A stretch of DNA of 64,000 nucleotides, taken from positions 1,372 to 65,371 of the forward strand of contig CACEJE010000004.1 of NCBI GenBank assembly GCA_902559815.1. Direction: 5' to 3'. The position numbers and the translations under genes are program-made. Of this stretch, positions 1-64,000 are shown piece by piece. Origin of the DNA: an uncultured Thiothrix sp. Its GTDB lineage: Bacteria > Pseudomonadota > Gammaproteobacteria > Poriferisulfidales > GCA-002705445. Every line of letters starts with the position of its first letter. Positions within the stretch are counted from its first letter, which is position 1. The notes beneath the pieces are model-generated. The model made no database searches. It was not told the DNA's origin and was given only the letters and a program-made list of their open reading frames with translations.

Positions 1-1
1 A

Positions 2-82
2 TTAATGCCGATAAATAATATGACAGAAGATCTTGCTGGTAAACTAATTATGACGGCAAGAGCACCAATGTTTGAGGATTAA
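2..82 (+). CDS. nusA: C-terminal end of transcription factor NusA (5'-truncated by window edge)
   Basis: Frame 2 is open from the window edge and ends at TAA 80-82, giving ...NNMTEDLAGKLIMTARAPMFED*. This resembles the extreme C-terminus of gammaproteobacterial NusA (AG.LIM.AR...WF) and lies directly upstream of infB. Confidence 0.55.
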   Translation, partial: LMPINNMTEDLAGKLIMTARAPMFED

Positions 83-91
83 AATAAAAAA

Positions 92-2521
92 ATGTCTAAT
101 ATCACAGTTAAAGAATTTTCAAAAACAATAGGATTATCATCTGTAAGACTAATTGAGCAATTACAGTTAGCTGGTATTGAAAAAAAAAGTGAAGATGACT
201 TAATTAGTGATGAAGAGAAAATGCAGTTATTAGAGTTCTTTAGAAATGAGCCGGCTAAAAACAAAACGATAAAAAAGGATATTGAGAAATCAGAAGACTC
301 TATTGATGAAAAGCAAAAAACAAAGACAGTTATAAGAAAAAAAAGAGTTTTTTCTAAAGTTAATAACCAAGTAACAAAAAAAATAGAAGCTGATACTAGC
401 GAAAAACATGATGAGGATTTGAGTAAAATCGATGAAGATGAAAATAATTTATCGAGTGAAGAATTTGTTGAGACACAGGACATAAGTGCGCAAGATATTA
501 AAAATGAAACACCTTTATCTGAAACAAAAACTTTTGAAAATAATGAATCAAACGATAATAGTAAAAAAAGAAGAAAAAAATCCAAGACAAAATATATTAA
601 TGAAGAAAAGAATAACGTTGTTATAAAGTCAAAAAATCGTAGGCAAAAGATTCAAATTTCAGATGAGAATCGCATTGTAAGAAAAAAGTCTAGTAAGAAA
701 AACAAAGATAATAGTAAAGTTGAAGATAAGCATCAGTTTGAAAAACCTACGGAACCAGTTGTTTACACCGTAGAGTTGGGTGAATTTATTTCTGTGGCTG
801 AATTAGCATCAGCAATTTCAGTGAAGTCAGCTGAAGTTATAAAGGCGCTTATGAAAATGGGTGTAATGGCAACTATAAACGAGACCTTGGACCAAGATAC
901 AGCAACTATTGTTATAGAAGAAATGGGGCACAAAGTTACAACAATTGATTACGAAAATTTAGAAAAGAATTTATTAACAATTGAGCCAGAGGATAAATAT
1001 GAATTGGAATCCAGACCGCCTGCGATCACAATTATGGGGCACGTTGACCATGGAAAGACCTCATTATTAGATTATATTAGGTCAAGTAGAGTAGCATCTG
1101 GTGAAGCTGGAGGAATAACTCAACACATTGGCGCATATCAAGTAAATACAAAACAAGGTGTTTTAACTTTCTTGGATACTCCTGGGCACGCGGCATTTAC
1201 ATCAATGAGAGCGCGAGGAGCAAATTGTACTGATATAGTTATTCTCGTTGTTGCTGCTGACGACGGAGTAAAACCTCAAACTATAGAAGCCATAAAGCAT
1301 TCAAAAGCAGCTGAAGTACCGATAATTGTTGCTGTAAATAAAATAGATAAAGAAGGTGCTAACGTAGAGGCTATAAAAACAGAGCTTACAAAACATGAGG
1401 TTGTTCCTGAAGAATGGGGCGGAGAAAATATATTTGTAGAGGTTTCGGCAAAAGAGGGTACCGGTATAGATAATCTACTTGAATCAATTTCTTTGCTTGC
1501 AGAAGTTTTAGAGTTAAAAGCAATATCAAAAGGCTCTGCTACTGGTATTGTTTTAGAGTCTGCTTTAGATAAAGGAAAAGGTGCAACGGCAACTGTTCTT
1601 GTTCAAAAAGGTTGTATGAATACTGGTGATAATATTTTATGCGGTAAAGAATTTGGAAGAATTAGAGCAATGATTGATCAGGATGGTAAAAGAGTTGATA
1701 AAGCAACACCATCAACACCTGTAGTTGTCCTTGGATTATCAGGAGCTCCTGAAGTAGGTGATGAAGTTTTATCAGCAGTTAACGATAAGAAAATCAGAGA
1801 CATTGCTGAATATAGAAAAACAAAGATTAGAGATACTAAGTTTGCATCTCAATATCAAGCGCCAACTTTAGATAATATGTTTAGTAATTTAAAAAAAGGT
1901 GAAATTCCAACATTTAATATACTTTTAAAGACAGATGTTCAAGGAAGTTCACAAGCAATATGTGAATCATTAGTTAAATTAAATAACGATGAAGTAATGG
2001 TTAAAATTATAAGTTCTTCAGCAGGTGCTATAAATGAATCTGATATTGCTTTAGCTGAGGCGTCAAATGCTATGATAATAGGGTTTAATGTAAGAGCTGA
2101 CAGCCAAGCAAAAAAAACTGTTACAGAAAAAAATATTGATTTAAGGTATTACAGTATTATATATGATTTGATAGATGACGTTAAAGCGGGTTTAAGTGGT
2201 CTGCTTGCACCAGAGACAAAAGAGGAAATAATAGGTTTGGCAGAAGTTAAAGATGTTTTTAAATCGTCTGCAATGGGTGCAGTCGCAGGGTGTCAAGTTA
2301 TAGAGGGATCTGTAAAAAAAGGCAACCCAATAAGAGTATTAAGAGATAATATTGTAATATATGAAGGGGAACTTGAGTCATTAAGAAGACATAAAGATGA
2401 TGTAAAAGAAGTAAAGCTTGGTACAGAATGTGGTATAGCAGTTAAAAATTATAATGATGTAAAGCCTGGAGATAATATAGAAGTCTTTCAAAGGATTGAA
2501 GTTGCTAGGAAGATAGAATAA
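92..2521 (+). CDS. infB: translation initiation factor IF-2
   Basis: 809-aa ORF with GTPase motifs [12 protein letters not shown] (G1), DTPGH (G3) and NKID (G4). The K/E/D-rich low-complexity N-terminus is typical of IF-2, and the nusA-infB-rbfA order is conserved. Confidence 0.97.
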
Positions 2522-2886
2522 TGAAATATGATTCTGATAATCAAAGAATACATAGAATTGGCTCAGTCATTAGAAAAGAAATCGCACAAATTATTAGAAA
2601 CGATATTAACGATCCGAGAATAAAAGACGTAGTAATTACCGAAGTAGATATGTCGAAAGATTTAAAAAATGCTAAAATATTTTTTATAATATTTAACAAC
2701 AAAGATAGATTGGTTTCAGAGATTGAAGAAATTACTAATGCGATAAACTCTTCAAAACAGTTTTTTAAGAAAAAATTATCAGAAAACTCTAACTTGAGAT
2801 CTGTTCCAAGGTTGAAATTTATTTATGATGACACAGAATCAAAAGCTTTTGAATTAGAAGAACTTATAAACAAAAGCTTAAATTAA
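2521..2886 (+). CDS. rbfA: ribosome-binding factor A
   Basis: 121-aa ORF whose ATG overlaps the infB stop (TAATG). Size and position between infB and truB match RbfA. Confidence 0.88.
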   Translation: MKYDSDNQRIHRIGSVIRKEIAQIIRNDINDPRIKDVVITEVDMSKDLKNAKIFFIIFNNKDRLVSEIEEITNAINSSKQFFKKKLSENSNLRSVPRLKFIYDDTESKAFELEELINKSLN

Positions 2887-3764
2887 TGAATAATTATAGA
2901 CAAAGTTGTTTATTATTAAATAAACCCTCTGGTATATCTTCAAATGAGGTTTTAACGAAGGTAAAGAAAAAAATAAATCAAAAAAAAGCTGGCTTTTCGG
3001 GAACATTAGATCCGTTAGCAAGTGGTTTATTAATAATATTTTTTAATAAAGCCACAAAGCTCTGTTCATTTTTTTTAAATTCTAGTAAAAGTTATGAGGC
3101 TGTTATTAAACTTGGCCTTACGTCATCTACAGGTGACTTAGATGGTAAAATTAAAACAACGAATATTACACCCAATCTTAAAAATTTGAACACAATAGAA
3201 AAAAAATATTTAGGTGAAGTTTTTCAAGTGCCTCCAATGTATTCTGCTCTTAAGTATAAAGGTGTTCGTTTATACGAATACGCTAGAAAAGGAATTAGTA
3301 TTGATAGAAAGCCCAGAAAAATTGTAATACATGATTTAAAGTTATCAGTACTTAATGATAAAGAATTATTTTTACAAGTTAAATGCTCAAAAGGTACATA
3401 CATAAGAACTTTAGCAGAACAAATTGGCAAAGATCTTGGTTCGGGTGGGACTGTAGCAAAACTAACACGAACAAGTATAAACGATGTAAGTTTAGATAAT
3501 TCTATTGAATTAGAAAAATTTTTAAATAGTTCAGAAGAAGAAATATTTCATAAATATATGATTAATGTAGATCAATTATTAATTGATACAAAATCGTATT
3601 ATTTGTCTGATTACGATGTGCCAAAGATACTAAATGGAAATTCAATAAAAACTGAGGAAAAACCATTAAATATTGTAAAAATGTATGATAAGAACAATGT
3701 ATTTCTTGGTATCGGCGAAATTAATGAAAATTATGAGCTTTTACCTAGAAAAATCTTAATTTAA
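2886..3764 (+). CDS. truB: tRNA pseudouridine(55) synthase
   Basis: 292 aa with the TruB signature GTLDPLASGLL (catalytic Asp), plus PPMYSALKYKG and KGTYIRTL. The start overlaps the rbfA stop. Confidence 0.93.
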   Translation: MNNYRQSCLLLNKPSGISSNEVLTKVKKKINQKKAGFSGTLDPLASGLLIIFFNKATKLCSFFLNSSKSYEAVIKLGLTSSTGDLDGKIKTTNITPNLKNLNTIEKKYLGEVFQVPPMYSALKYKGVRLYEYARKGISIDRKPRKIVIHDLKLSVLNDKELFLQVKCSKGTYIRTLAEQIGKDLGSGGTVAKLTRTSINDVSLDNSIELEKFLNSSEEEIFHKYMINVDQLLIDTKSYYLSDYDVPKILNGNSIKTEEKPLNIVKMYDKNNVFLGIGEINENYELLPRKILI

Positions 3765-3774
3765 AAGTTAATGT

Positions 3775-3802
3775 TTGTATGATTAATATATCGTGATAGA
3801 AT
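3775..3802 (+). promoter_or_regulatory. candidate sigma70 promoter of rpsO
   Basis: TTGTAT, 16-nt spacer, then TG-n-TAGAAT (extended -10), 36 nt upstream of the rpsO ATG. This is a consensus match only, and chance hits are likely in an AT-rich background. Confidence 0.3.
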
Positions 3803-3837
3803 GCGGCCTTGTAAATAAGAAACTAAGTGAAGAAAAT

Positions 3838-4107
3838 ATGGCATTATCTACTGAAGAAAAAAGTAAAGTTATAAAGGAATATCAAAAAGGAGATACAGAT
3901 ACTGGGTCTCCTGAAATTCAAATAGCATTATTATCAAAAAGGATTGATTTTCTTAGTGAGCATTTTAGTGTTCATAAAAAGGACCATCATTCAAGACATG
4001 GCTTGTTAAAGATGGTGAATACTAGAAGAAAACTTCTTGATTATTTAAAGAAAAAAAGCGCAGAAAGATATCAAACAATAATCTCTTCTTTAGGATTAAG
4101 AAGATAA
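3838..4107 (+). CDS. rpsO: 30S ribosomal protein S15
   Basis: The 89-aa product [15 protein letters not shown]...[21 protein letters not shown] is a full-length S15. The ORF-track start at 3793 is an upstream over-extension. Confidence 0.95.
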
Positions 4108-4121
4108 ACTAAGAGAAAAAA

Positions 4122-6197
4122 ATGAAACCAATAAAAAGAAATTTCCAGTATGGAAAACACGAAGTAATAATTGAAACAGGAAAGATTGCAAGACAGGCTA
4201 ATGCGGCGGTTATCGTAAACATAGAAGGAACTGTTGTATTAACAACAGTAGTTGCTAAAAATGACGGACAGGCAAGAGATTTTTTTCCTCTAACAGTAAA
4301 TTATCAAGAAAAAACATATGCTGCAGGAAAAATTCCAGGAGGATATTTTAAAAGAGAAGGAAGACCTGCAGAAAAAGAAACTCTAATATCAAGATTAATT
4401 GATAGACCTCTTAGACCATTATTTCCAAAAGAGTTCACTCATGAAGTTCAGGTTATATGTACCGTTATGAGTCTTAATAGTGAGATTGACGCAGATGTTG
4501 CGTCTTTAATTGGAGCATCAGCAGCATTAACAATTTCTGGTGTACCTTTTCAAGGCCCATTAGGAGCAGCTAGAGTTGGATATAAAGATGGTTCTTATAT
4601 TTTAAATCCAACAAAAGCTGAATTATTAACTTCAGAATTAGATTTAATGGTTGCCGGAACAAAAGACGGTGTCCTTATGGTTGAATCAGAAGCAAAAATG
4701 TTAAGTGAAGATATTATGCTCGGTGCTGTTTCATTTGGGCATAGTGAAATGCAAACTTTAATTGATGAAATTAATAACTTTGCAAATGAATTCGGTGTTA
4801 AAAATTATGAATGGGAAAAACCTATAAATGAAAATGAAAATCTAGAAACAGAAATTTCAAAAAAATATACCGATATTATAACAGAAGCATATTTAATCTC
4901 TGATAAAGCAGAGAGAAATATAAAGCTATCAGAAATTAAGAATAGTGCTATTGAATCATTTGATGATGAACAAGACTCAAAGAAAGATTGTATAGAAAAT
5001 ACTATATATAAGTTACAAAAAGAAATTGTAAGAAAAAATATTATCTCAGGAAAACCGAGGATTGATGGAAGAGATAATAAAACGGTTAGAGACATAAGTA
5101 TTGAAATTGGTATTTTACCTAAAACCCATGGAAGTGCGTTGTTTACAAGAGGCGAAACACAAGCAATAGTTGTTGCAACCCTTGGAACAGATAGAGATGG
5201 TCAAATTATAGATGCAATTGACGGGAAATATGAAGATAAATTTATGCTGCATTATAATTTCCCTCCTTACTCAGTTGGAGAGACAGGTTTTGTTGGCTCG
5301 CCAAAACGAAGAGAAATTGGTCATGGAAAGCTTGCTAAAAGAGCAATTGCTCCTGTCTTGCCATCAACAGATGATTTTCCTTATGTTATTAGAGTTGTTT
5401 CTGAAATTACAGAATCTAATGGTTCAAGCTCTATGGCAAGTGTTTGTGGATCCAGTTTATCACTTATGGATGCTGGTGTTCCAATTGCAAACCCAGTTGC
5501 TGGAATTGCAATGGGATTAATCAAAGAAGACAAAGACTATGTGGTTCTCTCTGACATACTTGGAGATGAGGATCATTTGGGTGATATGGATTTTAAAGTT
5601 GCTGGAACAAGCGATGGAGTAACTGCACTTCAAATGGATATTAAAATTAATGGTATAACTGAAGAAATAATGAAAATTGCATTAGCGCAAGCAAGAGATG
5701 GAAGGATACATATTTTAGGTGAAATGGCAAAAGTTATTGAATCTTCAAGAGAAGAAGTGTCTATTAATGCACCAAGATTTATTACTATTCAAGTAAAATC
5801 TGATAAGGTTAGAGACGTTATAGGAAAAGGTGGGGCGACAATTAGGGCGTTAACAGAAGAAACAGGAGCAATGATAGATATAGATGATAGCGGCTTAATA
5901 AAAATTTCTTCAGTTGATAAAGCTGCTGCAGAATTAGCAAAATCAAAGATAGAAAATCTTACCGCAGATGTTGAGGTTGATAAAATTTATGAGGGAAAAG
6001 TTGCAAAGATTATGGACTTTGGTGCTTTTGTAACGGTTTTACCGGGCAAAGATGGACTAGTGCATATCTCACAAATTTGTGAAGAAAGAGTAGAGAATGT
6101 TTCTGATAAAGTTAATGAAGGAGATATAGTTAAAGTCAAGGTGCTTGAAATTGATAAGCAAGGACGCATTAAATTAACCATGAAAGGAATAGAGTAG
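4122..6197 (+). CDS. pnp: polyribonucleotide nucleotidyltransferase (PNPase)
   Basis: 691 aa with two RNase PH-like domains ([11 protein letters not shown]), a KH domain ([15 protein letters not shown]) and an S1 domain ([28 protein letters not shown]). It follows rpsO as in other gammaproteobacteria. Confidence 0.97.
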
Positions 6198-6210
6198 TAT
6201 AGTCATTTTT

Positions 6211-6585
6211 ATGGGAGATGATTGGAAAAAATTGTTAACTGATGAAGAGTTTATAGTATGTAGAAAAAAGGGTACTGAACAGCCCTTTACTGGAAAATAT
6301 AATAAGTTTTACGAAAAAGGTACATACTTGTGCAAGTGCTGCGAAACAATTCTTTTTAACTCTGACACAAAATTTGATTCAGGTTCTGGCTGGCCAAGTT
6401 TTACTGAATCAGCACAAGAAAAAAATATCAAGTATATTCAAGATAATACACTGGGCATGAGCAGGATAGAAGTTCAATGCTCAAACTGTAACAGTCATTT
6501 AGGCCATGTTTTTAATGATGGCCCTGCACCAACATACAAAAGATATTGTATTAATTCATTAAGTTTGACCTTTAAAAAACTCTAA
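6211..6585 (+). CDS. msrB: peptide-methionine (R)-S-oxide reductase
   Basis: 124-aa SelR/MsrB domain with two CxxC zinc pairs (CKCC, CSNC), GWPSF, and the catalytic Cys in RYCINS. Confidence 0.93.
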   Translation: MGDDWKKLLTDEEFIVCRKKGTEQPFTGKYNKFYEKGTYLCKCCETILFNSDTKFDSGSGWPSFTESAQEKNIKYIQDNTLGMSRIEVQCSNCNSHLGHVFNDGPAPTYKRYCINSLSLTFKKL

Positions 6586-6676
6586 TTCTAGAACAATATA
6601 TTCTCCTATAAAGACTTTGCAGTGGTAGGTTTTTTGGGTAAAATAGGGGACGAAGATTAAATATGAGGAGAAAGAT

Positions 6677-6853
6677 ATGAAAGTATCATGGGATGAAAGT
6701 GTATGTATACACGCAGGTAAATGTGTACAAGGAGCACCAGAAGTATTTAAAATTGAGGATGGTAAATTTGTTATTGATACATCAGCTGCCTCTGAAGATA
6801 AGATTGCAGATGTAGTAGCAGAATGCCCATCTGGAGCTTTAAAAATAGAATAA
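6677..6853 (+). CDS. small divergent 4Fe-4S mono-cluster-type protein (DUF1271-like), 58 aa
   Basis: Not in the ORF track (below the size cut-off). ATG 6677 is preceded by GAGGAGAAAG. The product is MKVSWDESVCIHAGKCVQGAPEVFKIEDGKFVIDTSAASEDKIADVVAECPSGALKIE, with a C-x-H-x3-C ... C-P ligand pattern. It matches my recollection of the short '(4Fe-4S)-binding' proteins. Confidence 0.6.
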   Translation: MKVSWDESVCIHAGKCVQGAPEVFKIEDGKFVIDTSAASEDKIADVVAECPSGALKIE

Positions 6854-6883
6854 TAATTTAAAAAATTCTCTTAGGAGGGAAGT

Positions 6884-7558
6884 ATGATCGGTGATAAGTT
6901 AGCATCGGCGATGCAATTATATGGTAATCCAAGCTGTATAAATACAGCTAAAGCATTACAAACTGCTGCTGAAAAAGGTGTAGATATTGAAGCGCATAAA
7001 ATTAATAGTGGTGACGAAGTCACAGATATCTCACCACTTGGAAGTGCTCCAGTCTTAAAAGATTTAGATAATATTGTGTACGGACCAAACGCAATTATCT
7101 CGTATCTTGATGACAAAGGATTTGGTCCATCATTAGTCCCAAGAAATGGAGTTATCAGAGCAATCATGTATCAATATGCTCACATTGCTTCCGATTATGT
7201 TCAAATGGAAGCATACGGTATGTTAACTGGTTCTGGTGGTAATATGGATATTGTAAATAAAGCTTTTGATATATTAGAAAATATACTTACAAATCCACCT
7301 GATCCAAAACTAAAAAAAGATGTTTATATATGTGGTGAGTTTTCATTAGCAGACATTCATTGGATGTCTTGCGTTAACGCGTTAGAAATATCTGGAAATG
7401 ATGTAGTATCATCTAGATCTAAAGTAAGTGAGTGGTGTGATGCAGTAAAAAAACATCCATCAACAAGTAAAGAAAACATTGTGCCTTATACATGTTTACC
7501 AACAAAAGAGGATGTAGATTCAGGAACATTAAGAAATGTTGGTATTAATGTAGTATAG
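6884..7558 (+). CDS. glutathione S-transferase-fold protein
   Basis: 224 aa with a strong SD (AGGAGGG) before the ATG. The N-terminal thioredoxin-like GST pattern reads MQLYGNPSC.NTAKAL....EKG......SPLGSAPVLKD.D..VYGPNAIISYL, followed by an all-helical C-terminal half. Confidence 0.6.
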   Translation: MIGDKLASAMQLYGNPSCINTAKALQTAAEKGVDIEAHKINSGDEVTDISPLGSAPVLKDLDNIVYGPNAIISYLDDKGFGPSLVPRNGVIRAIMYQYAHIASDYVQMEAYGMLTGSGGNMDIVNKAFDILENILTNPPDPKLKKDVYICGEFSLADIHWMSCVNALEISGNDVVSSRSKVSEWCDAVKKHPSTSKENIVPYTCLPTKEDVDSGTLRNVGINVV

Positions 7559-7628
7559 GTTTTGCGTACTGGAAAATTTTATATTGTTTAACTAAGTTAG
7601 TGTTTTAACACAAGGACTATCTATTTAT

Positions 7629-8693
7629 ATGTTTGGATTTGGCAAAAAAAAACCACAAGAAGTTACATTGAACTCTGATCAATACAAATTTGAAGTAGAG
7701 CCTGAACAAAATATTCTTGATGCTGCATTAAAAGCGGGAGTGCCATTTCCACATGATTGTCGAGTTGGAAGTTGCGGAACTTGTGCCTGCAAGTTAACTT
7801 CAGGAAAGATTAAACCGACAGCTGATTTTAGTTATGTTTTAGATGGTGAGCAGCTTAAAGACGGCATGATATTGGCTTGTCAATCAAGAGCTAAAACACC
7901 AGTTGCAATTGATGTCTCAATAGATAGTGATGCTAAAGCAAGTGCAACAAAATCTTACGAGGGTGTTGTTAAAAAAGTTAAATCATTGACACACGATATT
8001 GTTGAATTGACTATAGGAATTGATAACTTAGAACATTCTGGAATGGCTGGGCAATACTCAGAGGTTTTGGTTAAACAGGTTGGAAATTCAAGATCCTATT
8101 CATTTGCTAAAGCTCCTGAAAACGAAAATCCTGGGGAGTTATCATTCTTTATACGAAATGTTCCTAAGGGAAGATTTAGTAAATGGCTTTTTGATGGTGA
8201 CCCAACAGGGCAAAAATTAGAAGTAAATACACCATTTGGATCATTTTATTATAGAGATGGAAAAGGAACTATGGTTTGTATAGCTGGAGGAAGCGGAATG
8301 AGCGCTGTCAAGGCAATTTTAGAGAAAGCTGCTATAGACCAGGTTGAAAGAGACGCTGTTTTCTTGTTTGGAGCAAGAACACAACAAGATATATATGGTA
8401 AAGAAGAACTTGAAGAAATTAAGAAAAAGTGGAACCCAAATTATAAATTTGAATATACGTATGTTCTGAATATGGAGCCTGAAGACTCTAATTGGAACGG
8501 AGCTAGAGGAATGGTTACAGATTATCTTAAATCCGACTACATTGAAAAAAATAAACTTGAAATGAAAGATTGCCAAGGGTATTTATGTGGGCCGCCTCCA
8601 ATGATTGATGCCGCTATAAAAGAATTTACCTCTGAAGGAATGCCTAATAATGAGATATATTTTGATAAATTTTTAGACTCGGGTTCAAAATAA
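7629..8693 (+). CDS. [2Fe-2S] ferredoxin-FAD/NAD(P)H oxidoreductase fusion (oxygenase-reductase / NqrF-like class)
   Basis: 354 aa. Plant-type ferredoxin ligands CRVGSCGTCAC...ILAC are at the N-terminus. They are followed by RSYSFA (FAD RxYS), GGSGMSAV (NAD(P)H GGxGxxP) and YLCGPPPM (C-terminal CGPxxM). Confidence 0.85.
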   Translation: MFGFGKKKPQEVTLNSDQYKFEVEPEQNILDAALKAGVPFPHDCRVGSCGTCACKLTSGKIKPTADFSYVLDGEQLKDGMILACQSRAKTPVAIDVSIDSDAKASATKSYEGVVKKVKSLTHDIVELTIGIDNLEHSGMAGQYSEVLVKQVGNSRSYSFAKAPENENPGELSFFIRNVPKGRFSKWLFDGDPTGQKLEVNTPFGSFYYRDGKGTMVCIAGGSGMSAVKAILEKAAIDQVERDAVFLFGARTQQDIYGKEELEEIKKKWNPNYKFEYTYVLNMEPEDSNWNGARGMVTDYLKSDYIEKNKLEMKDCQGYLCGPPPMIDAAIKEFTSEGMPNNEIYFDKFLDSGSK

Positions 8694-8756
8694 AAAAAAT
8701 TGGAAATTTGTGCTATTATTTGTAAAATAATGAAAAAAATATAAAGGGGAAATAAA

Positions 8757-8962
8757 GTGAGAGAATATATTGCAGCAGTAGTAATGATAGCATTTACATC
8801 AATATGTTTCTGGGGAATGAATGCGTTTGGATTTCAAAATAATCCGCATGACGTACTTTGGACTTTAGGAGCTGCACTAGCATTATTAATAATTATGATA
8901 GTAAATGTATATATATATTTTGCGATCTGCAAAGAATCACCTTGGGTTTGGAAAAAAGAAGA

Positions 8963-8966
<4 letters not shown>
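8757..8966 (+). CDS. hypothetical small membrane protein (two predicted TM helices)
   Basis: 69-aa ORF with a GTG start after AAAGGGGA. There are two hydrophobic stretches and no recognisable family. It overlaps the xseA stop by 4 nt. Confidence 0.4.
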
Positions 8967-11858
<2,892 letters not shown>

Positions 11859-11859
<1 letters not shown>

Positions 11860-13397
11860 TGCAAGACCAGAAAATATTAGTAGTAGATTACGGTTCTCAA
11901 TATACTCAGTTAATCGCAAGAAGAATTAGAGAAAATAAAACTTTTTGTGAAGTAGTACAGCCGAGTTTCCTTCAAAACAAAATAGATTTAGAAAATATTA
12001 TAGGGATTATACTTTCAGGAGGTCCAAATTCAGTAACTACAGACAATAATTACGATTTACCAGATTTTATATTTGAAGAGGATATACCAGTACTAGGCAT
12101 ATGTTTTGGCATGCAATTAATTTGCAAAAATTTTAACGCAAAAATAGAAAAATCAACCTCTAGAGAATATGGAAAAGCAAATCTCCAAATTCTTAAAGAT
12201 GATTTAATATTTAATGACGTGAATAAAAGCATAGAAGTATGGATGTCACACGGTGACAGTGTAATTGATGTTCCAAAAAATTTCATCAAAATTGCATCGA
12301 CAAATAAAAAAAGTTTATCAGCAATAAAACTTATTGATAAAAATATATATGGGTTTCAATTTCATCCTGAAGTGACTCACACACTTGATAGCGGGAAAAT
12401 AATTTATAATTTTGTTGTTAAAATATGTAAATCGAAGGAAATGTGGACAACAAAAAATATTATAACTAATCAAATAGCTTTAATTAAAGAAAAAGTAAAA
12501 AATGATAATGTGATATTAGGATTATCAGGTGGTGTTGATTCTTCAGTATCAGCAGCCATTCTTCACAAAGCAATTGGTAGTCGTTTAACTTGTATTTTTA
12601 TAGATAACGGGCTCTTAAGATTAAATGAAAAAATTCAAGTTGAAAAAAGTTTTAAAGATTTTAAGGGAATTAAAATAATTTATATCGACGCATCTGATTT
12701 TTTCTTAAAAAGATTAAATGGAATTATTGATCCAGAAGAAAAAAGAAAAATAATTGGAAAAACTTTTATTGATGTCTTCCAAGATGAAGCTAAAAAAATT
12801 AATAATGCTCAATGGTTAGCTCAAGGCACAATATATCCAGATGTTATAGAGTCTGCAGCTTCGTCAGAAAATGCGCATTTAATTAAATCTCATCATAATG
12901 TTGGCGGTTTGCCAGAAAATATGAATTTAAAACTTGTAGAACCACTAAGGGAGCTATTTAAAGACGAGGTTAGAAAATTAGGTATAGAGTTAGGTATAGA
13001 TAAAAAACTTATAAATAGACACCCTTTTCCTGGACCAGGTTTAGCTGTAAGAATCCTTGGCGAAGTTAAAAAAGAATATGCTGATATCTTAAGGGAAGCT
13101 GATAATATCTTTATAGAGATGCTTCATGAAAAAAATCTATATAACAATATTTCACAAGCTTTTACAGTTTTTATGCCAGTAAAATCAGTTGGTGTAACTG
13201 GCGATGGAAGAGCATATGGAAATGTTGTTTCATTAAGAGCGGTAAAGACAATTGATTTTATGACGGCAAAGCCTTTTGATTTTCCTTTTGATTTTTTAGA
13301 GGAAGTCTCAACTAAAATTATAAATGAGATACCAAGTATTTCTAGAGTTTGTTTAGATATTTCATCCAAACCGCCAGCAACTATTGAGTGGGAATAA
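11859..13397 (+). CDS. guaA: GMP synthase (glutamine-hydrolysing)
   Basis: 512 aa with a class-I amidotransferase domain (GICFGMQL, FHPE), the ATP-pyrophosphatase P-loop GLSGGVDSSV and the C-terminal end PPATIEWE. Confidence 0.97.
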
Positions 13398-13399
13398 AA

Positions 13400-14863
13400 A
13401 TGTTAAATAAAGAATCGGTTTCAATGTTCGGCTTAATATTCGGCATTTTTATTTTTTCTTTATTCATTATTACAGAACCTCCACTTGCATTAAATAATAT
13501 AGCTTGGGTGACTGCTGGAATAGGGCTATTAATGACAATATGGTGGGTTACTGAAGCAATACCCATTTATGCAACTGGATTAATACCTCTTATATTATTT
13601 CCTATATTTGATATATATGATTTAAAGTCTATCTCTGTAGCTTACGCACATCCTCTTGTTTTACTTTTTTTAGGTGGTTTTATAATAGCTGCAGCTATGG
13701 AGTCGTGTGGTTTACATAAAAGAATAGCTCTAAATATTCTATCGCTATCTGGACTGAGTCCAAGCAAGATTATAGCTGGCTTTATGTTAACGACCGCATC
13801 TATTAGCATGTGGGTAAGTAATACAGCTTCAACAATAATGATGCTACCTATTGCATTATCAGTGATTACAATTTTTTCTAAAGAAACAAATGCAAAAAAT
13901 GAAGAATTAGCAATCCCACTTTTACTTGCAATAGCATATTCTGCATCTGTTGGTGGAGCTTCTACTTTGATAGGAACCCCAACAAATATAATGTTAGCTG
14001 GAATTTTAAGTGATACTTATAATTACGAGATAAGTTTTATTGATTGGTTACTAATTGGTTTACCTATTTTAATTTTTTTATTACCAATTATTTGGTTTTT
14101 TTTGACAAACATAAGCTTCAAAGTGTCAAACAAAACTTCTGATGCATTAGAGAAAACAATCACAAACATGAATAAAGAAATAGGAAAACCTTCTTTTGCA
14201 GAAAAGGTTGTTGCAGCTGTATTTTTTTTAACAGCTTTTTTATGGATACTTAGAAGAACTTTAAACGAAATTTTCAATTTGAACTTAAACGATACCTCAA
14301 TTAGTTTATTTGGTGCTTTACTTTTATTTTTAATACCAACAGGAAAAAATATAAGAGCTTGTAATTGGCAGGTTGCCAATAAGATACCATGGGGAGTATT
14401 ACTCTTAGTCGGTGGCGGTATTGCTTTATCTAAAGCTTTTAATTCTTCAGGCCTAGCTACTTGGATTGGAAGTTTTTCACATTTTTTTATTAATTATGAA
14501 TTTTATATTTTAATTATCCTTGCAGTTGGATTAATAATATTTTTAACTGAATTAAATTCGAATACTGCAACAATTGCAACTTTTGCTCCAATTTTAATTA
14601 TCTTTGCTATAGGTATCAATCACAATCCTTTATTTTATGTAATTCCAGCTACTATTGCAGCGAGTTGTGCTTTTATGCTTCCTATTGCCACACCACCAAA
14701 TGCAGTTATTTTTGGAAGCGGTAAAATAAAAATTAGTGATATGTTACGCGCAGGATTTTTATTAAATATTATTTCAATTTTTGCAATATCAATTGCTAGC
14801 TCTTTTTTAATTAAACTTGTCTTTGATATAGATATTCACTCATTGCCTAATTGGATAAAATAA
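13400..14863 (+). CDS. DASS/SLC13-family Na+-coupled anion (di/tricarboxylate or sulfate) transporter
   Basis: About 487 aa and polytopic. The paired hairpin motifs SNTASTIMMLP and ATPPNAVIF are characteristic of the divalent-anion:Na+ symporter family. The first ATG is at 13400; the ORF-track GTG 13388 lies inside the guaA end. Confidence 0.85.
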   Translation: MLNKESVSMFGLIFGIFIFSLFIITEPPLALNNIAWVTAGIGLLMTIWWVTEAIPIYATGLIPLILFPIFDIYDLKSISVAYAHPLVLLFLGGFIIAAAMESCGLHKRIALNILSLSGLSPSKIIAGFMLTTASISMWVSNTASTIMMLPIALSVITIFSKETNAKNEELAIPLLLAIAYSASVGGASTLIGTPTNIMLAGILSDTYNYEISFIDWLLIGLPILIFLLPIIWFFLTNISFKVSNKTSDALEKTITNMNKEIGKPSFAEKVVAAVFFLTAFLWILRRTLNEIFNLNLNDTSISLFGALLLFLIPTGKNIRACNWQVANKIPWGVLLLVGGGIALSKAFNSSGLATWIGSFSHFFINYEFYILIILAVGLIIFLTELNSNTATIATFAPILIIFAIGINHNPLFYVIPATIAASCAFMLPIATPPNAVIFGSGKIKISDMLRAGFLLNIISIFAISIASSFLIKLVFDIDIHSLPNWIK

Positions 14864-14882
14864 TATTTTTAATATACAAAAT

Positions 14883-15431
14883 TTAGATTTTACCATCTAT
14901 TCCCATTTGAAAATATTTATGAACTATTTTTTCTTGGTTATCTAACAACCAATCTATACTCGGTTCATTTTTCATAGCCTTATGAATAGCTTGTGAAGTT
15001 GCTTTCCTATGAATATCAAATAGAATTTTATGATCTAAGTTATTGTCATCTATGACTGATGGATTAAGCCAAACAGAAACGATAATCCCAAGATCATTTG
15101 CTTTTTCTTTTGGGATATCTCCATTTCTTACAGCGTCTAAAACTCCGTTGGCGATTGCGCCTTGAACCGTACCCATTAAGATATTTGTATATTTTGTGTC
15201 TTTTACAGTTACTTTGCTAACCATTATGGTAGCTGGTTTAACCATTATATCTGTATTCATTATAGCTAATACTCTTGAATGGCCTTTAACCTGGTCTCCT
15301 AAAAGTGTTGCAAAAGCTGTTCCAACAGGGCCATCAAGTTCCCCAATCACTATTTCTGGCTCTGCTGCTGTTCCTGGAGGTCCACCAGCTACTAGTGACT
15401 CTGCAACTCTCATTACAATTCTATCGCTCAT
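14883..15431 (-). CDS. fae: formaldehyde-activating enzyme (Fae) family protein
   Basis: 182 aa, alignable by eye along its length to Methylobacterium Fae. Shared blocks are V.E.LVG.G, I.IG...GP...AF, GH...LA......KP.T.M..KVT, G..Q.A.A.GV.DAV..G.IP...A.DL and V.V. Confidence 0.65.
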   Translation of the reverse strand: MSDRIVMRVAESLVAGGPPGTAAEPEIVIGELDGPVGTAFATLLGDQVKGHSRVLAIMNTDIMVKPATIMVSKVTVKDTKYTNILMGTVQGAIANGVLDAVRNGDIPKEKANDLGIIVSVWLNPSVIDDNNLDHKILFDIHRKATSQAIHKAMKNEPSIDWLLDNQEKIVHKYFQMGIDGKI

Positions 15432-15523
15432 ATTATTTACTCCTTGAAAGTTTATAGATAAAAATTAATACTTATAATAAATGCATCATAACAATTAAAA
15501 TAAATTTCTTCTACGGATTAATA

Positions 15524-15976
15524 ATGAATCATGAATTTTATATAAAACAATGTTACTTATTAGCTAAAGAAGCACAAAAAAATAATGAAGTACCTGTTGG
15601 ATCTTTAATCACGCAGAACAATAAAATAATTGCAAATTCTTACAATTCTCCAATTAAATTAAACGACCCAACTGCCCATGCAGAAATAAATGTAATTAGA
15701 GAAGCTTGTAAAAAAAATAATAATTATAGAATAAAAGATTCTATACTTTATACATCTTTAGAGCCTTGTTTGATGTGTCTGGTTGCCGCTTGTGAAGCGA
15801 GAATTGACTTAATTGTTTTTGGGGCCTACTCGAGTGAAAATAAAAATATTGAAGATAAATTTAAATATATTAAAGAGAACTATAAGATTGATCATAAATT
15901 AAGTTTTATTGGTGGTATTTTAGAAAAAGAGTGCTCTTTAATTATTAAAGATTTTTTTAAAAGCAAAAGAAGCTAA
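15524..15976 (+). CDS. tadA: tRNA adenosine(34) deaminase
   Basis: 150 aa with the CMP/dCMP deaminase zinc motifs HAEINVI and PCLMCLVA. Its size and its position next to an mltF-like gene match E. coli. Confidence 0.9.
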   Translation: MNHEFYIKQCYLLAKEAQKNNEVPVGSLITQNNKIIANSYNSPIKLNDPTAHAEINVIREACKKNNNYRIKDSILYTSLEPCLMCLVAACEARIDLIVFGAYSSENKNIEDKFKYIKENYKIDHKLSFIGGILEKECSLIIKDFFKSKRS

Positions 15977-16675
15977 ATGTGCTTTTTTATTTTCGTATAT
16001 TAAATCTAAATAAGTCTGAATTCTTTCAACATATCTTACTGGTTCTAGTCCTCGAGCATAGCCATATTTAGTTTTCTTATAATATTTTTTTATTCTTAGC
16101 AAGGGTAAATGTTTTTTTACATCTGACCAATAGTTTGGATTGTACCCATGCTTTTCAGTTAATATTCGCGCATCTTCTAAGTGCCCCAAACCAACGTTAT
16201 ATGCGGCAAGTGTCATCCATAATCTATCTGAGCCAACAACAGATTTAGATAATCGTTTATATAAATTTTCTAAATATTTAACCCCTCCATATACACTTTG
16301 ATTGGGATCCAATCTATTTTTTATACCTATATAATTTGCAGTATCTTTTGTGAGCATCATAAGACCTTTAACTTTTGTTTTTGATACAGCTTTATGATTC
16401 CAATGAGATTCTTGATAAGAAATCGCAGCAATTAATTCCCAAGAAAATATAGAATTTCTTGTATATTTTTTGAAATAACTTATATAGTTTGGTAGTCGGT
16501 TATTAATTTTTTTTATAAAAATATTTTTTTCGATGTTATTTAAATTTTTATTTTCTTCTAAGGATAAATATAGATCTTTTAAGATAAAACATTGATCATT
16601 ACTACTGTACAAAGGCACTTCGTAACTTTTGAATGAATTACTTCCAGAAAATCCAAAAGTGCAGATTATTGGCAA
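15938..16675 (-). CDS. SLT-domain lytic murein transglycosylase (MltF C-terminal-domain-like; N-terminal domain and obvious signal peptide absent)
   Basis: 245 aa with the SLT catalytic block ISYQESHWN, plus GLMMLT and AYNVG. The only canonical start is TTG 16675. The 3' end overlaps tadA by 39 nt. Confidence 0.75.
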   Translation of the reverse strand: MPIICTFGFSGSNSFKSYEVPLYSSNDQCFILKDLYLSLEENKNLNNIEKNIFIKKINNRLPNYISYFKKYTRNSIFSWELIAAISYQESHWNHKAVSKTKVKGLMMLTKDTANYIGIKNRLDPNQSVYGGVKYLENLYKRLSKSVVGSDRLWMTLAAYNVGLGHLEDARILTEKHGYNPNYWSDVKKHLPLLRIKKYYKKTKYGYARGLEPVRYVERIQTYLDLIYENKKAHLASFAFKKIFNN

Positions 16676-16997
16676 TATATAAAATTTAATATATTTATGA
16701 GAAATGGTATCTTTTTTAGTTATCCAAGTAATAATTATTTCCTAAATTAGTAGTACTTGGAATAGCATTTTACCACTATATATTGTGTTTTTCAAAGACA
16801 TTAATAAATTAACATATACTTATATAGTATTATTAGATATCAATTATTAATATTAATACCTTGTCAGAAAGGCAACATTGGTGTACTTTACACATCTTGA
16901 TTGCGTTTAAATTAAATATAATAAAATTATATAATAATAATAAATAAATCATTTAGTAATCAATACTTTAAGTAAAAAAGGAGAGAATAAATTAATA

Positions 16998-18812
16998 ATG
17001 GCTACAATCCCTGGTCTAGTATTATCAAATAAGAAGTCAAATCCAAATGCTATAGCTTTGAGATATAAGCAGTTAGGCATATGGAATGCATATACTTGGA
17101 CCGAATATGCAGCAGAAGTTTCTAAAACAATTGAAGCCTTTAAATCAAATTCAATTGGCAAAGGTTCTGTCGTAGGAATTTACGGTAATAATGTGCCTAA
17201 ACTTATATTTTCGATCTCTGCAATCCAAGCACTTGGCGCGATCGTAGTACCAATTCATCCAGAATCAACCAAAGAAGAACTTAAGAAAATTATTTTAAGT
17301 TCAAAAGCAGATTTTTTAATTGCAGAAGATCAGCAGCAAGTTGATACTTATTTAGGAGTTGCTTCTGAGTGCAGTGTTAAAAATGTTATTTATTTAGATG
17401 GAAGAGGTTTAGCCTCTTACGATAATTCTAATTTAACTTCTTTTGATGATTTGATATCTAAAGTAAGTGGGTCAAACACAGAAATAGATATCAATTCATT
17501 AAACGATAAAGACACTGCCTTTTATTTATATGATGAATATGAAGATAATCTTTATAAAGTAAGCCATGAAGCATTAGTAAATAATTGTAAAAAAATTATT
17601 GAGTTAAATACATTGTCTGCTAAAGATTCTGTAGTTTCATATTTACCACTATCAATTCCTACAAATCTTTTATTTACTTATGTTACTTCTATGGCTAGCG
17701 GTATGTCATTAAATTTACCCGAAAGCAATCAGACAATTGAGAAGGATTTGCAAGAAATTGGTCCCTCAATATTGTACGCACCATCATTTGTTTTTAAACA
17801 TATTATAACTTCGATAAGTTATAGAATTGAATCTGCAACGCAAGAAAATTACGATAGATATATGAAGCATTACGATTCTTTGATGAAAATTTATGATAAA
17901 GAAATAAAAGGTGAAACATCAATAATTGATACATTAACTAAAACTTGGTTAATGCTTACAACTTTTGCGCCGGCAAAAAATGTTTTTGGTTTAACAAACA
18001 TTAAACATGCATTTGTAAGTGATGGGGTTTTATCAAAAGTAAATTTTGATTTTTTCCACGCTATAGGTGTAGAAATTCAGCATTCGTTTGGACAAGCTGT
18101 TTCATGCGGATGTATCTCAGTTCAACCTGATCATTCGGTTTCCTCTGAAAATGTTGGATCTCCAATGAAAGGAACTGAGATAAAAATTAATAATAATTCC
18201 GAAGTTCTTTTTAAAACAGATTGCCTAGGAGATTCTGTAAGTGGGGAATTAAATATAGAAGACGGCTGGGTAAATTCTGGATATGTTGGATCCATAGAAG
18301 ACTCTGGGGCGTTAATAGTTGAAGGAAGAAGTGATGATATCTTAACCCTTAAATCTGGAACAAAATTTTCACCAGAAAAAATAGAAAATTTAATTTCTTG
18401 TTCACCTTTTATAAAATCAACTGTAGTAATTGGAAGCGGTCAAGATTCATTATCCGCTATCATTGTAATAGATCCTAATTCTGTAAATTCTTGGGCCGAC
18501 AGAAAGAATATTAGATATACAGGTTATTCTGAATTAGCATCAAAAGATGAAGTTAGGGATTTAATTAGAGATCACATTAAGTGTGTTAATGAGGCATTTG
18601 ATAGTGAACTTCAAATAAAGAGATTTGTAATTTTGCATCGAACCCTTATTATGACAGAAGGAGAAGTAACAAAGACTATGGGAATTTTAAGGAACAAGAT
18701 AGCAACAAATTTAAAGGATATTTATTCGGCTGTTGAAAATAAAAGCGACAGTATAACTCTTAATGATATTGATAAATTAACTTATCAATTAAACGTAAAT
18801 AAAGTAATGTAA
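16998..18812 (+). CDS. acyl-CoA synthetase (ANL superfamily)-like protein with degenerate adenylation motifs
   Basis: 604 aa with overall FadD-like architecture: LRYKQLGIWNAYTW.EY at the N-terminus and GW.NSG..G..ED.G.L...GRSDD....SG.K..PE.IEN near the C-terminus. The expected SGTTGxPKG block reads YLYDEYEDNLYKVSHEAL, and the TGD block reads SGY. Confidence 0.7.
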   Translation: MATIPGLVLSNKKSNPNAIALRYKQLGIWNAYTWTEYAAEVSKTIEAFKSNSIGKGSVVGIYGNNVPKLIFSISAIQALGAIVVPIHPESTKEELKKIILSSKADFLIAEDQQQVDTYLGVASECSVKNVIYLDGRGLASYDNSNLTSFDDLISKVSGSNTEIDINSLNDKDTAFYLYDEYEDNLYKVSHEALVNNCKKIIELNTLSAKDSVVSYLPLSIPTNLLFTYVTSMASGMSLNLPESNQTIEKDLQEIGPSILYAPSFVFKHIITSISYRIESATQENYDRYMKHYDSLMKIYDKEIKGETSIIDTLTKTWLMLTTFAPAKNVFGLTNIKHAFVSDGVLSKVNFDFFHAIGVEIQHSFGQAVSCGCISVQPDHSVSSENVGSPMKGTEIKINNNSEVLFKTDCLGDSVSGELNIEDGWVNSGYVGSIEDSGALIVEGRSDDILTLKSGTKFSPEKIENLISCSPFIKSTVVIGSGQDSLSAIIVIDPNSVNSWADRKNIRYTGYSELASKDEVRDLIRDHIKCVNEAFDSELQIKRFVILHRTLIMTEGEVTKTMGILRNKIATNLKDIYSAVENKSDSITLNDIDKLTYQLNVNKVM

Positions 18813-18828
18813 ATAATTTAGGGAAACT

Positions 18829-19596
18829 ATGACAGATATATTAAAAGTAGAAAATGTTACTCTTCAGTTTGGTGGTGTAAAAGCTATCACAGACATTAGT
18901 TTTAATGTAAAAGAGGGGGAAATATGTGCTGTTATAGGACCAAACGGTGCTGGCAAGAGTTCTATGTTAAATGTAATTAATGGTGTTTACTTACCACAAA
19001 TTGGAACTGTAACTTATAATGGTGTAGAGAGAAGATCTATTAATCCAAGGGATGCCGCTATAGCTGGCATGGCTAGAACTTTCCAAAATATTGCATTGTT
19101 CCAGGGGATGACAGTGCTTGAAAATATAATGACAGGAAGAAATCTTTTTATGAAATCTACTTGGTTGGAACAAGGACTTAATATTGGAAGAGCAAGAAAA
19201 GAAGAGCAACAAAACAGGCTTGCAGTTGAAAAGGTAATTAAATTTTTACAAATTGAGTCTATAAGAAAAACTCCAGTATCAAAATTACCTTACGGCCTTC
19301 AAAAAAGAGTAGAATTAGGTAGGGCATTAGTAGCCGAACCTAAAATACTTCTTCTTGATGAGCCAATGGCAGGAATGAACCTAGAAGAAAAAGCGGATAT
19401 GTCATGTTTTATTTTAGAAATTAATAAAGAGCAAGGCATTACAACAGTTATGATTGAGCACGACATGGGAGTTGTTATGGATATTTCGGATCATGTTGTG
19501 GTATTAGATTATGGTAAGAAAATAGGTGATGGTTCACCAAAAGAAGTTATGGCAAATCAAGATGTCATTGATGCATATCTTGGGGTAAGTCACTAA
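18829..19596 (+). CDS. LIV-type (HAAT family) ABC transporter ATP-binding protein, LivG-like
   Basis: 255 aa with Walker A GPNGAGKSS, the LivG-type signature LPYGLQKRVELGRAL, and Walker B LLLDEP. Confidence 0.9.
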   Translation: MTDILKVENVTLQFGGVKAITDISFNVKEGEICAVIGPNGAGKSSMLNVINGVYLPQIGTVTYNGVERRSINPRDAAIAGMARTFQNIALFQGMTVLENIMTGRNLFMKSTWLEQGLNIGRARKEEQQNRLAVEKVIKFLQIESIRKTPVSKLPYGLQKRVELGRALVAEPKILLLDEPMAGMNLEEKADMSCFILEINKEQGITTVMIEHDMGVVMDISDHVVVLDYGKKIGDGSPKEVMANQDVIDAYLGVSH

Positions 19597-19610
19597 ATAG
19601 GGGTAATAAT

Positions 19611-20540
19611 ATGGATTGGGTTTATTTAATAGAAGTATTAGTTGGCGGGTTAATGTCAGGAGTGATGTACTCTCTTGTCGCGATTGGTTTCGTCTTAATT
19701 TATAAGTCTTCAGGCATATTTAATTTTGCTCAAGGAACAATGCTTTTATTTGCATCATTAACTTTTGTTAAAATGACAGAAAATGGAATAGATTTTTGGA
19801 CCGCATTATTTATTGCTGCAGGTATAATGGTTATTTTCGGTATAGCTACAGAAAGATATGTAATACGTCCTCTAGCTAACCAGGATTTGTTAGCTCTATT
19901 TATGGCTACAGTTGGTTTAGCTACTTTCCAAGAAGGCTTTTCTCAGTTTATATGGGATTCAGATGTTCATGGTTTACAAATGAGTAAATTCTTAGATATC
20001 GGCTTATTGGACCCAGCTCCTATCTTTGTTTCTGATCATATTCCTTGGTTAGATATATTAATTCCAAAATTTGATATTTTTGCTTCATTAGTGGCTGGAT
20101 CATTGATTGTAATTTTAGCTTTCTTTTTCCAAAAAACAAGAACTGGCTTATCATTAAGGGCTGTGTCAGATGATCATATGGCTGCTATGGCTGTTGGAAT
20201 TCCTTTACAAACAGTTTGGGCGATAGTTTGGGCTGTGACAGGTATCATTGCATTAATTGCAGGGCTATTATGGGCAGAAAGAGTCAGTGTTTCCTTTACT
20301 TTAATTGAAGCTGTTATGAAAGCTCTTCCTGTAATATTAATTGGTGGGTTAACTTCTATCCCAGGCGCTATTGTTGGTGGTTTGGTTATTGGTGTTGGAG
20401 AAAAATTAGGTGAGATATATTTAGCAGATGTATTTGGTGGTCAGGGAATTGAATTATGGTTTGCTTACTTCATGGCACTAATTTTCTTAGTGTTTAGGCC
20501 TCAAGGTATGTTTGGCGAAAAATTAATTGAAAGGGTATAA
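19611..20540 (+). CDS. LIV-type ABC transporter permease, LivH-like
   Basis: 309 aa and polytopic. The N-terminus GG.MSG.MYSLVAIGF.LIY...G.FNFAQG is typical of LivH-family permeases. Confidence 0.9.
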   Translation: MDWVYLIEVLVGGLMSGVMYSLVAIGFVLIYKSSGIFNFAQGTMLLFASLTFVKMTENGIDFWTALFIAAGIMVIFGIATERYVIRPLANQDLLALFMATVGLATFQEGFSQFIWDSDVHGLQMSKFLDIGLLDPAPIFVSDHIPWLDILIPKFDIFASLVAGSLIVILAFFFQKTRTGLSLRAVSDDHMAAMAVGIPLQTVWAIVWAVTGIIALIAGLLWAERVSVSFTLIEAVMKALPVILIGGLTSIPGAIVGGLVIGVGEKLGEIYLADVFGGQGIELWFAYFMALIFLVFRPQGMFGEKLIERV

Positions 20541-20544
20541 ATAA

Positions 20545-21639
20545 ATGATTTATAGAGAAACAGGACACTTCGTAACAAATTATCTGAAAGATAGAGAAAT
20601 CTTTCCTTTAAAATTTGACAAAATAATTGTCATTCTGGGTTTGTTATTTTTATATTTATATATGCCAACAACATCTGAGTATATGTTAAGTGCACATGTA
20701 ATTCCTATTCTTGCTGTTGGTTTAGCAACTGTCGGTTTAAATATATTAACTGGTTTAACAGGTCAATTATCTTTAGGAACTGCTGGATTTATGTGTGTAG
20801 GTGCATTTGGTACTTATAACTTAATGCTAAGGATGCCAGAAAACCTTATGTCTTTGCCAGTGGCTCTATTGCTTTCTGGAATTTTTGCTGGCTTAGTAGG
20901 TGTTATTTTTGGATTGCCAGCAATAAGAATCAAAGGTTTTTATTTGCTAGTGTCTACACTTGCTGCACAATATTTCGTTTGGTGGTTTTTTAATTCATAC
21001 GCATGGTTTTTAAATTATGAATCTTCTGGTGTTGTAGCTATTGCTCCACATATGTATGACTATTGGGGTCTTGGTAATTTATTAGGTGTAGATATGCAAG
21101 GTTACCCAGCAAGATACTTGTTGGCTTTAACTATTTGCATAGGTTTAACTTATTTTGCAAAGAATCTATTAAGAAGTAACACAGGAAGGAATTTTATGTC
21201 CGTTCGTGATAGAGATATAGCAGCTAGCGTTATGGGTATCAGTGTTCCAAGAACAAAACTCTTAGCATTTTTTGTAAGTTGTTTTTACTGTGGTATTGCT
21301 GGCGGAATATATTCTTTCTTATATATTGGTAACGTAGATTTAATGATATATGAAATTGATAGATCATTTACTATTTTATTTATGCTTATCATTGGTGGTT
21401 TAGGATCTATATCTGGATCATGGCTCGGAGCAATATTTGTATACGAATTCCCAATTTTATTTACTTGGGTTGGAGATACAATATTTCAAGGAGCATTTAA
21501 TACAGCAGTTGTAGAAAACGTATCCAATATGGTTTATGGTGTATTTATTATTGCATTGTTAATAAGAGAGCCTGGAGGTTTTGCTGCTCTGTGGGCAACA
21601 ACAAAACAGAAATTAAGAATGTGGCCATACCCACATTAA
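20545..21639 (+). CDS. LIV-type ABC transporter permease, LivM-like
   Basis: 364 aa and polytopic, with GLTGQLSLGTAGFM.VGA and GG.GS..G motifs of LivM-family permeases. Confidence 0.88.
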   Translation: MIYRETGHFVTNYLKDREIFPLKFDKIIVILGLLFLYLYMPTTSEYMLSAHVIPILAVGLATVGLNILTGLTGQLSLGTAGFMCVGAFGTYNLMLRMPENLMSLPVALLLSGIFAGLVGVIFGLPAIRIKGFYLLVSTLAAQYFVWWFFNSYAWFLNYESSGVVAIAPHMYDYWGLGNLLGVDMQGYPARYLLALTICIGLTYFAKNLLRSNTGRNFMSVRDRDIAASVMGISVPRTKLLAFFVSCFYCGIAGGIYSFLYIGNVDLMIYEIDRSFTILFMLIIGGLGSISGSWLGAIFVYEFPILFTWVGDTIFQGAFNTAVVENVSNMVYGVFIIALLIREPGGFAALWATTKQKLRMWPYPH

Positions 21640-21656
21640 TTTAAAGAGGACAAGAA

Positions 21657-22457
21657 ATGGCAGAGTCATTATTAAAGGTAAACAATATAGAAGTTGTATA
21701 CAATCATGTTATCTTAGCATTGCGTGGTGTAACTTTAGATGTTGAGGAAGGTAAAGTTGTTTCTCTTTTAGGAGCTAATGGTTCTGGCAAAACAACCACA
21801 CTAAAAGCTTGCTCAAATCTCTTACATGCTGAGCGTGGAGCAATCACAAAAGGTTCTATAGAATATCAAAATAATGATATATCAAAATCGGATGCATATA
21901 ATCTTGTAAAAGATGGGGTTGTTCAAGTATTGGAAGGAAGGCATTGTTTTTCACATCTTACTGTTGAAGAAAATATTTTGACAGGGTCGTTTATAAGAGA
22001 AAACCCAAAAGAAGCAAAACAAGATTTAGAAAGAGTATATGATCACTTTGAAAGAATAAGAATAAGAAAGAAAAGTTTAGCGGGATTCACATCTGGTGGG
22101 GAACAACAAATGATTGCAATGGGAAGAGCTTTAATGTCTAGACCAAAGTTAATTTTACTAGATGAGCCTTCAATGGGTCTTGCTCCACAGTTAGTTGAGG
22201 AAATATTTGCAATTGTTAAAAACCTTAATAAAGAAGGAGTGAGTTTTTTAATAGCTGAACAAAACGCAATGGTAGCTCTTAAATATGCTGACGAAGGATA
22301 CATAATAGAAAATGGAAGAGTTATTTTAAAAGGTAAAGCTAAAGAATTATTAGAAAGACCTGATGTAAAAGAAATGTATTTAGGTGTTGGAGAAGAGGGA
22401 AAAACAAGTTTTAGAGATATTAAGTACTATCACAGAAGAAAACCATCGTTTACTTAA
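21657..22457 (+). CDS. LIV-type ABC transporter ATP-binding protein, LivF-like
   Basis: 266 aa with Walker A GANGSGKTT, signature SGGEQQM and Walker B ILLDEPS. Confidence 0.9.
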   Translation: MAESLLKVNNIEVVYNHVILALRGVTLDVEEGKVVSLLGANGSGKTTTLKACSNLLHAERGAITKGSIEYQNNDISKSDAYNLVKDGVVQVLEGRHCFSHLTVEENILTGSFIRENPKEAKQDLERVYDHFERIRIRKKSLAGFTSGGEQQMIAMGRALMSRPKLILLDEPSMGLAPQLVEEIFAIVKNLNKEGVSFLIAEQNAMVALKYADEGYIIENGRVILKGKAKELLERPDVKEMYLGVGEEGKTSFRDIKYYHRRKPSFT

Positions 22458-22461
22458 TTCT

Positions 22462-22953
22462 TTAAATTAATTCTGTTTTACTTATTATAATTCCATCCAT
22501 ATCGGCATAAATATAATCACCTGGTTTAAAATTTACACCCATAAATTTAACTTCAACGTTTATTTCCCCAATATTCTTTTTAACACTTTTTACAGGTATT
22601 GTTGTTAAAGCAAAAACACCTAAGTCAATATTTGCAATAACGTCAGAATCTCTTATGCATCCATTTACAATTATCCCTGACCAATTATTTTTAGATGCAG
22701 CTTCTGCAAGCATATCCCCTAAGAGAGCACAATCTTTTGAAGCAGCGCCATCAACAACTAATACTTTATTGAGTCCATCTTTATTAACCAATTCTCTGAC
22801 TTTTGAATTATCATTAAGACATTTAACGGTTTGAATTTCACCATAGAATGAATTAGTTTTGCCGTAACTTTTGAAATTTTGGTCTAAAATAATCAAATTA
22901 TCACTATGATCATCACATAAGTCAGCTGTTTTAAAATTTTTATTATTTCTCAT
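22462..22953 (-). CDS. rraA: RraA-family protein (RNase E regulator / 4-hydroxy-4-methyl-2-oxoglutarate aldolase fold)
   Basis: The 163-aa product from ATG 22953 (MRNNKNFKTADLCDD...) aligns with E. coli RraA over T..LCD, G.I.TVKC..DN, LVVDG and GD.LA. The ORF-track start 22962 is a TTG three codons upstream. Confidence 0.85.
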   Translation of the reverse strand: MRNNKNFKTADLCDDHSDNLIILDQNFKSYGKTNSFYGEIQTVKCLNDNSKVRELVNKDGLNKVLVVDGAASKDCALLGDMLAEAASKNNWSGIIVNGCIRDSDVIANIDLGVFALTTIPVKSVKKNIGEINVEVKFMGVNFKPGDYIYADMDGIIISKTELI

Positions 22954-23183
22954 ATAAATCAATGTTTTAAAGTATTATTTTTATAAATTAACTTAGGTTA
23001 CTTGAAATGAATTTTAGCAGTATAATGAAATATTATCAAAGAATTTAAAATTTTTAGGGACTAAAGGTTAATAAATTGTTAATATACGCACGCGAAAAGT
23101 TTCTATATTTTCAAAAAAAATAACATTCAGTATAACTTAAAAATAATTTTAGATTATTATTCGACATACATCAGGAGAGCAAG

Positions 23184-24488
23184 ATGGATAGGAAAGAGCA
23201 AATTAAACAATTAGAAAAAGAATGGAAATCAAATCCAAGATGGACAAATGTAAAAAGGGGCTACACAGCAGAGGATGTTGTGAGATTAAGAGGCTCATTT
23301 GTTCCAGAATGCAGTATAGCAAAGCGCGGAGCTGAAAAACTCTGGTCATTAGTTAACGGTAGCGCAAAAAAAGGATATGTAAATTCATTAGGTGCTTTAA
23401 CTGGTGGTCAAGCTATGCAACAAGTAAAAGCTGGAATAGAAGCAATTTATTTATCTGGCTGGCAGGTTGCTGCAGATGCTAATACATCTGAAACTATGTA
23501 TCCTGATCAATCTCTATATGCTTATGACTCTGTTCCTGCTGTTGTTAGAAGAATTAATAATAATTTTAAAAGAGCTGATGAAATTCAATGGTCTAAAGAT
23601 ATAAATCCTGGTGATAAAGAGTATATTGATTATTTTGCTCCAATTGTAGCTGATGCAGAAGCAGGGTTTGGTGGAGTATTAAATGCTTTTGAGCTAATGA
23701 AAAATATGATTATCAATGGAGCTTCTGGAGTTCATTTTGAAGACCAATTAGCGGCTGTAAAAAAATGCGGACATATGGGCGGAAAAGTTTTAGTTCCAAC
23801 TCAAGAGGCAATTCAAAAGTTAATCGCTGCAAGACTTGCATCTGATGTTATGGGTGTACCAACTTTACTTTTAGCAAGAACTGATGCCGAAGCTGCAAAT
23901 TTAATTACATCTGATTACGATGAGAATGACAAACCATTTTTAACTGGCGAGAGAACAGCTGAAGGTTTTTACAGAACAAAAAATGGAATTGATCAAGCAA
24001 TCTCTAGAGGATTAGCTTATGCACCATATGCAGATCTAATTTGGTGTGAAACTGGAACCCCAGATCTTGAATTTGCAAAAACATTTGCTGAAGGTGTTCA
24101 ATCTAAATATCCTGATCAATTATTAGCATATAATTGTTCGCCGTCATTTAATTGGAAAAAGAATTTAGATGATGCAACAATTGCAAAATTCCAAAAAGAG
24201 CTAAGTGCTATGGGATACAAATATCAATTTATTACATTGGCTGGCATACATAATATGTGGTACAACATGTTTGATTTGGCTCATTCATATGCTGGAGAAG
24301 AAGGAATGAAGCATTATGTTGAAAAAGTTCAAGAGCCAGAATTTGCTGCTTCAGATAAAGGTTATTCATTTGTGAGTCATCAACAAGAAGTTGGTGCTGG
24401 TTATTTTGATGATGTTACAACAGTTATTCAAGGCGGTCAGTCGTCTGTTACTGCATTAACAGGATCAACGGAAGAAGAACAGTTTTAA
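23184..24488 (+). CDS. aceA: isocitrate lyase
   Basis: 434 aa with the ICL signature KKCGHMGGK, plus LARTDA and WCET. An AGGAGAG SD precedes the ATG. Confidence 0.96.
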
Positions 24489-24508
24489 ATAACACTGGAA
24501 GTTATATT

Positions 24509-25834
24509 ATGTTTAAACATATAAATGTACCGGATGACGGCGAACCAATTCATTTTAATGAAAACGGAAAGCTAATAGTTCCTGATAACCCAGTCATACC
24601 TTTTATTGAAGGTGACGGAATTGGAATTGATATTACACCAGTAATGCAAAATGTTGTTGATAGTGCAGTACAGAAAGCATATTCAGGCAGTAAAAAAATT
24701 CATTGGATGGAAATTTTTGCAGGCGATAAAGCAACTGAAAAATATGGTGCACATAATTATTTACCCAAGGAAACATTCGATGCTATAGAGAAGTTTGTAG
24801 TAGCTATTAAAGGACCACTGACAACACCAGTCGGTGAGGGCTTAAGATCTTTAAATGTTGCTATAAGGCAAGAAATGGACTTGTATGCTTGTGTTAGACC
24901 AATAAGGTATTTTCCAGGCACAAGAACCCCTTTAAGATCCTCTAGCTCTACAGATATGGTGATATTTAGGGAAAATACCGAAGACATATATGCTGGAATA
25001 GAATGGGAAGCAGAAACCAAAGATGTAAAAAAAGTTTTAGATTTCCTTATTAATGAAATGGAAGTTACTGGAATACGTTTTCCAAATAGTTCTGGGATAG
25101 GAATTAAGCCCGTTTCAAAACAAGGCTCAGAAAGATTAATAAGAAAAGCAATACAATATGCAATAGATAATAATAGAAAATCAGTTTCACTTGTCCATAA
25201 AGGTAATATTATGAAGTTTACTGAGGGAGCATTTATGAACTGGGGATACGAATTAGCTTGCAATGAATTTGGTGGTGAAGTTATCGATGCCGGACCTTGG
25301 TGTAAGATATTAAATCCTAAAAATGGAGAGGAAATAATTATAAAAGATGTAATAGCTGATAATTTTTTACAACAAATTCTTCTAAAGCCAGAAGACTATG
25401 ATGTTATTGCCACACTTAACCTTAATGGAGATTATATTTCTGATGCATTAGCAGCGCAAGTTGGAGGTATCGGTATTGCTCCAGGCGCAAATATTTCTGA
25501 TAAAGTGGCAGTATTTGAGGCGACACACGGTTCAGCCCCGAAATATGCTGGAAAAAATAGAGTTAATCCTGGATCAATTATTCTTTCAGCAGAAATGATG
25601 CTTAGATACATGGGGTGGACAGAAGCTGCAGACAATATTATTAATGGAGTCGCAAAGGCAATTGCAAATAAAACAGTTACCTATGATCTTGCAAGAGTAA
25701 GGGTAGGAATGCAGACATTAGTAAAAAAACATGAAAGCAGCCAAGAAATTGTGAAAGAACTTGAAGAGCTAATGCCTGGTGCTACTTTGGTAACTTGTAG
25801 TGGTTTTGGTGACGCTATTGTTGATTGTATGTAA
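24509..25834 (+). CDS. icd: NADP-dependent isocitrate dehydrogenase (homodimeric E. coli type)
   Basis: 441 aa with the isocitrate/isopropylmalate dehydrogenase signature [23 protein letters not shown] and the C-terminal ...[12 protein letters not shown], like E. coli ...[12 protein letters not shown]. Confidence 0.96.
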
Positions 25835-25852
25835 TAGTTGTAAAATCTTAAT

Positions 25853-26188
25853 ATGAGTCAGACATATAAAATAATTTATTTTAATCATAATTCAGTATAT
25901 GAAATATACTCGAAGGAAGTATATCAATCAGATATGTATGGTTTCGTTGTGGTAGAAGATTTGGTTTTTGGAAAAAATACAAGTCTTGTAGTTGATCCAA
26001 GTGAAGAAAAATTGAAAACTGAATTCGCTAACGTAAAAAGATTTTTTATTCCTTCTCATAATGTTATACGAATAGATGAAGTTGACAAAGAGGGTGTAGC
26101 AAAAATTACATCTACAGATGGTAATGTAAAACAATTTCCTTCAGGTAATTTTACGATTCCACCCAATACAAATAACACAGAAAGTTAA
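25853..26188 (+). CDS. DUF1820-family protein
   Basis: 111 aa. YKIIYFNHNSVYEIY...YGFVVVEDLVFG...SLVVDPSEEKLKTEF.NVKR.FIP.H.VIRIDEV.KEG matches my recollection of the conserved DUF1820 pattern. Confidence 0.55.
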   Translation: MSQTYKIIYFNHNSVYEIYSKEVYQSDMYGFVVVEDLVFGKNTSLVVDPSEEKLKTEFANVKRFFIPSHNVIRIDEVDKEGVAKITSTDGNVKQFPSGNFTIPPNTNNTES

Positions 26189-26234
26189 ACTCATTAAGCT
26201 CGTAAACTAATTTTTATGCTAGTATAAATTTTAT

Positions 26235-26324
26235 GGAGAGGTGTCAGAGTGGTCTATTGTGCTACCTTGGAAAGGTGGTGTTGAGTAAAATCAACCGTGG
26301 GTTCGAATCCCTCCCTCTCCGCCA
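26235..26324 (+). tRNA. tRNA-Ser (anticodon GGA)
   Basis: 90 nt. Acceptor GGAGAGG/CCTCTCC, anticodon stem CTACC/GGTGG with loop TTGGAAA, a long variable arm (GTTGA-GTAAAA-TCAAC), T-loop TTCGAAT and an encoded CCA. There is one U-U mismatch each in the D and T stems. Confidence 0.87.
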
Positions 26325-26336
26325 TTTTAAAATCTT

Positions 26337-26364
26337 TTGATAACATAAACTTATTTATTATATT
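26337..26364 (+). promoter_or_regulatory. candidate sigma70 promoter of the islet operon
   Basis: TTGATA, 16 nt, then TATATT, 30 nt upstream of ATG 26395. This is a consensus match only in AT-rich DNA. Confidence 0.25.
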
Positions 26365-26394
26365 TTACATACTTCTTCATGATATATTTAATTT

Positions 26395-26829
26395 ATGAAA
26401 AATGATTTGAGAGATGAGTTGGTCAAACTGTCTTTGGAATGGCAAAAACTCTATGGTGTTGCTCCCCACATAACCACGGTTATTTCGGAATATGATGCTG
26501 CAATGTTACTAGGAATGCCCGAAGAAGAATATTCTTTTTATATGCAGGATAAAACTGCGGTTTCGAAAGGTTCTGATTTTGAATATAACGGAAAAAGATA
26601 TCAGATTAAAGCAAATCGTCCAAGTGGAAAACCAGGTAGCAAGGTTACGATAGTTGCTAAAGCATCTAATTACGATTGGGATTATCTTATATGGGTTCTT
26701 TATAATAAGGAATATATAATGCAGGAAGCATGGGTCTGGGGGAGAGAAGAATATATAAAAGAGTTTGACACTAAAAAAAGGATTTCACCAGAAGACTATA
26801 GAAGAGGAACCAAACTAGAAAAACCGTAA
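26395..26829 (+). CDS. hypothetical protein, possible PD-(D/E)xK nuclease fold
   Basis: 144-aa ORF with acidic and Lys residues spaced as SEYDAA ... GSDFEY ... YQIKA (E...D...QxK). No family is recognised with certainty. It lies 6 nt upstream of the EEP gene. Confidence 0.45.
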   Translation: MKNDLRDELVKLSLEWQKLYGVAPHITTVISEYDAAMLLGMPEEEYSFYMQDKTAVSKGSDFEYNGKRYQIKANRPSGKPGSKVTIVAKASNYDWDYLIWVLYNKEYIMQEAWVWGREEYIKEFDTKKRISPEDYRRGTKLEKP

Positions 26830-26835
26830 ATTCAA

Positions 26836-27510
26836 ATGATTATTACAACCTGGAACTGTAATCTAAAACTTAAGAGTAAATATGAGTGTATAGAATCACT
26901 AGATTCCGATATTTTAATTATTCAAGAATGCGAAAAACTCAAACAAGATTATTTTCCTAGCACTCAGTATTATTGGACTGGCAGAGATGAAAATAAAGGT
27001 CTTGGGGTATTAGTTAAAAAAGATACTGCAAATATTTGTAAATTACATAATCCAAATTTCATATACTTTCTTCCTATAGAAACAGATAATTTAAATATTA
27101 TGGGTGTCTGGGCATTTAATCATAGGGCAGTTAAGTATGGTGATAATGCAAACGGTAGAACACTGGACGCAATTAATTATTATGATGGTTGGTTAAAAGA
27201 TTCTCAAAAATCAATATTTGCTGGTGATTTTAATAACTCTATTATTTGGGATAGAAAAAGTAATCCAAGTTTTAGAAATATTAATAATGAATTGAGTCTC
27301 TTAGGTTATGAGAGTTCTTATCATAAACAAACTCAAGATCAATTTGGGAAAGAGGAAGAAACTACTTTCTATCATACTAAAAAAGAAGATAAGAAATATC
27401 ATATTGATTACATATACATAAAAAATATGAATATAAAATCTCTTAAAGTAGGATCATATGATAAATGGATAGAACATAGCGATCACTGCCCTGTATCAAT
27501 TGAAGTCTGA
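26836..27510 (+). CDS. endonuclease/exonuclease/phosphatase (EEP) family protein
   Basis: 224 aa with the full ExoIII-like motif set in order: ITTWNCN, ILIIQECE, FAGDFNNS, HIDYIYI and HSDHCPVSIEV. No signal peptide. Confidence 0.8.
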   Translation: MIITTWNCNLKLKSKYECIESLDSDILIIQECEKLKQDYFPSTQYYWTGRDENKGLGVLVKKDTANICKLHNPNFIYFLPIETDNLNIMGVWAFNHRAVKYGDNANGRTLDAINYYDGWLKDSQKSIFAGDFNNSIIWDRKSNPSFRNINNELSLLGYESSYHKQTQDQFGKEEETTFYHTKKEDKKYHIDYIYIKNMNIKSLKVGSYDKWIEHSDHCPVSIEV

Positions 27511-27517
27511 GTTACCT

Positions 27518-27537
27518 GTCATACACTAGTCATACAC
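27518..27537 (+). repeat. tandem direct repeat GTCATACAC-TA-GTCATACAC
   Basis: Two exact 9-mers separated by 2 nt. They lie 8 nt after the EEP stop and 44 nt before the tRNA 3'-end copy. Confidence 0.6.
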
Positions 27538-27580
27538 TTTTTAAGGAATCAAGGTATACTTACATTTTAGGGTGATGGAA

Positions 27581-27605
27581 TGGATTCGAATCCCTCCCTC
27601 TCCGC
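27581..27605 (+). repeat. direct-repeat copy of the tRNA-Ser(GGA) 3' end (att-like scar)
   Basis: TGGATTCGAATCCCTCCCTCTCCGC versus tRNA 26298-26322 TGGGTTCGAATCCCTCCCTCTCCGC, one mismatch. The preceding GGTGATGGAA loosely resembles the anticodon-stem 3' strand. There is no 5' half and no CCA. Confidence 0.8.
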
Positions 27606-27641
27606 AGAATTATTAATTCTTTATCAATTTAAAAAAATTTT

Positions 27642-28106
27642 ATGGATAAAAATAAAATAAAATTACAAAAATCAATTAGAAGTACTTTAGCAAAACAAGC
27701 TGTCGATTTTTTAGTTCCATTCATAAGTTCTGTGATTAACTTATTAACTGACAAAGATTTATCATTAAGAGAAGTTAAAATTAATTTAAAAAAATTAAGA
27801 ATCACAAATATAGAGACAAAAGGCCAGCAAATTGAGGTGCAGTCAAAAATTTTAGATTTTCAAATATATATATTATATGTAGGGGTAAGAAATTATATAT
27901 TTAAAGTTGAAGGTTTAGATCACTATGCTGGATTTTCTTTCATGGAAACCAATAAAGGCATGATTGTTCATGACAATATTGTTGATGATTCAAAATTATT
28001 AGCTAAAGATTTAAAAGTATTATTCTCAAAAAATTATAAAAGCCCATATCCTGTTACTGATATATTTTTGGATTTTATAAATTCAAAATCACCATTAAAT
28101 AAATAG
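27642..28106 (+). CDS. hypothetical protein
   Basis: 154-aa ORF with no recognisable motif. It lies 8 nt upstream of the AEC transporter gene, so it is probably co-transcribed. Confidence 0.55.
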   Translation: MDKNKIKLQKSIRSTLAKQAVDFLVPFISSVINLLTDKDLSLREVKINLKKLRITNIETKGQQIEVQSKILDFQIYILYVGVRNYIFKVEGLDHYAGFSFMETNKGMIVHDNIVDDSKLLAKDLKVLFSKNYKSPYPVTDIFLDFINSKSPLNK

Positions 28107-28113
28107 TTGATAA

Positions 28114-29034
28114 ATGGAAATATTTTTTTCAATACTTTATAAAATTTTACCATTATATATATTTGTTATAATAGGTTTTATTTCTGGAAAATATTTAAAT
28201 ATAGATTCAAAAGGAATTGGCAAACTTATTATTTACATAATTGCTCCTTTTGTAATATTTGAAGCTATCACCCACTCAAACTTATCGCTAAGTACTTTTG
28301 TAATACCAGTAATGGCATTCTTATTATGTTCATTTGTTGCATATATATTTTATAAATACGGAAGATATATATATAAAGATGCTAGAGCTAATGTTCTTGC
28401 AATTGTTTCAGCAGAAGGCAATACAGGATATTTTGGAATCCCAATTGCATTACTTCTTTTTGATCAAAAAATTTTTAGTATTTATATATTGGGAACATTG
28501 GGTGTAACAATATTTGAAAATACAGTAGTTTATTACTTAACTGCTCGTGGAAGGTATACTGTTAACGAATCTTTAGAAAGACTTAAAAAGCTTCCTGCAT
28601 TATATGCTTTTTTGTTTGCAATTATATTTCTTTATTTTGATATTTCACTTCCAAGAATAATGGATAATTTTATTATTAGTATGCAAGGAGCTTACGTTGT
28701 TTTAGGTATGATGCTGATAGGTTTTGGTATTTCAAAAATTAATAACTTTGCTTTTGACTATAAATTTATTGGGTTATCTTTTTTAGGAAAATTTTTTGTA
28801 TGGCCACTTATAATGATTTTTTTAATTTTATTAGATTACCATATATTTGGAATATACAATATTGAGATCTACCGTGCTTTTATATTGTTAGCTATTGTAC
28901 CAATTGCCGCTAATACGGTTATATTCGCTACGGTTCTTAATGTGTATCCTGAGAAAGTCTCATCTTCTGTATTATTTTCAACACTTTTTGGCTTAATATA
29001 TGTGCCAGTTATTATAATGGTTTTATTTCAATAA
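28114..29034 (+). CDS. AEC (auxin efflux carrier / MdcF-like) family transporter
   Basis: 306 aa with about 10 hydrophobic segments. The N-terminus ...ILPLYIFVIIGFISGKYL and overall layout are typical of AEC-family permeases. Confidence 0.78.
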   Translation: MEIFFSILYKILPLYIFVIIGFISGKYLNIDSKGIGKLIIYIIAPFVIFEAITHSNLSLSTFVIPVMAFLLCSFVAYIFYKYGRYIYKDARANVLAIVSAEGNTGYFGIPIALLLFDQKIFSIYILGTLGVTIFENTVVYYLTARGRYTVNESLERLKKLPALYAFLFAIIFLYFDISLPRIMDNFIISMQGAYVVLGMMLIGFGISKINNFAFDYKFIGLSFLGKFFVWPLIMIFLILLDYHIFGIYNIEIYRAFILLAIVPIAANTVIFATVLNVYPEKVSSSVLFSTLFGLIYVPVIIMVLFQ

Positions 29035-29077
29035 AATATATTAATTGAAACTATAAATGTGATAGCATATTTTAATC

Positions 29078-30691
29078 ATGACAAATACTGTACTTGCAAC
29101 AAAATGGAGACCAAAATTATTTTCTGATCTAATAGGGCAAGAACCAGTTGTTACTGCATTAGTAAACAGTTTGGATAATGATAGACTCCATCACTCATAT
29201 TTATTCACAGGCACCAGGGGTATCGGCAAAACTACATTGGCCAGAATACTTGCAAAATGTTTAAACTGTGAAAATAATGGTATTACTTCTTCACCCTGTG
29301 GCAAATGTTCAAGCTGTATTTCAATAGATGCGGGTCAATTTGTAGATCTCTACGAAGTTGATGCTGCGTCAAAGACAAAAGTAGAGGATACAAGAGAGTT
29401 ACTTGATAATGTCCAATATATGCCAACTCAAGGAAGATATAAGATATATATAATTGACGAAGTTCATATGCTTTCTACTCATAGTTTTAATGCATTACTT
29501 AAAACTTTAGAAGAACCACCTGAGCACGTAAAATTTATTTTAGCAACTACCGATCCGCAAAAAATTCCAAGCACAATTTTATCTAGATGCTTGCATTTTA
29601 ATTTAAATAGAATACCTTCGGAGATTATAAAGACACAATTAGAAAAAATTTTAAATAAAGAAAACATAACTTTTGAAGAAACCGCAATAAAAAACATATC
29701 AAAAATTGCGGACGGAAGTATGAGAGATGCAATTAGTTTAACAGAGCAATGTATCTCGCACGGCGATAATAACATCACAGATAACAACATATCTAAAATA
29801 TTGTGTTTAATACCATCAGATAATATTAATCAATTGATAACATATATGGTAGACGAAAATATTGACGAGCTACTGAGCTTTGTAGATAAACTGTACTATC
29901 AATCAATAGATTATGAATATTTATTAAAAGAGATAATTTCAATTTTTCATCAAACAGCTATTTTCATGGTTACAAAAAAAATTAGTGATAATATTTACTC
30001 GGAGAGTATTAAAAAGTTATCAGAAAAATACTCAGAAGAAGAAATCCAAATTCTATATCAAATTGGAGTTTCAAATCTTAAAGATATAGAATATGCGCCA
30101 AATTATAAAAGTGGATTTGAAATGGCGATAATAAGAATGTTAATTTTCACACCATTTGAATACAAGGAACAGGAGCTTAACAATTTTGATATAGAAAAAA
30201 AAAAGAAAATAGTGAAAGCTGAAGAAATTGAAAGAAAAAAAACTGATGATAATTTAGACCATACTAGAAAAGATTTGCAAGAAAATATTTATGATTTAAA
30301 AAAAAATTGGAAGATTGTCATTAATAGATTAGAAATAGATGCGATTACAAAAAATTTAGCTAACAATATAGTGTTTAAATCAAAAAAAGAAAATAACTAC
30401 AATTTCTACATAGAAGAGAATTTAATAAGTTTAATTACAGATCAATCAAAAAAAAAATTAGAAGAAGCACTTTCAGGTTTTTTAAAAGAAAGTGTCAATA
30501 TAACAATTGAAAATTCCAAAGAAAATTTAATTACTATTAATAGTAAAAAAGAATTAGACTATAATAAAAAGATCGATAAAGCAGAAAAACAAATTGAAAA
30601 TAATGATTTTGTTAAAACTATTAAAGAAAAGTTTGATGCTACAAGTATTAATAACTCAACCAAAATAACAGAACAATTAGAAGGAGAATAA
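29078..30691 (+). CDS. dnaX: DNA polymerase III subunit tau (gamma/tau)
   Basis: 537 aa with Walker A GTRGIGKTT, a zinc module CENNGITSSPCGKCSSC, Walker B IIDEVHML and sensor SRC. The C-terminal half is K/E/N-rich. Confidence 0.95.
   Translation: MTNTVLATKWRPKLFSDLIGQEPVVTALVNSLDNDRLHHSYLFTGTRGIGKTTLARILAKCLNCENNGITSSPCGKCSSCISIDAGQFVDLYEVDAASKTKVEDTRELLDNVQYMPTQGRYKIYIIDEVHMLSTHSFNALLKTLEEPPEHVKFILATTDPQKIPSTILSRCLHFNLNRIPSEIIKTQLEKILNKENITFEETAIKNISKIADGSMRDAISLTEQCISHGDNNITDNNISKILCLIPSDNINQLITYMVDENIDELLSFVDKLYYQSIDYEYLLKEIISIFHQTAIFMVTKKISDNIYSESIKKLSEKYSEEEIQILYQIGVSNLKDIEYAPNYKSGFEMAIIRMLIFTPFEYKEQELNNFDIEKKKKIVKAEEIERKKTDDNLDHTRKDLQENIYDLKKNWKIVINRLEIDAITKNLANNIVFKSKKENNYNFYIEENLISLITDQSKKKLEEALSGFLKESVNITIENSKENLITINSKKELDYNKKIDKAEKQIENNDFVKTIKEKFDATSINNSTKITEQLEGE
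30199..30205 (+). other. candidate -1 ribosomal frameshift heptamer A AAA AAG within dnaX
   Basis: The heptamer is in the X XXY YYZ register of the dnaX frame, inside a 10-A run (30195-30204). The -1 frame then reads GAA AAT AGT GAA AGC TGA (stop 30220-30222). Confidence 0.3.
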
Positions 30692-30692
30692 T

Positions 30693-31025
30693 ATGCTTAA
30701 AGGACTTGGTGGAATGGGGGATATGATGGGGCTAATGAAACAAGCTCAAAAAATGAAAAAGGAGATGAAAAAAATTAAAAAAGAAATTTCAAAAACCAAT
30801 ATAACGGTTTGTGATCCAAGTAATCAAGTAACAATAGTCATTAATGGAGATAACATTATTCAAAAAATATCATTTTCTGAAGAAGTTGATACTTCAAATA
30901 AAAAACTCATAGAAAATCTTTTAAAAGAAACATTTAATAAGGCTTCGAGAGAAGTAGAAAAGATGACGGCAGAAAAAATGTCTGTCTTATCAAAACAAGG
31001 TTTACCAACAGATTTACCTTTTTAA
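30693..31025 (+). CDS. ybaB: nucleoid-associated protein YbaB/EbfC
   Basis: 110 aa. The N-terminus G.GDMMGLMKQAQKM and its position between dnaX and recR match the family. Confidence 0.9.
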   Translation: MLKGLGGMGDMMGLMKQAQKMKKEMKKIKKEISKTNITVCDPSNQVTIVINGDNIIQKISFSEEVDTSNKKLIENLLKETFNKASREVEKMTAEKMSVLSKQGLPTDLPF

Positions 31026-31028
31026 AAA

Positions 31029-31628
31029 ATGCAAAAAAATAGAATATTAATTGATGATTTAATCGAAGCATTAACTTGCTTGCCTGGAGTAGGAAAAAAA
31101 ACTGCTCAAAGAATGACTTACTATTTATTACAAAGAGCAAAAGACGAAGCTATTAATTTATCTGATGTTTTGAGAGAAGTTGTTTTAAATACGGTAAATT
31201 GCAAGATTTGTAGAAATCTTTCGCAAAATGATATTTGTGATTTATGTTCAGATCAAACTAGAATAGAAAATATGTTATGTATTGTGGAGAGCCCAGCTGA
31301 TGTTTTTAATATTGAGAATAGTACTGACTATAAAGGCAAATATTTTGTTTTATTAGGTAGGTTATCACCTTTGGACGGAATTGGGCCCAAAGAAATTGGC
31401 TTGGGCTTATTAGAAAAAAAAATCCAAGAAGGAAATATTGATGAAATTATTTTAGCGCTGAATTATACAGTCGAAAGCGATGTAACTGCTCATGTTATAA
31501 GTGAACTTGCTGTAAGAAATTCAGTGAAGATTACAAGGCTAGCTCAAGGTGTTCCAGTTGGTGGTGAGTTAGAATATTTAGATCAGCATACTTTATCTAA
31601 AGCGTTTGATAAAAGAACGATTTATTAA
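31029..31628 (+). CDS. recR: recombination protein RecR
   Basis: 199 aa with an HhH (LPGVGKKTAQRM), a Cys4 zinc finger (CKICRNLSQNDICDLC) and a Toprim domain. Confidence 0.95.
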   Translation: MQKNRILIDDLIEALTCLPGVGKKTAQRMTYYLLQRAKDEAINLSDVLREVVLNTVNCKICRNLSQNDICDLCSDQTRIENMLCIVESPADVFNIENSTDYKGKYFVLLGRLSPLDGIGPKEIGLGLLEKKIQEGNIDEIILALNYTVESDVTAHVISELAVRNSVKITRLAQGVPVGGELEYLDQHTLSKAFDKRTIY

Positions 31629-31672
31629 TAAACATCAGAAAATAAATTTGCGATGTGTTATCTTTTACACTT

Positions 31673-32218
31673 ATGAATAAAAGCTCACAAAATTTAATTT
31701 GGATAGATCTCGAGATGACCGGTCTTGATACAATTAACGATAGAATTATAGAAATTGCTACAATTGTAACTGACAAGGAGCTAAATATTCTTGAAGAGGG
31801 TCCAGTTGTTGCTATAAAAACTCCACAAGAATCATTAGATTCAATGGATGAATGGAACACAAATCAACATAATAAGTCTGGTTTGGTTGAGAGAATATTA
31901 AAAAGTTCTTACACTTACATTGATGCACAGCAAATAACTATTGATTTTGTTTCAAAATATTTAGATAAAAATAAATCACCAATGTGTGGAAGCGGCATAT
32001 GTCAGGATCGCAGATTTTTAGCAAGATGTATGCCAGAACTTGAAAGTTTTTTTCACTATAGAAATTTAGATGTAAGTACTATAAAAGAACTAGTAAATAG
32101 ATGGTACCCGGAGATAAAATTTAGAAAAGAACCGCAGCATATTGCTTTGCAAGATATTAAAGACTCTATTGAGGAATTAAAATATTATAGAAATACTATT
32201 TTTCTTGATATTTCTTAG
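31673..32218 (+). CDS. orn: oligoribonuclease
   Basis: The 181-aa product from ATG 31673 ([18 protein letters not shown]...) has a DEDDh exonuclease motif I and a C-terminal H..L.DI..SI.EL..Y. The ORF-track GTG 31655 is an over-extension. Confidence 0.92.
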
Positions 32219-33839
32219 ATAAAATTTCATTGTTTATGTTTATAATTGTATCTTGAGCAGTGCTTAAGGTTTCAGGGTAGTCGATATTGTAGTGAAGACC
32301 TCTGCTTTCTTTTCTTTGCAGAGCTGATTCAATAATTATTTCAGCAATGTAAACTAGATTTCTTAACTCAATAAGGTCGCTAGATATTTCGTTATTATCA
32401 AATGATTCTTCTATCTCTTTTTTGAATAATAAAATTCTTGACTTAGCTTTGATTAGTCTATCATTACTTCTAACGATCCCAACATAATCCCACATTAATG
32501 TTCTAATTTCTTTCCAAGAATGTTTAATTAGTACTTCTTCGCTAATTATTTTATTTTTATTATTTTTAATTTCATTATAATCGTCTTTTGTGTTCATATC
32601 TTTATTTTTTTGTATATCTTCTATTACTTTCTTTGAAAAGAAAATACATTCTAATAAGGAATTACTAGCCATTCTATTTGCACCATGAAGTCCAGAGTGA
32701 GCAGCTTCTCCAATAGCATATAGATTTTTAATATTTGTTCTTGCATTAATATTTATATTTATTCCGCCACAAGTATAGTGTGTAGCTGGTACCACTGGAA
32801 TAGCTTGTTTTGTAATATCAATATTATATTTTAAGCATTTAGAATAAATATTAGGAAATCTTTTTTTAATAAATGATGACTCTTTGTGTGAAATATCAAG
32901 AAGAACATAATCTAGCCCATAAGTTTTCATTTCTCTATCAATTGCTCTTGCAACAATATCTCTTGGTGCTAATACACCTCTAGAGTCATATTTATGCATA
33001 AACTCTTTTCCATTTGGCAGAAGAAGCCTTCCACCTTCTCCTCGTAAAGATTCACTAATTAAAAAAGACTTTGCTTTGTGGTGGAACAAACAAGTTGGGT
33101 GGAACTGCATAAATTCCATATTAGCAATATCGCATCCTGCTCTATATGCCATTGCTATACCATCACCTGATGATGTATCAGGGTTACTAGTATATAAATA
33201 AACTTTGTTAGCACCACCTGTCGCTATAACAACAAATTTTGCTTTAAAAACATTAATTAAATTATTTTTTTTATTTAATATATAAGCACCAATACATTTT
33301 TTTTCTTTATTATCTGAATTTTTGTTTATAATTAAATCAACAGCAACGTGATGTGTGAATAGTTCTATATTTCTTTGTTTCTTTATTTTTTCAATCAAGC
33401 TTTCTTGAATTACTTCTCCTGTTTTATCATCAGCATGTACAATTCTTGCATAAGTATGACCACCTTCTTTTGTTAAATGAAGATTATTTTTTGGATCTGA
33501 TTCATTTTTTGTAAATTCAACTCCTTGATGTGATAACCATTCAATAATTTTTTTTGATTCTTTAGCTACATTTTTTACAATATCTTCTTTGCATAGACCA
33601 GCTCCAGCATCGACTGTGTCCTCGACGTGTTGATTTATAGAATCGATGTTACTTAATACGGCAGAAATTCCACCTTGAGCATAATAAGTACTTCCTTCAT
33701 GTAACTCAGTTTTTGAAATAAGCCCAATTTGCATGTCAGTTGGCAATTGCAGAGCAAGACTATTGCCTGCAGCTCCACTTCCAATTATAAGGACATCAAA
33801 AAATCTTGAATTTTCAACTTGTTTTAAAATTTTATACAA
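32196..33839 (-). CDS. nadB: L-aspartate oxidase
   Basis: 547 aa with an FAD dinucleotide fold ([16 protein letters not shown]) and the succinate-dehydrogenase/fumarate-reductase flavoprotein-like blocks HYTCGGI, GLHGANR and SRG.HY. The 3' end overlaps orn by 23 nt. Confidence 0.95.
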
Positions 33840-33911
33840 CCTTTGTGTTAAAGTTAGTATAATCTAATATAAAATAAACAAGATGGCAAACAACTATCAA
33901 TAAAGGAAAAT

Positions 33912-35333
33912 ATGAAAAATTTAATTAAACAAATCCTGTGCAGCTCCATAGTAGTAATATTCTTAAGTAATATATCCTATGCAAATAAAATTGATCTTCC
34001 AGATTTTACAAGTCTTGTCGAGGAGAATAGCGCAAGTATTGTTAATATTAGTACCGTAAGAAAAAATAATAAACAAAGCAATAGTCATCCTCAATTAGAG
34101 AATGATGAGCTTAACGAGTTTTTAAAAAAATTTTTTGGGGATAAAGGTTTTGAAAATCCAGAAAAGAAATCACCTAGAAGAGCGCAATCACTTGGTTCCG
34201 GTTTTATTTATTCCGCTGATGGATACATTATAACTAACCATCACGTTATTGCAGATGCAGACCAGATTATAGTAAAGCTAAATGATAAAAGAGAGTTGGA
34301 TGCAAAGCTTATTGGCTCAGACCCTTCAAGTGATATAGCATTATTAAAAATTAAAGCAAAAAATTTAAAGCCAGTTAAAATTGGTAATTCTCAAGAATTA
34401 AAAGTTGGTCAGTGGGTTCTTGCAATTGGTTCTCCATTTGGATTTGAAAGTACAGTGACTGCAGGAATTGTAAGCGCTATAGGAAGGAGCTTACCAAATG
34501 ACAATTATGTTCCATTTATACAAACCGATGTGGCTATTAATCCAGGAAATTCTGGAGGCCCATTATTTAATTTAAATGGAGAAGTTGTTGGCATAAATGC
34601 ACAAATTTTCAGTAGGTCTGGCGGTTTTATGGGTTTGTCTTTTGCTATCCCAATGGATGTTGCTAGCAATGTAGTTAAGCAATTAAAATCTACTGGAAAA
34701 GTTTCTAGAGGGTGGTTAGGAGTTTATATTCAAGAAGTTACAAATAATTTAGCAAAATCTTTTGGAATGAAAAAACCTTCTGGCGCATTAATTTCTAAAA
34801 TTATACCAGATGGCCCAGCTTCGAAGTCAGATCTAAAAGTTGGAGATATTATTCTTAAGTTTGATGGCAAAAAAATTATAACCTCATCTTCTTTGCCTCC
34901 AATTGTTGGAAATACAAAAGTTGGTAAAAATGTGAAAATAGAAATTTTAAGAAATGGAAAGAAAAAAAATATTAATTTTAAAGTTCAGGAGTTACCAGTA
35001 CAAAGTATCGCAAAGAATAATATTAAAAAAAATGTTAAACCTGTAACTAAAGAAATATTAGGGATGAGAATATCTAATTTGTCTAAATCTGAAAGAAAAA
35101 ACTTAGATATTAATGATAAATATGGTATTGCTGTCAAAGAAATTTTAGGTAATCCAGCATACGAATCAGGACTCTTAAAAAATGATGTGATATATCAGAT
35201 ATCTGGAGCCAACATTGAAAATATAAATCAATTTGAAAATATTGTTAAGAGAATGAAAAAAGGTGATTTTGCTTCATTGTTAGTAAGAAGATCACAAGGA
35301 AATTCTATTTATCTTGCTATTAAGATAGAGTAA
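33912..35333 (+). CDS. periplasmic serine endoprotease, DegP/DegQ/MucD family
   Basis: 473 aa with a signal peptide, a catalytic triad context (TNHHV, DIALLK, GNSGGPL) and two PDZ domains. Confidence 0.92.
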   Translation: MKNLIKQILCSSIVVIFLSNISYANKIDLPDFTSLVEENSASIVNISTVRKNNKQSNSHPQLENDELNEFLKKFFGDKGFENPEKKSPRRAQSLGSGFIYSADGYIITNHHVIADADQIIVKLNDKRELDAKLIGSDPSSDIALLKIKAKNLKPVKIGNSQELKVGQWVLAIGSPFGFESTVTAGIVSAIGRSLPNDNYVPFIQTDVAINPGNSGGPLFNLNGEVVGINAQIFSRSGGFMGLSFAIPMDVASNVVKQLKSTGKVSRGWLGVYIQEVTNNLAKSFGMKKPSGALISKIIPDGPASKSDLKVGDIILKFDGKKIITSSSLPPIVGNTKVGKNVKIEILRNGKKKNINFKVQELPVQSIAKNNIKKNVKPVTKEILGMRISNLSKSERKNLDINDKYGIAVKEILGNPAYESGLLKNDVIYQISGANIENINQFENIVKRMKKGDFASLLVRRSQGNSIYLAIKIE

Positions 35334-35339
35334 TTCTAT

Positions 35340-37151
35340 ATGTCTAAAATTCATAACGATTTAATTAGAAATTTTTCTATTATTGCTCACATTGATCATG
35401 GTAAATCAACCTTAGCAGATAGATTTATTCAAATATGTGGTGGATTAACAGACAGAGAGATGAGCACGCAAATTTTAGATTCTATGGATTTAGAGAAAGA
35501 ACGTGGAATTACAATCAAAGCTCAAAGTGTAAGGTTACATTATAAATCACAAGATGGAGAAACTTATCAATTTAATATAATTGATACACCAGGACACGTA
35601 GATTTTTCGTATGAAGTTTCAAGATCTTTAGCTGCTTGTGAGGGGGCGTTGCTTGTTGTAGATGCCTCTCAAGGCGTTGAAGCACAGAGTGTTGCAAATT
35701 GTTATAAAGCAATAGAGTTAGATTTAGAAATACTTCCAGTTCTAAATAAAATAGATTTGCAGTCTGCAGATCCTGAGAATGTCAAAAAACAAATAAATGA
35801 AATTATTGGAATCGATACAGAAGATTCTATTTCTGTTAGTGCAAAAACAGGACTTGGTGTAGAAGAATTAATGGAGAGTATAATAAAAAAAATTCCTCCA
35901 CCAAGAATTAATAAAGAAAAAAAACTAAAAGCTTTAATTATTGATTCCTGGTTTGATAATTATTTAGGCATTGTGTCTTTAGTTAGAGTTATTAGTGGCT
36001 CTCTTAATATTAAACAAAAAATTAAACTAGCATCTACTAATGTAACTTATCAAGTTGAAGAACTTGGTTGTTATTCTCCTAAAGTTAGTAAGCTTAAAGA
36101 AATCACTGAAGGTGAAGTCGGGTATTTAGTCGCAGGGGTTAAAGATATAGCATCTGCAAAAGTTGGTGATACTGTATTGTCCCATGATGATAATACAAGC
36201 AAGCCTTTAGATGGTTTTAAAGAAATACAACCAAAGGTTTTTGCTGGCTTATTCCCAATAAATAGTGATGATTATAAGGATTTTAGAGACGCATTAGAGA
36301 AGCTAGAACTAAATGATTCATCATTTGATTATGAGCCGGAAGTTTCAAAGGCTTTAGGCCACGGATTTAGATGTGGCTTTTTAGGTATGCTGCATATGGA
36401 AATTATTCAAGAACGTTTAGAAAGAGAATATAAACTTGACTTAATATCAACATCTCCAACAGTAATTTATAAAGTTATTCAAAAAAACGGCAACGTTATA
36501 GAAGTAGATAATCCAAGTTCATTACCTGATATTTCTAGTATAGAGGAAATACATGAACCAATAATATCTGCATCTATGTTGGTACCAAATGATTTTATAG
36601 GAAACGTTATAACTTTGTGTGAGCAAAAAAGAGGAAAACAAATAAAAATTACATACGTTGGTGGACAAGCTTTGATAGAGTACTATTTACCCTTAAATGA
36701 AGTTGTACTGGATTTCTTTGATAAGCTTAAATCTTGCACAAAGGGTTATGCGTCTTTTGATTATTATATACATTCATTTCAAAAATCAGAATTACAAAAA
36801 CTTGATATATTAATAAATAGTGAAAAAGTTGACGCTTTATCATTAATTGTTCATAAATCAAGATCGCAAAGCATAGGTAGAAAATTAGTAAATGGTATGA
36901 AAGATGTTATACCGAGGCAAAATTTTGATATTGCAATACAGGCGGCTATTGGGTCTCAAATAATATCAAGGGCAACTACAAAAGCTTTTAGAAAAGATGT
37001 AACTGCTAAATTGTATGGTGGTGATGTGACAAGAAAAATGAAATTACTAAAAAAACAAAAACTAGGGAAAAAAAGAATGAAGCAAGTTGGAAAAGTAGAG
37101 CTTCCCCAAGAAGCTTTTATGGCTGTTTTGAAAATAGATACTAATGATTAA
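35340..37151 (+). CDS. lepA: elongation factor 4
   Basis: 603 aa with [23 protein letters not shown] and NKID, plus the LepA-specific C-terminal domain. Confidence 0.97.
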
Positions 37152-38040
37152 ATATTTTTTTATAATTTTTTTAATAACTACAAATACATTTGCAAGCGAT
37201 GTAATAAATTTTACTTTTTTAGGAACAGGAACACCTAGACCGAATATTGATAAATTAGGACCATCAATACTTATTAAAAATAGTAACCATGAAATATTAT
37301 TAGATGTTGGAAGAGGAACAAGTATTAGACTAAATCAAATCGGAAATAATTTCTCAAAAGTCAATAATGTTTATATATCACATTTACATTATGATCACAT
37401 AATTGGATTGGCAGATTTTTGGCTTACAAGCAATCTATGGCAAAAAAAGGAAAATATTAATATATATGGGCCAAAGGGCATAAAAAAGCTCTGTCAAAAC
37501 ATAACCAATTCTTATGCTGAAGATATAAATTATAGATATGAAAAAAATAATTATTCAAAATTAAACTGCGATTCTTATGATAATTTAGGTATGACAGTTA
37601 AACATGGTAAAATAAATGTTGAATTTTTTAAAAACTCACACGGCCATATTGAAGAATCATATGGCTTTAAAGTTAGATTTAAAAATAAATCTGTAGTTTA
37701 TTCAGGAGATACGTCTTATTCGCAAAATGTAATTGATGCTGCAAAAGGTTGCGATATTCTTATTCATGAAGTAATTGCGTCATCAAAAAAACTTTATGAT
37801 AATAATGATAAACTCAGGAAGGTTTTTAAAACACATACAGATATAAACCAATTAATAAAAATTTTGAATATTACAAACCCAAAACTCACAATACTCAATC
37901 ATGCTTTACTCTTTGGCATAAGTGAGTCAAAGGTTTTAAATAAAATTAAGAAGGAATATAATGGTGATATTATTTTTGCAAAAGATCTTATGTCAGTTGA
38001 TTTAGGTAACGAGATAAGTATCTTTAATATAATTAAATAG
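37144..38040 (+). CDS. secreted metallo-beta-lactamase-fold hydrolase (RNase Z/ElaC-like fold)
   Basis: 298 aa with an N-terminal signal peptide ([19 protein letters not shown]) and the MBL motif SHLHYDH, plus downstream His/Asp residues. The ATG overlaps the lepA stop by 8 nt. Confidence 0.72.
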
Positions 38041-38045
38041 AACTT

Positions 38046-38870
38046 ATGACTAACAAATTAAATTTTGAAAAACCTATAATTATGGGTATATTGAATGTGA
38101 CCCCAGATAGTTTTTCTGATGGCGGGTCTTATCCATCAACTCAATCAGCCGTTGATAAAGCATTAATTATGATTAAACAAGGTGCTAAAATTATTGATAT
38201 TGGTGGAGAATCAACACGGCCTGGTTCTGAAAGAGTTTCTCCTTTAGAACAAAAAAGAAGAATTATCGACGTCATTTCTCAATTAAAAAAAGTTATTTCA
38301 AATGACATACTTATAAGTGTTGATACAACTTCTTCAGAAGTTGCAGAAGCAGCTATAGATCTTAAAGTTGATATGATTAATGATATTAGTGGTGGCACTG
38401 ATGATGAAGACTTAATAAGTTTAGTAGCTAGCCACGATCTATATTATTGCATAATGCATAAGAAAGGAGAGCCAAAAACAATGCAAGATAACCCTTCATA
38501 TGTAGATGTTTTAAAAGAAGTTAAAGAATTTTTATTAGAACAAGCTATAAAAGCAGAACAGTACGGAATATCTAAAAATAAAATTATTTTGGATCCAGGA
38601 ATTGGCTTTGGTAAAAACACTGAACACAATTTAATATTGTTAAAAAATCTAAAAAACTTATCAAGCCTAGGTTATTTTACTTTATTAGGCACAAGTAGAA
38701 AAAAAATCTTTAGTGAATTATCCGGTGAAAATAATCCCCAAGATAGAATATCAGGAACTTGCGCTACATCTGCACTAGGAGTGCTATCAGATATAAATAT
38801 CTTTAGAGTTCACGATGTTTGGCAAAATAAACAAGCAATTGATGTTGCATATGCAATAAAGAAATCATAA
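38046..38870 (+). CDS. folP: dihydropteroate synthase
   Basis: 274 aa with GILNVTPDSFSDGG, DIGGESTRPG, DPGIGFGK and RVHDV. Confidence 0.93.
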   Translation: MTNKLNFEKPIIMGILNVTPDSFSDGGSYPSTQSAVDKALIMIKQGAKIIDIGGESTRPGSERVSPLEQKRRIIDVISQLKKVISNDILISVDTTSSEVAEAAIDLKVDMINDISGGTDDEDLISLVASHDLYYCIMHKKGEPKTMQDNPSYVDVLKEVKEFLLEQAIKAEQYGISKNKIILDPGIGFGKNTEHNLILLKNLKNLSSLGYFTLLGTSRKKIFSELSGENNPQDRISGTCATSALGVLSDINIFRVHDVWQNKQAIDVAYAIKKS

Positions 38871-38936
38871 CTCATATAAATTGCTTTATATCTTTATTGT
38901 GTTATGTTTAATTTTTTAATTGTGAGATTAAATATT

Positions 38937-39278
38937 ATGACCGAAGATCTATCTAAGAAGAAGTGTGTTCCCTGCGAAGGAGGTATTCCGCCTTTTACAA
39001 TAGAGCAAATTAATGAATATCTGAAGAAAGTTGATGGCTGGGTTCTTAAGCAAAATGAAGAGATGCAATATTATTTATTTAAGGAATTTGCTTTTAAGGA
39101 TTTTTTGGAAAGTCAAAAATTTGTAAATATTGTCGGTGATATATCTGAAACAGAAGGACATCACCCTGATTTAACTTTTGGGTGGGGGTACGCAACAGTG
39201 AAAATTTACACACATGCAATCAAAGGATTAGCTGAGAGTGATTTTATTCTTGCCTCTAAAATAGATAAAAAAGCATAA
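38937..39278 (+). CDS. phhB: pterin-4-alpha-carbinolamine dehydratase
   Basis: The 113-aa product from ATG 38937 (MTEDLSKKKCVPCEGG...) has the PCD signature EGHHPD...W....V...TH. The ORF-track start 38904 is an over-extension. Confidence 0.85.
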   Translation: MTEDLSKKKCVPCEGGIPPFTIEQINEYLKKVDGWVLKQNEEMQYYLFKEFAFKDFLESQKFVNIVGDISETEGHHPDLTFGWGYATVKIYTHAIKGLAESDFILASKIDKKA

Positions 39279-39317
39279 GTTAAATTTAGACTAAATTTAT
39301 AATCAAATACCACTTTT

Positions 39318-40004
39318 ATGGAAGAAATTTTTTATAACACGGCAGTATTAGCTATATTACAAATTATTGCTATAGATATTGTATTAGGAGGAGATAATGC
39401 AATTATTATCGCACTAGCTTGTAAAAACCTTCCAGAAAAACAACGTAAACTTGGAATTTTTTATGGTGCTTTAGGAGCCATAATTTTAAGAGTTATTATG
39501 GTTTTTTTTGCATCTATGTTATTAGCTATTCAAGGTTTAAAAATAGTTGGAGGGGTTTTATTAATTTGGATTGGTATAAAGCTAATAATTGATAACACAA
39601 AAACTCAAGATCTGTCTGTTAATCAACATGACAATCTTGCTGGCGCTATAAAAACTATTATCTTAGCAGACTTAATTATGAGCTTAGATAATTCATTAGG
39701 TATTGCTGCTGTTGCAGATGGAAATATATATTTAGTAATATTTGGAGTTCTCTTTAGTGTCCCAATAATTATCTGGGGAAGCAAATTTATTTTAAAATGT
39801 ATAGATAAATTTCCTATAATTATACTATTGGGTGGTGGTCTCTTAGGATGGATAGGTGGTGATATGTTGCAGACAGATATTTATATTACAAATAATAATT
39901 ATATACCTGAAAATTTTAATAATTTTGTATTACCTTTTTTATTTGGTTCTTTTACAATAATTTTTTCTTTCTTTTTCGGGGGGTTAAAATTATTTAAGCG
40001 GTAA
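39318..40004 (+). CDS. TerC/YjbE-family integral membrane protein
   Basis: 228 aa with the duplicated TerC motif GGDNAIIIALA ... SLDNSLGIAAVA and about 7 TM segments. Confidence 0.85.
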   Translation: MEEIFYNTAVLAILQIIAIDIVLGGDNAIIIALACKNLPEKQRKLGIFYGALGAIILRVIMVFFASMLLAIQGLKIVGGVLLIWIGIKLIIDNTKTQDLSVNQHDNLAGAIKTIILADLIMSLDNSLGIAAVADGNIYLVIFGVLFSVPIIIWGSKFILKCIDKFPIIILLGGGLLGWIGGDMLQTDIYITNNNYIPENFNNFVLPFLFGSFTIIFSFFFGGLKLFKR

Positions 40005-40577
40005 GTTTTTAACTTCTTTCATTAAGTACCTGTTAATATATTTGTATAATTCTGTAAATGGGGTTCCAGGTATAAATATTTTTTCAACATTATTTTCTTT
40101 ATCTAAAAGATATATATTTGCTGTGTGATTAACAGTGTATTTATTACTGTCACTATCATTATTTTGATAACTGTAATATACGTGATACTGGTTTGAGACT
40201 TTTTCTATTTGTTCTTGTGATCCAGTTAAACCTACAATTCTTTTATCAAAAAAAGAAAGATAGTTTTTTAATAACTCAGGAGTGTCTCTTTTAGGATCTA
40301 CTGTTATAAATATTGGTTCTAAATTTTTCGATAAACCACGAAGTTTATGCAATAGATTTGAAACATCGGACAAAGCAGTAGGACAGATATCTGGACAATT
40401 TAAAAAGCCAAAAAAAATAATTTTAACTTTTGAAGACTCTGATAACACGTATTTCTCGTTATTATAGGTTTGAAGAACAAAATCCCCACCAATTCTAGCG
40501 TGGGATATATTATTAGTAATTAAAACAATAACTAAGAATGCATACTTAATAAACAAGTTAAAATAATATGTTTTCAT
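39990..40577 (-). CDS. SCO1/SenC-family copper chaperone (canonical CxxxC)
   Basis: 195 aa with an N-terminal membrane anchor and a thioredoxin fold carrying FGFLNCPDICP and a downstream His (VNHTANIYL). It is divergent from the SBP56 gene. The 3' end overlaps the TerC gene by 15 nt. Confidence 0.85.
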   Translation of the reverse strand: MKTYYFNLFIKYAFLVIVLITNNISHARIGGDFVLQTYNNEKYVLSESSKVKIIFFGFLNCPDICPTALSDVSNLLHKLRGLSKNLEPIFITVDPKRDTPELLKNYLSFFDKRIVGLTGSQEQIEKVSNQYHVYYSYQNNDSDSNKYTVNHTANIYLLDKENNVEKIFIPGTPFTELYKYINRYLMKEVKNLPLK

Positions 40578-40638
40578 ATATGTGTAATCTGATTTGTATA
40601 ATTGGTTAATTTATAGCTTCTAATTTACTTATATAGCC

Positions 40639-40666
40639 TTGACGTAAAAGCTTAATAGTTCATAAT
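40639..40666 (+). promoter_or_regulatory. candidate sigma70 promoter of the methanethiol-oxidase operon
   Basis: TTGACG, 16 nt, then CATAAT, 38 nt upstream of ATG 40705. A GAGGAAG SD precedes the ATG. Consensus match only. Confidence 0.35.
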
Positions 40667-40704
40667 ATAACATTCAAGAATAAAATAACAATCGAGGAAG
40701 AGCT

Positions 40705-42057
40705 ATGTATTTAAGAAAGTTTGGGATTTCAATATTGGGAGCTGTAGCGTTTATTTTTAGTTCGCTATCTTTTGCTGATGAAACATGTATGTCACCATAT
40801 ATGGCTAAAATTGTCGGCCAAGAAGATTATGTTTATGTCTGGACACTAGGTGTTGAAGGTCTTGGAGATGAGCAAGATAAATTAGTTACAATTGATGTTA
40901 ATCCAAAGTCAAAAACTTACGCTAAAGTTGTAAGTGTTCTATCCGTTGGCGGAAGAAATGAAGCACATCATTCAGGACTAAGCGATGATAGAAAATATTT
41001 ATGGGCTGGTGGATTAGATAGCAACAAAATTTTTATCTTTGATGTTCATTCAAACCCAAGAAAACCTACACTTCATAAAGTTATAACAGATTTTGTTGAA
41101 AAAACTGGTGGAGTTGTTGGTCCTCATACTTTCTATGCATTACCTGGAAGAATTATGGTTTCTGGTCTTTCAAATAACACAGATAATGGTGGTAGAACTG
41201 CTTTAGTTGAATACAACAGTAAAGGAGAGTTCATAGCTACACACTGGCTTCCAACAGACGGTGATCTCAGAGGCGCTAAAAAAACTGGAAAATACGCCGA
41301 TGGATATGGATATGATGTGCGCGTTCAACCAAGAAGAAATATAATGCTTACATCTTCATTTACTGGCTGGTCAAACTATATGATGGATTTTGGTCAAATG
41401 TTGCAAGATGGTGAAGCTATGAAACGATTTGGAAATACTATGGTTGTCTGGGATCTTCATTCAAGAAAACCTAAGAAAGTTTTAGATGTTCCAGGCGCGC
41501 CGCTAGAAATTAGATGCGCATGGGGTGCTAATAATAATTATTGTTTCACAACAACTGCTTTAACCTCAAAAATTTGGTTGATTTATGAAGATGATAATGG
41601 TGAATGGCAAGGTAAAGCTGTAGCAGATATTGGTGACCCAGCAAAAGTACCATTACCAGTTGATATTTCAATAACATCTGATGATAAAGGTTTATGGGTA
41701 GATACATTTATGGATGGTAAAGCACGATACTTTGATATATCTGACCCACATAATCCAGTTCAAGTTTATGAAGAGCAAATTGGTTCTCAGGTAAACATGA
41801 TTTCTCAAAGTTGGGATGGCAAGAGAGCATATTTCTCTACTTCGCTTCTAGGAAATTGGGATAAAACTGGAGAAGCAGATGAGCAATGGGTAAAATTATA
41901 TGATTGGGACGAAAATAGTAAAGAACTTACTCATAAATGGACTATCGATTTCTATAAAGAAAAATTAGGTAGAGCTCATCAAATGAGATTCGGTGCTTAC
42001 TCATTGTATTCAAGTACCACAGATAATAAAAAAGCAGTAACCTTATTAGATAAGTAA
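40705..42057 (+). CDS. mtoX: selenium-binding protein (SBP56) family, periplasmic methanethiol oxidase candidate
   Basis: 450 aa with a signal peptide (…SSLSFA/DE) and SBP56-family blocks: GYGYDVRVQPRRNIMLTSSF, LEIRCAW and DISITSDDKGLWVDTFMDGKARYFDISDPHNP. It is clustered with SCO1 and MauG/CCP homologues. Confidence 0.85.
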   Translation: MYLRKFGISILGAVAFIFSSLSFADETCMSPYMAKIVGQEDYVYVWTLGVEGLGDEQDKLVTIDVNPKSKTYAKVVSVLSVGGRNEAHHSGLSDDRKYLWAGGLDSNKIFIFDVHSNPRKPTLHKVITDFVEKTGGVVGPHTFYALPGRIMVSGLSNNTDNGGRTALVEYNSKGEFIATHWLPTDGDLRGAKKTGKYADGYGYDVRVQPRRNIMLTSSFTGWSNYMMDFGQMLQDGEAMKRFGNTMVVWDLHSRKPKKVLDVPGAPLEIRCAWGANNNYCFTTTALTSKIWLIYEDDNGEWQGKAVADIGDPAKVPLPVDISITSDDKGLWVDTFMDGKARYFDISDPHNPVQVYEEQIGSQVNMISQSWDGKRAYFSTSLLGNWDKTGEADEQWVKLYDWDENSKELTHKWTIDFYKEKLGRAHQMRFGAYSLYSSTTDNKKAVTLLDK

Positions 42058-42086
42058 TTTATTAATATCTAATACAGTGATAGAAT

Positions 42087-42114
42087 AAAGGCTAATTAAC
42101 GTTAGCCTTTTTTT
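42087..42114 (+). terminator. rho-independent terminator/attenuator after the SBP56 gene
   Basis: A perfect 9-bp stem AAAGGCTAA / TTAGCCTTT with a 6-nt loop TTAACG, followed by TTTT. It abuts the ATG (42115) of the next gene. Confidence 0.6.
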
Positions 42115-42825
42115 ATGATGATAAATATTTTTTTAAAATGTATATTCTTTTTTGCTTTTTTGCATCCAACATATGCAAATAATGATCTTCAAGCCGAACG
42201 AGATAAAATAAAAAGCGAAAGAAATTCTCTTGCTGTAGGCTGGAGAGACAACCTAGATTTTAAATTACCAAAACCAGGCTCTTATAAGCTTTACAATATA
42301 AGAGAATCTGGAAATGGCAAAGTAATTGATGAAAAAGGCAACGAAATATATTTGCATGACGCTATGAAAGGGAAGATTACGCTTTTAAGTTTTATATACA
42401 GTAATTGCACGGATACAAATGGTTGCCCATTAGCCACTTCTGTTTTTTACAAAATACAAGAAAAATTAAAAAATAATAAAAAAATACTATCAAAACTAAA
42501 AATGATTAGCTTGAGTTTTGATCCTGAGTACGACACTCCCGAAGTTATGTCATTATATGGCAAAGACTTATCTTACATAGATGCAGAATGGAGTTTTCTA
42601 ACAACTAATTCAATGGATTCGTTAGAACCAATTTTAGAGAATTATGATCAGCCTGTAATCAGAAAATATAAAAATGATGGATCGTATGATGGTGTTGAAT
42701 CTCATTTGTTAAGAGTATATTTAATAGATGATAAAAAACTTATAAGAAATATATACAACGTTGATTTTTTGCATCCAGACCTATTGATAAACGATATAAA
42801 AACTTTATTATTGAATAATGGATAA
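42115..42825 (+). CDS. SCO1/SenC-like thioredoxin-fold protein with atypical CxxxxxC motif
   Basis: 236 aa with a signal/anchor sequence. LLSFIYSNCTDTNGCPLAT replaces the usual CPDxCP. Also present are SLSFDPEYDTPEV and a conserved His (ESHLLRVYLID). Confidence 0.7.
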   Translation: MMINIFLKCIFFFAFLHPTYANNDLQAERDKIKSERNSLAVGWRDNLDFKLPKPGSYKLYNIRESGNGKVIDEKGNEIYLHDAMKGKITLLSFIYSNCTDTNGCPLATSVFYKIQEKLKNNKKILSKLKMISLSFDPEYDTPEVMSLYGKDLSYIDAEWSFLTTNSMDSLEPILENYDQPVIRKYKNDGSYDGVESHLLRVYLIDDKKLIRNIYNVDFLHPDLLINDIKTLLLNNG

Positions 42826-44152
42826 AAAGTTACTAAAGACTATTTTTTACAGTTCTTTCTTAGCGATCATTTTATTTGCCATAACATCAAGTGGCTATAC
42901 AAATGCTGAGAATAATAGCTATACAGGTCCAGGAGATGATAAAACAGGTTATGACTCAAAAAATTATAAAACAAATTCATTAAGTTTAGATCATAGAGAA
43001 GGTAAAAAAGCCGATCTTATTAAATATGTAACTGTTAAACAACTTGGCTTACCAAACTTAGTTATACCAAGTGAGAATCCTATTACTAAAGAAAAAATCG
43101 ATTTAGGTAAAAAACTTTTTTTTGATAGGAGATTGTCTTTAAACAATACAATGTCTTGCGGTATGTGTCACGTGCCAGAACAAGGCTTTACTAGTAATGA
43201 AATTAAAACCGCGGTTGGTATTGAAGGTAGGTCAAATTTAAGAAATACACCTACATTATTAAATGTTGCATTTAGCAAGTTTTTATTTCACGACGCCAGA
43301 GAATATTCTCTTGAAGGGCAAGTTTGGCAACCAGTATTAGCGCACTCAGAAATGGCTATGCCATCTTTTGGCTTTACATTAAAGAAAATTAAATTAATTC
43401 CAGGCTACATAGAGCTATTTGAAAAGGCATTTCCTGGAGAAGGTGTAAGTATAGAAACTTTTGGAAAAGCAATCGCAAGTTACGAGAGATCCTTAATATC
43501 CGGAAATTCGTCTTTTGATAAATGGTACTTTGGAAAAGATGAAAATGCAGTTTCTGATGAAGTAAAAGAAGGATTTAAAGTATTTTCTGGAAAAGGTAAT
43601 TGTATAGCTTGTCATTCTGTAGGAAAAAATGAAGCTTTATTCTTTGACAATAAACTTCACAATACAGGCATTGGATACGCAGAATCAATGGGTCTATTAA
43701 ACAAAAAGAAAACTAAAGTACAGCTTGCACCAGGTGAATATGTTGAGGTAGATAATGAAATTATAAAAAGCGTAAATCAGCAAAAAAAATCTAATGATTT
43801 AGGTTTATATAGTATTACAGAAAATCCAAGCCATAGATGGTTATTTAAGACACCTACACTAAGAAATATATCTTTGACATCACCTTATATGCATAATGGA
43901 TCAATTAGCACATTGGAGGAGGTAATTGATTTTTATAATAATGGTGGAATAAATAATGAGTTACTTAGCCCTATGATTAAAAAGCTTAATTTAACGGATA
44001 TTGAGAAAAATAATCTTAAGATTTTTCTTGAATCTCTTGTTGGAGAAAATATTGAAGTACTGATAGCTGATGCACTTTCAACACCAGTAGGTGATTTAAC
44101 AAAAGATGATCCAAATTGGGCTAATAATACAGATATGGGATACAACAAGTAA
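42818..44152 (+). CDS. di-haem cytochrome c peroxidase / MauG family protein
   Basis: 444 aa with an N-terminal anchor or signal peptide, LFFDRRLSLNNTMSCGMCHV (haem 1), GKGNCIACHS (haem 2) and the C-terminal PYMHNGS..TLEEV. The ATG overlaps the upstream stop by 8 nt. Confidence 0.88.
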   Translation: MDKKLLKTIFYSSFLAIILFAITSSGYTNAENNSYTGPGDDKTGYDSKNYKTNSLSLDHREGKKADLIKYVTVKQLGLPNLVIPSENPITKEKIDLGKKLFFDRRLSLNNTMSCGMCHVPEQGFTSNEIKTAVGIEGRSNLRNTPTLLNVAFSKFLFHDAREYSLEGQVWQPVLAHSEMAMPSFGFTLKKIKLIPGYIELFEKAFPGEGVSIETFGKAIASYERSLISGNSSFDKWYFGKDENAVSDEVKEGFKVFSGKGNCIACHSVGKNEALFFDNKLHNTGIGYAESMGLLNKKKTKVQLAPGEYVEVDNEIIKSVNQQKKSNDLGLYSITENPSHRWLFKTPTLRNISLTSPYMHNGSISTLEEVIDFYNNGGINNELLSPMIKKLNLTDIEKNNLKIFLESLVGENIEVLIADALSTPVGDLTKDDPNWANNTDMGYNK

Positions 44153-44154
44153 TT

Positions 44155-44664
44155 ATGAACTTCCTAAAATATCTTTTTATATTTATATTTATTTTACTAA
44201 TGTCTTGCTCAGATAATAATAATCATCCTATGACAAAACTGGATAAAAAAGTTTCTGCTAATTTTAATTTACAAAAAATTGATGGAACATTTGTGATGTT
44301 AGAAGAATTAAGAGGCTCCTATATTCTTGTTAATTTTTGGGCAACTTGGTGTAAACCATGTGTTAGAGAAATACCTTCACTAAATAATCTCAGTAAGATT
44401 TACTCAAAAAATGATAATTTCAAAGTTATAGCAATAAACATAGGTCAAAAAAAAGATATAGTTAATAATTTCTTACAAAAAATAGGTGGAGTTGATTTTT
44501 TAATCTTGTTAGATGAAGAAATGAATTTGCCAGAGTGGGATGTCCAAGCTATTCCTACAACCTTTATAGTTGATAAAGAAGGTTTTATAATATTTTCCGC
44601 GCAAGGCGAAAGAGAATGGGATTCAGAAGAGTTTACTCAATTTATTGATTCTCTATTAGAATAA
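44155..44664 (+). CDS. TlpA/ResA-type thiol:disulfide oxidoreductase lipoprotein
   Basis: 169 aa with a lipobox (LLMSC) and a thioredoxin motif in NFWATWCKPCVREIP. It starts 2 nt after the CCP/MauG gene. Confidence 0.85.
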   Translation: MNFLKYLFIFIFILLMSCSDNNNHPMTKLDKKVSANFNLQKIDGTFVMLEELRGSYILVNFWATWCKPCVREIPSLNNLSKIYSKNDNFKVIAINIGQKKDIVNNFLQKIGGVDFLILLDEEMNLPEWDVQAIPTTFIVDKEGFIIFSAQGEREWDSEEFTQFIDSLLE

Positions 44665-44670
44665 AATTTT

Positions 44671-44943
44671 TTACTCAGATGTTGTTGGGTCTATAGTTCT
44701 TTTTACTGCGCTAATTTTATTTGCAGGAAAACCACCTTCTTTTGCATGTTCTTTAATTAAGTCTTCATTTGGAGCTATATATACACAATAAACTTTATCT
44801 TTAGTTACATAGCTTTCAACCCATTGAATCTCTGTTCCAAGATTTTTTAATACTGAACAAGATTTCTGTGAGATACCTTGAAGCTCGTCTGTAGTTAGTT
44901 TACCTGCATCAGGTATATCTCTTTCTATTATAAATTTTGGCAT
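44671..44943 (-). CDS. DUF4242-family protein
   Basis: 90 aa. MPKFIIERDIP.AGKLT..EL..IS.KS..VL..LG..IQW..SYVT.DK.YCVY.A match my recollection of DUF4242. Confidence 0.55.
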   Translation of the reverse strand: MPKFIIERDIPDAGKLTTDELQGISQKSCSVLKNLGTEIQWVESYVTKDKVYCVYIAPNEDLIKEHAKEGGFPANKISAVKRTIDPTTSE

Positions 44944-44967
44944 ATTTCCTCCTGTTAATTTTTATTA

Positions 44968-45666
44968 TTAATCATCGCCACCTGTAAATGCCGCCAATAT
45001 ATGAAGTAGGCTTGTAAATAGATTATATATCGATATGTAAAGTGTTACTGTAGCCATTATATAATTATCCTCTCCACCATTAATTATTGAACTAGTTTGA
45101 TATAAAATTAAGCCACACATTAAAAGTGCAAATAAACTTGAAATACCTAACATCATCAATGGAAAATAATAACCCATCATAGAGGAAATTAATAATATTA
45201 TACTTGCACCAAAGGCAATAATTATACCAGATGTTAGAAATCCACCCATGAAACTAAAATCTTTTTTTGTTAAATTTACATACGCTGATAACGATAGAAA
45301 GATTATAGCCGTTAACATAAATGCTGTAGCTACAATTTCTGTTCCATTCGAAAGGTTATTTATATAAATGTTAAGTATTGGACCTAATGTAAAACCTAGA
45401 ACTCCAGTTAAGCAAAAAACCCAAAATATTCCGGACATATTATTTTTATTTTTTGCTGTTAGGTATAATGTTATAAAATATAAACCTAAAGTGATAAATG
45501 GATTAACTACAGATATATTCATCAAGTAACTTACTAGACCAGAAAGGGCACTAAAAAGAAGTGTCATTGACAATAATATATATGTATTTTTGAGAACTTT
45601 ATTTTTAGCTAATGAACTCTCTTGTCCTCTTACTGTTGTATTGCTATTATTCATATATTGCTCCAT
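44968..45666 (-). CDS. Bax inhibitor-1/YccA-family membrane protein
   Basis: 232 aa with seven hydrophobic segments, an N-terminal polar tail followed by [17 protein letters not shown], and an acidic C-terminal end. Confidence 0.85.
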
Positions 45667-45745
45667 GATTAATTTTATATATACATTAACGCTTTCTTGC
45701 TTACTTGTAAATATAAACGAATGTGTAATTACGACCTTAAAATGT

Positions 45746-45833
<88 letters not shown>

Positions 45834-45859
45834 GTTTATTTAAAAATTAGGAGGCATAA

Positions 45860-46009
45860 ATGATGATGGTAATTTTAACAATAATATGTATTGTTATAAT
45901 GTTGATTTTATTCTCAATAAGTAAGAGTTTAGATTCACTCAACGAACAACTTGACCAGATAGTTGAAATAACAAAAAAAGTGCAAAGCGATATTGATTCA
46001 AATAAGTAG
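45860..46009 (+). CDS. hypothetical 49-aa membrane peptide
   Basis: Not in the ORF track. ATG 45860 is preceded by a strong SD (AGGAGGCATAA). The product MMMVILTIICIVIMLILFSISKSLDSLNEQLDQIVEITKKVQSDIDSNK has one TM helix plus an amphipathic tail. Confidence 0.35.
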   Translation: MMMVILTIICIVIMLILFSISKSLDSLNEQLDQIVEITKKVQSDIDSNK

Positions 46010-46033
46010 ACTTATTGCTGCTAATATTTAATG

Positions 46034-46459
46034 CTATTTAAAATCATCGATAATGCCAATTTCTTTCATCCATGCTTTAAATCCACCTTTCATATGAGAA
46101 ATTTTTGAATACCCCATTTCTTTTAGAGTTTTAGATGCAAGTGCAGATCTAGAGCCAGAATGACAATATAATACTATGTTTTTTTCTTTATCAAAAAAAT
46201 CTTTATAATACTCACATTTTGGATCAGCAAAAAATTCTAAATGACCTCTAGAAGCGTGAAATGAATTTGGAATAATACCATTTTCTATTAGCTCAGAAGT
46301 ATCTCTTAAATCTATAATATTTGTTTTTTTATCATTAAGAATTTCTTTAACTTGACTTACAGACATCTCGTTAAGATTCTTTTTAGCTGACTTAACCATA
46401 TCTTTTACAGTGATTTCACTCATTCTATTATTCTCGCTAAACATTAAACATTTTTTCAA
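46034..46459 (-). CDS. single-domain rhodanese-like sulfurtransferase
   Basis: Rhodanese active-site loop CHSGSRS, plus IDLRD and GHL..A. The start is uncertain: the ORF-track start 46459 is a TTG, and ATG alternatives are at 46444 and 46423. Confidence 0.82.
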   Translation of the reverse strand: MKKCLMFSENNRMSEITVKDMVKSAKKNLNEMSVSQVKEILNDKKTNIIDLRDTSELIENGIIPNSFHASRGHLEFFADPKCEYYKDFFDKEKNIVLYCHSGSRSALASKTLKEMGYSKISHMKGGFKAWMKEIGIIDDFK

Positions 46460-46539
46460 AATAGAGTATATTATATAGTGAAAAGAAGTTAATTTTCACT
46501 TTATATTTGTATTTAGTTAATAATCTATTGGGAAAGTTT

Positions 46540-47592
46540 ATGAAATTAGGAAGATTAATTATTGATATAGCAGATTTAGAATTATCAGCTGAAGATGAGG
46601 ATATATTAAAACATCCTAGCGTAGGGGGCGTGATTTTGTTTGCAAGAAATTTTGATAATATTAATCAAGTGCATAATTTAATTAATAGAATAAAATCACT
46701 TAGATCTCCTTCTTTAGTTGTATACGTTGATCAAGAAGGTGAAAGAGTTCAAAGATTCAAAAAAGGTTTATCTTTGTTGCCATCCGTAGATATATTGGGT
46801 AAAAAATTTTCATTAGATAATTATGGTGCTTGTGAGCTTTCTGAGCAATTAGGATGGCTTATTAGTTTTGAATTAAAATGCTTAGGTATAGATGTAAATA
46901 CTGCGCCAGTTTTAGATATTGATTATGGCAATAGTGAGATTATGAAAAAAAGATGTTTTTCATCAAACCCAAAAATTGTTTCAAAACTTGCAAAAGCATT
47001 TCTCAGGGGTTCACGTAAAACTGGACTTGCAAGTATATGTAAACATTATCCAGGCCATGGTTATGCCAAAACTGATTCTCATAAGGAGTTACCTGTTGAT
47101 AATAGAGATTACCGAACAATTTTTAGAAATGACATTTTTCCTTATAAAATGGCTATTGATTTTGAAATTGAGGGTATAATGACTTCTCACGTATTATATA
47201 AAAATTTCGATATATGTCCGCCGACATTATCCCAAAAATGGTTACATATTTTAAAAAATGAATTAAGATACAAAGGGTTGATATATTCAGATGATTTATC
47301 AATGAATGCTTTAAATGAATTTGGAAATATGCAACAAAATGTTAAAAATTCAATAAAAGCTGGGTGTGATTGTTTATTTATATGTAATAATAGAGAGCAA
47401 GTAATTAAAACGCTAGATGAGGTTATTATAAATCAAACAACGATTACAAATAATAAGCTAATAAACTTATCTAGTAAGAAAAATAATTTTAATATAAAAG
47501 ATATTTTAACTAATAAAAAACGTAGATCCATATTAGAAGAAATCAATAAAATAGAAGAAAAGAAACAAATAGAAATTAATTTAGGTTCATAG
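46540..47592 (+). CDS. nagZ: beta-N-acetylhexosaminidase
   Basis: The 350-aa product from ATG 46540 has GH3 NagZ blocks VGGVILFARNF, VDQEGERVQRF, KHYPGHG and SDDLSM. The ORF-track TTG 46507 is an over-extension. Confidence 0.9.
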   Translation: MKLGRLIIDIADLELSAEDEDILKHPSVGGVILFARNFDNINQVHNLINRIKSLRSPSLVVYVDQEGERVQRFKKGLSLLPSVDILGKKFSLDNYGACELSEQLGWLISFELKCLGIDVNTAPVLDIDYGNSEIMKKRCFSSNPKIVSKLAKAFLRGSRKTGLASICKHYPGHGYAKTDSHKELPVDNRDYRTIFRNDIFPYKMAIDFEIEGIMTSHVLYKNFDICPPTLSQKWLHILKNELRYKGLIYSDDLSMNALNEFGNMQQNVKNSIKAGCDCLFICNNREQVIKTLDEVIINQTTITNNKLINLSSKKNNFNIKDILTNKKRRSILEEINKIEEKKQIEINLGS

Positions 47593-47597
47593 TAAAA

Positions 47598-48659
47598 ATG
47601 GATAACATTTTGCAAAATTATAATATTGACCATTGGCTAGTAAAAGTTTTTATAATAATTTTTATTATTATTATCATAAACATTACAACTAGAATTTTAC
47701 TCAATGTTGTTAAGGGTCAAGTAAAAAAAACAAATAATCTATGGGATGATTGTGTAATTAACTCAATCTATAGGCCACTAACAATACTAGTGTGGTTGCT
47801 GGGTATAATCTTCACATTAGAATTTTTTAATAGTGATTTAAAAGCATTAAGTATTAGCTCTGAGACATTAATTAATATTAAAAAAGCTGGAATAATTTTG
47901 GTTATTTCTTTATTTTTAATTAATTTAACAAATAATTTTCAAAAAACTATCACTAATAATAATAAAAAAAATAATATTGATGTTGATGAAGCAACATATG
48001 AAGCTGTTTCAAAAATAGTTAGATTATCAATTATTATCACATCTAGTTTAATCATATTACAAACTTTTGGTTTTAGCATATCTGGCGTGCTTGCTTTTGG
48101 GGGTATTGGCGGTGTTGCTGTTGGGTTTGCTGCAAAAGATATGCTTGCTAATTTTTTTGGGGGGTTAATGATTTATTTGGATAGGCCATTTAGAAAAGGT
48201 GATTGGATTAGATCTCCTGATAGAGACCTTGAAGGCACTGTAGAAAGTATTGGGTGGAGACAAACAGCCATTAGAAATTTTAGAAAGAATATAATTTATA
48301 TACCTAATTCTGTGTTTATGAATATAATTGTTGAAAATCCTTCTAGAATGACCCATAGAAGAATAAAAGAAGTAATTGGTCTTAGATATAAAGATTTGTC
48401 AAAAATGGTTCATATAGTAAATGATGTTAAAAAAATGTTATCAAGCCATAATGATATTGATCATGACCAAGTTACTATTGTTAACTTTAATAGTTACAAT
48501 GATAGCTCAATTGACTTTTTTATAAATACTTATGCTGATACAAAAGAGTGGGTAAAGTATCATGAGATTAAGCAGGATGTTTTAATTCAGGTTGGTAACA
48601 TTATCGAAAAACATGGTGCAGAAATTGCTTTCCCAACAAGAGTTCAGATAAACGAGTAG
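47598..48659 (+). CDS. MscS-family mechanosensitive channel
   Basis: 353 aa with N-terminal TM helices and the conserved pore/beta domain GGIGGVAVGFAAKDMLANFFGG.MI...RPF..GDWI....EGTVE.IGWR.T.IR. Confidence 0.88.
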   Translation: MDNILQNYNIDHWLVKVFIIIFIIIIINITTRILLNVVKGQVKKTNNLWDDCVINSIYRPLTILVWLLGIIFTLEFFNSDLKALSISSETLINIKKAGIILVISLFLINLTNNFQKTITNNNKKNNIDVDEATYEAVSKIVRLSIIITSSLIILQTFGFSISGVLAFGGIGGVAVGFAAKDMLANFFGGLMIYLDRPFRKGDWIRSPDRDLEGTVESIGWRQTAIRNFRKNIIYIPNSVFMNIIVENPSRMTHRRIKEVIGLRYKDLSKMVHIVNDVKKMLSSHNDIDHDQVTIVNFNSYNDSSIDFFINTYADTKEWVKYHEIKQDVLIQVGNIIEKHGAEIAFPTRVQINE

Positions 48660-49334
48660 CTAAATATCGTCTTTTATTTTTTTTACACTTACAATTAACC
48701 CAAAATTATCACGATCAATATATGTGATTTTATTTAATTTTATCCTTTGGATAATATTAAATTTTTTTAAAACTAAAATATCTTTCGAAAAAAACTCATT
48801 AGATTTCATTTTAATTCTTTCATAGAGAATTAATTCTGCATTAAAAAATTTATTTTTAAAAATACTGACAGTGCCTTCATATTTACTGATAGATCCAGAG
48901 CTTAGAATATCTATATCTTCTATTAAAACTTCTTCATTAAAAATTTCATCACTATAATCATATCCAGTTTTTATCTTTATATGATTTTTACTATTAGTAT
49001 TTTGAACCCATTCAAGATGGCTTAAAACAGTATAATCTCTATTTTGCTCTAAGATTTTTTTATATTCATTAAAGGTGTTAAGCTTGTAATCAAGATCATA
49101 TTTTATGCATTGATTTTCACTGGTTATTATGCAGTTATTATCTTTAATAATTATCGGCTTGTTTTCATTATATTTATCACTTACAAAATTTTCGTCATAT
49201 TCTATATAATTTGAGTCTTTATGAGATATTAGTAATAATTTAACCTGATATAACTCCTCATTATTTTTTATAGGCTCTGCAAAAACATTAAATATTAGAT
49301 TTAAGAATATTATTAAACTTAATATATATTTCAT
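48660..49334 (-). CDS. secreted hypothetical protein, possibly CsiV/DUF2803 family
   Basis: 224 aa with a signal peptide. LYQVKLLLIS near the N-terminus, LEWVQ mid-protein and EGTVSIFKNKFFNAEL resemble the CsiV pattern as I recall it. The family typically sits beside mfd. Confidence 0.45.
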   Translation of the reverse strand: MKYILSLIIFLNLIFNVFAEPIKNNEELYQVKLLLISHKDSNYIEYDENFVSDKYNENKPIIIKDNNCIITSENQCIKYDLDYKLNTFNEYKKILEQNRDYTVLSHLEWVQNTNSKNHIKIKTGYDYSDEIFNEEVLIEDIDILSSGSISKYEGTVSIFKNKFFNAELILYERIKMKSNEFFSKDILVLKKFNIIQRIKLNKITYIDRDNFGLIVSVKKIKDDI

Positions 49335-52300
49335 TTTATTGACTCTATGATGTTTGATATCACAATTTTTTTCTCTCTTATATCTAAAAATTCTTTTTTA
49401 TATGTTAATGTATTGTCTTTACTAAATGATACATTATTAGCATTATTTATAAATTTTATCAATTTATCATGATTAATTTTTGCATCACCTAAAAATGTAA
49501 TTTTCAGCGAAGATTTACTAATAACAAGTTTTTTAATTCCTAACTTTGAGTATTTAATTTTCATTCTCGTAACGTCAATGAGGTTATCTACTTCTTTAGG
49601 TATGTTTCCGAATCTATTTATAAGCTCAAGAATTACGTTATCTATTTGATCTTGAGTTTCCGAATTTGCTATTTTTTTGTACATAATTAACCTTTGATTT
49701 ATATCATTAATATACTTCTCTGGAATTAATGTTACTTCGTTAATATCAATTTCTGTGATTGAATCTATAGGATTATCATAGTTTGGTATTTTTCCTGATT
49801 TTAAGGAAGATATTGCTTTTGACAATATTCTATTATAAAGAGAAAAACCTATTTCTTGAACTTCTCCGCTTTGAGAATCACCTAATAATGCTCCAGCTCC
49901 GCGTATTTCTAAATCTCGAGATGCTATAGAAAATCCTGAGCCAAGATCCTCCATGCTTTCTAGAGCTTGCAACCGTTTCTTTGCGTTTTCTGTAATATGA
50001 TTTTTATCATGAACCATTAAATAACAATATGCTTGTTTATCGCCTCTTCCAACTCTTCCTCTAATTTGATGTAGTTGTGATAAGCCAAACTTATCTGATT
50101 TATTAATAATTATCGTGTTTGCATTAGATATATCTATTCCATTTTCAATTATAGTTGTAGCAAGAAGTATATTAAATTTTTTATTATAAAACTCTAAAAC
50201 AACTTTTTCTAACTGAGAAGAACTCATTTGAGCATGAGCAATTTTTATAGAGTAACTAGGCATTAATTTTTGAATTTCGTTATAAATATGATCGATATCA
50301 TTTATTCGATTGTGGATAAAGAAAATCTGACCACCTCTATTTATTTCTCTATCACAGGCTTCTTTAATAACAGATTTCTCCCAATTTGAAATATAAGTTT
50401 TTATAGGAATTCTGTTTTCTGGAGATGTTGCGATTATACTAAGATCTCTAAGTCCGCCAAGTGACATATTTAGCGTTCTAGGTATTGGTGTTGCAGTTAA
50501 AGTTAGTACATTTACTTCATTTTTTACTTTTTTTAAAAATTCTTTATGTTTTACGCCAAACTTTTGCTCTTCATCTATTATAAGTAAGCCCAATGATTTA
50601 AATTTTATATCTTTCTGTATTACCCTATGAGTACCTATAAGGATATTACATTCTCCAGTATTTACTTCTTGAATGATTTTTTCTTGGTCTTTTTTAGATT
50701 TAAATCTTGATAGGCATTTTATATTAATTGGCCATTTTTCAAATCTCTCTTTAAATGTCTTTTCATGTTGTTCAGCCAAGAGTGTTGTTGGCGCCAACAA
50801 AACAACTTGCTTATAATTAGAAACACAAATAAATGCAGCTCTTAAGGCTATTTCAGTTTTACCAAAACCTACGTCACCGCATATTAATCTATCCATGAGT
50901 TTTTCAGATTGTAGGTCTTTTAATACATCATTTATTGCGTTCTGCTGATCTTCTGTTTCGTCGTATATAAAATCATTACAAAATTCTTCATATCCAATAT
51001 TATTAACATCATATTTTTTAATTTTTTTTAATGCTCTTTTTGCATTAATTTCTAAGAGCTCAGCAGCGATATCGTATGCTTTTTTTGTAGCTTTTTTCTT
51101 TGCATTAGACCAAGAAAATCCACCTAATTTATGTAATGGCGCAATTTCATTCTCGGATGTATTATATTTATTTACTAAATGTAATGATGAAACGGGTACA
51201 TACAACTTATCATTTTCGTCGTAGAGTATAGTTAGATACTCATTTGAGATATTATTTGTCTCAAGGTATTGAAGACCATTGTATCTTCCAACACCATGGA
51301 TATCGTGCACAACTGGCGATCCAATGTCTAAATTTTTGAGCTGATCCATTAAAAAAGTAGATTTTACGCTATTTTTATTACATTGCTGTTTAATTTTATC
51401 TTTTAAAATATCTTTATCATTAATAAAAGCTGTCTTGAGATCACTAATTTTAAAAGAATTTTTTAAGTAGCCACTAATTATATAAATATTATCATCGTCT
51501 ATTTGGTCAAAATCATTAATATGTTTATAGTTTATTTTATTAGATTTTAATATATCTTTAATATTTAATAATTTATTGTCATCATTAATTACCAAAATAA
51601 TGTAGTTTAATTTTTTTATAAATAATTCTAGTTCTCTAAGAGGTTTTTCTAGGTATGGCTTTATTGAAATATCAGGTATAGAAGATATATTATAATTATA
51701 TGAATGACTGTCTAAAACTTTTTGTTTTTCAATAGTAAATAAGTTTTTATTTTTTAAAATTTTAATTAACTCTTTTTTTTCTGTATATAGATAATCTGGA
51801 CTTAGCAGTGTAGTTTTGTGTTCTTGTGCGAAATTTAATTTTTCATTAATTTTCCTAGTATTAGAATCAATAATTTCATTAAAAGAACTAAAGATATAAA
51901 TATCATTTATATTATCAAAATAATCAAGAAACTCACCCACGTTTTCATAGAGAAGGGGAAAGAAATTATTAAAACCTTGGGGAACTATATTATTACTAAA
52001 AGATGTATATATTTCATTATTATTTGGGTTACCTTCAAATATTTCCCGAAATCTTTTTCTAAAATTTATAATATTTTTTTCATTAACTATAATATTATTT
52101 ATTGGAACTATATAAATTTTATCTTGTATATTTTCGGAATATGTAATTTGAGTGTCCGTATCAAATTTTTTGATTGTATCAATTTTGATATCATCTAGAT
52201 CTATTCGAATTGGTGACTCGTATCCGCCTGGAAATATATCAATTATTGATCCTCTTATTGAAAATTCTCCGATAAAATTTACTTGAGGGTTGTTTATATA

Positions 52301-52762
52301 CCCAATACAAGTTAGTTTTGTTTTAAATTTCTTTATATCAATAGTATCGTTTACAATTAATTCTATCGTATATTCTTTAAGTATATCCAATGGAATAATC
52401 TTTTTTTGCAGATTTTTAACTGTTGTTATTATAGTTAAAAATTCTTCATTGGATTTAATATATTTTATTAAGGCTAGATTTTTTTTTGAACTTAAGTATT
52501 TGTCACTATCAACCATATCATAAGGCAATTCTTCAGTGCCAGGAATAAAAATTAATTTTTGCTCATTATTTAGGCCAACAGATAATAATATTTCCTTCCT
52601 GATTCTCTCTGCATCTTCGTTATTTTCTGCAATTATGATTTTATTAGTATTCTTTAAAGATAGGAATAGTGAATCTGATGAATTTACAAGCCCATCAAAT
52701 AATTTTGATTCATTATTATTAAAATAAGAATTAATTTTATGTTTAAAAGATGAAATTTTCAT
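49331..52762 (-). CDS. mfd: transcription-repair coupling factor
   Basis: 1143 aa with a UvrB-homology N-terminus, an RNAP-interaction/CarD-like domain (VVHDIHGVGRY), and SF2 helicase motifs GDVGFGKTE, DEEQKFG, TATPIPRTL and QLHQIRGRVGR. Confidence 0.97.
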   Translation of the reverse strand: MKISSFKHKINSYFNNNESKLFDGLVNSSDSLFLSLKNTNKIIIAENNEDAERIRKEILLSVGLNNEQKLIFIPGTEELPYDMVDSDKYLSSKKNLALIKYIKSNEEFLTIITTVKNLQKKIIPLDILKEYTIELIVNDTIDIKKFKTKLTCIGYINNPQVNFIGEFSIRGSIIDIFPGGYESPIRIDLDDIKIDTIKKFDTDTQITYSENIQDKIYIVPINNIIVNEKNIINFRKRFREIFEGNPNNNEIYTSFSNNIVPQGFNNFFPLLYENVGEFLDYFDNINDIYIFSSFNEIIDSNTRKINEKLNFAQEHKTTLLSPDYLYTEKKELIKILKNKNLFTIEKQKVLDSHSYNYNISSIPDISIKPYLEKPLRELELFIKKLNYIILVINDDNKLLNIKDILKSNKINYKHINDFDQIDDDNIYIISGYLKNSFKISDLKTAFINDKDILKDKIKQQCNKNSVKSTFLMDQLKNLDIGSPVVHDIHGVGRYNGLQYLETNNISNEYLTILYDENDKLYVPVSSLHLVNKYNTSENEIAPLHKLGGFSWSNAKKKATKKAYDIAAELLEINAKRALKKIKKYDVNNIGYEEFCNDFIYDETEDQQNAINDVLKDLQSEKLMDRLICGDVGFGKTEIALRAAFICVSNYKQVVLLAPTTLLAEQHEKTFKERFEKWPINIKCLSRFKSKKDQEKIIQEVNTGECNILIGTHRVIQKDIKFKSLGLLIIDEEQKFGVKHKEFLKKVKNEVNVLTLTATPIPRTLNMSLGGLRDLSIIATSPENRIPIKTYISNWEKSVIKEACDREINRGGQIFFIHNRINDIDHIYNEIQKLMPSYSIKIAHAQMSSSQLEKVVLEFYNKKFNILLATTIIENGIDISNANTIIINKSDKFGLSQLHQIRGRVGRGDKQAYCYLMVHDKNHITENAKKRLQALESMEDLGSGFSIASRDLEIRGAGALLGDSQSGEVQEIGFSLYNRILSKAISSLKSGKIPNYDNPIDSITEIDINEVTLIPEKYINDINQRLIMYKKIANSETQDQIDNVILELINRFGNIPKEVDNLIDVTRMKIKYSKLGIKKLVISKSSLKITFLGDAKINHDKLIKFINNANNVSFSKDNTLTYKKEFLDIREKKIVISNIIESIK

Positions 52763-52884
52763 TATTTTCTTAATTTAGGATAATTATTCTACATTATTAT
52801 TTTAAAAAATGTATTTATTGTAGAATTTATATAGATTATTTCGTGTGTTATTATGCATATACATAAATTTCACAGGGATTTCAA

Positions 52885-53535
52885 TTGAAAAACATAGATA
52901 TTTTAGTAGATAATGCGACTTGTCTGAGAGGCGACAATCTAATTTTTGACAATATAAGCTTTAATTTATCAAATGGTGAAATTTTGTTTATTATGGGTCC
53001 AAACGGATGTGGTAAAACCACTTTAATTAGATCTTTATGTGGAATACAACACCTAGAAAATGGCTGTATAAAAATTAATAATGTAAATATAAATAATCCA
53101 GAATGTAATTTTCTAGAAAATTTGGTTTATATTGGTCACAATGATAGTCTTTCTGAAAATCTCACTACCTATGAAAATTTAGAATATTTGAATAAGTTTG
53201 ACTTAAGTAACAAAGATGAATTTATTAGTAATCCCAATAAATTTTTAAAATTTTTTGACATAAGTAAATATAAAAATTATTTAGTTTCAGAGCTTTCACA
53301 GGGAAACAAAAAGAAAGTTGCTTTATCAAGATTATTATTCACGAATAAAAAAATATGGGTACTTGATGAGCCACTGAGTTTTTTAGATGAAGATAGTAAA
53401 AATAATTTAATAAAACTATTTTTAGATCATATAACTAATGGTGGTTTAATTGTTACATCGACACATATTGATTTTTCAAATTATTTTGAAAAATCAAAAT
53501 ATTTAAATATGAAAGGGATTAATATTAATGAATAG
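52885..53535 (+). CDS. ccmA: cytochrome c biogenesis haem-exporter ATPase CcmA
   Basis: 216 aa with a TTG start after AGGGA, Walker A GPNGCGKTT, signature LSQGNKKKVAL and Walker B WVLDEP. It is the first gene of the ccm cluster. Confidence 0.88.
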   Translation: MKNIDILVDNATCLRGDNLIFDNISFNLSNGEILFIMGPNGCGKTTLIRSLCGIQHLENGCIKINNVNINNPECNFLENLVYIGHNDSLSENLTTYENLEYLNKFDLSNKDEFISNPNKFLKFFDISKYKNYLVSELSQGNKKKVALSRLLFTNKKIWVLDEPLSFLDEDSKNNLIKLFLDHITNGGLIVTSTHIDFSNYFEKSKYLNMKGININE

Positions 53536-54190
53536 CATAATTTTCAAAAAAGAAATTTATACGTATTTTAGAAACTTGAATTATATCTTTTTACCATTAA
53601 TTTTCTTTTTCTTAGTAATATCTATTTTTCCTCTTGTTATCGGCCCTAACAAGTCACTTATAGCAAAAATTATCCCTGGGATAATCTGGATAACAATAAT
53701 TTTTACTAGTTTACTTAGTTCGTCAAATTTTTTTAAAGATGATTATAATAATGGGATAATCGAAATGTATTTAACGTCTGAAAAATCGATAGAATTTATT
53801 TTATTTTTAAAAATTATTATATGCTGGTTTTTTACAATTTTTCCAATTATCATTTTTATTCCTATTGTATCAATTATGTTTAATATATCATTACATACAT
53901 TAACAACTATTTTCTTAACATTACTCCTTGGAACACCTGTTTTAGTATCTATAGGTATATTTGGGTCTGCATTAACAATGGGTATTTCAAAGAATAATAT
54001 ATTAGGCCCTATTATAACTGTTCCCTTTTATATTCCTGTATTAATATTTTCTGCTAGCGCTATTGAATCTGTATCCAATGGTTTGCCATATGATCTGCAA
54101 ATCTATGTTTTGCTATCAATTTTACTATTAATACTACCCACTATGCCATATTTACTTAAATACACTTTGAGAATTAGTATAAATAATTAA
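53528..54190 (+). CDS. ccmB: haem exporter permease CcmB
   Basis: 220 aa with six TM segments. Its position and size match CcmB, and it overlaps ccmA by 8 nt. Confidence 0.88.
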   Translation: MNSIIFKKEIYTYFRNLNYIFLPLIFFFLVISIFPLVIGPNKSLIAKIIPGIIWITIIFTSLLSSSNFFKDDYNNGIIEMYLTSEKSIEFILFLKIIICWFFTIFPIIIFIPIVSIMFNISLHTLTTIFLTLLLGTPVLVSIGIFGSALTMGISKNNILGPIITVPFYIPVLIFSASAIESVSNGLPYDLQIYVLLSILLLILPTMPYLLKYTLRISINN

Positions 54191-54192
54191 TT

Positions 54193-54921
54193 ATGAATAT
54201 TTCAAAAATAGCAAATTTAAAATATTTTTATAAACATACTAAAAATGTTTCTAAAATTCTTTCTTTTATAACTTTTTCTTTGTTTATAGTTGGTATCTTT
54301 TGGGGACTATATATAGCTCCGAAGGATTATCTGCAAGGAGATAGTTATCGAATTATATATGTACACGTGCCAGCTGCTTGGCTTTCTTTACAAGTTTATA
54401 TAGTTATGGCTGTTACTGGGTTTATAGCATTAGTTTGGAAAATAAAAATTATGGAAATTATTAGTATTCAAAGTGCATCTATTGGTGCTTATTTTACCCT
54501 AATAGCTCTTGTAACCGGCATGATATGGGGTAAGCCTACTTGGGGAACCTATTGGGTATGGGACGCAAGATTAACCTCTGAATTAATACTCTTATTCTTG
54601 TATATTGGGATAATAGTTATTTATTCATCCTTCACTGATAAAAGACAAGGGGCAAAAATAGCAGCGCTACTAGCAATAGTAGGCTTAATTAATATCCCTA
54701 TAATTCATTATTCTGTAGAATGGTGGAATACATTGCATCAAGGCCCAACAGTTACAAAATTTGAAAAACCATCGGCCCACATTACAATGCTAATGCCACT
54801 TTTATATATGTTACTAGTTTTTAACTTGTATTTTGTAACAGTTTTAATAAAAAGAGTAAGATTAGGAATATTTCAAAGAGAAAAAAATACTAAATGGATG
54901 GAGAACTATCTTAATGATTGA
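54193..54921 (+). CDS. ccmC: haem lyase/exporter component CcmC
   Basis: 242 aa with the tryptophan-rich WWD motif WGKPTWGTYWVWDARLTS and conserved His residues. Confidence 0.93.
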   Translation: MNISKIANLKYFYKHTKNVSKILSFITFSLFIVGIFWGLYIAPKDYLQGDSYRIIYVHVPAAWLSLQVYIVMAVTGFIALVWKIKIMEIISIQSASIGAYFTLIALVTGMIWGKPTWGTYWVWDARLTSELILLFLYIGIIVIYSSFTDKRQGAKIAALLAIVGLINIPIIHYSVEWWNTLHQGPTVTKFEKPSAHITMLMPLLYMLLVFNLYFVTVLIKRVRLGIFQREKNTKWMENYLND

Positions 54922-55069
54922 GTTTCTGAGCATGGGAAAACATACAGCCTTTGTTTATACAGCATATGTATTTTCTGTAATAGTATTAGTAATTGGTTTT
55001 TATATCCCACATTTTATCTTAAATAGGGAAGTTAAGAAAAAAAAGAATGAAAATAACAAAGACAAATAA
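54914..55069 (+). CDS. ccmD: haem exporter protein CcmD
   Basis: Not in the ORF track. The 51-aa product MIEFLSMGKHTAFVYTAYVFSVIVLVIGFYIPHFILNREVKKKK... parallels E. coli CcmD ...EFFAMGGYAFFVWLAVV. It overlaps ccmC by 8 nt and ccmE by 23 nt. Confidence 0.75.
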   Translation: MIEFLSMGKHTAFVYTAYVFSVIVLVIGFYIPHFILNREVKKKKNENNKDK

Positions 55070-55496
55070 AAAACGTATTATTAAAATATTAGTATTCTTT
55101 TTTGCTATAACGAGTTTTAGTTCAATACTAATTTATGCTCTAAGCCAAAATATGATTTATTTTTATACACCCACACAAGTCTATAATAGTGAGGCACCAA
55201 TTGATTCTAATATAAGAGTAGGTGGAATGGTAAAAGTTAACTCAGTTAAAAAAATAAATAATAGCTTAAAAGTTAATTTTACAGTTCATGATTTAGAGCA
55301 GGAGCTTAATGTTACTTATACTGGGATACTTCCAGACTTGTTTGGAGAAGGGCAAGGAGTTGTAATGACAGGAAAATTAATAAGTAAAAAAATTTTTCTA
55401 GCAGAAGAAGTTCTAGCAAAACATGATGAAAATTATATGCCTCCAGAAGTTGCTGATATGATGAAAGAAAAAAACAAAGAGATGTTTAACAAATGA
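55047..55496 (+). CDS. ccmE: haem chaperone CcmE
   Basis: 149 aa with an N-terminal anchor, an OB-fold and the haem-binding His in LAKHDENYMPPEV. Confidence 0.92.
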   Translation: MKITKTNKKRIIKILVFFFAITSFSSILIYALSQNMIYFYTPTQVYNSEAPIDSNIRVGGMVKVNSVKKINNSLKVNFTVHDLEQELNVTYTGILPDLFGEGQGVVMTGKLISKKIFLAEEVLAKHDENYMPPEVADMMKEKNKEMFNK

Positions 55497-57382
55497 TAAC
55501 GGAAATTGGAAATATATTACTTTGTGTATCAGCAGCATTATCTCTATGTTTATTTTCATTTATTTTTTTAAAGAAAGTTATAAATATAGATAACTGTTTT
55601 CATTTTAGTAAAAATATATCTTTGATAATATTAATATCTTTATTATCTTCATTTTTATTATTATCATATGCTTTTTTAACTGATAATTTTTCTTTAAGAT
55701 ATGTAGCAACCAACTCAAACCTTACTTTAGAAAATATATATAAATTTTCTGCTGTATGGGGAGCGCATGAGGGATCTATTTTGTTATGGGTTCTTGTTCT
55801 TGCATTTTGGTGCTTTTCAATTGCTTTATTTTCAAAACATATTCCAAAAAAAATAATTGTGGATATGCTTGCAATTATGGGTATTTTGATACTTTTTTTC
55901 TTGCTCTTCATTCTATTAACATCAAATCCTTTTGATAGAATTTTCCCAATACCTTTAAATGGAAATGATCTAAATCCTCTTTTGCAAGATCCTGGGCTAA
56001 TAATTCATCCTCCAATGTTATACTTTGGTTATGTGGGAACAAGTGTTCCATTTGCCTTTGCTGTAGCTATTTTGATAAACGAAAATATTAAATCAGAGTG
56101 GTTATCGTGGCTAAGAAAATGGGTTATGGCTTCTTGGATGTTCTTAACTATTGGTATATCACTTGGAAGTTGGTGGGCTTACCATGAACTTGGTTGGGGA
56201 GGATGGTGGTTTTGGGACCCAGTAGAAAATGCATCTTTCATGCCTTGGCTCGCTATTACTGCTTTATTGCATTCAATAATTGTATCTGAAAAAAGAGGCA
56301 TATTTATAAGTTGGACGATTTTATTATCTATTTTAACTTTTTCTTTAAGTTTACTTGGAACATTTTTAGTAAGATCAGGAATTCTTGTTTCAGTCCATGC
56401 TTTTGCAAATGATCCAGAAAGAGGGCTATACATATTAGTTTTTTTGACAATAGTTATCGGCTTATCACTGTTACTATATTTTGTTAAATCCTCCAAGTTA
56501 ATAACTTATAGTAATTATAATATTTCTTCTAAAGAATTTATATTATTAATAAATAACTTATTTTTAACAGTAACAACATTTGCAATTTTACTAGGAACAT
56601 TATATCCGTTAATTTCAAGTACATTGGACCTTGGAAAAATATCAGTTGGCGCCCCATATTTTAATTTTATTTTTTCAGCGTTAACGCTGCCAATAGTATT
56701 TTTGATGTCGCCAGCAATATTTAGCGCTTGGAAAAAAACTAATTATAATCATTTGATAAAAAAACTAGGGTTATTTTTTATGTTTTCATTGATAATTACA
56801 TATTTCTTTTTACATTTTTATGTTGATGTAGAAAATTTTATTGTTTTTTTAGCTATCGTTATAGCAATATTTACTATTTTATCCTCATTATATAAGCTTT
56901 CTCAAACAAGAATTTTATCTGCAAATTTAATTTCACATATTGGAATAGGTGTATTGATTATTGGGATTACTATAAGCAATTATTATTCATCTCAACATGA
57001 GGTAATTATGAAAAAGGGTGCAAATATAGCAATTCAAGAATTTCAAATTGCATTTAATGATGTAAAAAATAAAGTTTCAAAAAATTATACTTCAAAAGTG
57101 GGAATTTTTGATTTATATGACAATAAAGATTATCTTATATCTTTTTTTCCTGAAAAGAGAATATATAATGTTCAAAAAAATATTATGACTGAAGCAGCAA
57201 TTCATTCAACATTAACAAGAGATATTTATGTCGCACTTGGAGAAAAAGTAAACGATAATTCGTGGGTTGTTCGTATATATTACAAGCCATTTATTCAGTT
57301 TCTGTGGCTCGGTGCTATATTAATGATATTGGGTGGTTTTTTTGGTATATTTGGCAACTTAAATCTTTTTAAAAAAAATTAA
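55493..57382 (+). CDS. ccmF: cytochrome c haem lyase subunit CcmF
   Basis: 629 aa and polytopic, with the WWD motif GWGGWWFWDPVENASFMPWL. Confidence 0.95.
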   Translation: MITEIGNILLCVSAALSLCLFSFIFLKKVINIDNCFHFSKNISLIILISLLSSFLLLSYAFLTDNFSLRYVATNSNLTLENIYKFSAVWGAHEGSILLWVLVLAFWCFSIALFSKHIPKKIIVDMLAIMGILILFFLLFILLTSNPFDRIFPIPLNGNDLNPLLQDPGLIIHPPMLYFGYVGTSVPFAFAVAILINENIKSEWLSWLRKWVMASWMFLTIGISLGSWWAYHELGWGGWWFWDPVENASFMPWLAITALLHSIIVSEKRGIFISWTILLSILTFSLSLLGTFLVRSGILVSVHAFANDPERGLYILVFLTIVIGLSLLLYFVKSSKLITYSNYNISSKEFILLINNLFLTVTTFAILLGTLYPLISSTLDLGKISVGAPYFNFIFSALTLPIVFLMSPAIFSAWKKTNYNHLIKKLGLFFMFSLIITYFFLHFYVDVENFIVFLAIVIAIFTILSSLYKLSQTRILSANLISHIGIGVLIIGITISNYYSSQHEVIMKKGANIAIQEFQIAFNDVKNKVSKNYTSKVGIFDLYDNKDYLISFFPEKRIYNVQKNIMTEAAIHSTLTRDIYVALGEKVNDNSWVVRIYYKPFIQFLWLGAILMILGGFFGIFGNLNLFKKN

Positions 57383-57383
57383 A

Positions 57384-57902
57384 ATGAACTTTAGGTTACC
57401 AACATTATCAATTGTACTTTTTTTGGGTATTATTTATTTTTTATATACAGGTTTAGATAAAGATCCAACGTTAATTCCTTCTCCACTTATTGGAAAAACA
57501 GTACCAGACTTTAAATCAACTGATTTAATTTCAGGGGAAGATATTACAAATAAAGAATTGTTGGGAAAATTTTATATTCTTAATGTTTGGGCGAGTTGGT
57601 GTTATGGATGTTCATTAGAACATAATCATTTAATGAATATATATAAAAATAATGAAATTGATATTTTTGGATTAAACTATAAGGATGAAAAAAACTCTGC
57701 AATAAATTGGCTTAAGGAAAGAGGAAACCCATATAAAAATGTTATAGTTGATGTAAATGGAAATATTGCAATTGACTATGGTGTATACGGCGCACCAGAG
57801 ACATTTATAATTAATGAAGATGGAGTAATAATTTATAAGCATGTTGGTCCAATAGACCAAAGTTTTTATAATAAAATTATATTACCATTAATGAAAAAAT
57901 GA
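57384..57902 (+). CDS. ccmG: thiol:disulfide oxidoreductase CcmG/DsbE
   Basis: 172 aa with a membrane anchor and WASWCYGC, plus GVYGAPETF. Confidence 0.9.
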   Translation: MNFRLPTLSIVLFLGIIYFLYTGLDKDPTLIPSPLIGKTVPDFKSTDLISGEDITNKELLGKFYILNVWASWCYGCSLEHNHLMNIYKNNEIDIFGLNYKDEKNSAINWLKERGNPYKNVIVDVNGNIAIDYGVYGAPETFIINEDGVIIYKHVGPIDQSFYNKIILPLMKK

Positions 57903-58807
57903 AAAAATTAATTTTATATTATATTGTGCTACTTATTTTTTCAAATAACCTGCACGCATTCGAAACAAAAAAATATAATGAGATTATTGAAAGCTTAAGG
58001 TGTTTGGTTTGTCAAAATCAATCACTTGCAGAATCAGACTCAAGTCTAGCTAAAGACCTCAGGTCAAAAGTTAAAGAGTTAATAAAAAATGGTAAATCCA
58101 GTGACGAAATATACAAATTTATGTCAGATAGATATACTGACTATGTTTTATATAATCCGCCTGTCAAAAAGTCCACAATTTTTCTTTGGTATGGTCCTTT
58201 TATAATTTTAGCAATATGTTTAATTTTTTTATTTTGGAAATTTGGTTTTAAAAAAAAGATTCATAAGGAAAATATTATTTATACAAAAAATAATAATGAA
58301 GAAGATTTTATTCAAGAGAATAAAATTAGTAATAAGAAAATTATTTTATTTTTATTGTTTTTTGTGCCTATTATATCAGTATCAATTTATTCATATTCAA
58401 GTGAATTGATGAGATATAAAATATCACATTTTTTTCAAAGTAAAGAGCCAGTTATTAATATAACAATACAGATCCATGATTCTTTATTAGACAAAATAAC
58501 TGGTAATGAAATACTATTTGTTTATGCTAGGAGATCTAGTGGTATGAGAGTGCCATTAGCTATCAACATTTTTGATGTAAAAAAACAAAAAAGAAATTAT
58601 AATGTTAAACTTGATAATACAATGTATATGATTAACAACCAAACACTGTCATCTACTAACGAAGTGATTATAGAGGCAAGAATTTCAAAGGAAAAAAAAG
58701 CTGCAGCTTCTCCTGGTGATTACATAGGAACTTCATTACCTATAGTTTTAGAATCATCTAATTATGTTTTATTAAAAATTGACTCAATAGTGACAAGTAA
58801 AAAATGA
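57899..58807 (+). CDS. ccmH: CcmH fused to a short CcmI-like C-terminal domain
   Basis: 302 aa. The N-terminal CcmH motif is LRCLVCQNQSLAESDS, followed by a TM segment. The C-terminal segment ILFVYARRSSGMRVPLAI...EARISKEKKAAASPGDYIG resembles the CcmI C-terminal domain. No TPR-like region is evident between them. Confidence 0.82.
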   Translation: MKKLILYYIVLLIFSNNLHAFETKKYNEIIESLRCLVCQNQSLAESDSSLAKDLRSKVKELIKNGKSSDEIYKFMSDRYTDYVLYNPPVKKSTIFLWYGPFIILAICLIFLFWKFGFKKKIHKENIIYTKNNNEEDFIQENKISNKKIILFLLFFVPIISVSIYSYSSELMRYKISHFFQSKEPVINITIQIHDSLLDKITGNEILFVYARRSSGMRVPLAINIFDVKKQKRNYNVKLDNTMYMINNQTLSSTNEVIIEARISKEKKAAASPGDYIGTSLPIVLESSNYVLLKIDSIVTSKK

Positions 58808-60048
58808 AATATATAACACCATATCTTGCTTACAAATATTTAAAGTCTAAAAAAAATAGTCGTTTTACCTCTATAATTTCAAAGTCTTCAGTAATAGGTA
58901 TATCGCTTGGTATAGCCGCTATTATAATAGTCATGTCAATTATGAATGGTTTTCATAGCGAAATGCGAAATAAAATTCTAAGCATGGTTTCGCATGTTAT
59001 CGTTACTCAGAATAATTATGAGCTTAAAGATTGGGATAAGTTAAAATTTAAAATTGATAGAAACAATTTTGTAGCTGCTTCTGCACCATACGTAGAAGGC
59101 CAAGCAATGATCAGTTATGGTGGAAACGTTCATGGAATTCAATTAAAAGGAATTATACCTGAATATGAAAAAGAAGTGACGAGTTTATCAAATAATATAA
59201 TACAAGGAGATTTAAGCAAAATAGGAAATAATCCATATCAAATTTCAATAGGTTCTGATCTTGCAAAAAAAATGAATTTAAATATAGGTGATAAATTAAC
59301 TTTAATTATACCTCGCGCAAACTCGACTTTGATTGGTATTGTTCCGAGATTTAAAAGATTTGAGGTCTCATCTATTTTTGAATTTGGGATGCATCAGTAC
59401 GATAAAGATCTTGTTTTTATAGATATTGAAGAAGCTCAGAAATTATACGAAATGGATAATTATGTTTCAGGCTTAAGATTAAAATTATTTGATTTATTCA
59501 AATCGCCAGGTATGTCATCAATAATAAGGAACGAAATTAGCCCTGAGTACATTGTTATTGATTGGACAATGATGAACAAAAATTTCTTTAAAGCATTACA
59601 AATGGAAAAAACAATGCTAATGCTTTTAATGTTGTTAATAGTTTTAGTTGCTACATTTAATATAATTTCTTCTTTATTTATGGTTGTTTCAGAAAAAAAA
59701 TCTGATATTGCTATTTTAAAAACAATTGGAATGAGCTCAAACAAAATTATGTCAATATTTATTATTCAAGGATGTTTTCTTGGTATTATTGGTATTGTCC
59801 TTGGAATAATCTTAGGATGTTTATTCTGTTATAACCTAGATTATATTGTGCAATTTATTGAGTATATATTGGGTTACAGTATTTTAGATTCAGATATATA
59901 CATGATAAGTAAAGTCCCGGCAGAGATAAGAATTCTTGATATTATATTTATCTCATTAACTTCATTCATTTTTTCTTTATTAGCCACATTATATCCATCT
60001 ATTAATGCATCTAGGACTAAACCAGCAGAAGTGCTTAAGGGTAATTAA
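58804..60048 (+). CDS. lipoprotein-releasing ABC transporter permease (LolC/E family)
   Basis: 414 aa with the MacB-like/FtsX topology: TM1, a large periplasmic domain, then three C-terminal TMs. The ending ...INASRTKPAEVLKG is typical of LolC/E. lolD follows directly. Confidence 0.9.
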   Translation: MKYITPYLAYKYLKSKKNSRFTSIISKSSVIGISLGIAAIIIVMSIMNGFHSEMRNKILSMVSHVIVTQNNYELKDWDKLKFKIDRNNFVAASAPYVEGQAMISYGGNVHGIQLKGIIPEYEKEVTSLSNNIIQGDLSKIGNNPYQISIGSDLAKKMNLNIGDKLTLIIPRANSTLIGIVPRFKRFEVSSIFEFGMHQYDKDLVFIDIEEAQKLYEMDNYVSGLRLKLFDLFKSPGMSSIIRNEISPEYIVIDWTMMNKNFFKALQMEKTMLMLLMLLIVLVATFNIISSLFMVVSEKKSDIAILKTIGMSSNKIMSIFIIQGCFLGIIGIVLGIILGCLFCYNLDYIVQFIEYILGYSILDSDIYMISKVPAEIRILDIIFISLTSFIFSLLATLYPSINASRTKPAEVLKGN

Positions 60049-60049
60049 A

Positions 60050-60724
60050 ATGCTTGTTTGTAAAAATCTTAAAAAAATATTTGTAGAAGGAAATGAATCA
60101 ATTTGTATTTTAGATGATATAAATTTTAACATATCTAAGGGTGAAACAGTTAGTATAATAGGATCATCAGGAAGTGGAAAAAGTACTTTGCTCCACGTTT
60201 TATCATCTCTAGAAAAGGCAGATTCTGGAGAAATTTTATTAGATGATAGTTTAATTACATCCTTAACTGAAAATGAGTTATGCGCCATACGTCTAAATAA
60301 AATAGGTTTTATATATCAATTTCATCATTTAATTAAAGAATTAAATGTAAAAGAAAATATTGCATTACCTCTTATAATTAAAGGAGAAGATGTAGACGAC
60401 ATAGAAAGTAAAACTAATGATATTATTGACCAAGTTGGTCTTTCTGAAAGAAAAAATTACCAAATAGATAAATTATCTGGTGGTGAACGCCAAAGGGTAG
60501 CTATAGCTAGAGCTGTAGTGCATAAACCAAAAATTATATTTGCAGATGAACCGACTGGAAATTTAGATAAAGTAAACGCTAATAATATTTTTTCTTTATT
60601 AAAGGATCTTGTTAATTATAATCAATCATCATTGATAATGGCTACACATGATCTTGATATAGCCGTATTACTAGACAAAAAATATTCAATACAAAATGGA
60701 GATCTGATCAAAATAAAAGATTAG
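60050..60724 (+). CDS. lolD: lipoprotein-releasing ABC transporter ATPase
   Basis: The 224-aa product from ATG 60050 has Walker A GSSGSGKST, signature LSGGERQRVAIARA and Walker B IFADEPTGNLD. The ORF-track start 60005 lies inside the permease gene. Confidence 0.93.
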   Translation: MLVCKNLKKIFVEGNESICILDDINFNISKGETVSIIGSSGSGKSTLLHVLSSLEKADSGEILLDDSLITSLTENELCAIRLNKIGFIYQFHHLIKELNVKENIALPLIIKGEDVDDIESKTNDIIDQVGLSERKNYQIDKLSGGERQRVAIARAVVHKPKIIFADEPTGNLDKVNANNIFSLLKDLVNYNQSSLIMATHDLDIAVLLDKKYSIQNGDLIKIKD

Positions 60725-61228
60725 CTACTTTTTTCTTTTTGACCAAATTTTTATCACATAATACCTCCAATAAATTCTTATCAATAAATAACTAATAATT
60801 GATCCTATTAATGCAAGTATGATTGAACCTAAAAATAACGGCTCCCAAATATGCATTATATTTGATAATAAACTTAATTCATCATCAGTTATTTCAGGAG
60901 TTACATTTGTTGTAATAAAAAAACTTCCAATTTTGTAAGCAAAGAAGAATATTGGTGTATATGTTAGAGGATTTGTTATCCAGGTTAAAATTATTGCAAT
61001 TGGAAGATTTGCGGCAAAGGTTAGCGCTAGAAAAGCTGCTAATATCATTTGTCCGGGTAATGGAATAAAAGCACAAAATGCACCAATAGCAAAACCTCTA
61101 GATACTGATTTTTTGTTAATATGCCACAAATTTGGCTGTAAAACAGCAGGGCCAAATATTTTCAAAATCTTTTCTTCTTTTACGGCATCTAACTTTGGGA
61201 ATAATCTTTTGATTACATTTTTAATCAT
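60725..61228 (-). CDS. DUF2062-family membrane protein
   Basis: 167 aa. SVSRGFAIGAFCAFIPLPGQMILAAFLALTFAANLPIAI....ITNPLTY.P.FF.AYKIG matches my recollection of DUF2062. Confidence 0.6.
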   Translation of the reverse strand: MIKNVIKRLFPKLDAVKEEKILKIFGPAVLQPNLWHINKKSVSRGFAIGAFCAFIPLPGQMILAAFLALTFAANLPIAIILTWITNPLTYTPIFFFAYKIGSFFITTNVTPEITDDELSLLSNIMHIWEPLFLGSIILALIGSIISYLLIRIYWRYYVIKIWSKRKK

Positions 61229-61258
61229 TTCTGTAAAATATACCCTTTATTACTATTA

Positions 61259-63025
61259 ATGGAAGTATATAAGAAATTGCGACAAAATAATAAAAAAAAT
61301 GGCTGGGATATCTATAAAAGATTAGTAAGTATTGCATTAAAAAATAACTCAACGCCACTTACAATAGCTATAATTGGAATGATAATTACAGCTTTAAGTG
61401 ACCCTGCATTATCAGCTATTATGAAGCCAATTCTTGATGGTGGTTTTATAGAAAGAGACCAAGAAATCATAAGCTTGCTTCCATTAGGATTATTTTCCAT
61501 ATTTTTTATAAGATCCATTGGGATATTTTTGACAATATACTATATGGCAAAAGTAGGAAGATCTTTAGTATACAGATTAAGAGAGATGATGTTTCAAAAG
61601 TTATTAGCTTTACCAATAGCTTTCTACGATAAATCTTCATCAGGTGATCTGATGTCAAGAATCTCGCACAATGTTGAACTACTATCATCAGTTGCCGCAA
61701 GAAGCTTAATTATCCTAATTAGAGACACAATAACTATAATTGGGTTACTTTTATGGATGTTTTATTTAAGCTGGCAGCTAACATTGTTTTTTATAACAGC
61801 CGCACCATTTATAATAATATTGGTAAGCACATTAAACAAAAAGTTTAGAAAGCTTACACATGATGCTCAAAACTCCGTAGGTAGCATAATACACGTTGCC
61901 CAAGAAATTATACAAGGCAATAAAATTGTTAAAATTTTTAAAGGTTACACAAAAGAAAGTGATAGATTTAAACTCACAAATGAAAAAAACAAAATTAGTC
62001 ATATGAGCCTAGCTTTTACAGAAGGCATAAATAGTGCAGTGATTATGTTGATAGTAGGTTCATCATTATCTGGGATAATCTTGTTATCAACTTTTGATTT
62101 TATTTTAGAAACTATTACCGTAGGTTCATTTGTTTCATTTATGTTTGCAATGTTTATGATTCTTGGCCCAGCAAGGGGATTAGCAAGTATTAATGCAAGA
62201 TTACAGCAAGGCATTGCTGCAGGAGAAAATGTTTTTGAACTTATAGATGAAGCCTCAGAAAATGATAATGGAAAATTGGATAAAATAAATATAAATAATA
62301 ATATAGTTTTCAAAGATGTATGTTTCCAATATGAAGCATCAGAGTCATCAGTTTTGAGCAATATAAATGTTGAAATTAAAACAGGAGAATTTGTTGCAAT
62401 AGTTGGAAAATCTGGTTGCGGTAAATCTACATTAGTAAATTTAATACCAAGATTATATAATCCAATTTCTGGATCAATATTGATAGACAACACTAACATT
62501 TGTGATTTAAAACTTGATATACTTCGCGAAAACATAAGTTATGTCGGTCAAGACACAATTTTATTTAACGACTCAATTAAAAATAACATATGTTATGGCT
62601 CAAAAAATATCAGTGAAGCTGATATAAAAGATGCTCTAGAAAAATCATATTCTTATGATTTTGTAAACGAAATGCCTGATGGAATAAATACTACAATAGG
62701 TGAAAATGGAGTATTACTATCTGGAGGGCAGCGACAACGATTAGCAATTGCCAGAGCATTCTTGAAAAATTCTCATATTTTGATATTTGATGAAGCAACA
62801 TCATCCTTGGACTCAGTATCAGAAAAATTTATTCAGTTGGCGTTAGATGATTTAAAAAAAGGAAAAACGACTATAATCATTGCACACAGATTATCTACAG
62901 TTGAAAAAGCAAATAATATTTTAGTTATGAATAATGGAGAAATTATTGAATCTGGAAATCATATCTTATTAATGAAAAAGAAAAATTATTATTATAAACT
63001 TTATAACTCACAAGTATTTAAATAG
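61259..63025 (+). CDS. msbA: lipid A export ATP-binding/permease protein
   Basis: 588 aa with a six-TM domain plus an NBD carrying GKSGCGKST, LSGGQRQRLAIARA and IFDEATSSLD. lpxK follows directly, as in E. coli. Confidence 0.92.
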   Translation: MEVYKKLRQNNKKNGWDIYKRLVSIALKNNSTPLTIAIIGMIITALSDPALSAIMKPILDGGFIERDQEIISLLPLGLFSIFFIRSIGIFLTIYYMAKVGRSLVYRLREMMFQKLLALPIAFYDKSSSGDLMSRISHNVELLSSVAARSLIILIRDTITIIGLLLWMFYLSWQLTLFFITAAPFIIILVSTLNKKFRKLTHDAQNSVGSIIHVAQEIIQGNKIVKIFKGYTKESDRFKLTNEKNKISHMSLAFTEGINSAVIMLIVGSSLSGIILLSTFDFILETITVGSFVSFMFAMFMILGPARGLASINARLQQGIAAGENVFELIDEASENDNGKLDKININNNIVFKDVCFQYEASESSVLSNINVEIKTGEFVAIVGKSGCGKSTLVNLIPRLYNPISGSILIDNTNICDLKLDILRENISYVGQDTILFNDSIKNNICYGSKNISEADIKDALEKSYSYDFVNEMPDGINTTIGENGVLLSGGQRQRLAIARAFLKNSHILIFDEATSSLDSVSEKFIQLALDDLKKGKTTIIIAHRLSTVEKANNILVMNNGEIIESGNHILLMKKKNYYYKLYNSQVFK

Positions 63026-64000
63026 TGTTTAAAAAATCAAAACTTCCAATTTTAAAAAAATTATATCTTTATTCGTTAGATGATATATATATATTAAATA
63101 TTTTATTATTACCATTAACGTTAGTTTATTTAATAATATATAGTTTAAAGAAATATTTACAGACGAATAATAAAACTAATAGTGTACCGGTTGTAGTAGT
63201 TGGTAACTTAACTGTTGGAGGTACCGGGAAAACATCAATTGTAATATGGTTATGTAACTATTTTTCATCTAGAAAATATAATGTTGGTGTAATTTCTGGT
63301 GGGTATAAAACAAACAGACCTTATGATCTTGAAATTGTAAATGGAACTTCTCTAGCTGAGAATGTCGGTGATGAAGCTATATTAATAAGGGAAAAAACAA
63401 CAAGTATAGTTTGTAAATGTAAGAATAGGCGTCTAGCTTATGAGTATTTAGTTAGTAAGTTTGATTTAGATATTGTGATATCAGATGATGGATTGACTCA
63501 TTTTAAGCTAAATAGAGATTTGGAAATAATTATATCTAGGGAAAATAAACCATATGGCAATAGTCTTGTGTTACCAGCTGGACCATTAAGACAATTACCG
63601 AGCTCTATAAATAAATATGAAAATATTATTTTTAATAAACTGAAATCCTCAAGTTCTAGAGGATTTTATTATGAAATATCTAAAATAATATCTTGCAGCA
63701 ATCTAAAAGAAATAAATATCACTGATTTGAATGATAAGCAAATTCATTTGGTAACAGCTATTGCTAATCCTGATTTTTTAATTAAGAATTTAGAAGATTT
63801 AGGTATAAATGTCCTGCCTCACATTTACCCAGATCATCATTTGCTAGGTATTCAAGATTTAACTTTTAATGATGATAAAGGAATATTGATGACTGAGAAA
63901 GATTTTGTTAAATGTAAAAAATTTAATTTAAAAAATGCATTCTATATACCAACAAAAATTGTTGTTGATAATGACATAAAAATAATGTTGAATGAAAGAA
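63025..64000 (+). CDS. lpxK: tetraacyldisaccharide 4'-kinase (3'-truncated by window edge)
   Basis: Not in the ORF track because it is open to the window end. GTG 63025 overlaps the msbA stop. My hand translation shows VVVVGNLTVGGTGKTS (P-loop), GDEAILI, SDDGLTH, LPAGPLRQ, YPDHH and TEKDFVKC. Confidence 0.9.
   Translation, partial: MFKKSKLPILKKLYLYSLDDIYILNILLLPLTLVYLIIYSLKKYLQTNNKTNSVPVVVVGNLTVGGTGKTSIVIWLCNYFSSRKYNVGVISGGYKTNRPYDLEIVNGTSLAENVGDEAILIREKTTSIVCKCKNRRLAYEYLVSKFDLDIVISDDGLTHFKLNRDLEIIISRENKPYGNSLVLPAGPLRQLPSSINKYENIIFNKLKSSSSRGFYYEISKIISCSNLKEINITDLNDKQIHLVTAIANPDFLIKNLEDLGINVLPHIYPDHHLLGIQDLTFNDDKGILMTEKDFVKCKKFNLKNAFYIPTKIVVDNDIKIMLNER

Follow-up and report, generated by a model that had tools for sequence, protein, structure and literature searches.

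The mechanisms of gene transfer in low-GC, streamlined marine bacteria are poorly understood. In the Streptococcus thermophilus ICESt literature, integrase-less elements flanked by the att sites of an ICE or IME are called CIMEs; they are usually decay products of an ICE and occur singly. Among marine systems, the tycheposons of Prochlorococcus and the additive fGI of Methylophilaceae, the latter with recurring tRNA-Lys 3' repeats, have been described (10.1101/2020.12.28.424599; PMC10872708). Here, we propose that positions 26325-27605 of the window (the whole 64,000-nt, or 64-kb, stretch of DNA analysed) probably hold an integrase-less cassette in an additive-island hotspot at the tRNA-Ser(GGA) gene of a low-GC marine gammaproteobacterium, with mosaic cargo and mobilisation in trans of a type attributable to a candidate integrase that we call Int414. 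The features of the locus are given below by window coordinates, strand, identity and basis.

25853..26188, + strand: DUF1820 core gene, which flanks the hotspot on its proximal chromosomal side (Pfam DUF1820, E 4e-39)
26235..26324, + strand: intact tRNA-Ser(GGA), the integration target on the attL side (ARAGORN; Rfam tRNA, 45.6 bits)
26298..26322, + strand: direct repeat copy 1, comprising the T-loop (TTCGAAT, 26302-26308), T-stem and acceptor 3' strand (sequence comparison)
26325..26365, + strand: conserved post-tRNA segment, either a cassette left arm or conserved backbone (similarity to loci L018 and L170)
26395..26829, + strand: ORF-A, 144 aa, a distant BisI-family-like PD-QxK nuclease and putative modification-dependent restriction endonuclease (PADLOC, Foldseek, invariant residues)
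26819..26833, no strand: 15-nt recombination joint between the ORF-A and EEP segments (similarity breakpoints)
26836..27510, + strand: ORF-B, 224 aa, endonuclease/exonuclease/phosphatase (EEP) family with the complete catalytic motif set (Pfam, motifs)
27514..27605, + strand: attachment element (attR), 92 nt, made up of a ~65-nt arm and a core of tRNA T-loop and 3' end (nhmmer profile)
27518..27538, + strand: GTCATACACT twice in tandem, putative arm-type binding sites for an integrase (inferred from sequence)
27581..27605, + strand: direct repeat copy 2, the displaced tRNA 3' end, 24/25 identical (sequence comparison)
27642..28106, + strand: conserved 154-aa ORF, the distal chromosomal flank where cassette arrays end (homologues in relatives)

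A preliminary description of this DNA had reported an intact tRNA-Ser(GGA) with a same-orientation copy of its own 3' end downstream, enclosing exactly two same-strand ORFs and no integrase. ARAGORN, Rfam and sequence comparison confirm the first part, and the ORF list, together with Pfam for the missing recombinase, the second: between the repeats there are only the two ORFs, 6 nt apart, and neither is a recombinase. The two 25-nt copies differ at one position (TGGATTCGAATCCCTCCCTCTCCGC at 27581-27605 against TGGGTTCGAATCCCTCCCTCTCCGC at 26298-26322), and their identity stops at the ends of the repeat on both the left and the right. The repeat is the GGA-tRNA version, the CCCTCACTCTCC of the tRNA-Ser(UGA) at 45746 being absent from the copy. 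A chance or dispersed repeat was considered and rejected: the 25-nt pattern occurs in the window only at 26298 and 27581, none is expected by chance, and its core matches the local tRNA allele. Because window positions 26259-27423 recur collinearly, at 97.6-98.1% identity, on three independent metagenome contigs, an assembly artefact, namely a chimera at the ORF-A/EEP joint, is also rejected. A search for an intrinsic terminator found none, and promoter-like sites are at chance level, including TTGATA-16-TATATT at 26337-26364, whose match is not above chance for the region.

The suggestion that the islet is an insertion at a tRNA attachment site is borne out by its relatives. The DUF1820 gene, used as an anchor, is syntenic with icd and tRNA-Ser in five of them (L017-L021). 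In L019 the site is empty, with tRNA-Ser(GGA) followed 27 nt on by the homologue of the 154-aa ORF, which is the unoccupied arrangement that the preliminary description had proposed looking for. Other cargo lies at the same place in two further relatives, DoxX in L017 and, in L018, a 295-aa ORF that has the same 92-nt element 3' of it, and no ORF-A or EEP was found in 80 genome loci anchored on DUF1820. Homologues of the 154-aa ORF stand directly 3' of the last att element in seven loci (L007, L008, L018, L111, L123, L132 and L142). At ~98% identity the window cassette adjoins two different tRNA-Ser(GGA) alleles, and the post-tRNA segment is likewise found 3' of another tRNA-Ser allele in L170. 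The locus thus has a 3'-end direct repeat, an empty site in relatives and a core that matches the local tRNA allele, as a tRNA-integrated element does.

The tRNA 3' copy is merely the tail of a conserved 92-nt site common to a cassette family, a point missed in the preliminary description. The arm next to the 25-nt copy, ACCTGTCATACACTAGTCATACAC, is unique in the window and had no match in 100 shuffles. An nhmmer profile of the element recovered 105 copies, and the 65 loci that carry them include 63 other marine contigs; the tRNA-Ser hotspot is thus occupied by exchangeable cassettes in many marine bacteria. The exact 28-nt arm pattern is present in 58 metagenome contigs, and the att pattern had no match in IMG/VR. 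Within one locus the copies are always on one strand and at cassette ends, each closing a cassette whose one to four genes share its orientation (median att-to-att spacing 897 bp), and up to four sites stand in tandem on a contig. Nearly all complete cargo ORFs (110/117) are co-oriented with the element, with a median of 32 nt from stop codon to att. The cargo of the family includes restriction-modification systems, HNH nucleases, BisI-like and DUF6994 nucleases, helicases and secreted MORN proteins; C5-methyltransferases occur as cassettes in L148 and L152. Core and tRNA allele covary: beyond the T-loop, the elements of several loci match the local tRNA-Ser allele (CCCTCCCTCTCC, CCCTTACCTACCT or CTCCCTCTCTCC). 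An Rfam search of 27514-27605 returned nothing besides tRNA, which does not support a structured or known RNA family. An attC-like hairpin was also considered and rejected, as the 92-nt element has no significant fold and three elements gave no consistent signal: z-scores ranged from +0.9 to -0.5 in two of them, and the third, in L116, scored -1.2 and -2.8 on its two strands.

In light of this regular arrangement, what might the recombinase be? A candidate is Int414, a 414-aa protein family adjoining att elements, whose gene ends immediately 5' of such an element in six loci (L009, L101, L120, L160, L163 and L164). In three of these (L120, L160 and L164) the motif TGTCAKACAC, the same as that of the tandem repeats, occurs two to four times on both sides of the core beside the integrase gene. 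Direct searches with Int414 itself against Pfam, PHROG, PDB sequences and PDB profiles were all negative, IMG/VR gave no match, and hhalign against one Bacteroidetes integrase gave a probability of 0.15%. Its AF2 model (pLDDT 47) was left unused, and the assignment draws on an exhaustive profile search and a Pfam scan of distant relatives. A full HMMER search recovered 393 relatives; in 53 aligned family members R239, K272, R354 and Y386 are invariant and H355 is near-invariant, and among the same 53 there are matches to Phage_integrase (PF00589; 19/53, best 2e-13) and to Phage_int_SAM_5 (25/53). By transitive homology and the invariant R-K-R-Y, Int414 is a divergent, previously unannotated tyrosine integrase. 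The elements that carry it are ~6.5 kb long and encode in addition a small serine recombinase, a 79-86-aa ORF next to the integrase gene, and a tRNA-Ser(GGA) of their own, with no replication gene or module recognised in them. In L160 the order is a host tRNA truncated at the T-loop, an arm with three repeats, the element-borne tRNA, the resolvase, the integrase and, last, an att with the tRNA 3' end.

We draw a distinction between the anatomy of the cassettes, which can be read directly, and their proposed movement. Cassettes would be inserted by site-specific recombination, with strand exchange in the T-loop TTCGAAT or directly 3' of it, the left boundary being the tRNA itself and the right boundary the 92-nt site. 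Each insertion would regenerate the tRNA and displace the earlier 3' end downstream. We infer that Int414, encoded beside the same site on the ~6.5-kb elements, acts on the 92-nt sites and is the likely recombinase of the cassettes, and that the GTCATACACT tandem repeats are its putative arm-type binding sites. The 64-kb window does not encode Int414, so mobilisation of the islet would be in trans. Of the options raised in the preliminary description this one fits best, on circumstantial evidence: the same cassette is found at two tRNA alleles, and the Int414 gene abuts identical sites. With no integrase in the islet and no Int414 in the window, current mobility of the cassette in this genome is presumed at most, and no excised circular form was observed.

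The same lack of an integrase in both islet and window could instead mark the dead remnant of a larger integrative element whose integrase was deleted, leaving a fixed scar that can no longer be mobilised. Internal joints indicative of deletion and replacement, and the truncated att copies known from other arrays, agree with such decay. We nevertheless consider it unlikely, given that the window att element is not truncated (it spans positions 1-92 of a 94-position profile, E 2e-22), that cargo with an intact site and without an integrase recurs in dozens of cassettes, that one and the same cassette stands beside two tRNA-Ser alleles, and that cores from foreign tRNA alleles lie within single arrays (L147 and L148).

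It is also conceivable, if very unlikely, that the main route of cargo exchange is homologous recombination across the conserved flanks, in the manner of a replacement-type flexible island, with the tRNA-end repeat an old scar carried along. The flanks in question are the tRNA plus 41 nt on the left and the att element plus the 154-aa ORF on the right, and between the window and L018 they are indeed conserved around unrelated cargo (94.7% for the tRNA and post-tRNA segment, against L018 10395-10525, and 80% on the right); the replacement is moreover gene-sized, with breakpoints at the borders of ORF-A. Left unexplained by this account are the tandem arrays, their strict co-orientation, a dedicated integrase beside the sites, and a core that is that of the local tRNA allele. 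Homologous recombination and site-specific insertion are not mutually exclusive.

The cassette proposed here carries two genes, and the preliminary description had presented them as a two-nuclease module, the first protein having a residue spacing compatible with a PD-(D/E)xK nuclease core. The BisI family, with which ORF-A is best compared, is defined by homodimers that cleave only m5C- or hm5C-containing GCNGC-type sites. Its PD-QxK catalytic motifs (helix Glu, (P)D and Q-x-K) have been described, and its enzymes work alone, as homodimers (PMC11347163). ORF-A resembles them as a small single-domain PD-QxK (Mrr-like) nuclease that needs no methyltransferase partner. It has the motifs SEYD at residue 31, GSDF at 59 and YQIK at 69, in which E32, D61 (of SD), Q70 and K72 (of QIK) are invariant in 43 homologues. 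In PADLOC it matches mREase_II (E 7.4e-6), and the sole PDB match of its profile is Eco15I (E 0.03), with the helix Glu aligned and SD/QIK set against AD/QIK. The top 10 Foldseek PDB matches of its AF2 model (pLDDT 90.4) are all NhoI or Eco15I (E 3.5e-4 to 7e-3, probability ~1, TM only 0.4-0.48). ORF-A is set apart from the BisI family by an identity of 15-25%, by these TM values and by the absence of any match in Pfam and NCBIfam. We conclude from motifs and modelled fold that it is likely a distant BisI-family (NhoI/Eco15I) PD-QxK nuclease, a methylation-dependent restriction enzyme whose substrate, by analogy, would most likely be modified (for example 5-methylcytosine) foreign DNA, with no methyltransferase required. 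The nuclease assignment of the preliminary description therefore holds, with a PD-QxK core and an NhoI/Eco15I fold match, and its statement that the module could not be matched to a named anti-phage system is invalid for ORF-A because ORF-A matches a named class, through mREase_II and the BisI-family structures.

ORF-A also appears, from its foreign codon usage, to be a recent acquisition. The excess of G/C-ending codons noticed in it by eye was correct: none of the other ORFs among the 60 in the window has a GC3 as high as its 0.292 (z +3.4) or a codon log-likelihood as low. ORF-B is native-like (GC3 0.188, z -0.1), and the bulk GC of the islet as a whole does not deviate. The ORF-A family (~140 aa) is 65-75% identical across phyla and represented by 713 database clusters; it had no match in the phage collection and one among plasmids, a hypothetical protein on a Segatella copri plasmid.

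ORF-B, for its part, is an EEP-family protein as first described. It scores above the gathering cutoff of Pfam PF03372 (Exo_endo_phos; 35.9 bits, cutoff 24.5) and shares the full motif set of the exonuclease III/EEP superfamily (TWN, QE, GDFN, DYI and SDH). It differs from exonuclease III itself in being shorter and in falling far below the xth equivalog cutoff (NCBIfam TIGR00633, 26.4 bits against 99). Its closest homologues are preceded by a DUF6994 gene in seven loci (L007-L011, L153 and L154), the product of which is predicted by Pfam's authors to be HNH/type IV restriction-like (PMC11701544); the window differs from these pairs in having no DUF6994. PADLOC gives no match for EEP, none for DUF6994 and no DUF6994+EEP system. 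As judged from sequence similarity, ORF-B would be the surviving second and last gene of a DUF6994+EEP cassette, the first gene of which was replaced by ORF-A.

Could the pair nonetheless be a genuine two-nuclease defence system, with a modification-sensing nuclease (ORF-A here, DUF6994 in relatives) and EEP as an effector or processing partner shared by both? The genes lie on one strand, separated by 6 nt, their arrangement is kept at ~98% identity in three further independent assemblies, and ORF-A fills the slot of DUF6994, itself predicted to be HNH/type IV-like (PMC11701544). Outside the window, however, ORF-A and EEP adjoin only on those three contigs, which carry the same ~98%-identical cassette lineage; all four occurrences fall in this one lineage and therefore count as one event, and adjacency in independent lineages, as expected of a conserved two-gene module, was not found in the contexts compared. 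Elsewhere ORF-A homologues are solitary in unrelated contexts, or 3' of a NOV_C protein without EEP, and none of nine such other contexts has an EEP neighbour. DUF6994 occurs without EEP in three loci (L108, L130 and L139), and an EEP of 57% identity exists without DUF6994. The two genes differ in codon usage, and their junction is a 15-nt joint of two separately traceable segments: similarity to the ORF-A cassette of L155 stops at 26818 and similarity to the EEP cassettes of L154 and L009 begins at 26834, with a further breakpoint at 26394. No single PADLOC system has both genes as components (ORF-A matches only mREase_II, EEP nothing), and BisI-family enzymes act alone as homodimers (PMC11347163). 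We hence regard a paired system as quite unlikely, and the two-nuclease module of the preliminary description as not borne out; on this sequence evidence the pair appears to be mosaic cargo and not a new paired defence system.

In addition to removing this false lead, our findings give a likely function, that of a BisI-like modification-dependent restriction enzyme, to a highly conserved, widely transferred and so far unannotated 140-aa family. In marine bacteria they also bring to light a regular tRNA-anchored cassette array with a dedicated integrase family that had escaped annotation. Should this integrase and the 92-nt site function in the way proposed, they would explain the swapping of defence and surface genes in streamlined genomes and would provide a compact site-specific recombination pair. 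A bolder reading, which we offer tentatively and hold to be possible but doubtful, is that the islet is one unit of an undescribed integron-like cassette platform in abundant low-GC marine Gammaproteobacteria, in which Int414 would capture cassettes of one to four genes and shuffle them at the tRNA-Ser(GGA) T-loop through a conserved 92-nt arm-plus-core site, and the autonomous element would exchange the host tRNA for the one that it carries. Integrons would then be joined by a second natural gene-cassette system with a mechanism of its own.

How, then, does the locus compare with known systems? It stands nearest to additive tRNA islands, tycheposon-like elements and CIMEs. With integrons it shares arrays of small, co-oriented, mostly single-gene cassettes that each end in a recombination site (~60-140 nt), a tyrosine recombinase gene that heads some of the arrays (L009 and L160), and the expectation that new cassettes arrive beside the anchor site. 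It lacks attC hairpins and any match to the IntI family: the core of its site is the tRNA T-loop and 3' end instead of a folded attC hairpin, its anchor is a tRNA gene and not attI, and its integrase is co-directional with the cassettes, with an arm-site type of architecture. With CIMEs it has in common attL and attR at a tRNA-type site, the absence of a recombinase of its own, and presumed mobilisation by the integrase of a related element; it differs from them in forming a large cassette family in arrays, for which mobilisation in trans is presumed by analogy. Additive islands and tycheposons are similar in their growth next to a tRNA, insertions separated by partial tRNA copies, elements with a tyrosine recombinase and a small serine recombinase, defence genes in the cargo, and streamlined marine hosts. 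Compared with these, the units here are very small (median ~0.9 kb, one to four genes), mostly without an integrase and strictly co-oriented, and every unit ends in the same conserved ~65-nt arm with tandem 10-nt repeats. Insertion is at tRNA-Ser(GGA), a gene that the seven Prochlorococcus targets do not include, and the integrase-bearing element brings a complete tRNA-Ser with it, leaving the host copy truncated (L160).

The islet that follows tRNA-Ser(GGA) is real, and it is an insertion. The preliminary description had placed two ORFs, a 144-aa PD-(D/E)xK nuclease-like protein (ORF-A) and a 224-aa endonuclease/exonuclease/phosphatase family protein (EEP), between this tRNA and a displaced copy of its 3' end, and this is borne out: the copy (27581-27605 vs 26298-26322) is identical at 24 of 25 positions with no extension on either side, no other ORF lies between the repeats, and every motif quoted for the two proteins is present. 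The copy also derives from the GGA tRNA, as had been claimed, since it carries the GGA-specific CCCTCCCTCTCC and not the variant of the UGA tRNA (at 45811). Because 26259-27423 is collinear in three independent metagenome contigs at ~98% identity, the two-ORF arrangement is real.

Features of the islet in the window
26235-26324, tRNA-Ser(GGA), found by ARAGORN and Rfam
26395-26829, ORF-A, 144 aa, same strand as EEP
26836-27510, EEP, 224 aa, 6 nt from ORF-A
27514-27605, attachment element, single occurrence in the window

The expected empty site, with tRNA-Ser followed by the 154-aa ORF, was found in a relative (L019, MAG LRMED-300), where a homologue of this ORF lies 27 nt after the orthologous tRNA-Ser(GGA). 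Neither ORF-A nor EEP occurs in any of the 80 genome loci fetched using the upstream DUF1820 gene as anchor, and the same site holds a DoxX-like gene in L017 and an unrelated 295-aa ORF in L018. In all relatives the hotspot's distal edge is a conserved ~150-aa protein (window 27642-28106; homologues in L007, L018, L019, L111, L123, L132, and L142), kept even at the empty site and without a match in Pfam, PADLOC, or NCBIfam. The proximal flank is variable too, since the closest genome relative by DUF1820 (L016, 90% identity) has a 697-aa ORF (4585-6805; putatively TonB-dependent-receptor-like, as read by eye) between DUF1820 and a tRNA-Ser fragment at the contig end. The UGA and GGA tRNA-Ser genes are ~19 kb apart in the window (UGA 45746-45833) and ~1.3-1.5 kb apart in L160 and L131.

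The 25-nt repeat is the tail of a larger conserved site. An element of ~92 nt, with the consensus ACCTGTCAKACACTWGTCAKACACTTTTT...GGTATACTTGAYTTGTAGAGG...GAATGGATTCGAAT and then the tRNA 3' end, lies 3' of EEP and is common to the window, L018, and metagenome contigs L007-L011. The 28-nt arm pattern is matched exactly by 58 marine metagenome contigs and by none in IMG/VR. A profile search recovered 105 copies of the element at 65 loci, which comprise the window, L018, and another 63 marine contigs; the copies are always on one strand per locus, with at most four per contig. Gene maps resolve these loci into cassettes that hold one to four ORFs and end in a single element, with 110 of 117 complete ORFs co-oriented with it, a median of 32 nt from stop codon to element, and a median spacing between elements of 897 bp; in 16 of 74 cases the next start codon falls no more than 20 nt past the element end. 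tRNA-Ser(GGA) starts the arrays, and in many contigs the 154-aa ORF and dnaX lie beyond their end. An attC-like site was considered and ruled out, as the element has no significant fold; it has no Rfam match either.

At several loci the sequence 3' of the T-loop in the elements is that of the local tRNA-Ser(GGA) allele, and GAATGGATTCGAAT, 5' of the T-loop, is element-specific, which places the crossover at or just 3' of TTCGAAT. Cores of foreign allele inside arrays (L147, L148), together with the window's own cassette beside another tRNA-Ser(GGA) allele (L170), indicate that cassettes have moved between hosts.

What might move them? In L120 and L101 the reading frame of a 414-aa protein (Int414), absent from the 64-kb window, runs right up to an element, and the four-cassette contig L009 starts with the C-terminal end of this protein. 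Only 12 close clusters exist among 5.8 billion protein clusters; Int414 itself has no Pfam domain, and direct identification by Pfam, PHROGs, and PDB searches was negative throughout. An exhaustive profile search gathered 393 relatives, and across 53 aligned members of the family the residues R239, K272, R354, and Y386 are invariant, with Phage_integrase matched by 19 and Phage_int_SAM_5 by 25 of the 53. On the strength of these residues and matches, Int414 is a divergent tyrosine integrase. A small serine recombinase accompanies it in L160, L161, L101, L163, and L164.

Order of the integrated element in L160
1, host tRNA, cut off at the T-loop
2, arm, with three TGTCACACAC repeats
3, element-borne tRNA-Ser(GGA), complete
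4, small ORFs, ~6 kb
5-6, resolvase, then Int
7, element with tRNA 3' end
8, more cassettes, a MORN protein and then HsdM

Since the host tRNA remains cut short at its T-loop, the element replaces the tRNA and does not repair it. The joined arm-core-arm-tRNA configuration is seen in L164 and L120. Integrase-bearing elements bring a full tRNA-Ser(GGA) of their own, with three or four TGTCAKACAC repeats ahead of it (L160 4721-5026 and 12456-12763; L164 2671-2991; L120, oriented, 1554-1879; L150 1739-2012). From their constant adjacency we infer that Int414 may act on the 92-nt sites and that the 10-nt repeats may be its arm sites.

The islet's contents do not support the proposed "two-nuclease system". 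ORF-A has no Pfam or NCBIfam match and hits PADLOC mREase_II (E 7e-6). A 43-sequence profile against the PDB finds only Eco15I, aligning GSD...YQIK with GAD...VQIK, and a confident AF2 model (pLDDT 90.4) has NhoI and Eco15I as its best ten Foldseek matches, followed by PvuII and DpnI. The BisI family has the same PD-QxK site (AD, QIK, helix Glu), and its homodimers need no partner to cleave m5C/hm5C DNA (PMC11347163). Homologues at 65-75% identity are spread across Spirochaetes, Verrucomicrobia, and Bacteroidota, with one on a Segatella copri plasmid, and these are solitary in unrelated contexts. The nearest (94-96% identity) have a NOV_C protein before them, a truncated element after, and no EEP; in L155 this 367-aa DUF3883-like protein (475-1578) ends 1 nt before ORF-A and could be an alternative partner or mere neighbouring cargo. 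ORF-A acts like a mobile segment of gene size (window 26394-26818; L155 1579-2003; L137), similarity between contexts running from 1 nt before the ATG to ~10 nt before the stop codon.

EEP passes Pfam PF03372 but does not qualify as an xth equivalog. DUF6994 comes before its closest homologues (84-99% identity), at times with an extra 248-aa gene; DUF6994 is HNH/type IV-restriction-like in the prediction of Pfam's curators (PMC11701544). Each is also seen without the other: DUF6994 has no EEP in some loci, and an EEP of 57% identity lacks DUF6994. The latter, in another flexible region of a different marine lineage (L165-L169), is a lone plus-strand gene among runs of small minus-strand ORFs and adjoins a PDDEXK_4 protein. 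In the contexts examined, ORF-A and EEP are neighbours only in one cassette lineage of ~98% identity, represented by the window and the three collinear contigs.

Mosaic segments of the islet
26235-26365, 94.7% identity to L018
26394-26818, 95.3% identity to the ORF-A cassette of L155
26834-27554, 98.6% identity to the EEP cassette of L154

A 15-nt joint separates the last two segments. The codon-usage deviation noticed by eye in ORF-A is confirmed: among 60 window ORFs its GC3 (0.292, z +3.4) is the highest and its codon fit the poorest. EEP is native-like. From the traceable segments and the codon split it follows that ORF-A has taken the place of DUF6994 ahead of EEP in a single cassette lineage. 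In L009, at the junction (5077-5140) that follows the type IIG/helicase cassette, an EEP 3'-end remnant just upstream of the element now closing an unrelated cassette suggests replacement of cargo in front of a retained EEP-element end.

Other array cargo includes a C5-methyltransferase with TdeIII or HNH endonuclease, type IIG enzymes, helicases, HsdM, and MORN proteins, so the hotspot carries many restriction/defence-type genes. The commonest cargo is a family of MORN-repeat proteins with signal peptides, which accounts for 21 of the 117 complete ORFs (Pfam MORN E 1e-52; L096-L153, for example L096 oriented 3439-4134, L150 286-1683, and L160 11481-12404). No role in defence is obvious for them, and they may be surface-exposed or secreted and evolve under diversifying selection.

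Elements of this kind are already known. Marine and freshwater bacteria, Gammaproteobacteria among them, have additive tRNA islands in which tRNA-end repeats recur, as well as tycheposon-type elements that pair a tyrosine recombinase with a small serine recombinase, and CIMEs are a known class of integrase-less, att-flanked elements. The arrays described here differ in their integron-like regularity, their conserved 92-nt arm-plus-core site, their tRNA-replacing autonomous element, and an integrase family invisible to Pfam.

Follow-up and report, generated by a model that had tools for sequence, protein, structure and literature searches.

In Bradyrhizobium, copper is relayed from TlpA to ScoI and on to CoxB, a pathway with the solved structures 1jfu and 4txo. 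Among di-haem enzymes, MauG takes part in the biogenesis of tryptophan tryptophylquinone and MbnH forms kynurenine in MbnP. The gene clusters closest to the locus studied here are those of the methanethiol oxidase MtoX, whose representative in Ruegeria pomeroyi is a genetically validated enzyme (Eyice et al. 2018, PMC5739008). In Methylophaga thiooxydans, the helper proteins of the mto clusters are predicted to be periplasmic, their genes are induced on dimethylsulfide, and one of them encodes a TlpA-like protein (cd02966, 164-168 aa) with a signal peptide (Kroeber & Schaefer 2019, PMC6548844). Recombinant oxidases from the cytoplasmic clade of SBP56-type proteins, human SELENBP1 and RdMTO of Roseobacter denitrificans, need copper but neither MauG nor Sco for their activity in E. 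coli (PMC13603461). Hence, a cofactor made by MauG is not intrinsic to the chemistry, a point that counts against the maturation roles inferred below.

We analyzed a stretch of 64,000 nucleotides (the window) from the genome, of about 1 Mb, of an uncultured marine gammaproteobacterium. It carries a fuller variant of this known type of operon, with an unusually full set of probable helpers for copper loading and maturation. We estimate at around 75% the probability that this is a genuine mtoX operon with obligate and auxiliary helpers, belonging to the published mtoX-SCO1/senC-mauG(-tlpA) type and representing its fullest form. The ORF listing returned the five genes of the first-pass annotation with identical coordinates and motifs, and the Pfam and NCBIfam profiles uphold all five family assignments. 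The gene mtoX (40705..42057, + strand) encodes a predicted periplasmic Cu-dependent methanethiol oxidase of the SBP56 family. It is followed on the same strand by genes for a predicted mtoX-specific, SCO-like copper chaperone (42115..42825; PF02630, 51.6 bits; motif NCTDTNGCP), a di-haem MauG/MbnH-like enzyme (42818..44152; PF03150, 166.6 bits; motifs CGMCH and CIACH), and a TlpA/ResA-like extracytoplasmic thioredoxin (44155..44664; Redoxin, AhpC-TSA, and Thioredoxin_8 domains; motif WATWCKPC). A canonical SCO1/SenC gene (39990..40577, - strand; PF02630, 141.8 bits; motif FGFLNCPDICP) is divergent from mtoX. The junctions had been described as tight, which is true of the 8-nt overlap (42818-42825) and of the 2-nt gap (44153-44154), but not of mtoX and the SCO gene, which are separated by a 57-nt spacer with a hairpin. 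The same arrangement was found again in dozens of species-level genomes, far beyond what is expected by chance, and many other bacteria keep most of the helper genes beside mtoX.

Judged by its sequence, the SBP56 protein is a true MtoX, as had been proposed. It scores 759 bits against the NF052453 equivalog (cut-off 650) and does not fall outside the MtoX clade: its identity to R. pomeroyi SPOA0269 is 67-69% (68.8% by tblastn, 67% by global alignment), compared with no more than 30% for other SBP56 proteins. The four histidines that are candidate ligands (H88, H89, H141, and H425) are all conserved, and the N-terminal signal sequence ends in SFA, just before DETC. MtoX is present in 40 of the 41 genomes of the host's order.

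The SCO protein encoded after mtoX has its cysteines (C98 and C104) in a C-x5-CP loop, together with His197, and its alignment with B. subtilis Sco reveals a 2-residue insertion between the cysteines. This motif, already described as atypical, marks a conserved subfamily coupled to MtoX: 83 of 87 orthologues have it, and so does R. pomeroyi SPOA0270. Among 400 Gammaproteobacteria drawn evenly at the class level, the protein was found in 30 of the 31 MtoX-positive genomes and in 1 of the 369 MtoX-negative genomes (Fisher p = 7e-43). Both exceptions are contig ends, and none of the complete MtoX-negative genomes in this sample has it. In most genomes with MtoX, a single open frame (612-750 aa) spans both the SCO and the MauG domain. 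The two proteins, the SCO with its C-x5-CP loop and the di-haem protein of the His/Tyr kind, are obligate partners of MtoX, almost without exception.

The canonical SCO1 and the TlpA-like protein accompany mtoX in many lineages but not in all. The former has the motif CPDIC...His, with C61, C65, and H151 invariant in 41 clade members. The SCO1s adjacent to mtoX form one clade (support of 99/96 in one tree; SH-aLRT of 95 in the 41-row tree), set apart from other canonical SCO1s, and of 19 evenly sampled genomes, 11 have such a copy near or within an mtoX cluster. In the TlpA-like protein, C66 and C69 of the CxxC motif are invariant across 68 mtoX-adjacent homologues, and the lipobox-like N-terminus (...ILLMSC) suggests that it is possibly a lipoprotein. 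Among solved structures, it best matches ResA (87 bits), followed by TlpA (59 bits), but it remains under the cut-offs of both the ResA and the TlpA models (81 vs 230 bits for the TlpA equivalog). The gene adjoins mtoX in roughly 40-55% of the clusters (33/58 loci; 7/19 genomes of the class sample), accompanying mtoX-sco-mauG in families f1, f2, and f4 and in several other gammaproteobacterial families, and is absent from this position in Arenicellales and methanotrophs. Our neighbourhood survey thus shows that both genes are conserved near mtoX. Yet the TlpA-like gene, which the first-pass annotation had placed outside the described set, is already drawn in both mto clusters of Methylophaga thiooxydans (Kroeber & Schaefer 2019, PMC6548844).

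The role of the di-haem protein can be read in different ways. In addition to C114xxCH and C262xxCH, it has Tyr373, which aligns with MauG Tyr294 and with the tyrosine of MbnH. This places it in the His-Tyr class of MauG and MbnH, in agreement with its earlier description as a CCP/MauG-family protein. Of the NCBIfam models, MbnH (243 bits) and then MauG (208 bits) score highest, each under its cut-off; the top solved match of the protein's C-terminal part is MbnH (6e1c), and an N-terminal extension (residues about 39-80) is conserved. However, one periplasmic product of MtoX is H2O2 (Eyice et al., PMC5739008), and the di-haem protein could be a periplasmic cytochrome c peroxidase that clears it without modifying any protein, all the more as the top solved matches of its N-terminal haem domain are bacterial cytochrome c peroxidases (133-141 bits). 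We regard this as improbable: the distal ligand position, a Met in these peroxidases, is a Tyr kept in 78 orthologues, the di-haem protein scores just 25.7 bits with the peroxidase subfamily model and is mostly fused to a Sco domain, and in family f3 its gene is still paired with the Sco gene when unlinked from mtoX. This intact but unlinked pair, next to which half of the examined f3 genomes have DUF4242, could also indicate that sco-mauG(-tlpA-DUF4242) is an independent periplasmic copper module, resembling MbnH/MbnP, with another target and located beside mtoX in some lineages only. That MbnH is the best match of the di-haem protein, by family and by structure, fits such a module. Nevertheless, every f3 genome with the pair also has mtoX, the scanned neighbours include no MbnP-like gene, and the co-occurrence of the SCO protein with MtoX described above makes this explanation very unlikely.

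A more serious alternative concerns the canonical SCO1 and the TlpA-like protein, which had been presented as dedicated to the oxidase. The host encodes an aa3 oxidase, and its genome has no canonical SCO1 other than the divergent one, which therefore cannot be called dedicated. As for the supposedly dedicated reductase, we found no other TlpA/ResA-type thioredoxin in the host genome except CcmG (ccm operon), and its family has no mtoX-specific phyletic signal, since equally similar proteins occur in many MtoX-negative genomes. Since, in addition, the aa3 operon (coxB-coxA-cox11-coxC-SURF1-cox15-ctaB) has no sco gene, both proteins may also serve the respiratory oxidase, and they are probably shared with it in this stripped genome. 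One could go further and consider them general cuproenzyme assembly factors, working mainly on the CuA site of aa3 as their counterparts do in the Bradyrhizobium relay, in which case their adjacency to mtoX would be just inherited gene order. In line with this, the PF02630 genes of the host and of its most complete congeners number just two, and this locus holds both; family f2 has kept MtoX without the mtoX-type SCO1, its canonical SCO1 being of the other clade and far away. Still, we consider this unlikely, because 5 of 8 larger genomes have the mtoX-type SCO1 alongside another canonical SCO1, it is that other copy which adjoins ctaB/coxA in L169, some genomes (L167, L182) have the mtoX-type SCO1 within the operon, immediately after sco/mauG, and the adjacency persists despite extensive rearrangement of the surrounding genes. 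Moreover, roles in MtoX and in cytochrome oxidase are compatible with each other. The lack of the mtoX-type SCO1 in f2, and of an adjacent TlpA in Arenicellales and methanotrophs, shows that SCO1 and TlpA are dispensable or replaceable.

The first-pass annotation overlooked a conserved hairpin after mtoX and two neighbours, DUF4242 and PCD. The terminator-like hairpin (42087..42114, + strand), between mtoX and the helper genes, has a 10-bp stem, a 4-nt loop, and a T-run. A hairpin with a U-run is found at the same position in 15 loci of several lineages, with different stem sequences, and is probably an attenuator that sets oxidase expression high and helper expression low. The divergent intergenic region of 127 bp (40578..40704) presumably provides the promoter activity for mtoX and SCO1; in it, sigma-70-like matches toward mtoX (e.g., 40639-40666) are no commoner than in shuffled sequence. 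Downstream of the tlpA-like gene come a DUF4242 gene and one for a Bax-inhibitor-type protein. The small DUF4242/SCO4226-like protein (44671..44943, - strand, convergent with tlpA; PF14026, 97.9 bits) has no signal peptide and is cytoplasmic, with C29, C53, and H66 invariant. Its gene is single-copy in 39 of the 41 genomes of the host's order and absent from 14 controls, and it occurs together with MtoX in 16 genomes where 2.8 are expected. It is likely an additional partner of the MtoX system. In 25 of 58 loci, the pterin-4a-carbinolamine dehydratase (PCD) homologue (38904..39278, + strand; PF01329, 85.6 bits) precedes either the mtoX-type SCO1 or mtoX, and the convergent PCD/SCO1 pair is unbroken even 6.5 kb from mtoX (L176, L183).

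For the mtoX operon that we favour, the gene content, the conservation of genes and of residues, and the phyletic coupling are established above, and the biochemical roles that follow are inferred. MtoX would be exported unfolded by Sec and would require copper in the periplasm. The obligate helpers, namely the specialised Sco (Cys98-x5-Cys104, His197) and the MauG/MbnH-type di-haem enzyme with His/Tyr ligation, are a single polypeptide in most bacteria and two overlapping genes here; most likely, they would jointly deliver copper and oxidatively modify a side chain for the active site. The auxiliary helpers occur in many lineages but not in all. Among them, the canonical CxxxC Sco of the mtoX-linked clade probably serves as a second donor, or as a relay, of copper, the thioredoxin probably holds the Sco cysteines reduced, and the DUF4242 protein, with its invariant Cys2His triad, may handle or sense metal. 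The hairpin would probably keep the helpers expressed well under the oxidase.

Compared with Hyphomicrobium sp. VS and R. pomeroyi DSS-3 (SPOA0269-0271; PMC5739008), the window has the same one-strand order of mtoX, SCO, and di-haem genes. The R. pomeroyi SCO and di-haem proteins (38% and 45% identity, respectively, in addition to the 67-69% of MtoX) have the same C-x5-CP loop and Tyr. However, the R. pomeroyi cluster is preceded by an IclR regulator and followed by a glutathione-dependent formaldehyde dehydrogenase, whereas there is no regulator gene near mtoX in the window. R. pomeroyi also lacks the TlpA-like gene, the second SCO1, and DUF4242, all of which the window has. In mto clusters 1 and 2 of Methylophaga thiooxydans DMS010 (PMC6548844), the TlpA-like gene directly follows sco1/mauG, as in the window. 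These clusters differ by the fusion of sco1/mauG, by the genes that follow (persulfide dioxygenase, sulfide:quinone reductase, and sulfate permease, where the window has DUF4242 and the Bax-inhibitor-type protein), and in that the window has a divergent canonical SCO1. The di-haem protein resembles MauG and MbnH in its two c-type haems, its Tyr at the position of MauG Tyr294, and its periplasmic location, but it differs from them by scores under both curated cut-offs, by the N-terminal extension, and by the usual fusion to Sco in its relatives; neither methylamine dehydrogenase nor MbnP genes were found among the scanned neighbours. Finally, the locus recalls the Bradyrhizobium relay in having a putatively membrane-tethered thioredoxin beside Sco-type copper chaperones with the Cys-Cys-His set, and both SCOs of the window match ScoI (Blr1131). 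Its thioredoxin matches TlpA but is closer to ResA and fails the TlpA equivalog, and while the client of the relay is CoxB, that of the window would presumably be MtoX.

The ORF list reproduced the five genes proposed by the first-pass annotation, and Pfam and NCBIfam confirmed their families. A canonical SCO1 gene (39990-40577, minus strand, motif FGFLNCPDICP) is transcribed divergently from mtoX, the gene for the SBP56 protein (40705-42057). The latter is followed on the same plus strand by genes encoding an SCO-like protein (42115-42825, NCTDTNGCP), a di-haem protein (42818-44152, CGMCH and CIACH), and a thioredoxin-like protein (44155-44664, WATWCKPC). The junctions had been described as tight. 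This holds for the 8-nt overlap between the SCO-like and di-haem genes and for the 2-nt gap after the latter, but mtoX and the SCO-like gene are separated by a 57-nt spacer containing a 10-bp hairpin and a T-run (42087-42114). This hairpin had been overlooked, as had two neighbours of the five genes, one encoding a DUF4242 protein and the other a homologue of pterin-4a-carbinolamine dehydratase (PCD). A hairpin and U-run lie 3' of mtoX in 15 of the 15 loci examined in several lineages, with differing stem sequences, and would fit a conserved attenuator or terminator separating the expression of the oxidase from that of its helpers. A scan for sigma-70 promoters gave sites no more numerous than in shuffled sequence. 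The source genome has 0.9 Mb, is ~80% complete, and has ~30% G+C.

The proposed identity of the oxidase held when the protein was placed against characterised MtoX. It scores 759.1 bits on the NCBIfam equivalog NF052453 (cut-off 650), which was confirmed on the genome, and is 67-69% identical (68.8% by tblastn, 67.4% by global alignment) to SPOA0269 of R. pomeroyi, genetically shown to encode a methanethiol oxidase (PMC5739008). In the plasmid collection, no other SBP56 protein exceeds 30% identity to the window's protein. Taking as a guide the proposed copper ligands His89, 90, 140, and 412 (Hyphomicrobium numbering), we found H88, H89, H141, and H425 to be invariant in 10 orthologues and common to R. 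pomeroyi, as is the mature N-terminus (ADETC.SPYM); the fourth histidine, H425, would correspond to Hyphomicrobium His412. On sequence criteria, the protein is thus an MtoX methanethiol oxidase. MtoX was found in 40 of the 41 genomes of the order; of 401 Gammaproteobacteria sampled evenly, 31 have it. In one genus, two genomes (G192, contig C9, and G358, contig C2; loci L171, L172, and L179) have two identical-scoring mtoX copies ~16 kb apart. Around one copy lie sco/mauG, a second MauG-like paralogue, and a divergent SCO1; for the other, in L171, a stretch of 8 kb is free of helper genes. We also note that locus L100 (CAXMUG010000020.1) has a typical gammaproteobacterial extended mtoX cluster, yet its record is titled 'uncultured Mycobacterium sp.' and is probably a mislabelled bin.

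One of the two obligate partners of MtoX is the SCO-like protein of the operon. It scores 51.6 bits on PF02630, above the gathering cut-off of 22.8 bits, and aligns with B. subtilis Sco with the copper-ligand histidine kept. The CxxxC spacing is absent, the two cysteines being C98-x5-C104 with a 2-residue insertion. C98, C104, and H197 are invariant in its orthologues; the protein likely works like a Sco but represents a distinct Sco subfamily. Of the 87 mtoX-linked orthologues, 83 have the C-x5-CP loop, as does R. pomeroyi SPOA0270 with the sequence LTCGDVNGCPLA. Among the ~400 genomes of the class-level sample, 31 of 400 encode a C-x5-CP Sco and 30 of these are MtoX-positive (Fisher p = 7e-43). 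The exceptions are one MtoX-positive genome without this Sco and one genome with the Sco and without MtoX, both at a contig end. In most genomes of the sample the open frame is 612-750 aa long and encodes a SCO-MauG fusion, of which the two genes with the 8-nt overlap in the window are the split form. We considered whether MtoX occurs without helpers in one family of the order (f3), where mtoX stands alone. This was rejected: the pair of C-x5-CP Sco and di-haem genes is intact elsewhere in 8 of the 8 f3 genomes for which that region was retrieved.

The di-haem protein has both haem motifs (C114xxCH and C262xxCH). Its Tyr373 aligns with residue 294 of MauG and with the tyrosine of MbnH (6e1c), at the position of the methionine ligand of bacterial cytochrome c peroxidases, and is kept in 78 orthologues and in R. 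pomeroyi. The protein falls below the curated cut-offs of both families (243.1 vs 362.85 bits for MbnH, TIGR04039; 208.5 vs 443.85 bits for MauG, TIGR03791) and is a relative of the MauG/MbnH enzymes belonging to neither family. It shares with them the tyrosine ligand and the two CxxCH motifs, but a known substrate gene is lacking alongside: Pfam and NCBIfam gave no match to methylamine dehydrogenase subunits or MbnP among the neighbouring proteins. Its substrate is presumed to be MtoX. The alternative, that the protein is simply a peroxidase, is weakened by the tyrosine ligand, by its pairing with Sco, and by its fusion to Sco in other genomes. An N-terminal extension precedes the CCP_MauG domain (window 42818-43060, residues ~39-80), with conserved G39, D40, Y45, Y50, T52, R60, and G62; it is the counterpart of the linker region in SCO-MauG fusions. 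Some clusters (L172, L177, and L179) have a second, separate MauG-like gene after the fusion. The window also carries a complete cytochrome c maturation operon, ccmA-ccmB-ccmC-ccmE-ccmF-ccmG(dsbE)-ccmH (52885-58807, plus strand), which provides the haem attachment needed by the di-haem protein.

The thioredoxin has the Pfam domains Redoxin, AhpC-TSA, and Thioredoxin_8, and its WC66KPC69 motif is invariant in 68 homologues. It scores below the cut-offs for both TlpA (NF047696, 81.3 vs 230 bits) and ResA (NF002854, 99.3 vs 170), and among solved structures it matches ResA with 87 bits and TlpA with 59 bits. It is TlpA/ResA-like and orthologous to neither, and it is distinct from the CcmG encoded in the ccmABCEFGH operon at 52.9-58.8 kb. 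The expectation that its gene would be conserved beside mtoX in relatives was borne out: it lies 3' of sco-mauG in every genome of the window's order assigned to family f1 that has a long enough contig, in each of the 12 f2 genomes inspected, in f4, in one f3 genome, in 33 of the 58 well-flanked species-level mtoX loci, and in 7 of the 19 class-sample genomes. The clusters of Arenicellales, methanotrophs, and R. pomeroyi lack it. The phyletic profile of the protein is uninformative because equally similar proteins occur in 252 of the 400 genomes, including MtoX-negative ones, and adjacency alone ties it to mtoX.

The divergent SCO1 scores 141.8 bits on PF02630 (cut-off 22.8), and its copper site (C61PDIC65 and H151) does not vary among 41 clade members. 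The genome has no PF02630 genes other than the two at the mtoX locus, as is the case in 98%-complete congeners, and the aa3 oxidase operon on another contig, C3 (DUF2244-coxB-coxA-cox11-coxC-SURF1-cox15-ctaB), has no sco gene. Together, these observations would make the divergent SCO1 look like a housekeeping CuA chaperone. The comparative data change this picture. Beyond the family, MAGs of 1.1-2.8 Mb show the same divergent SCO1-mtoX arrangement, with 37-46% identity, and 5 of 8 such MAGs have another canonical SCO1 elsewhere. A maximum likelihood tree of 129 Sco proteins shows three groups, namely the canonical SCO1s adjacent to mtoX (31 rows, support 99/96), those found elsewhere (11 rows, 98/89), and the C-x5-CP subfamily. 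A canonical CPD[IV]CP Sco is near mtoX in 11 of the 19 class-sample genomes, being either divergent upstream, in the operon directly 3' of sco/mauG, or 6.5 kb away, and 10 of these 11 fall in the same clade as the SCO1 of the window (SH-aLRT 95, 41 rows). The second, cox-adjacent SCO1 of locus L169 groups with the clade of copies found elsewhere; L169 excepted, those copies are not cox-adjacent in the relatives. We also considered that the divergent SCO1 might be a displaced gene of the cox operon, which itself lacks sco; the gene context is ambiguous on this point, and the reading was set aside. The tree does show two clades of canonical proteins. Hence, given its recurrence near mtoX and its separate clade, the second SCO1 is a recurrent mtoX partner, as had been anticipated. 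Within the order, the only canonical Sco left in f1 is of the mtoX type and that in f2 of the other type, which suggests that one canonical Sco can do both jobs. In the aa3 operon, the cox15/ctaA haem A synthase (G000 C3, L067 4534-5566, minus strand) consists of two overlapping ORFs of 203 and 151 aa matching the N- and C-terminal halves of PF02628; this split may reflect a frameshift, a pseudogene, or a fault in the assembly. In locus L166 (11424-11931), the canonical SCO1 that follows the SCO-MauG fusion within the operon is broken into ORFs of 56 and 110 aa and is possibly a decaying copy.

The DUF4242 (SCO4226-like) gene, 3' of the tlpA-like gene, encodes 90 aa without a signal peptide (44671-44943; PF14026, 97.9 bits vs a cut-off of 28.5). 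The protein is 62-96% identical across lineages, with C29, C53, and H66 invariant, is single-copy in 39 of the 41 genomes of the order, and is absent from 14 control genomes. Its gene is directly upstream of mtoX in methanotrophs, adjoins the sco-mauG pair, itself unlinked from mtoX, in half of the f3 genomes inspected, and is unlinked in f2. Of 400 genomes, 16 have both DUF4242 and MtoX, where 2.8 would be expected (p = 7e-11, without correction for phylogeny). A sequence search of solved structures returned nothing meaningful and missed SCO4226 itself, and our literature search retrieved no paper linking DUF4242 with mtoX. On the other side of the locus, the PCD homologue (38904-39278, plus strand) lies beside the mtoX-type SCO1 or mtoX in 25 of the 58 loci. 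The two genes, PCD and mtoX-type SCO1, form a convergent pair that stays together 6.5 kb from mtoX in L176 and L183, from a lineage other than that of the window with genomes of ~1.1 Mb. Between them, the window has a gene for a putative metal-transport membrane protein of the TerC/YjbE family (39318-40004, plus strand; TIGR03717, 219.9 bits), whose 3' end overlaps that of SCO1 by 15 nt. In tblastn searches this gene was at that place only in the window's own genus, and neither in the family's other genera (L032, L033) nor in other lineages.

The most economical reading of the locus, which we infer as a sequence of five steps, is that MtoX would be exported by the Sec pathway, receive copper from the C-x5-CP Sco, and be oxidatively modified by the di-haem enzyme, with auxiliary support from the canonical Sco and the TlpA-like reductase, while the hairpin would set how much oxidase is made relative to its helpers. 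Copper alone suffices for the activity of the cytoplasmic-type SBP56 oxidases human SELENBP1 and RdMTO obtained from E. coli (PMC13603461), so that the chemistry as such does not require a MauG-made cofactor. We give a probability of about one in four to a wider proposal, in which periplasmic MtoX is matured by a multi-part metallo-maturase. Its parts would be an obligate C-x5-CP Sco, a His/Tyr di-haem MbnH-like enzyme to which this Sco is joined or fused and which builds the copper site by oxidising a residue, a mtoX-specific clade of canonical Sco, a TlpA-like reductase, and, as a new partner in copper handling or sensing, the cytoplasmic DUF4242 protein with its invariant Cys2His site; in this 1-Mb genome, the aa3 oxidase would depend on that Sco and TlpA pair as well. 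In the literature searched, we found no description of such a maturase, nor of a mtoX-linked clade of canonical Sco proteins, a strict coupling of C-x5-CP Sco and MtoX, or a conserved hairpin 3' of mtoX.

Methanethiol occupies a central place as an intermediate in the marine turnover of DMSP and DMS. The copper supply of periplasmic MtoX, and its possible MauG-made cofactor, have been a standing question since 2018. The interest of the window lies mainly in the concrete targets for MtoX maturation that the survey yields for genetics and biochemistry in tractable strains, i.e. the near-perfect phyletic coupling of MtoX, C-x5-CP Sco, and di-haem protein, the mtoX-linked canonical Sco clade, and the co-occurring cytoplasmic Cys2His protein. 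The retention of the full set in a ~1-Mb genome, and of mtoX in 40 of 41 relatives, supports the idea of methanethiol as a core substrate of this abundant, uncultured marine group.

Compared with known systems, the core of the window's cluster, in which SCO1/senC and mauG homologues come after mtoX on one strand, is the same as in the operon type of Eyice et al. 2018 (PMC5739008) and is kept in 55 of the 58 loci. The first-pass annotation had placed the tlpA-like gene outside the described set, but such a gene was already reported in both mto clusters of Methylophaga thiooxydans (Kroeber & Schaefer 2019, PMC6548844), where the extension is alike, directly 3' of sco/mauG. The cluster type recurs widely, and the window, as one more instance, will not surprise specialists: it is one fuller variant of a known operon type.
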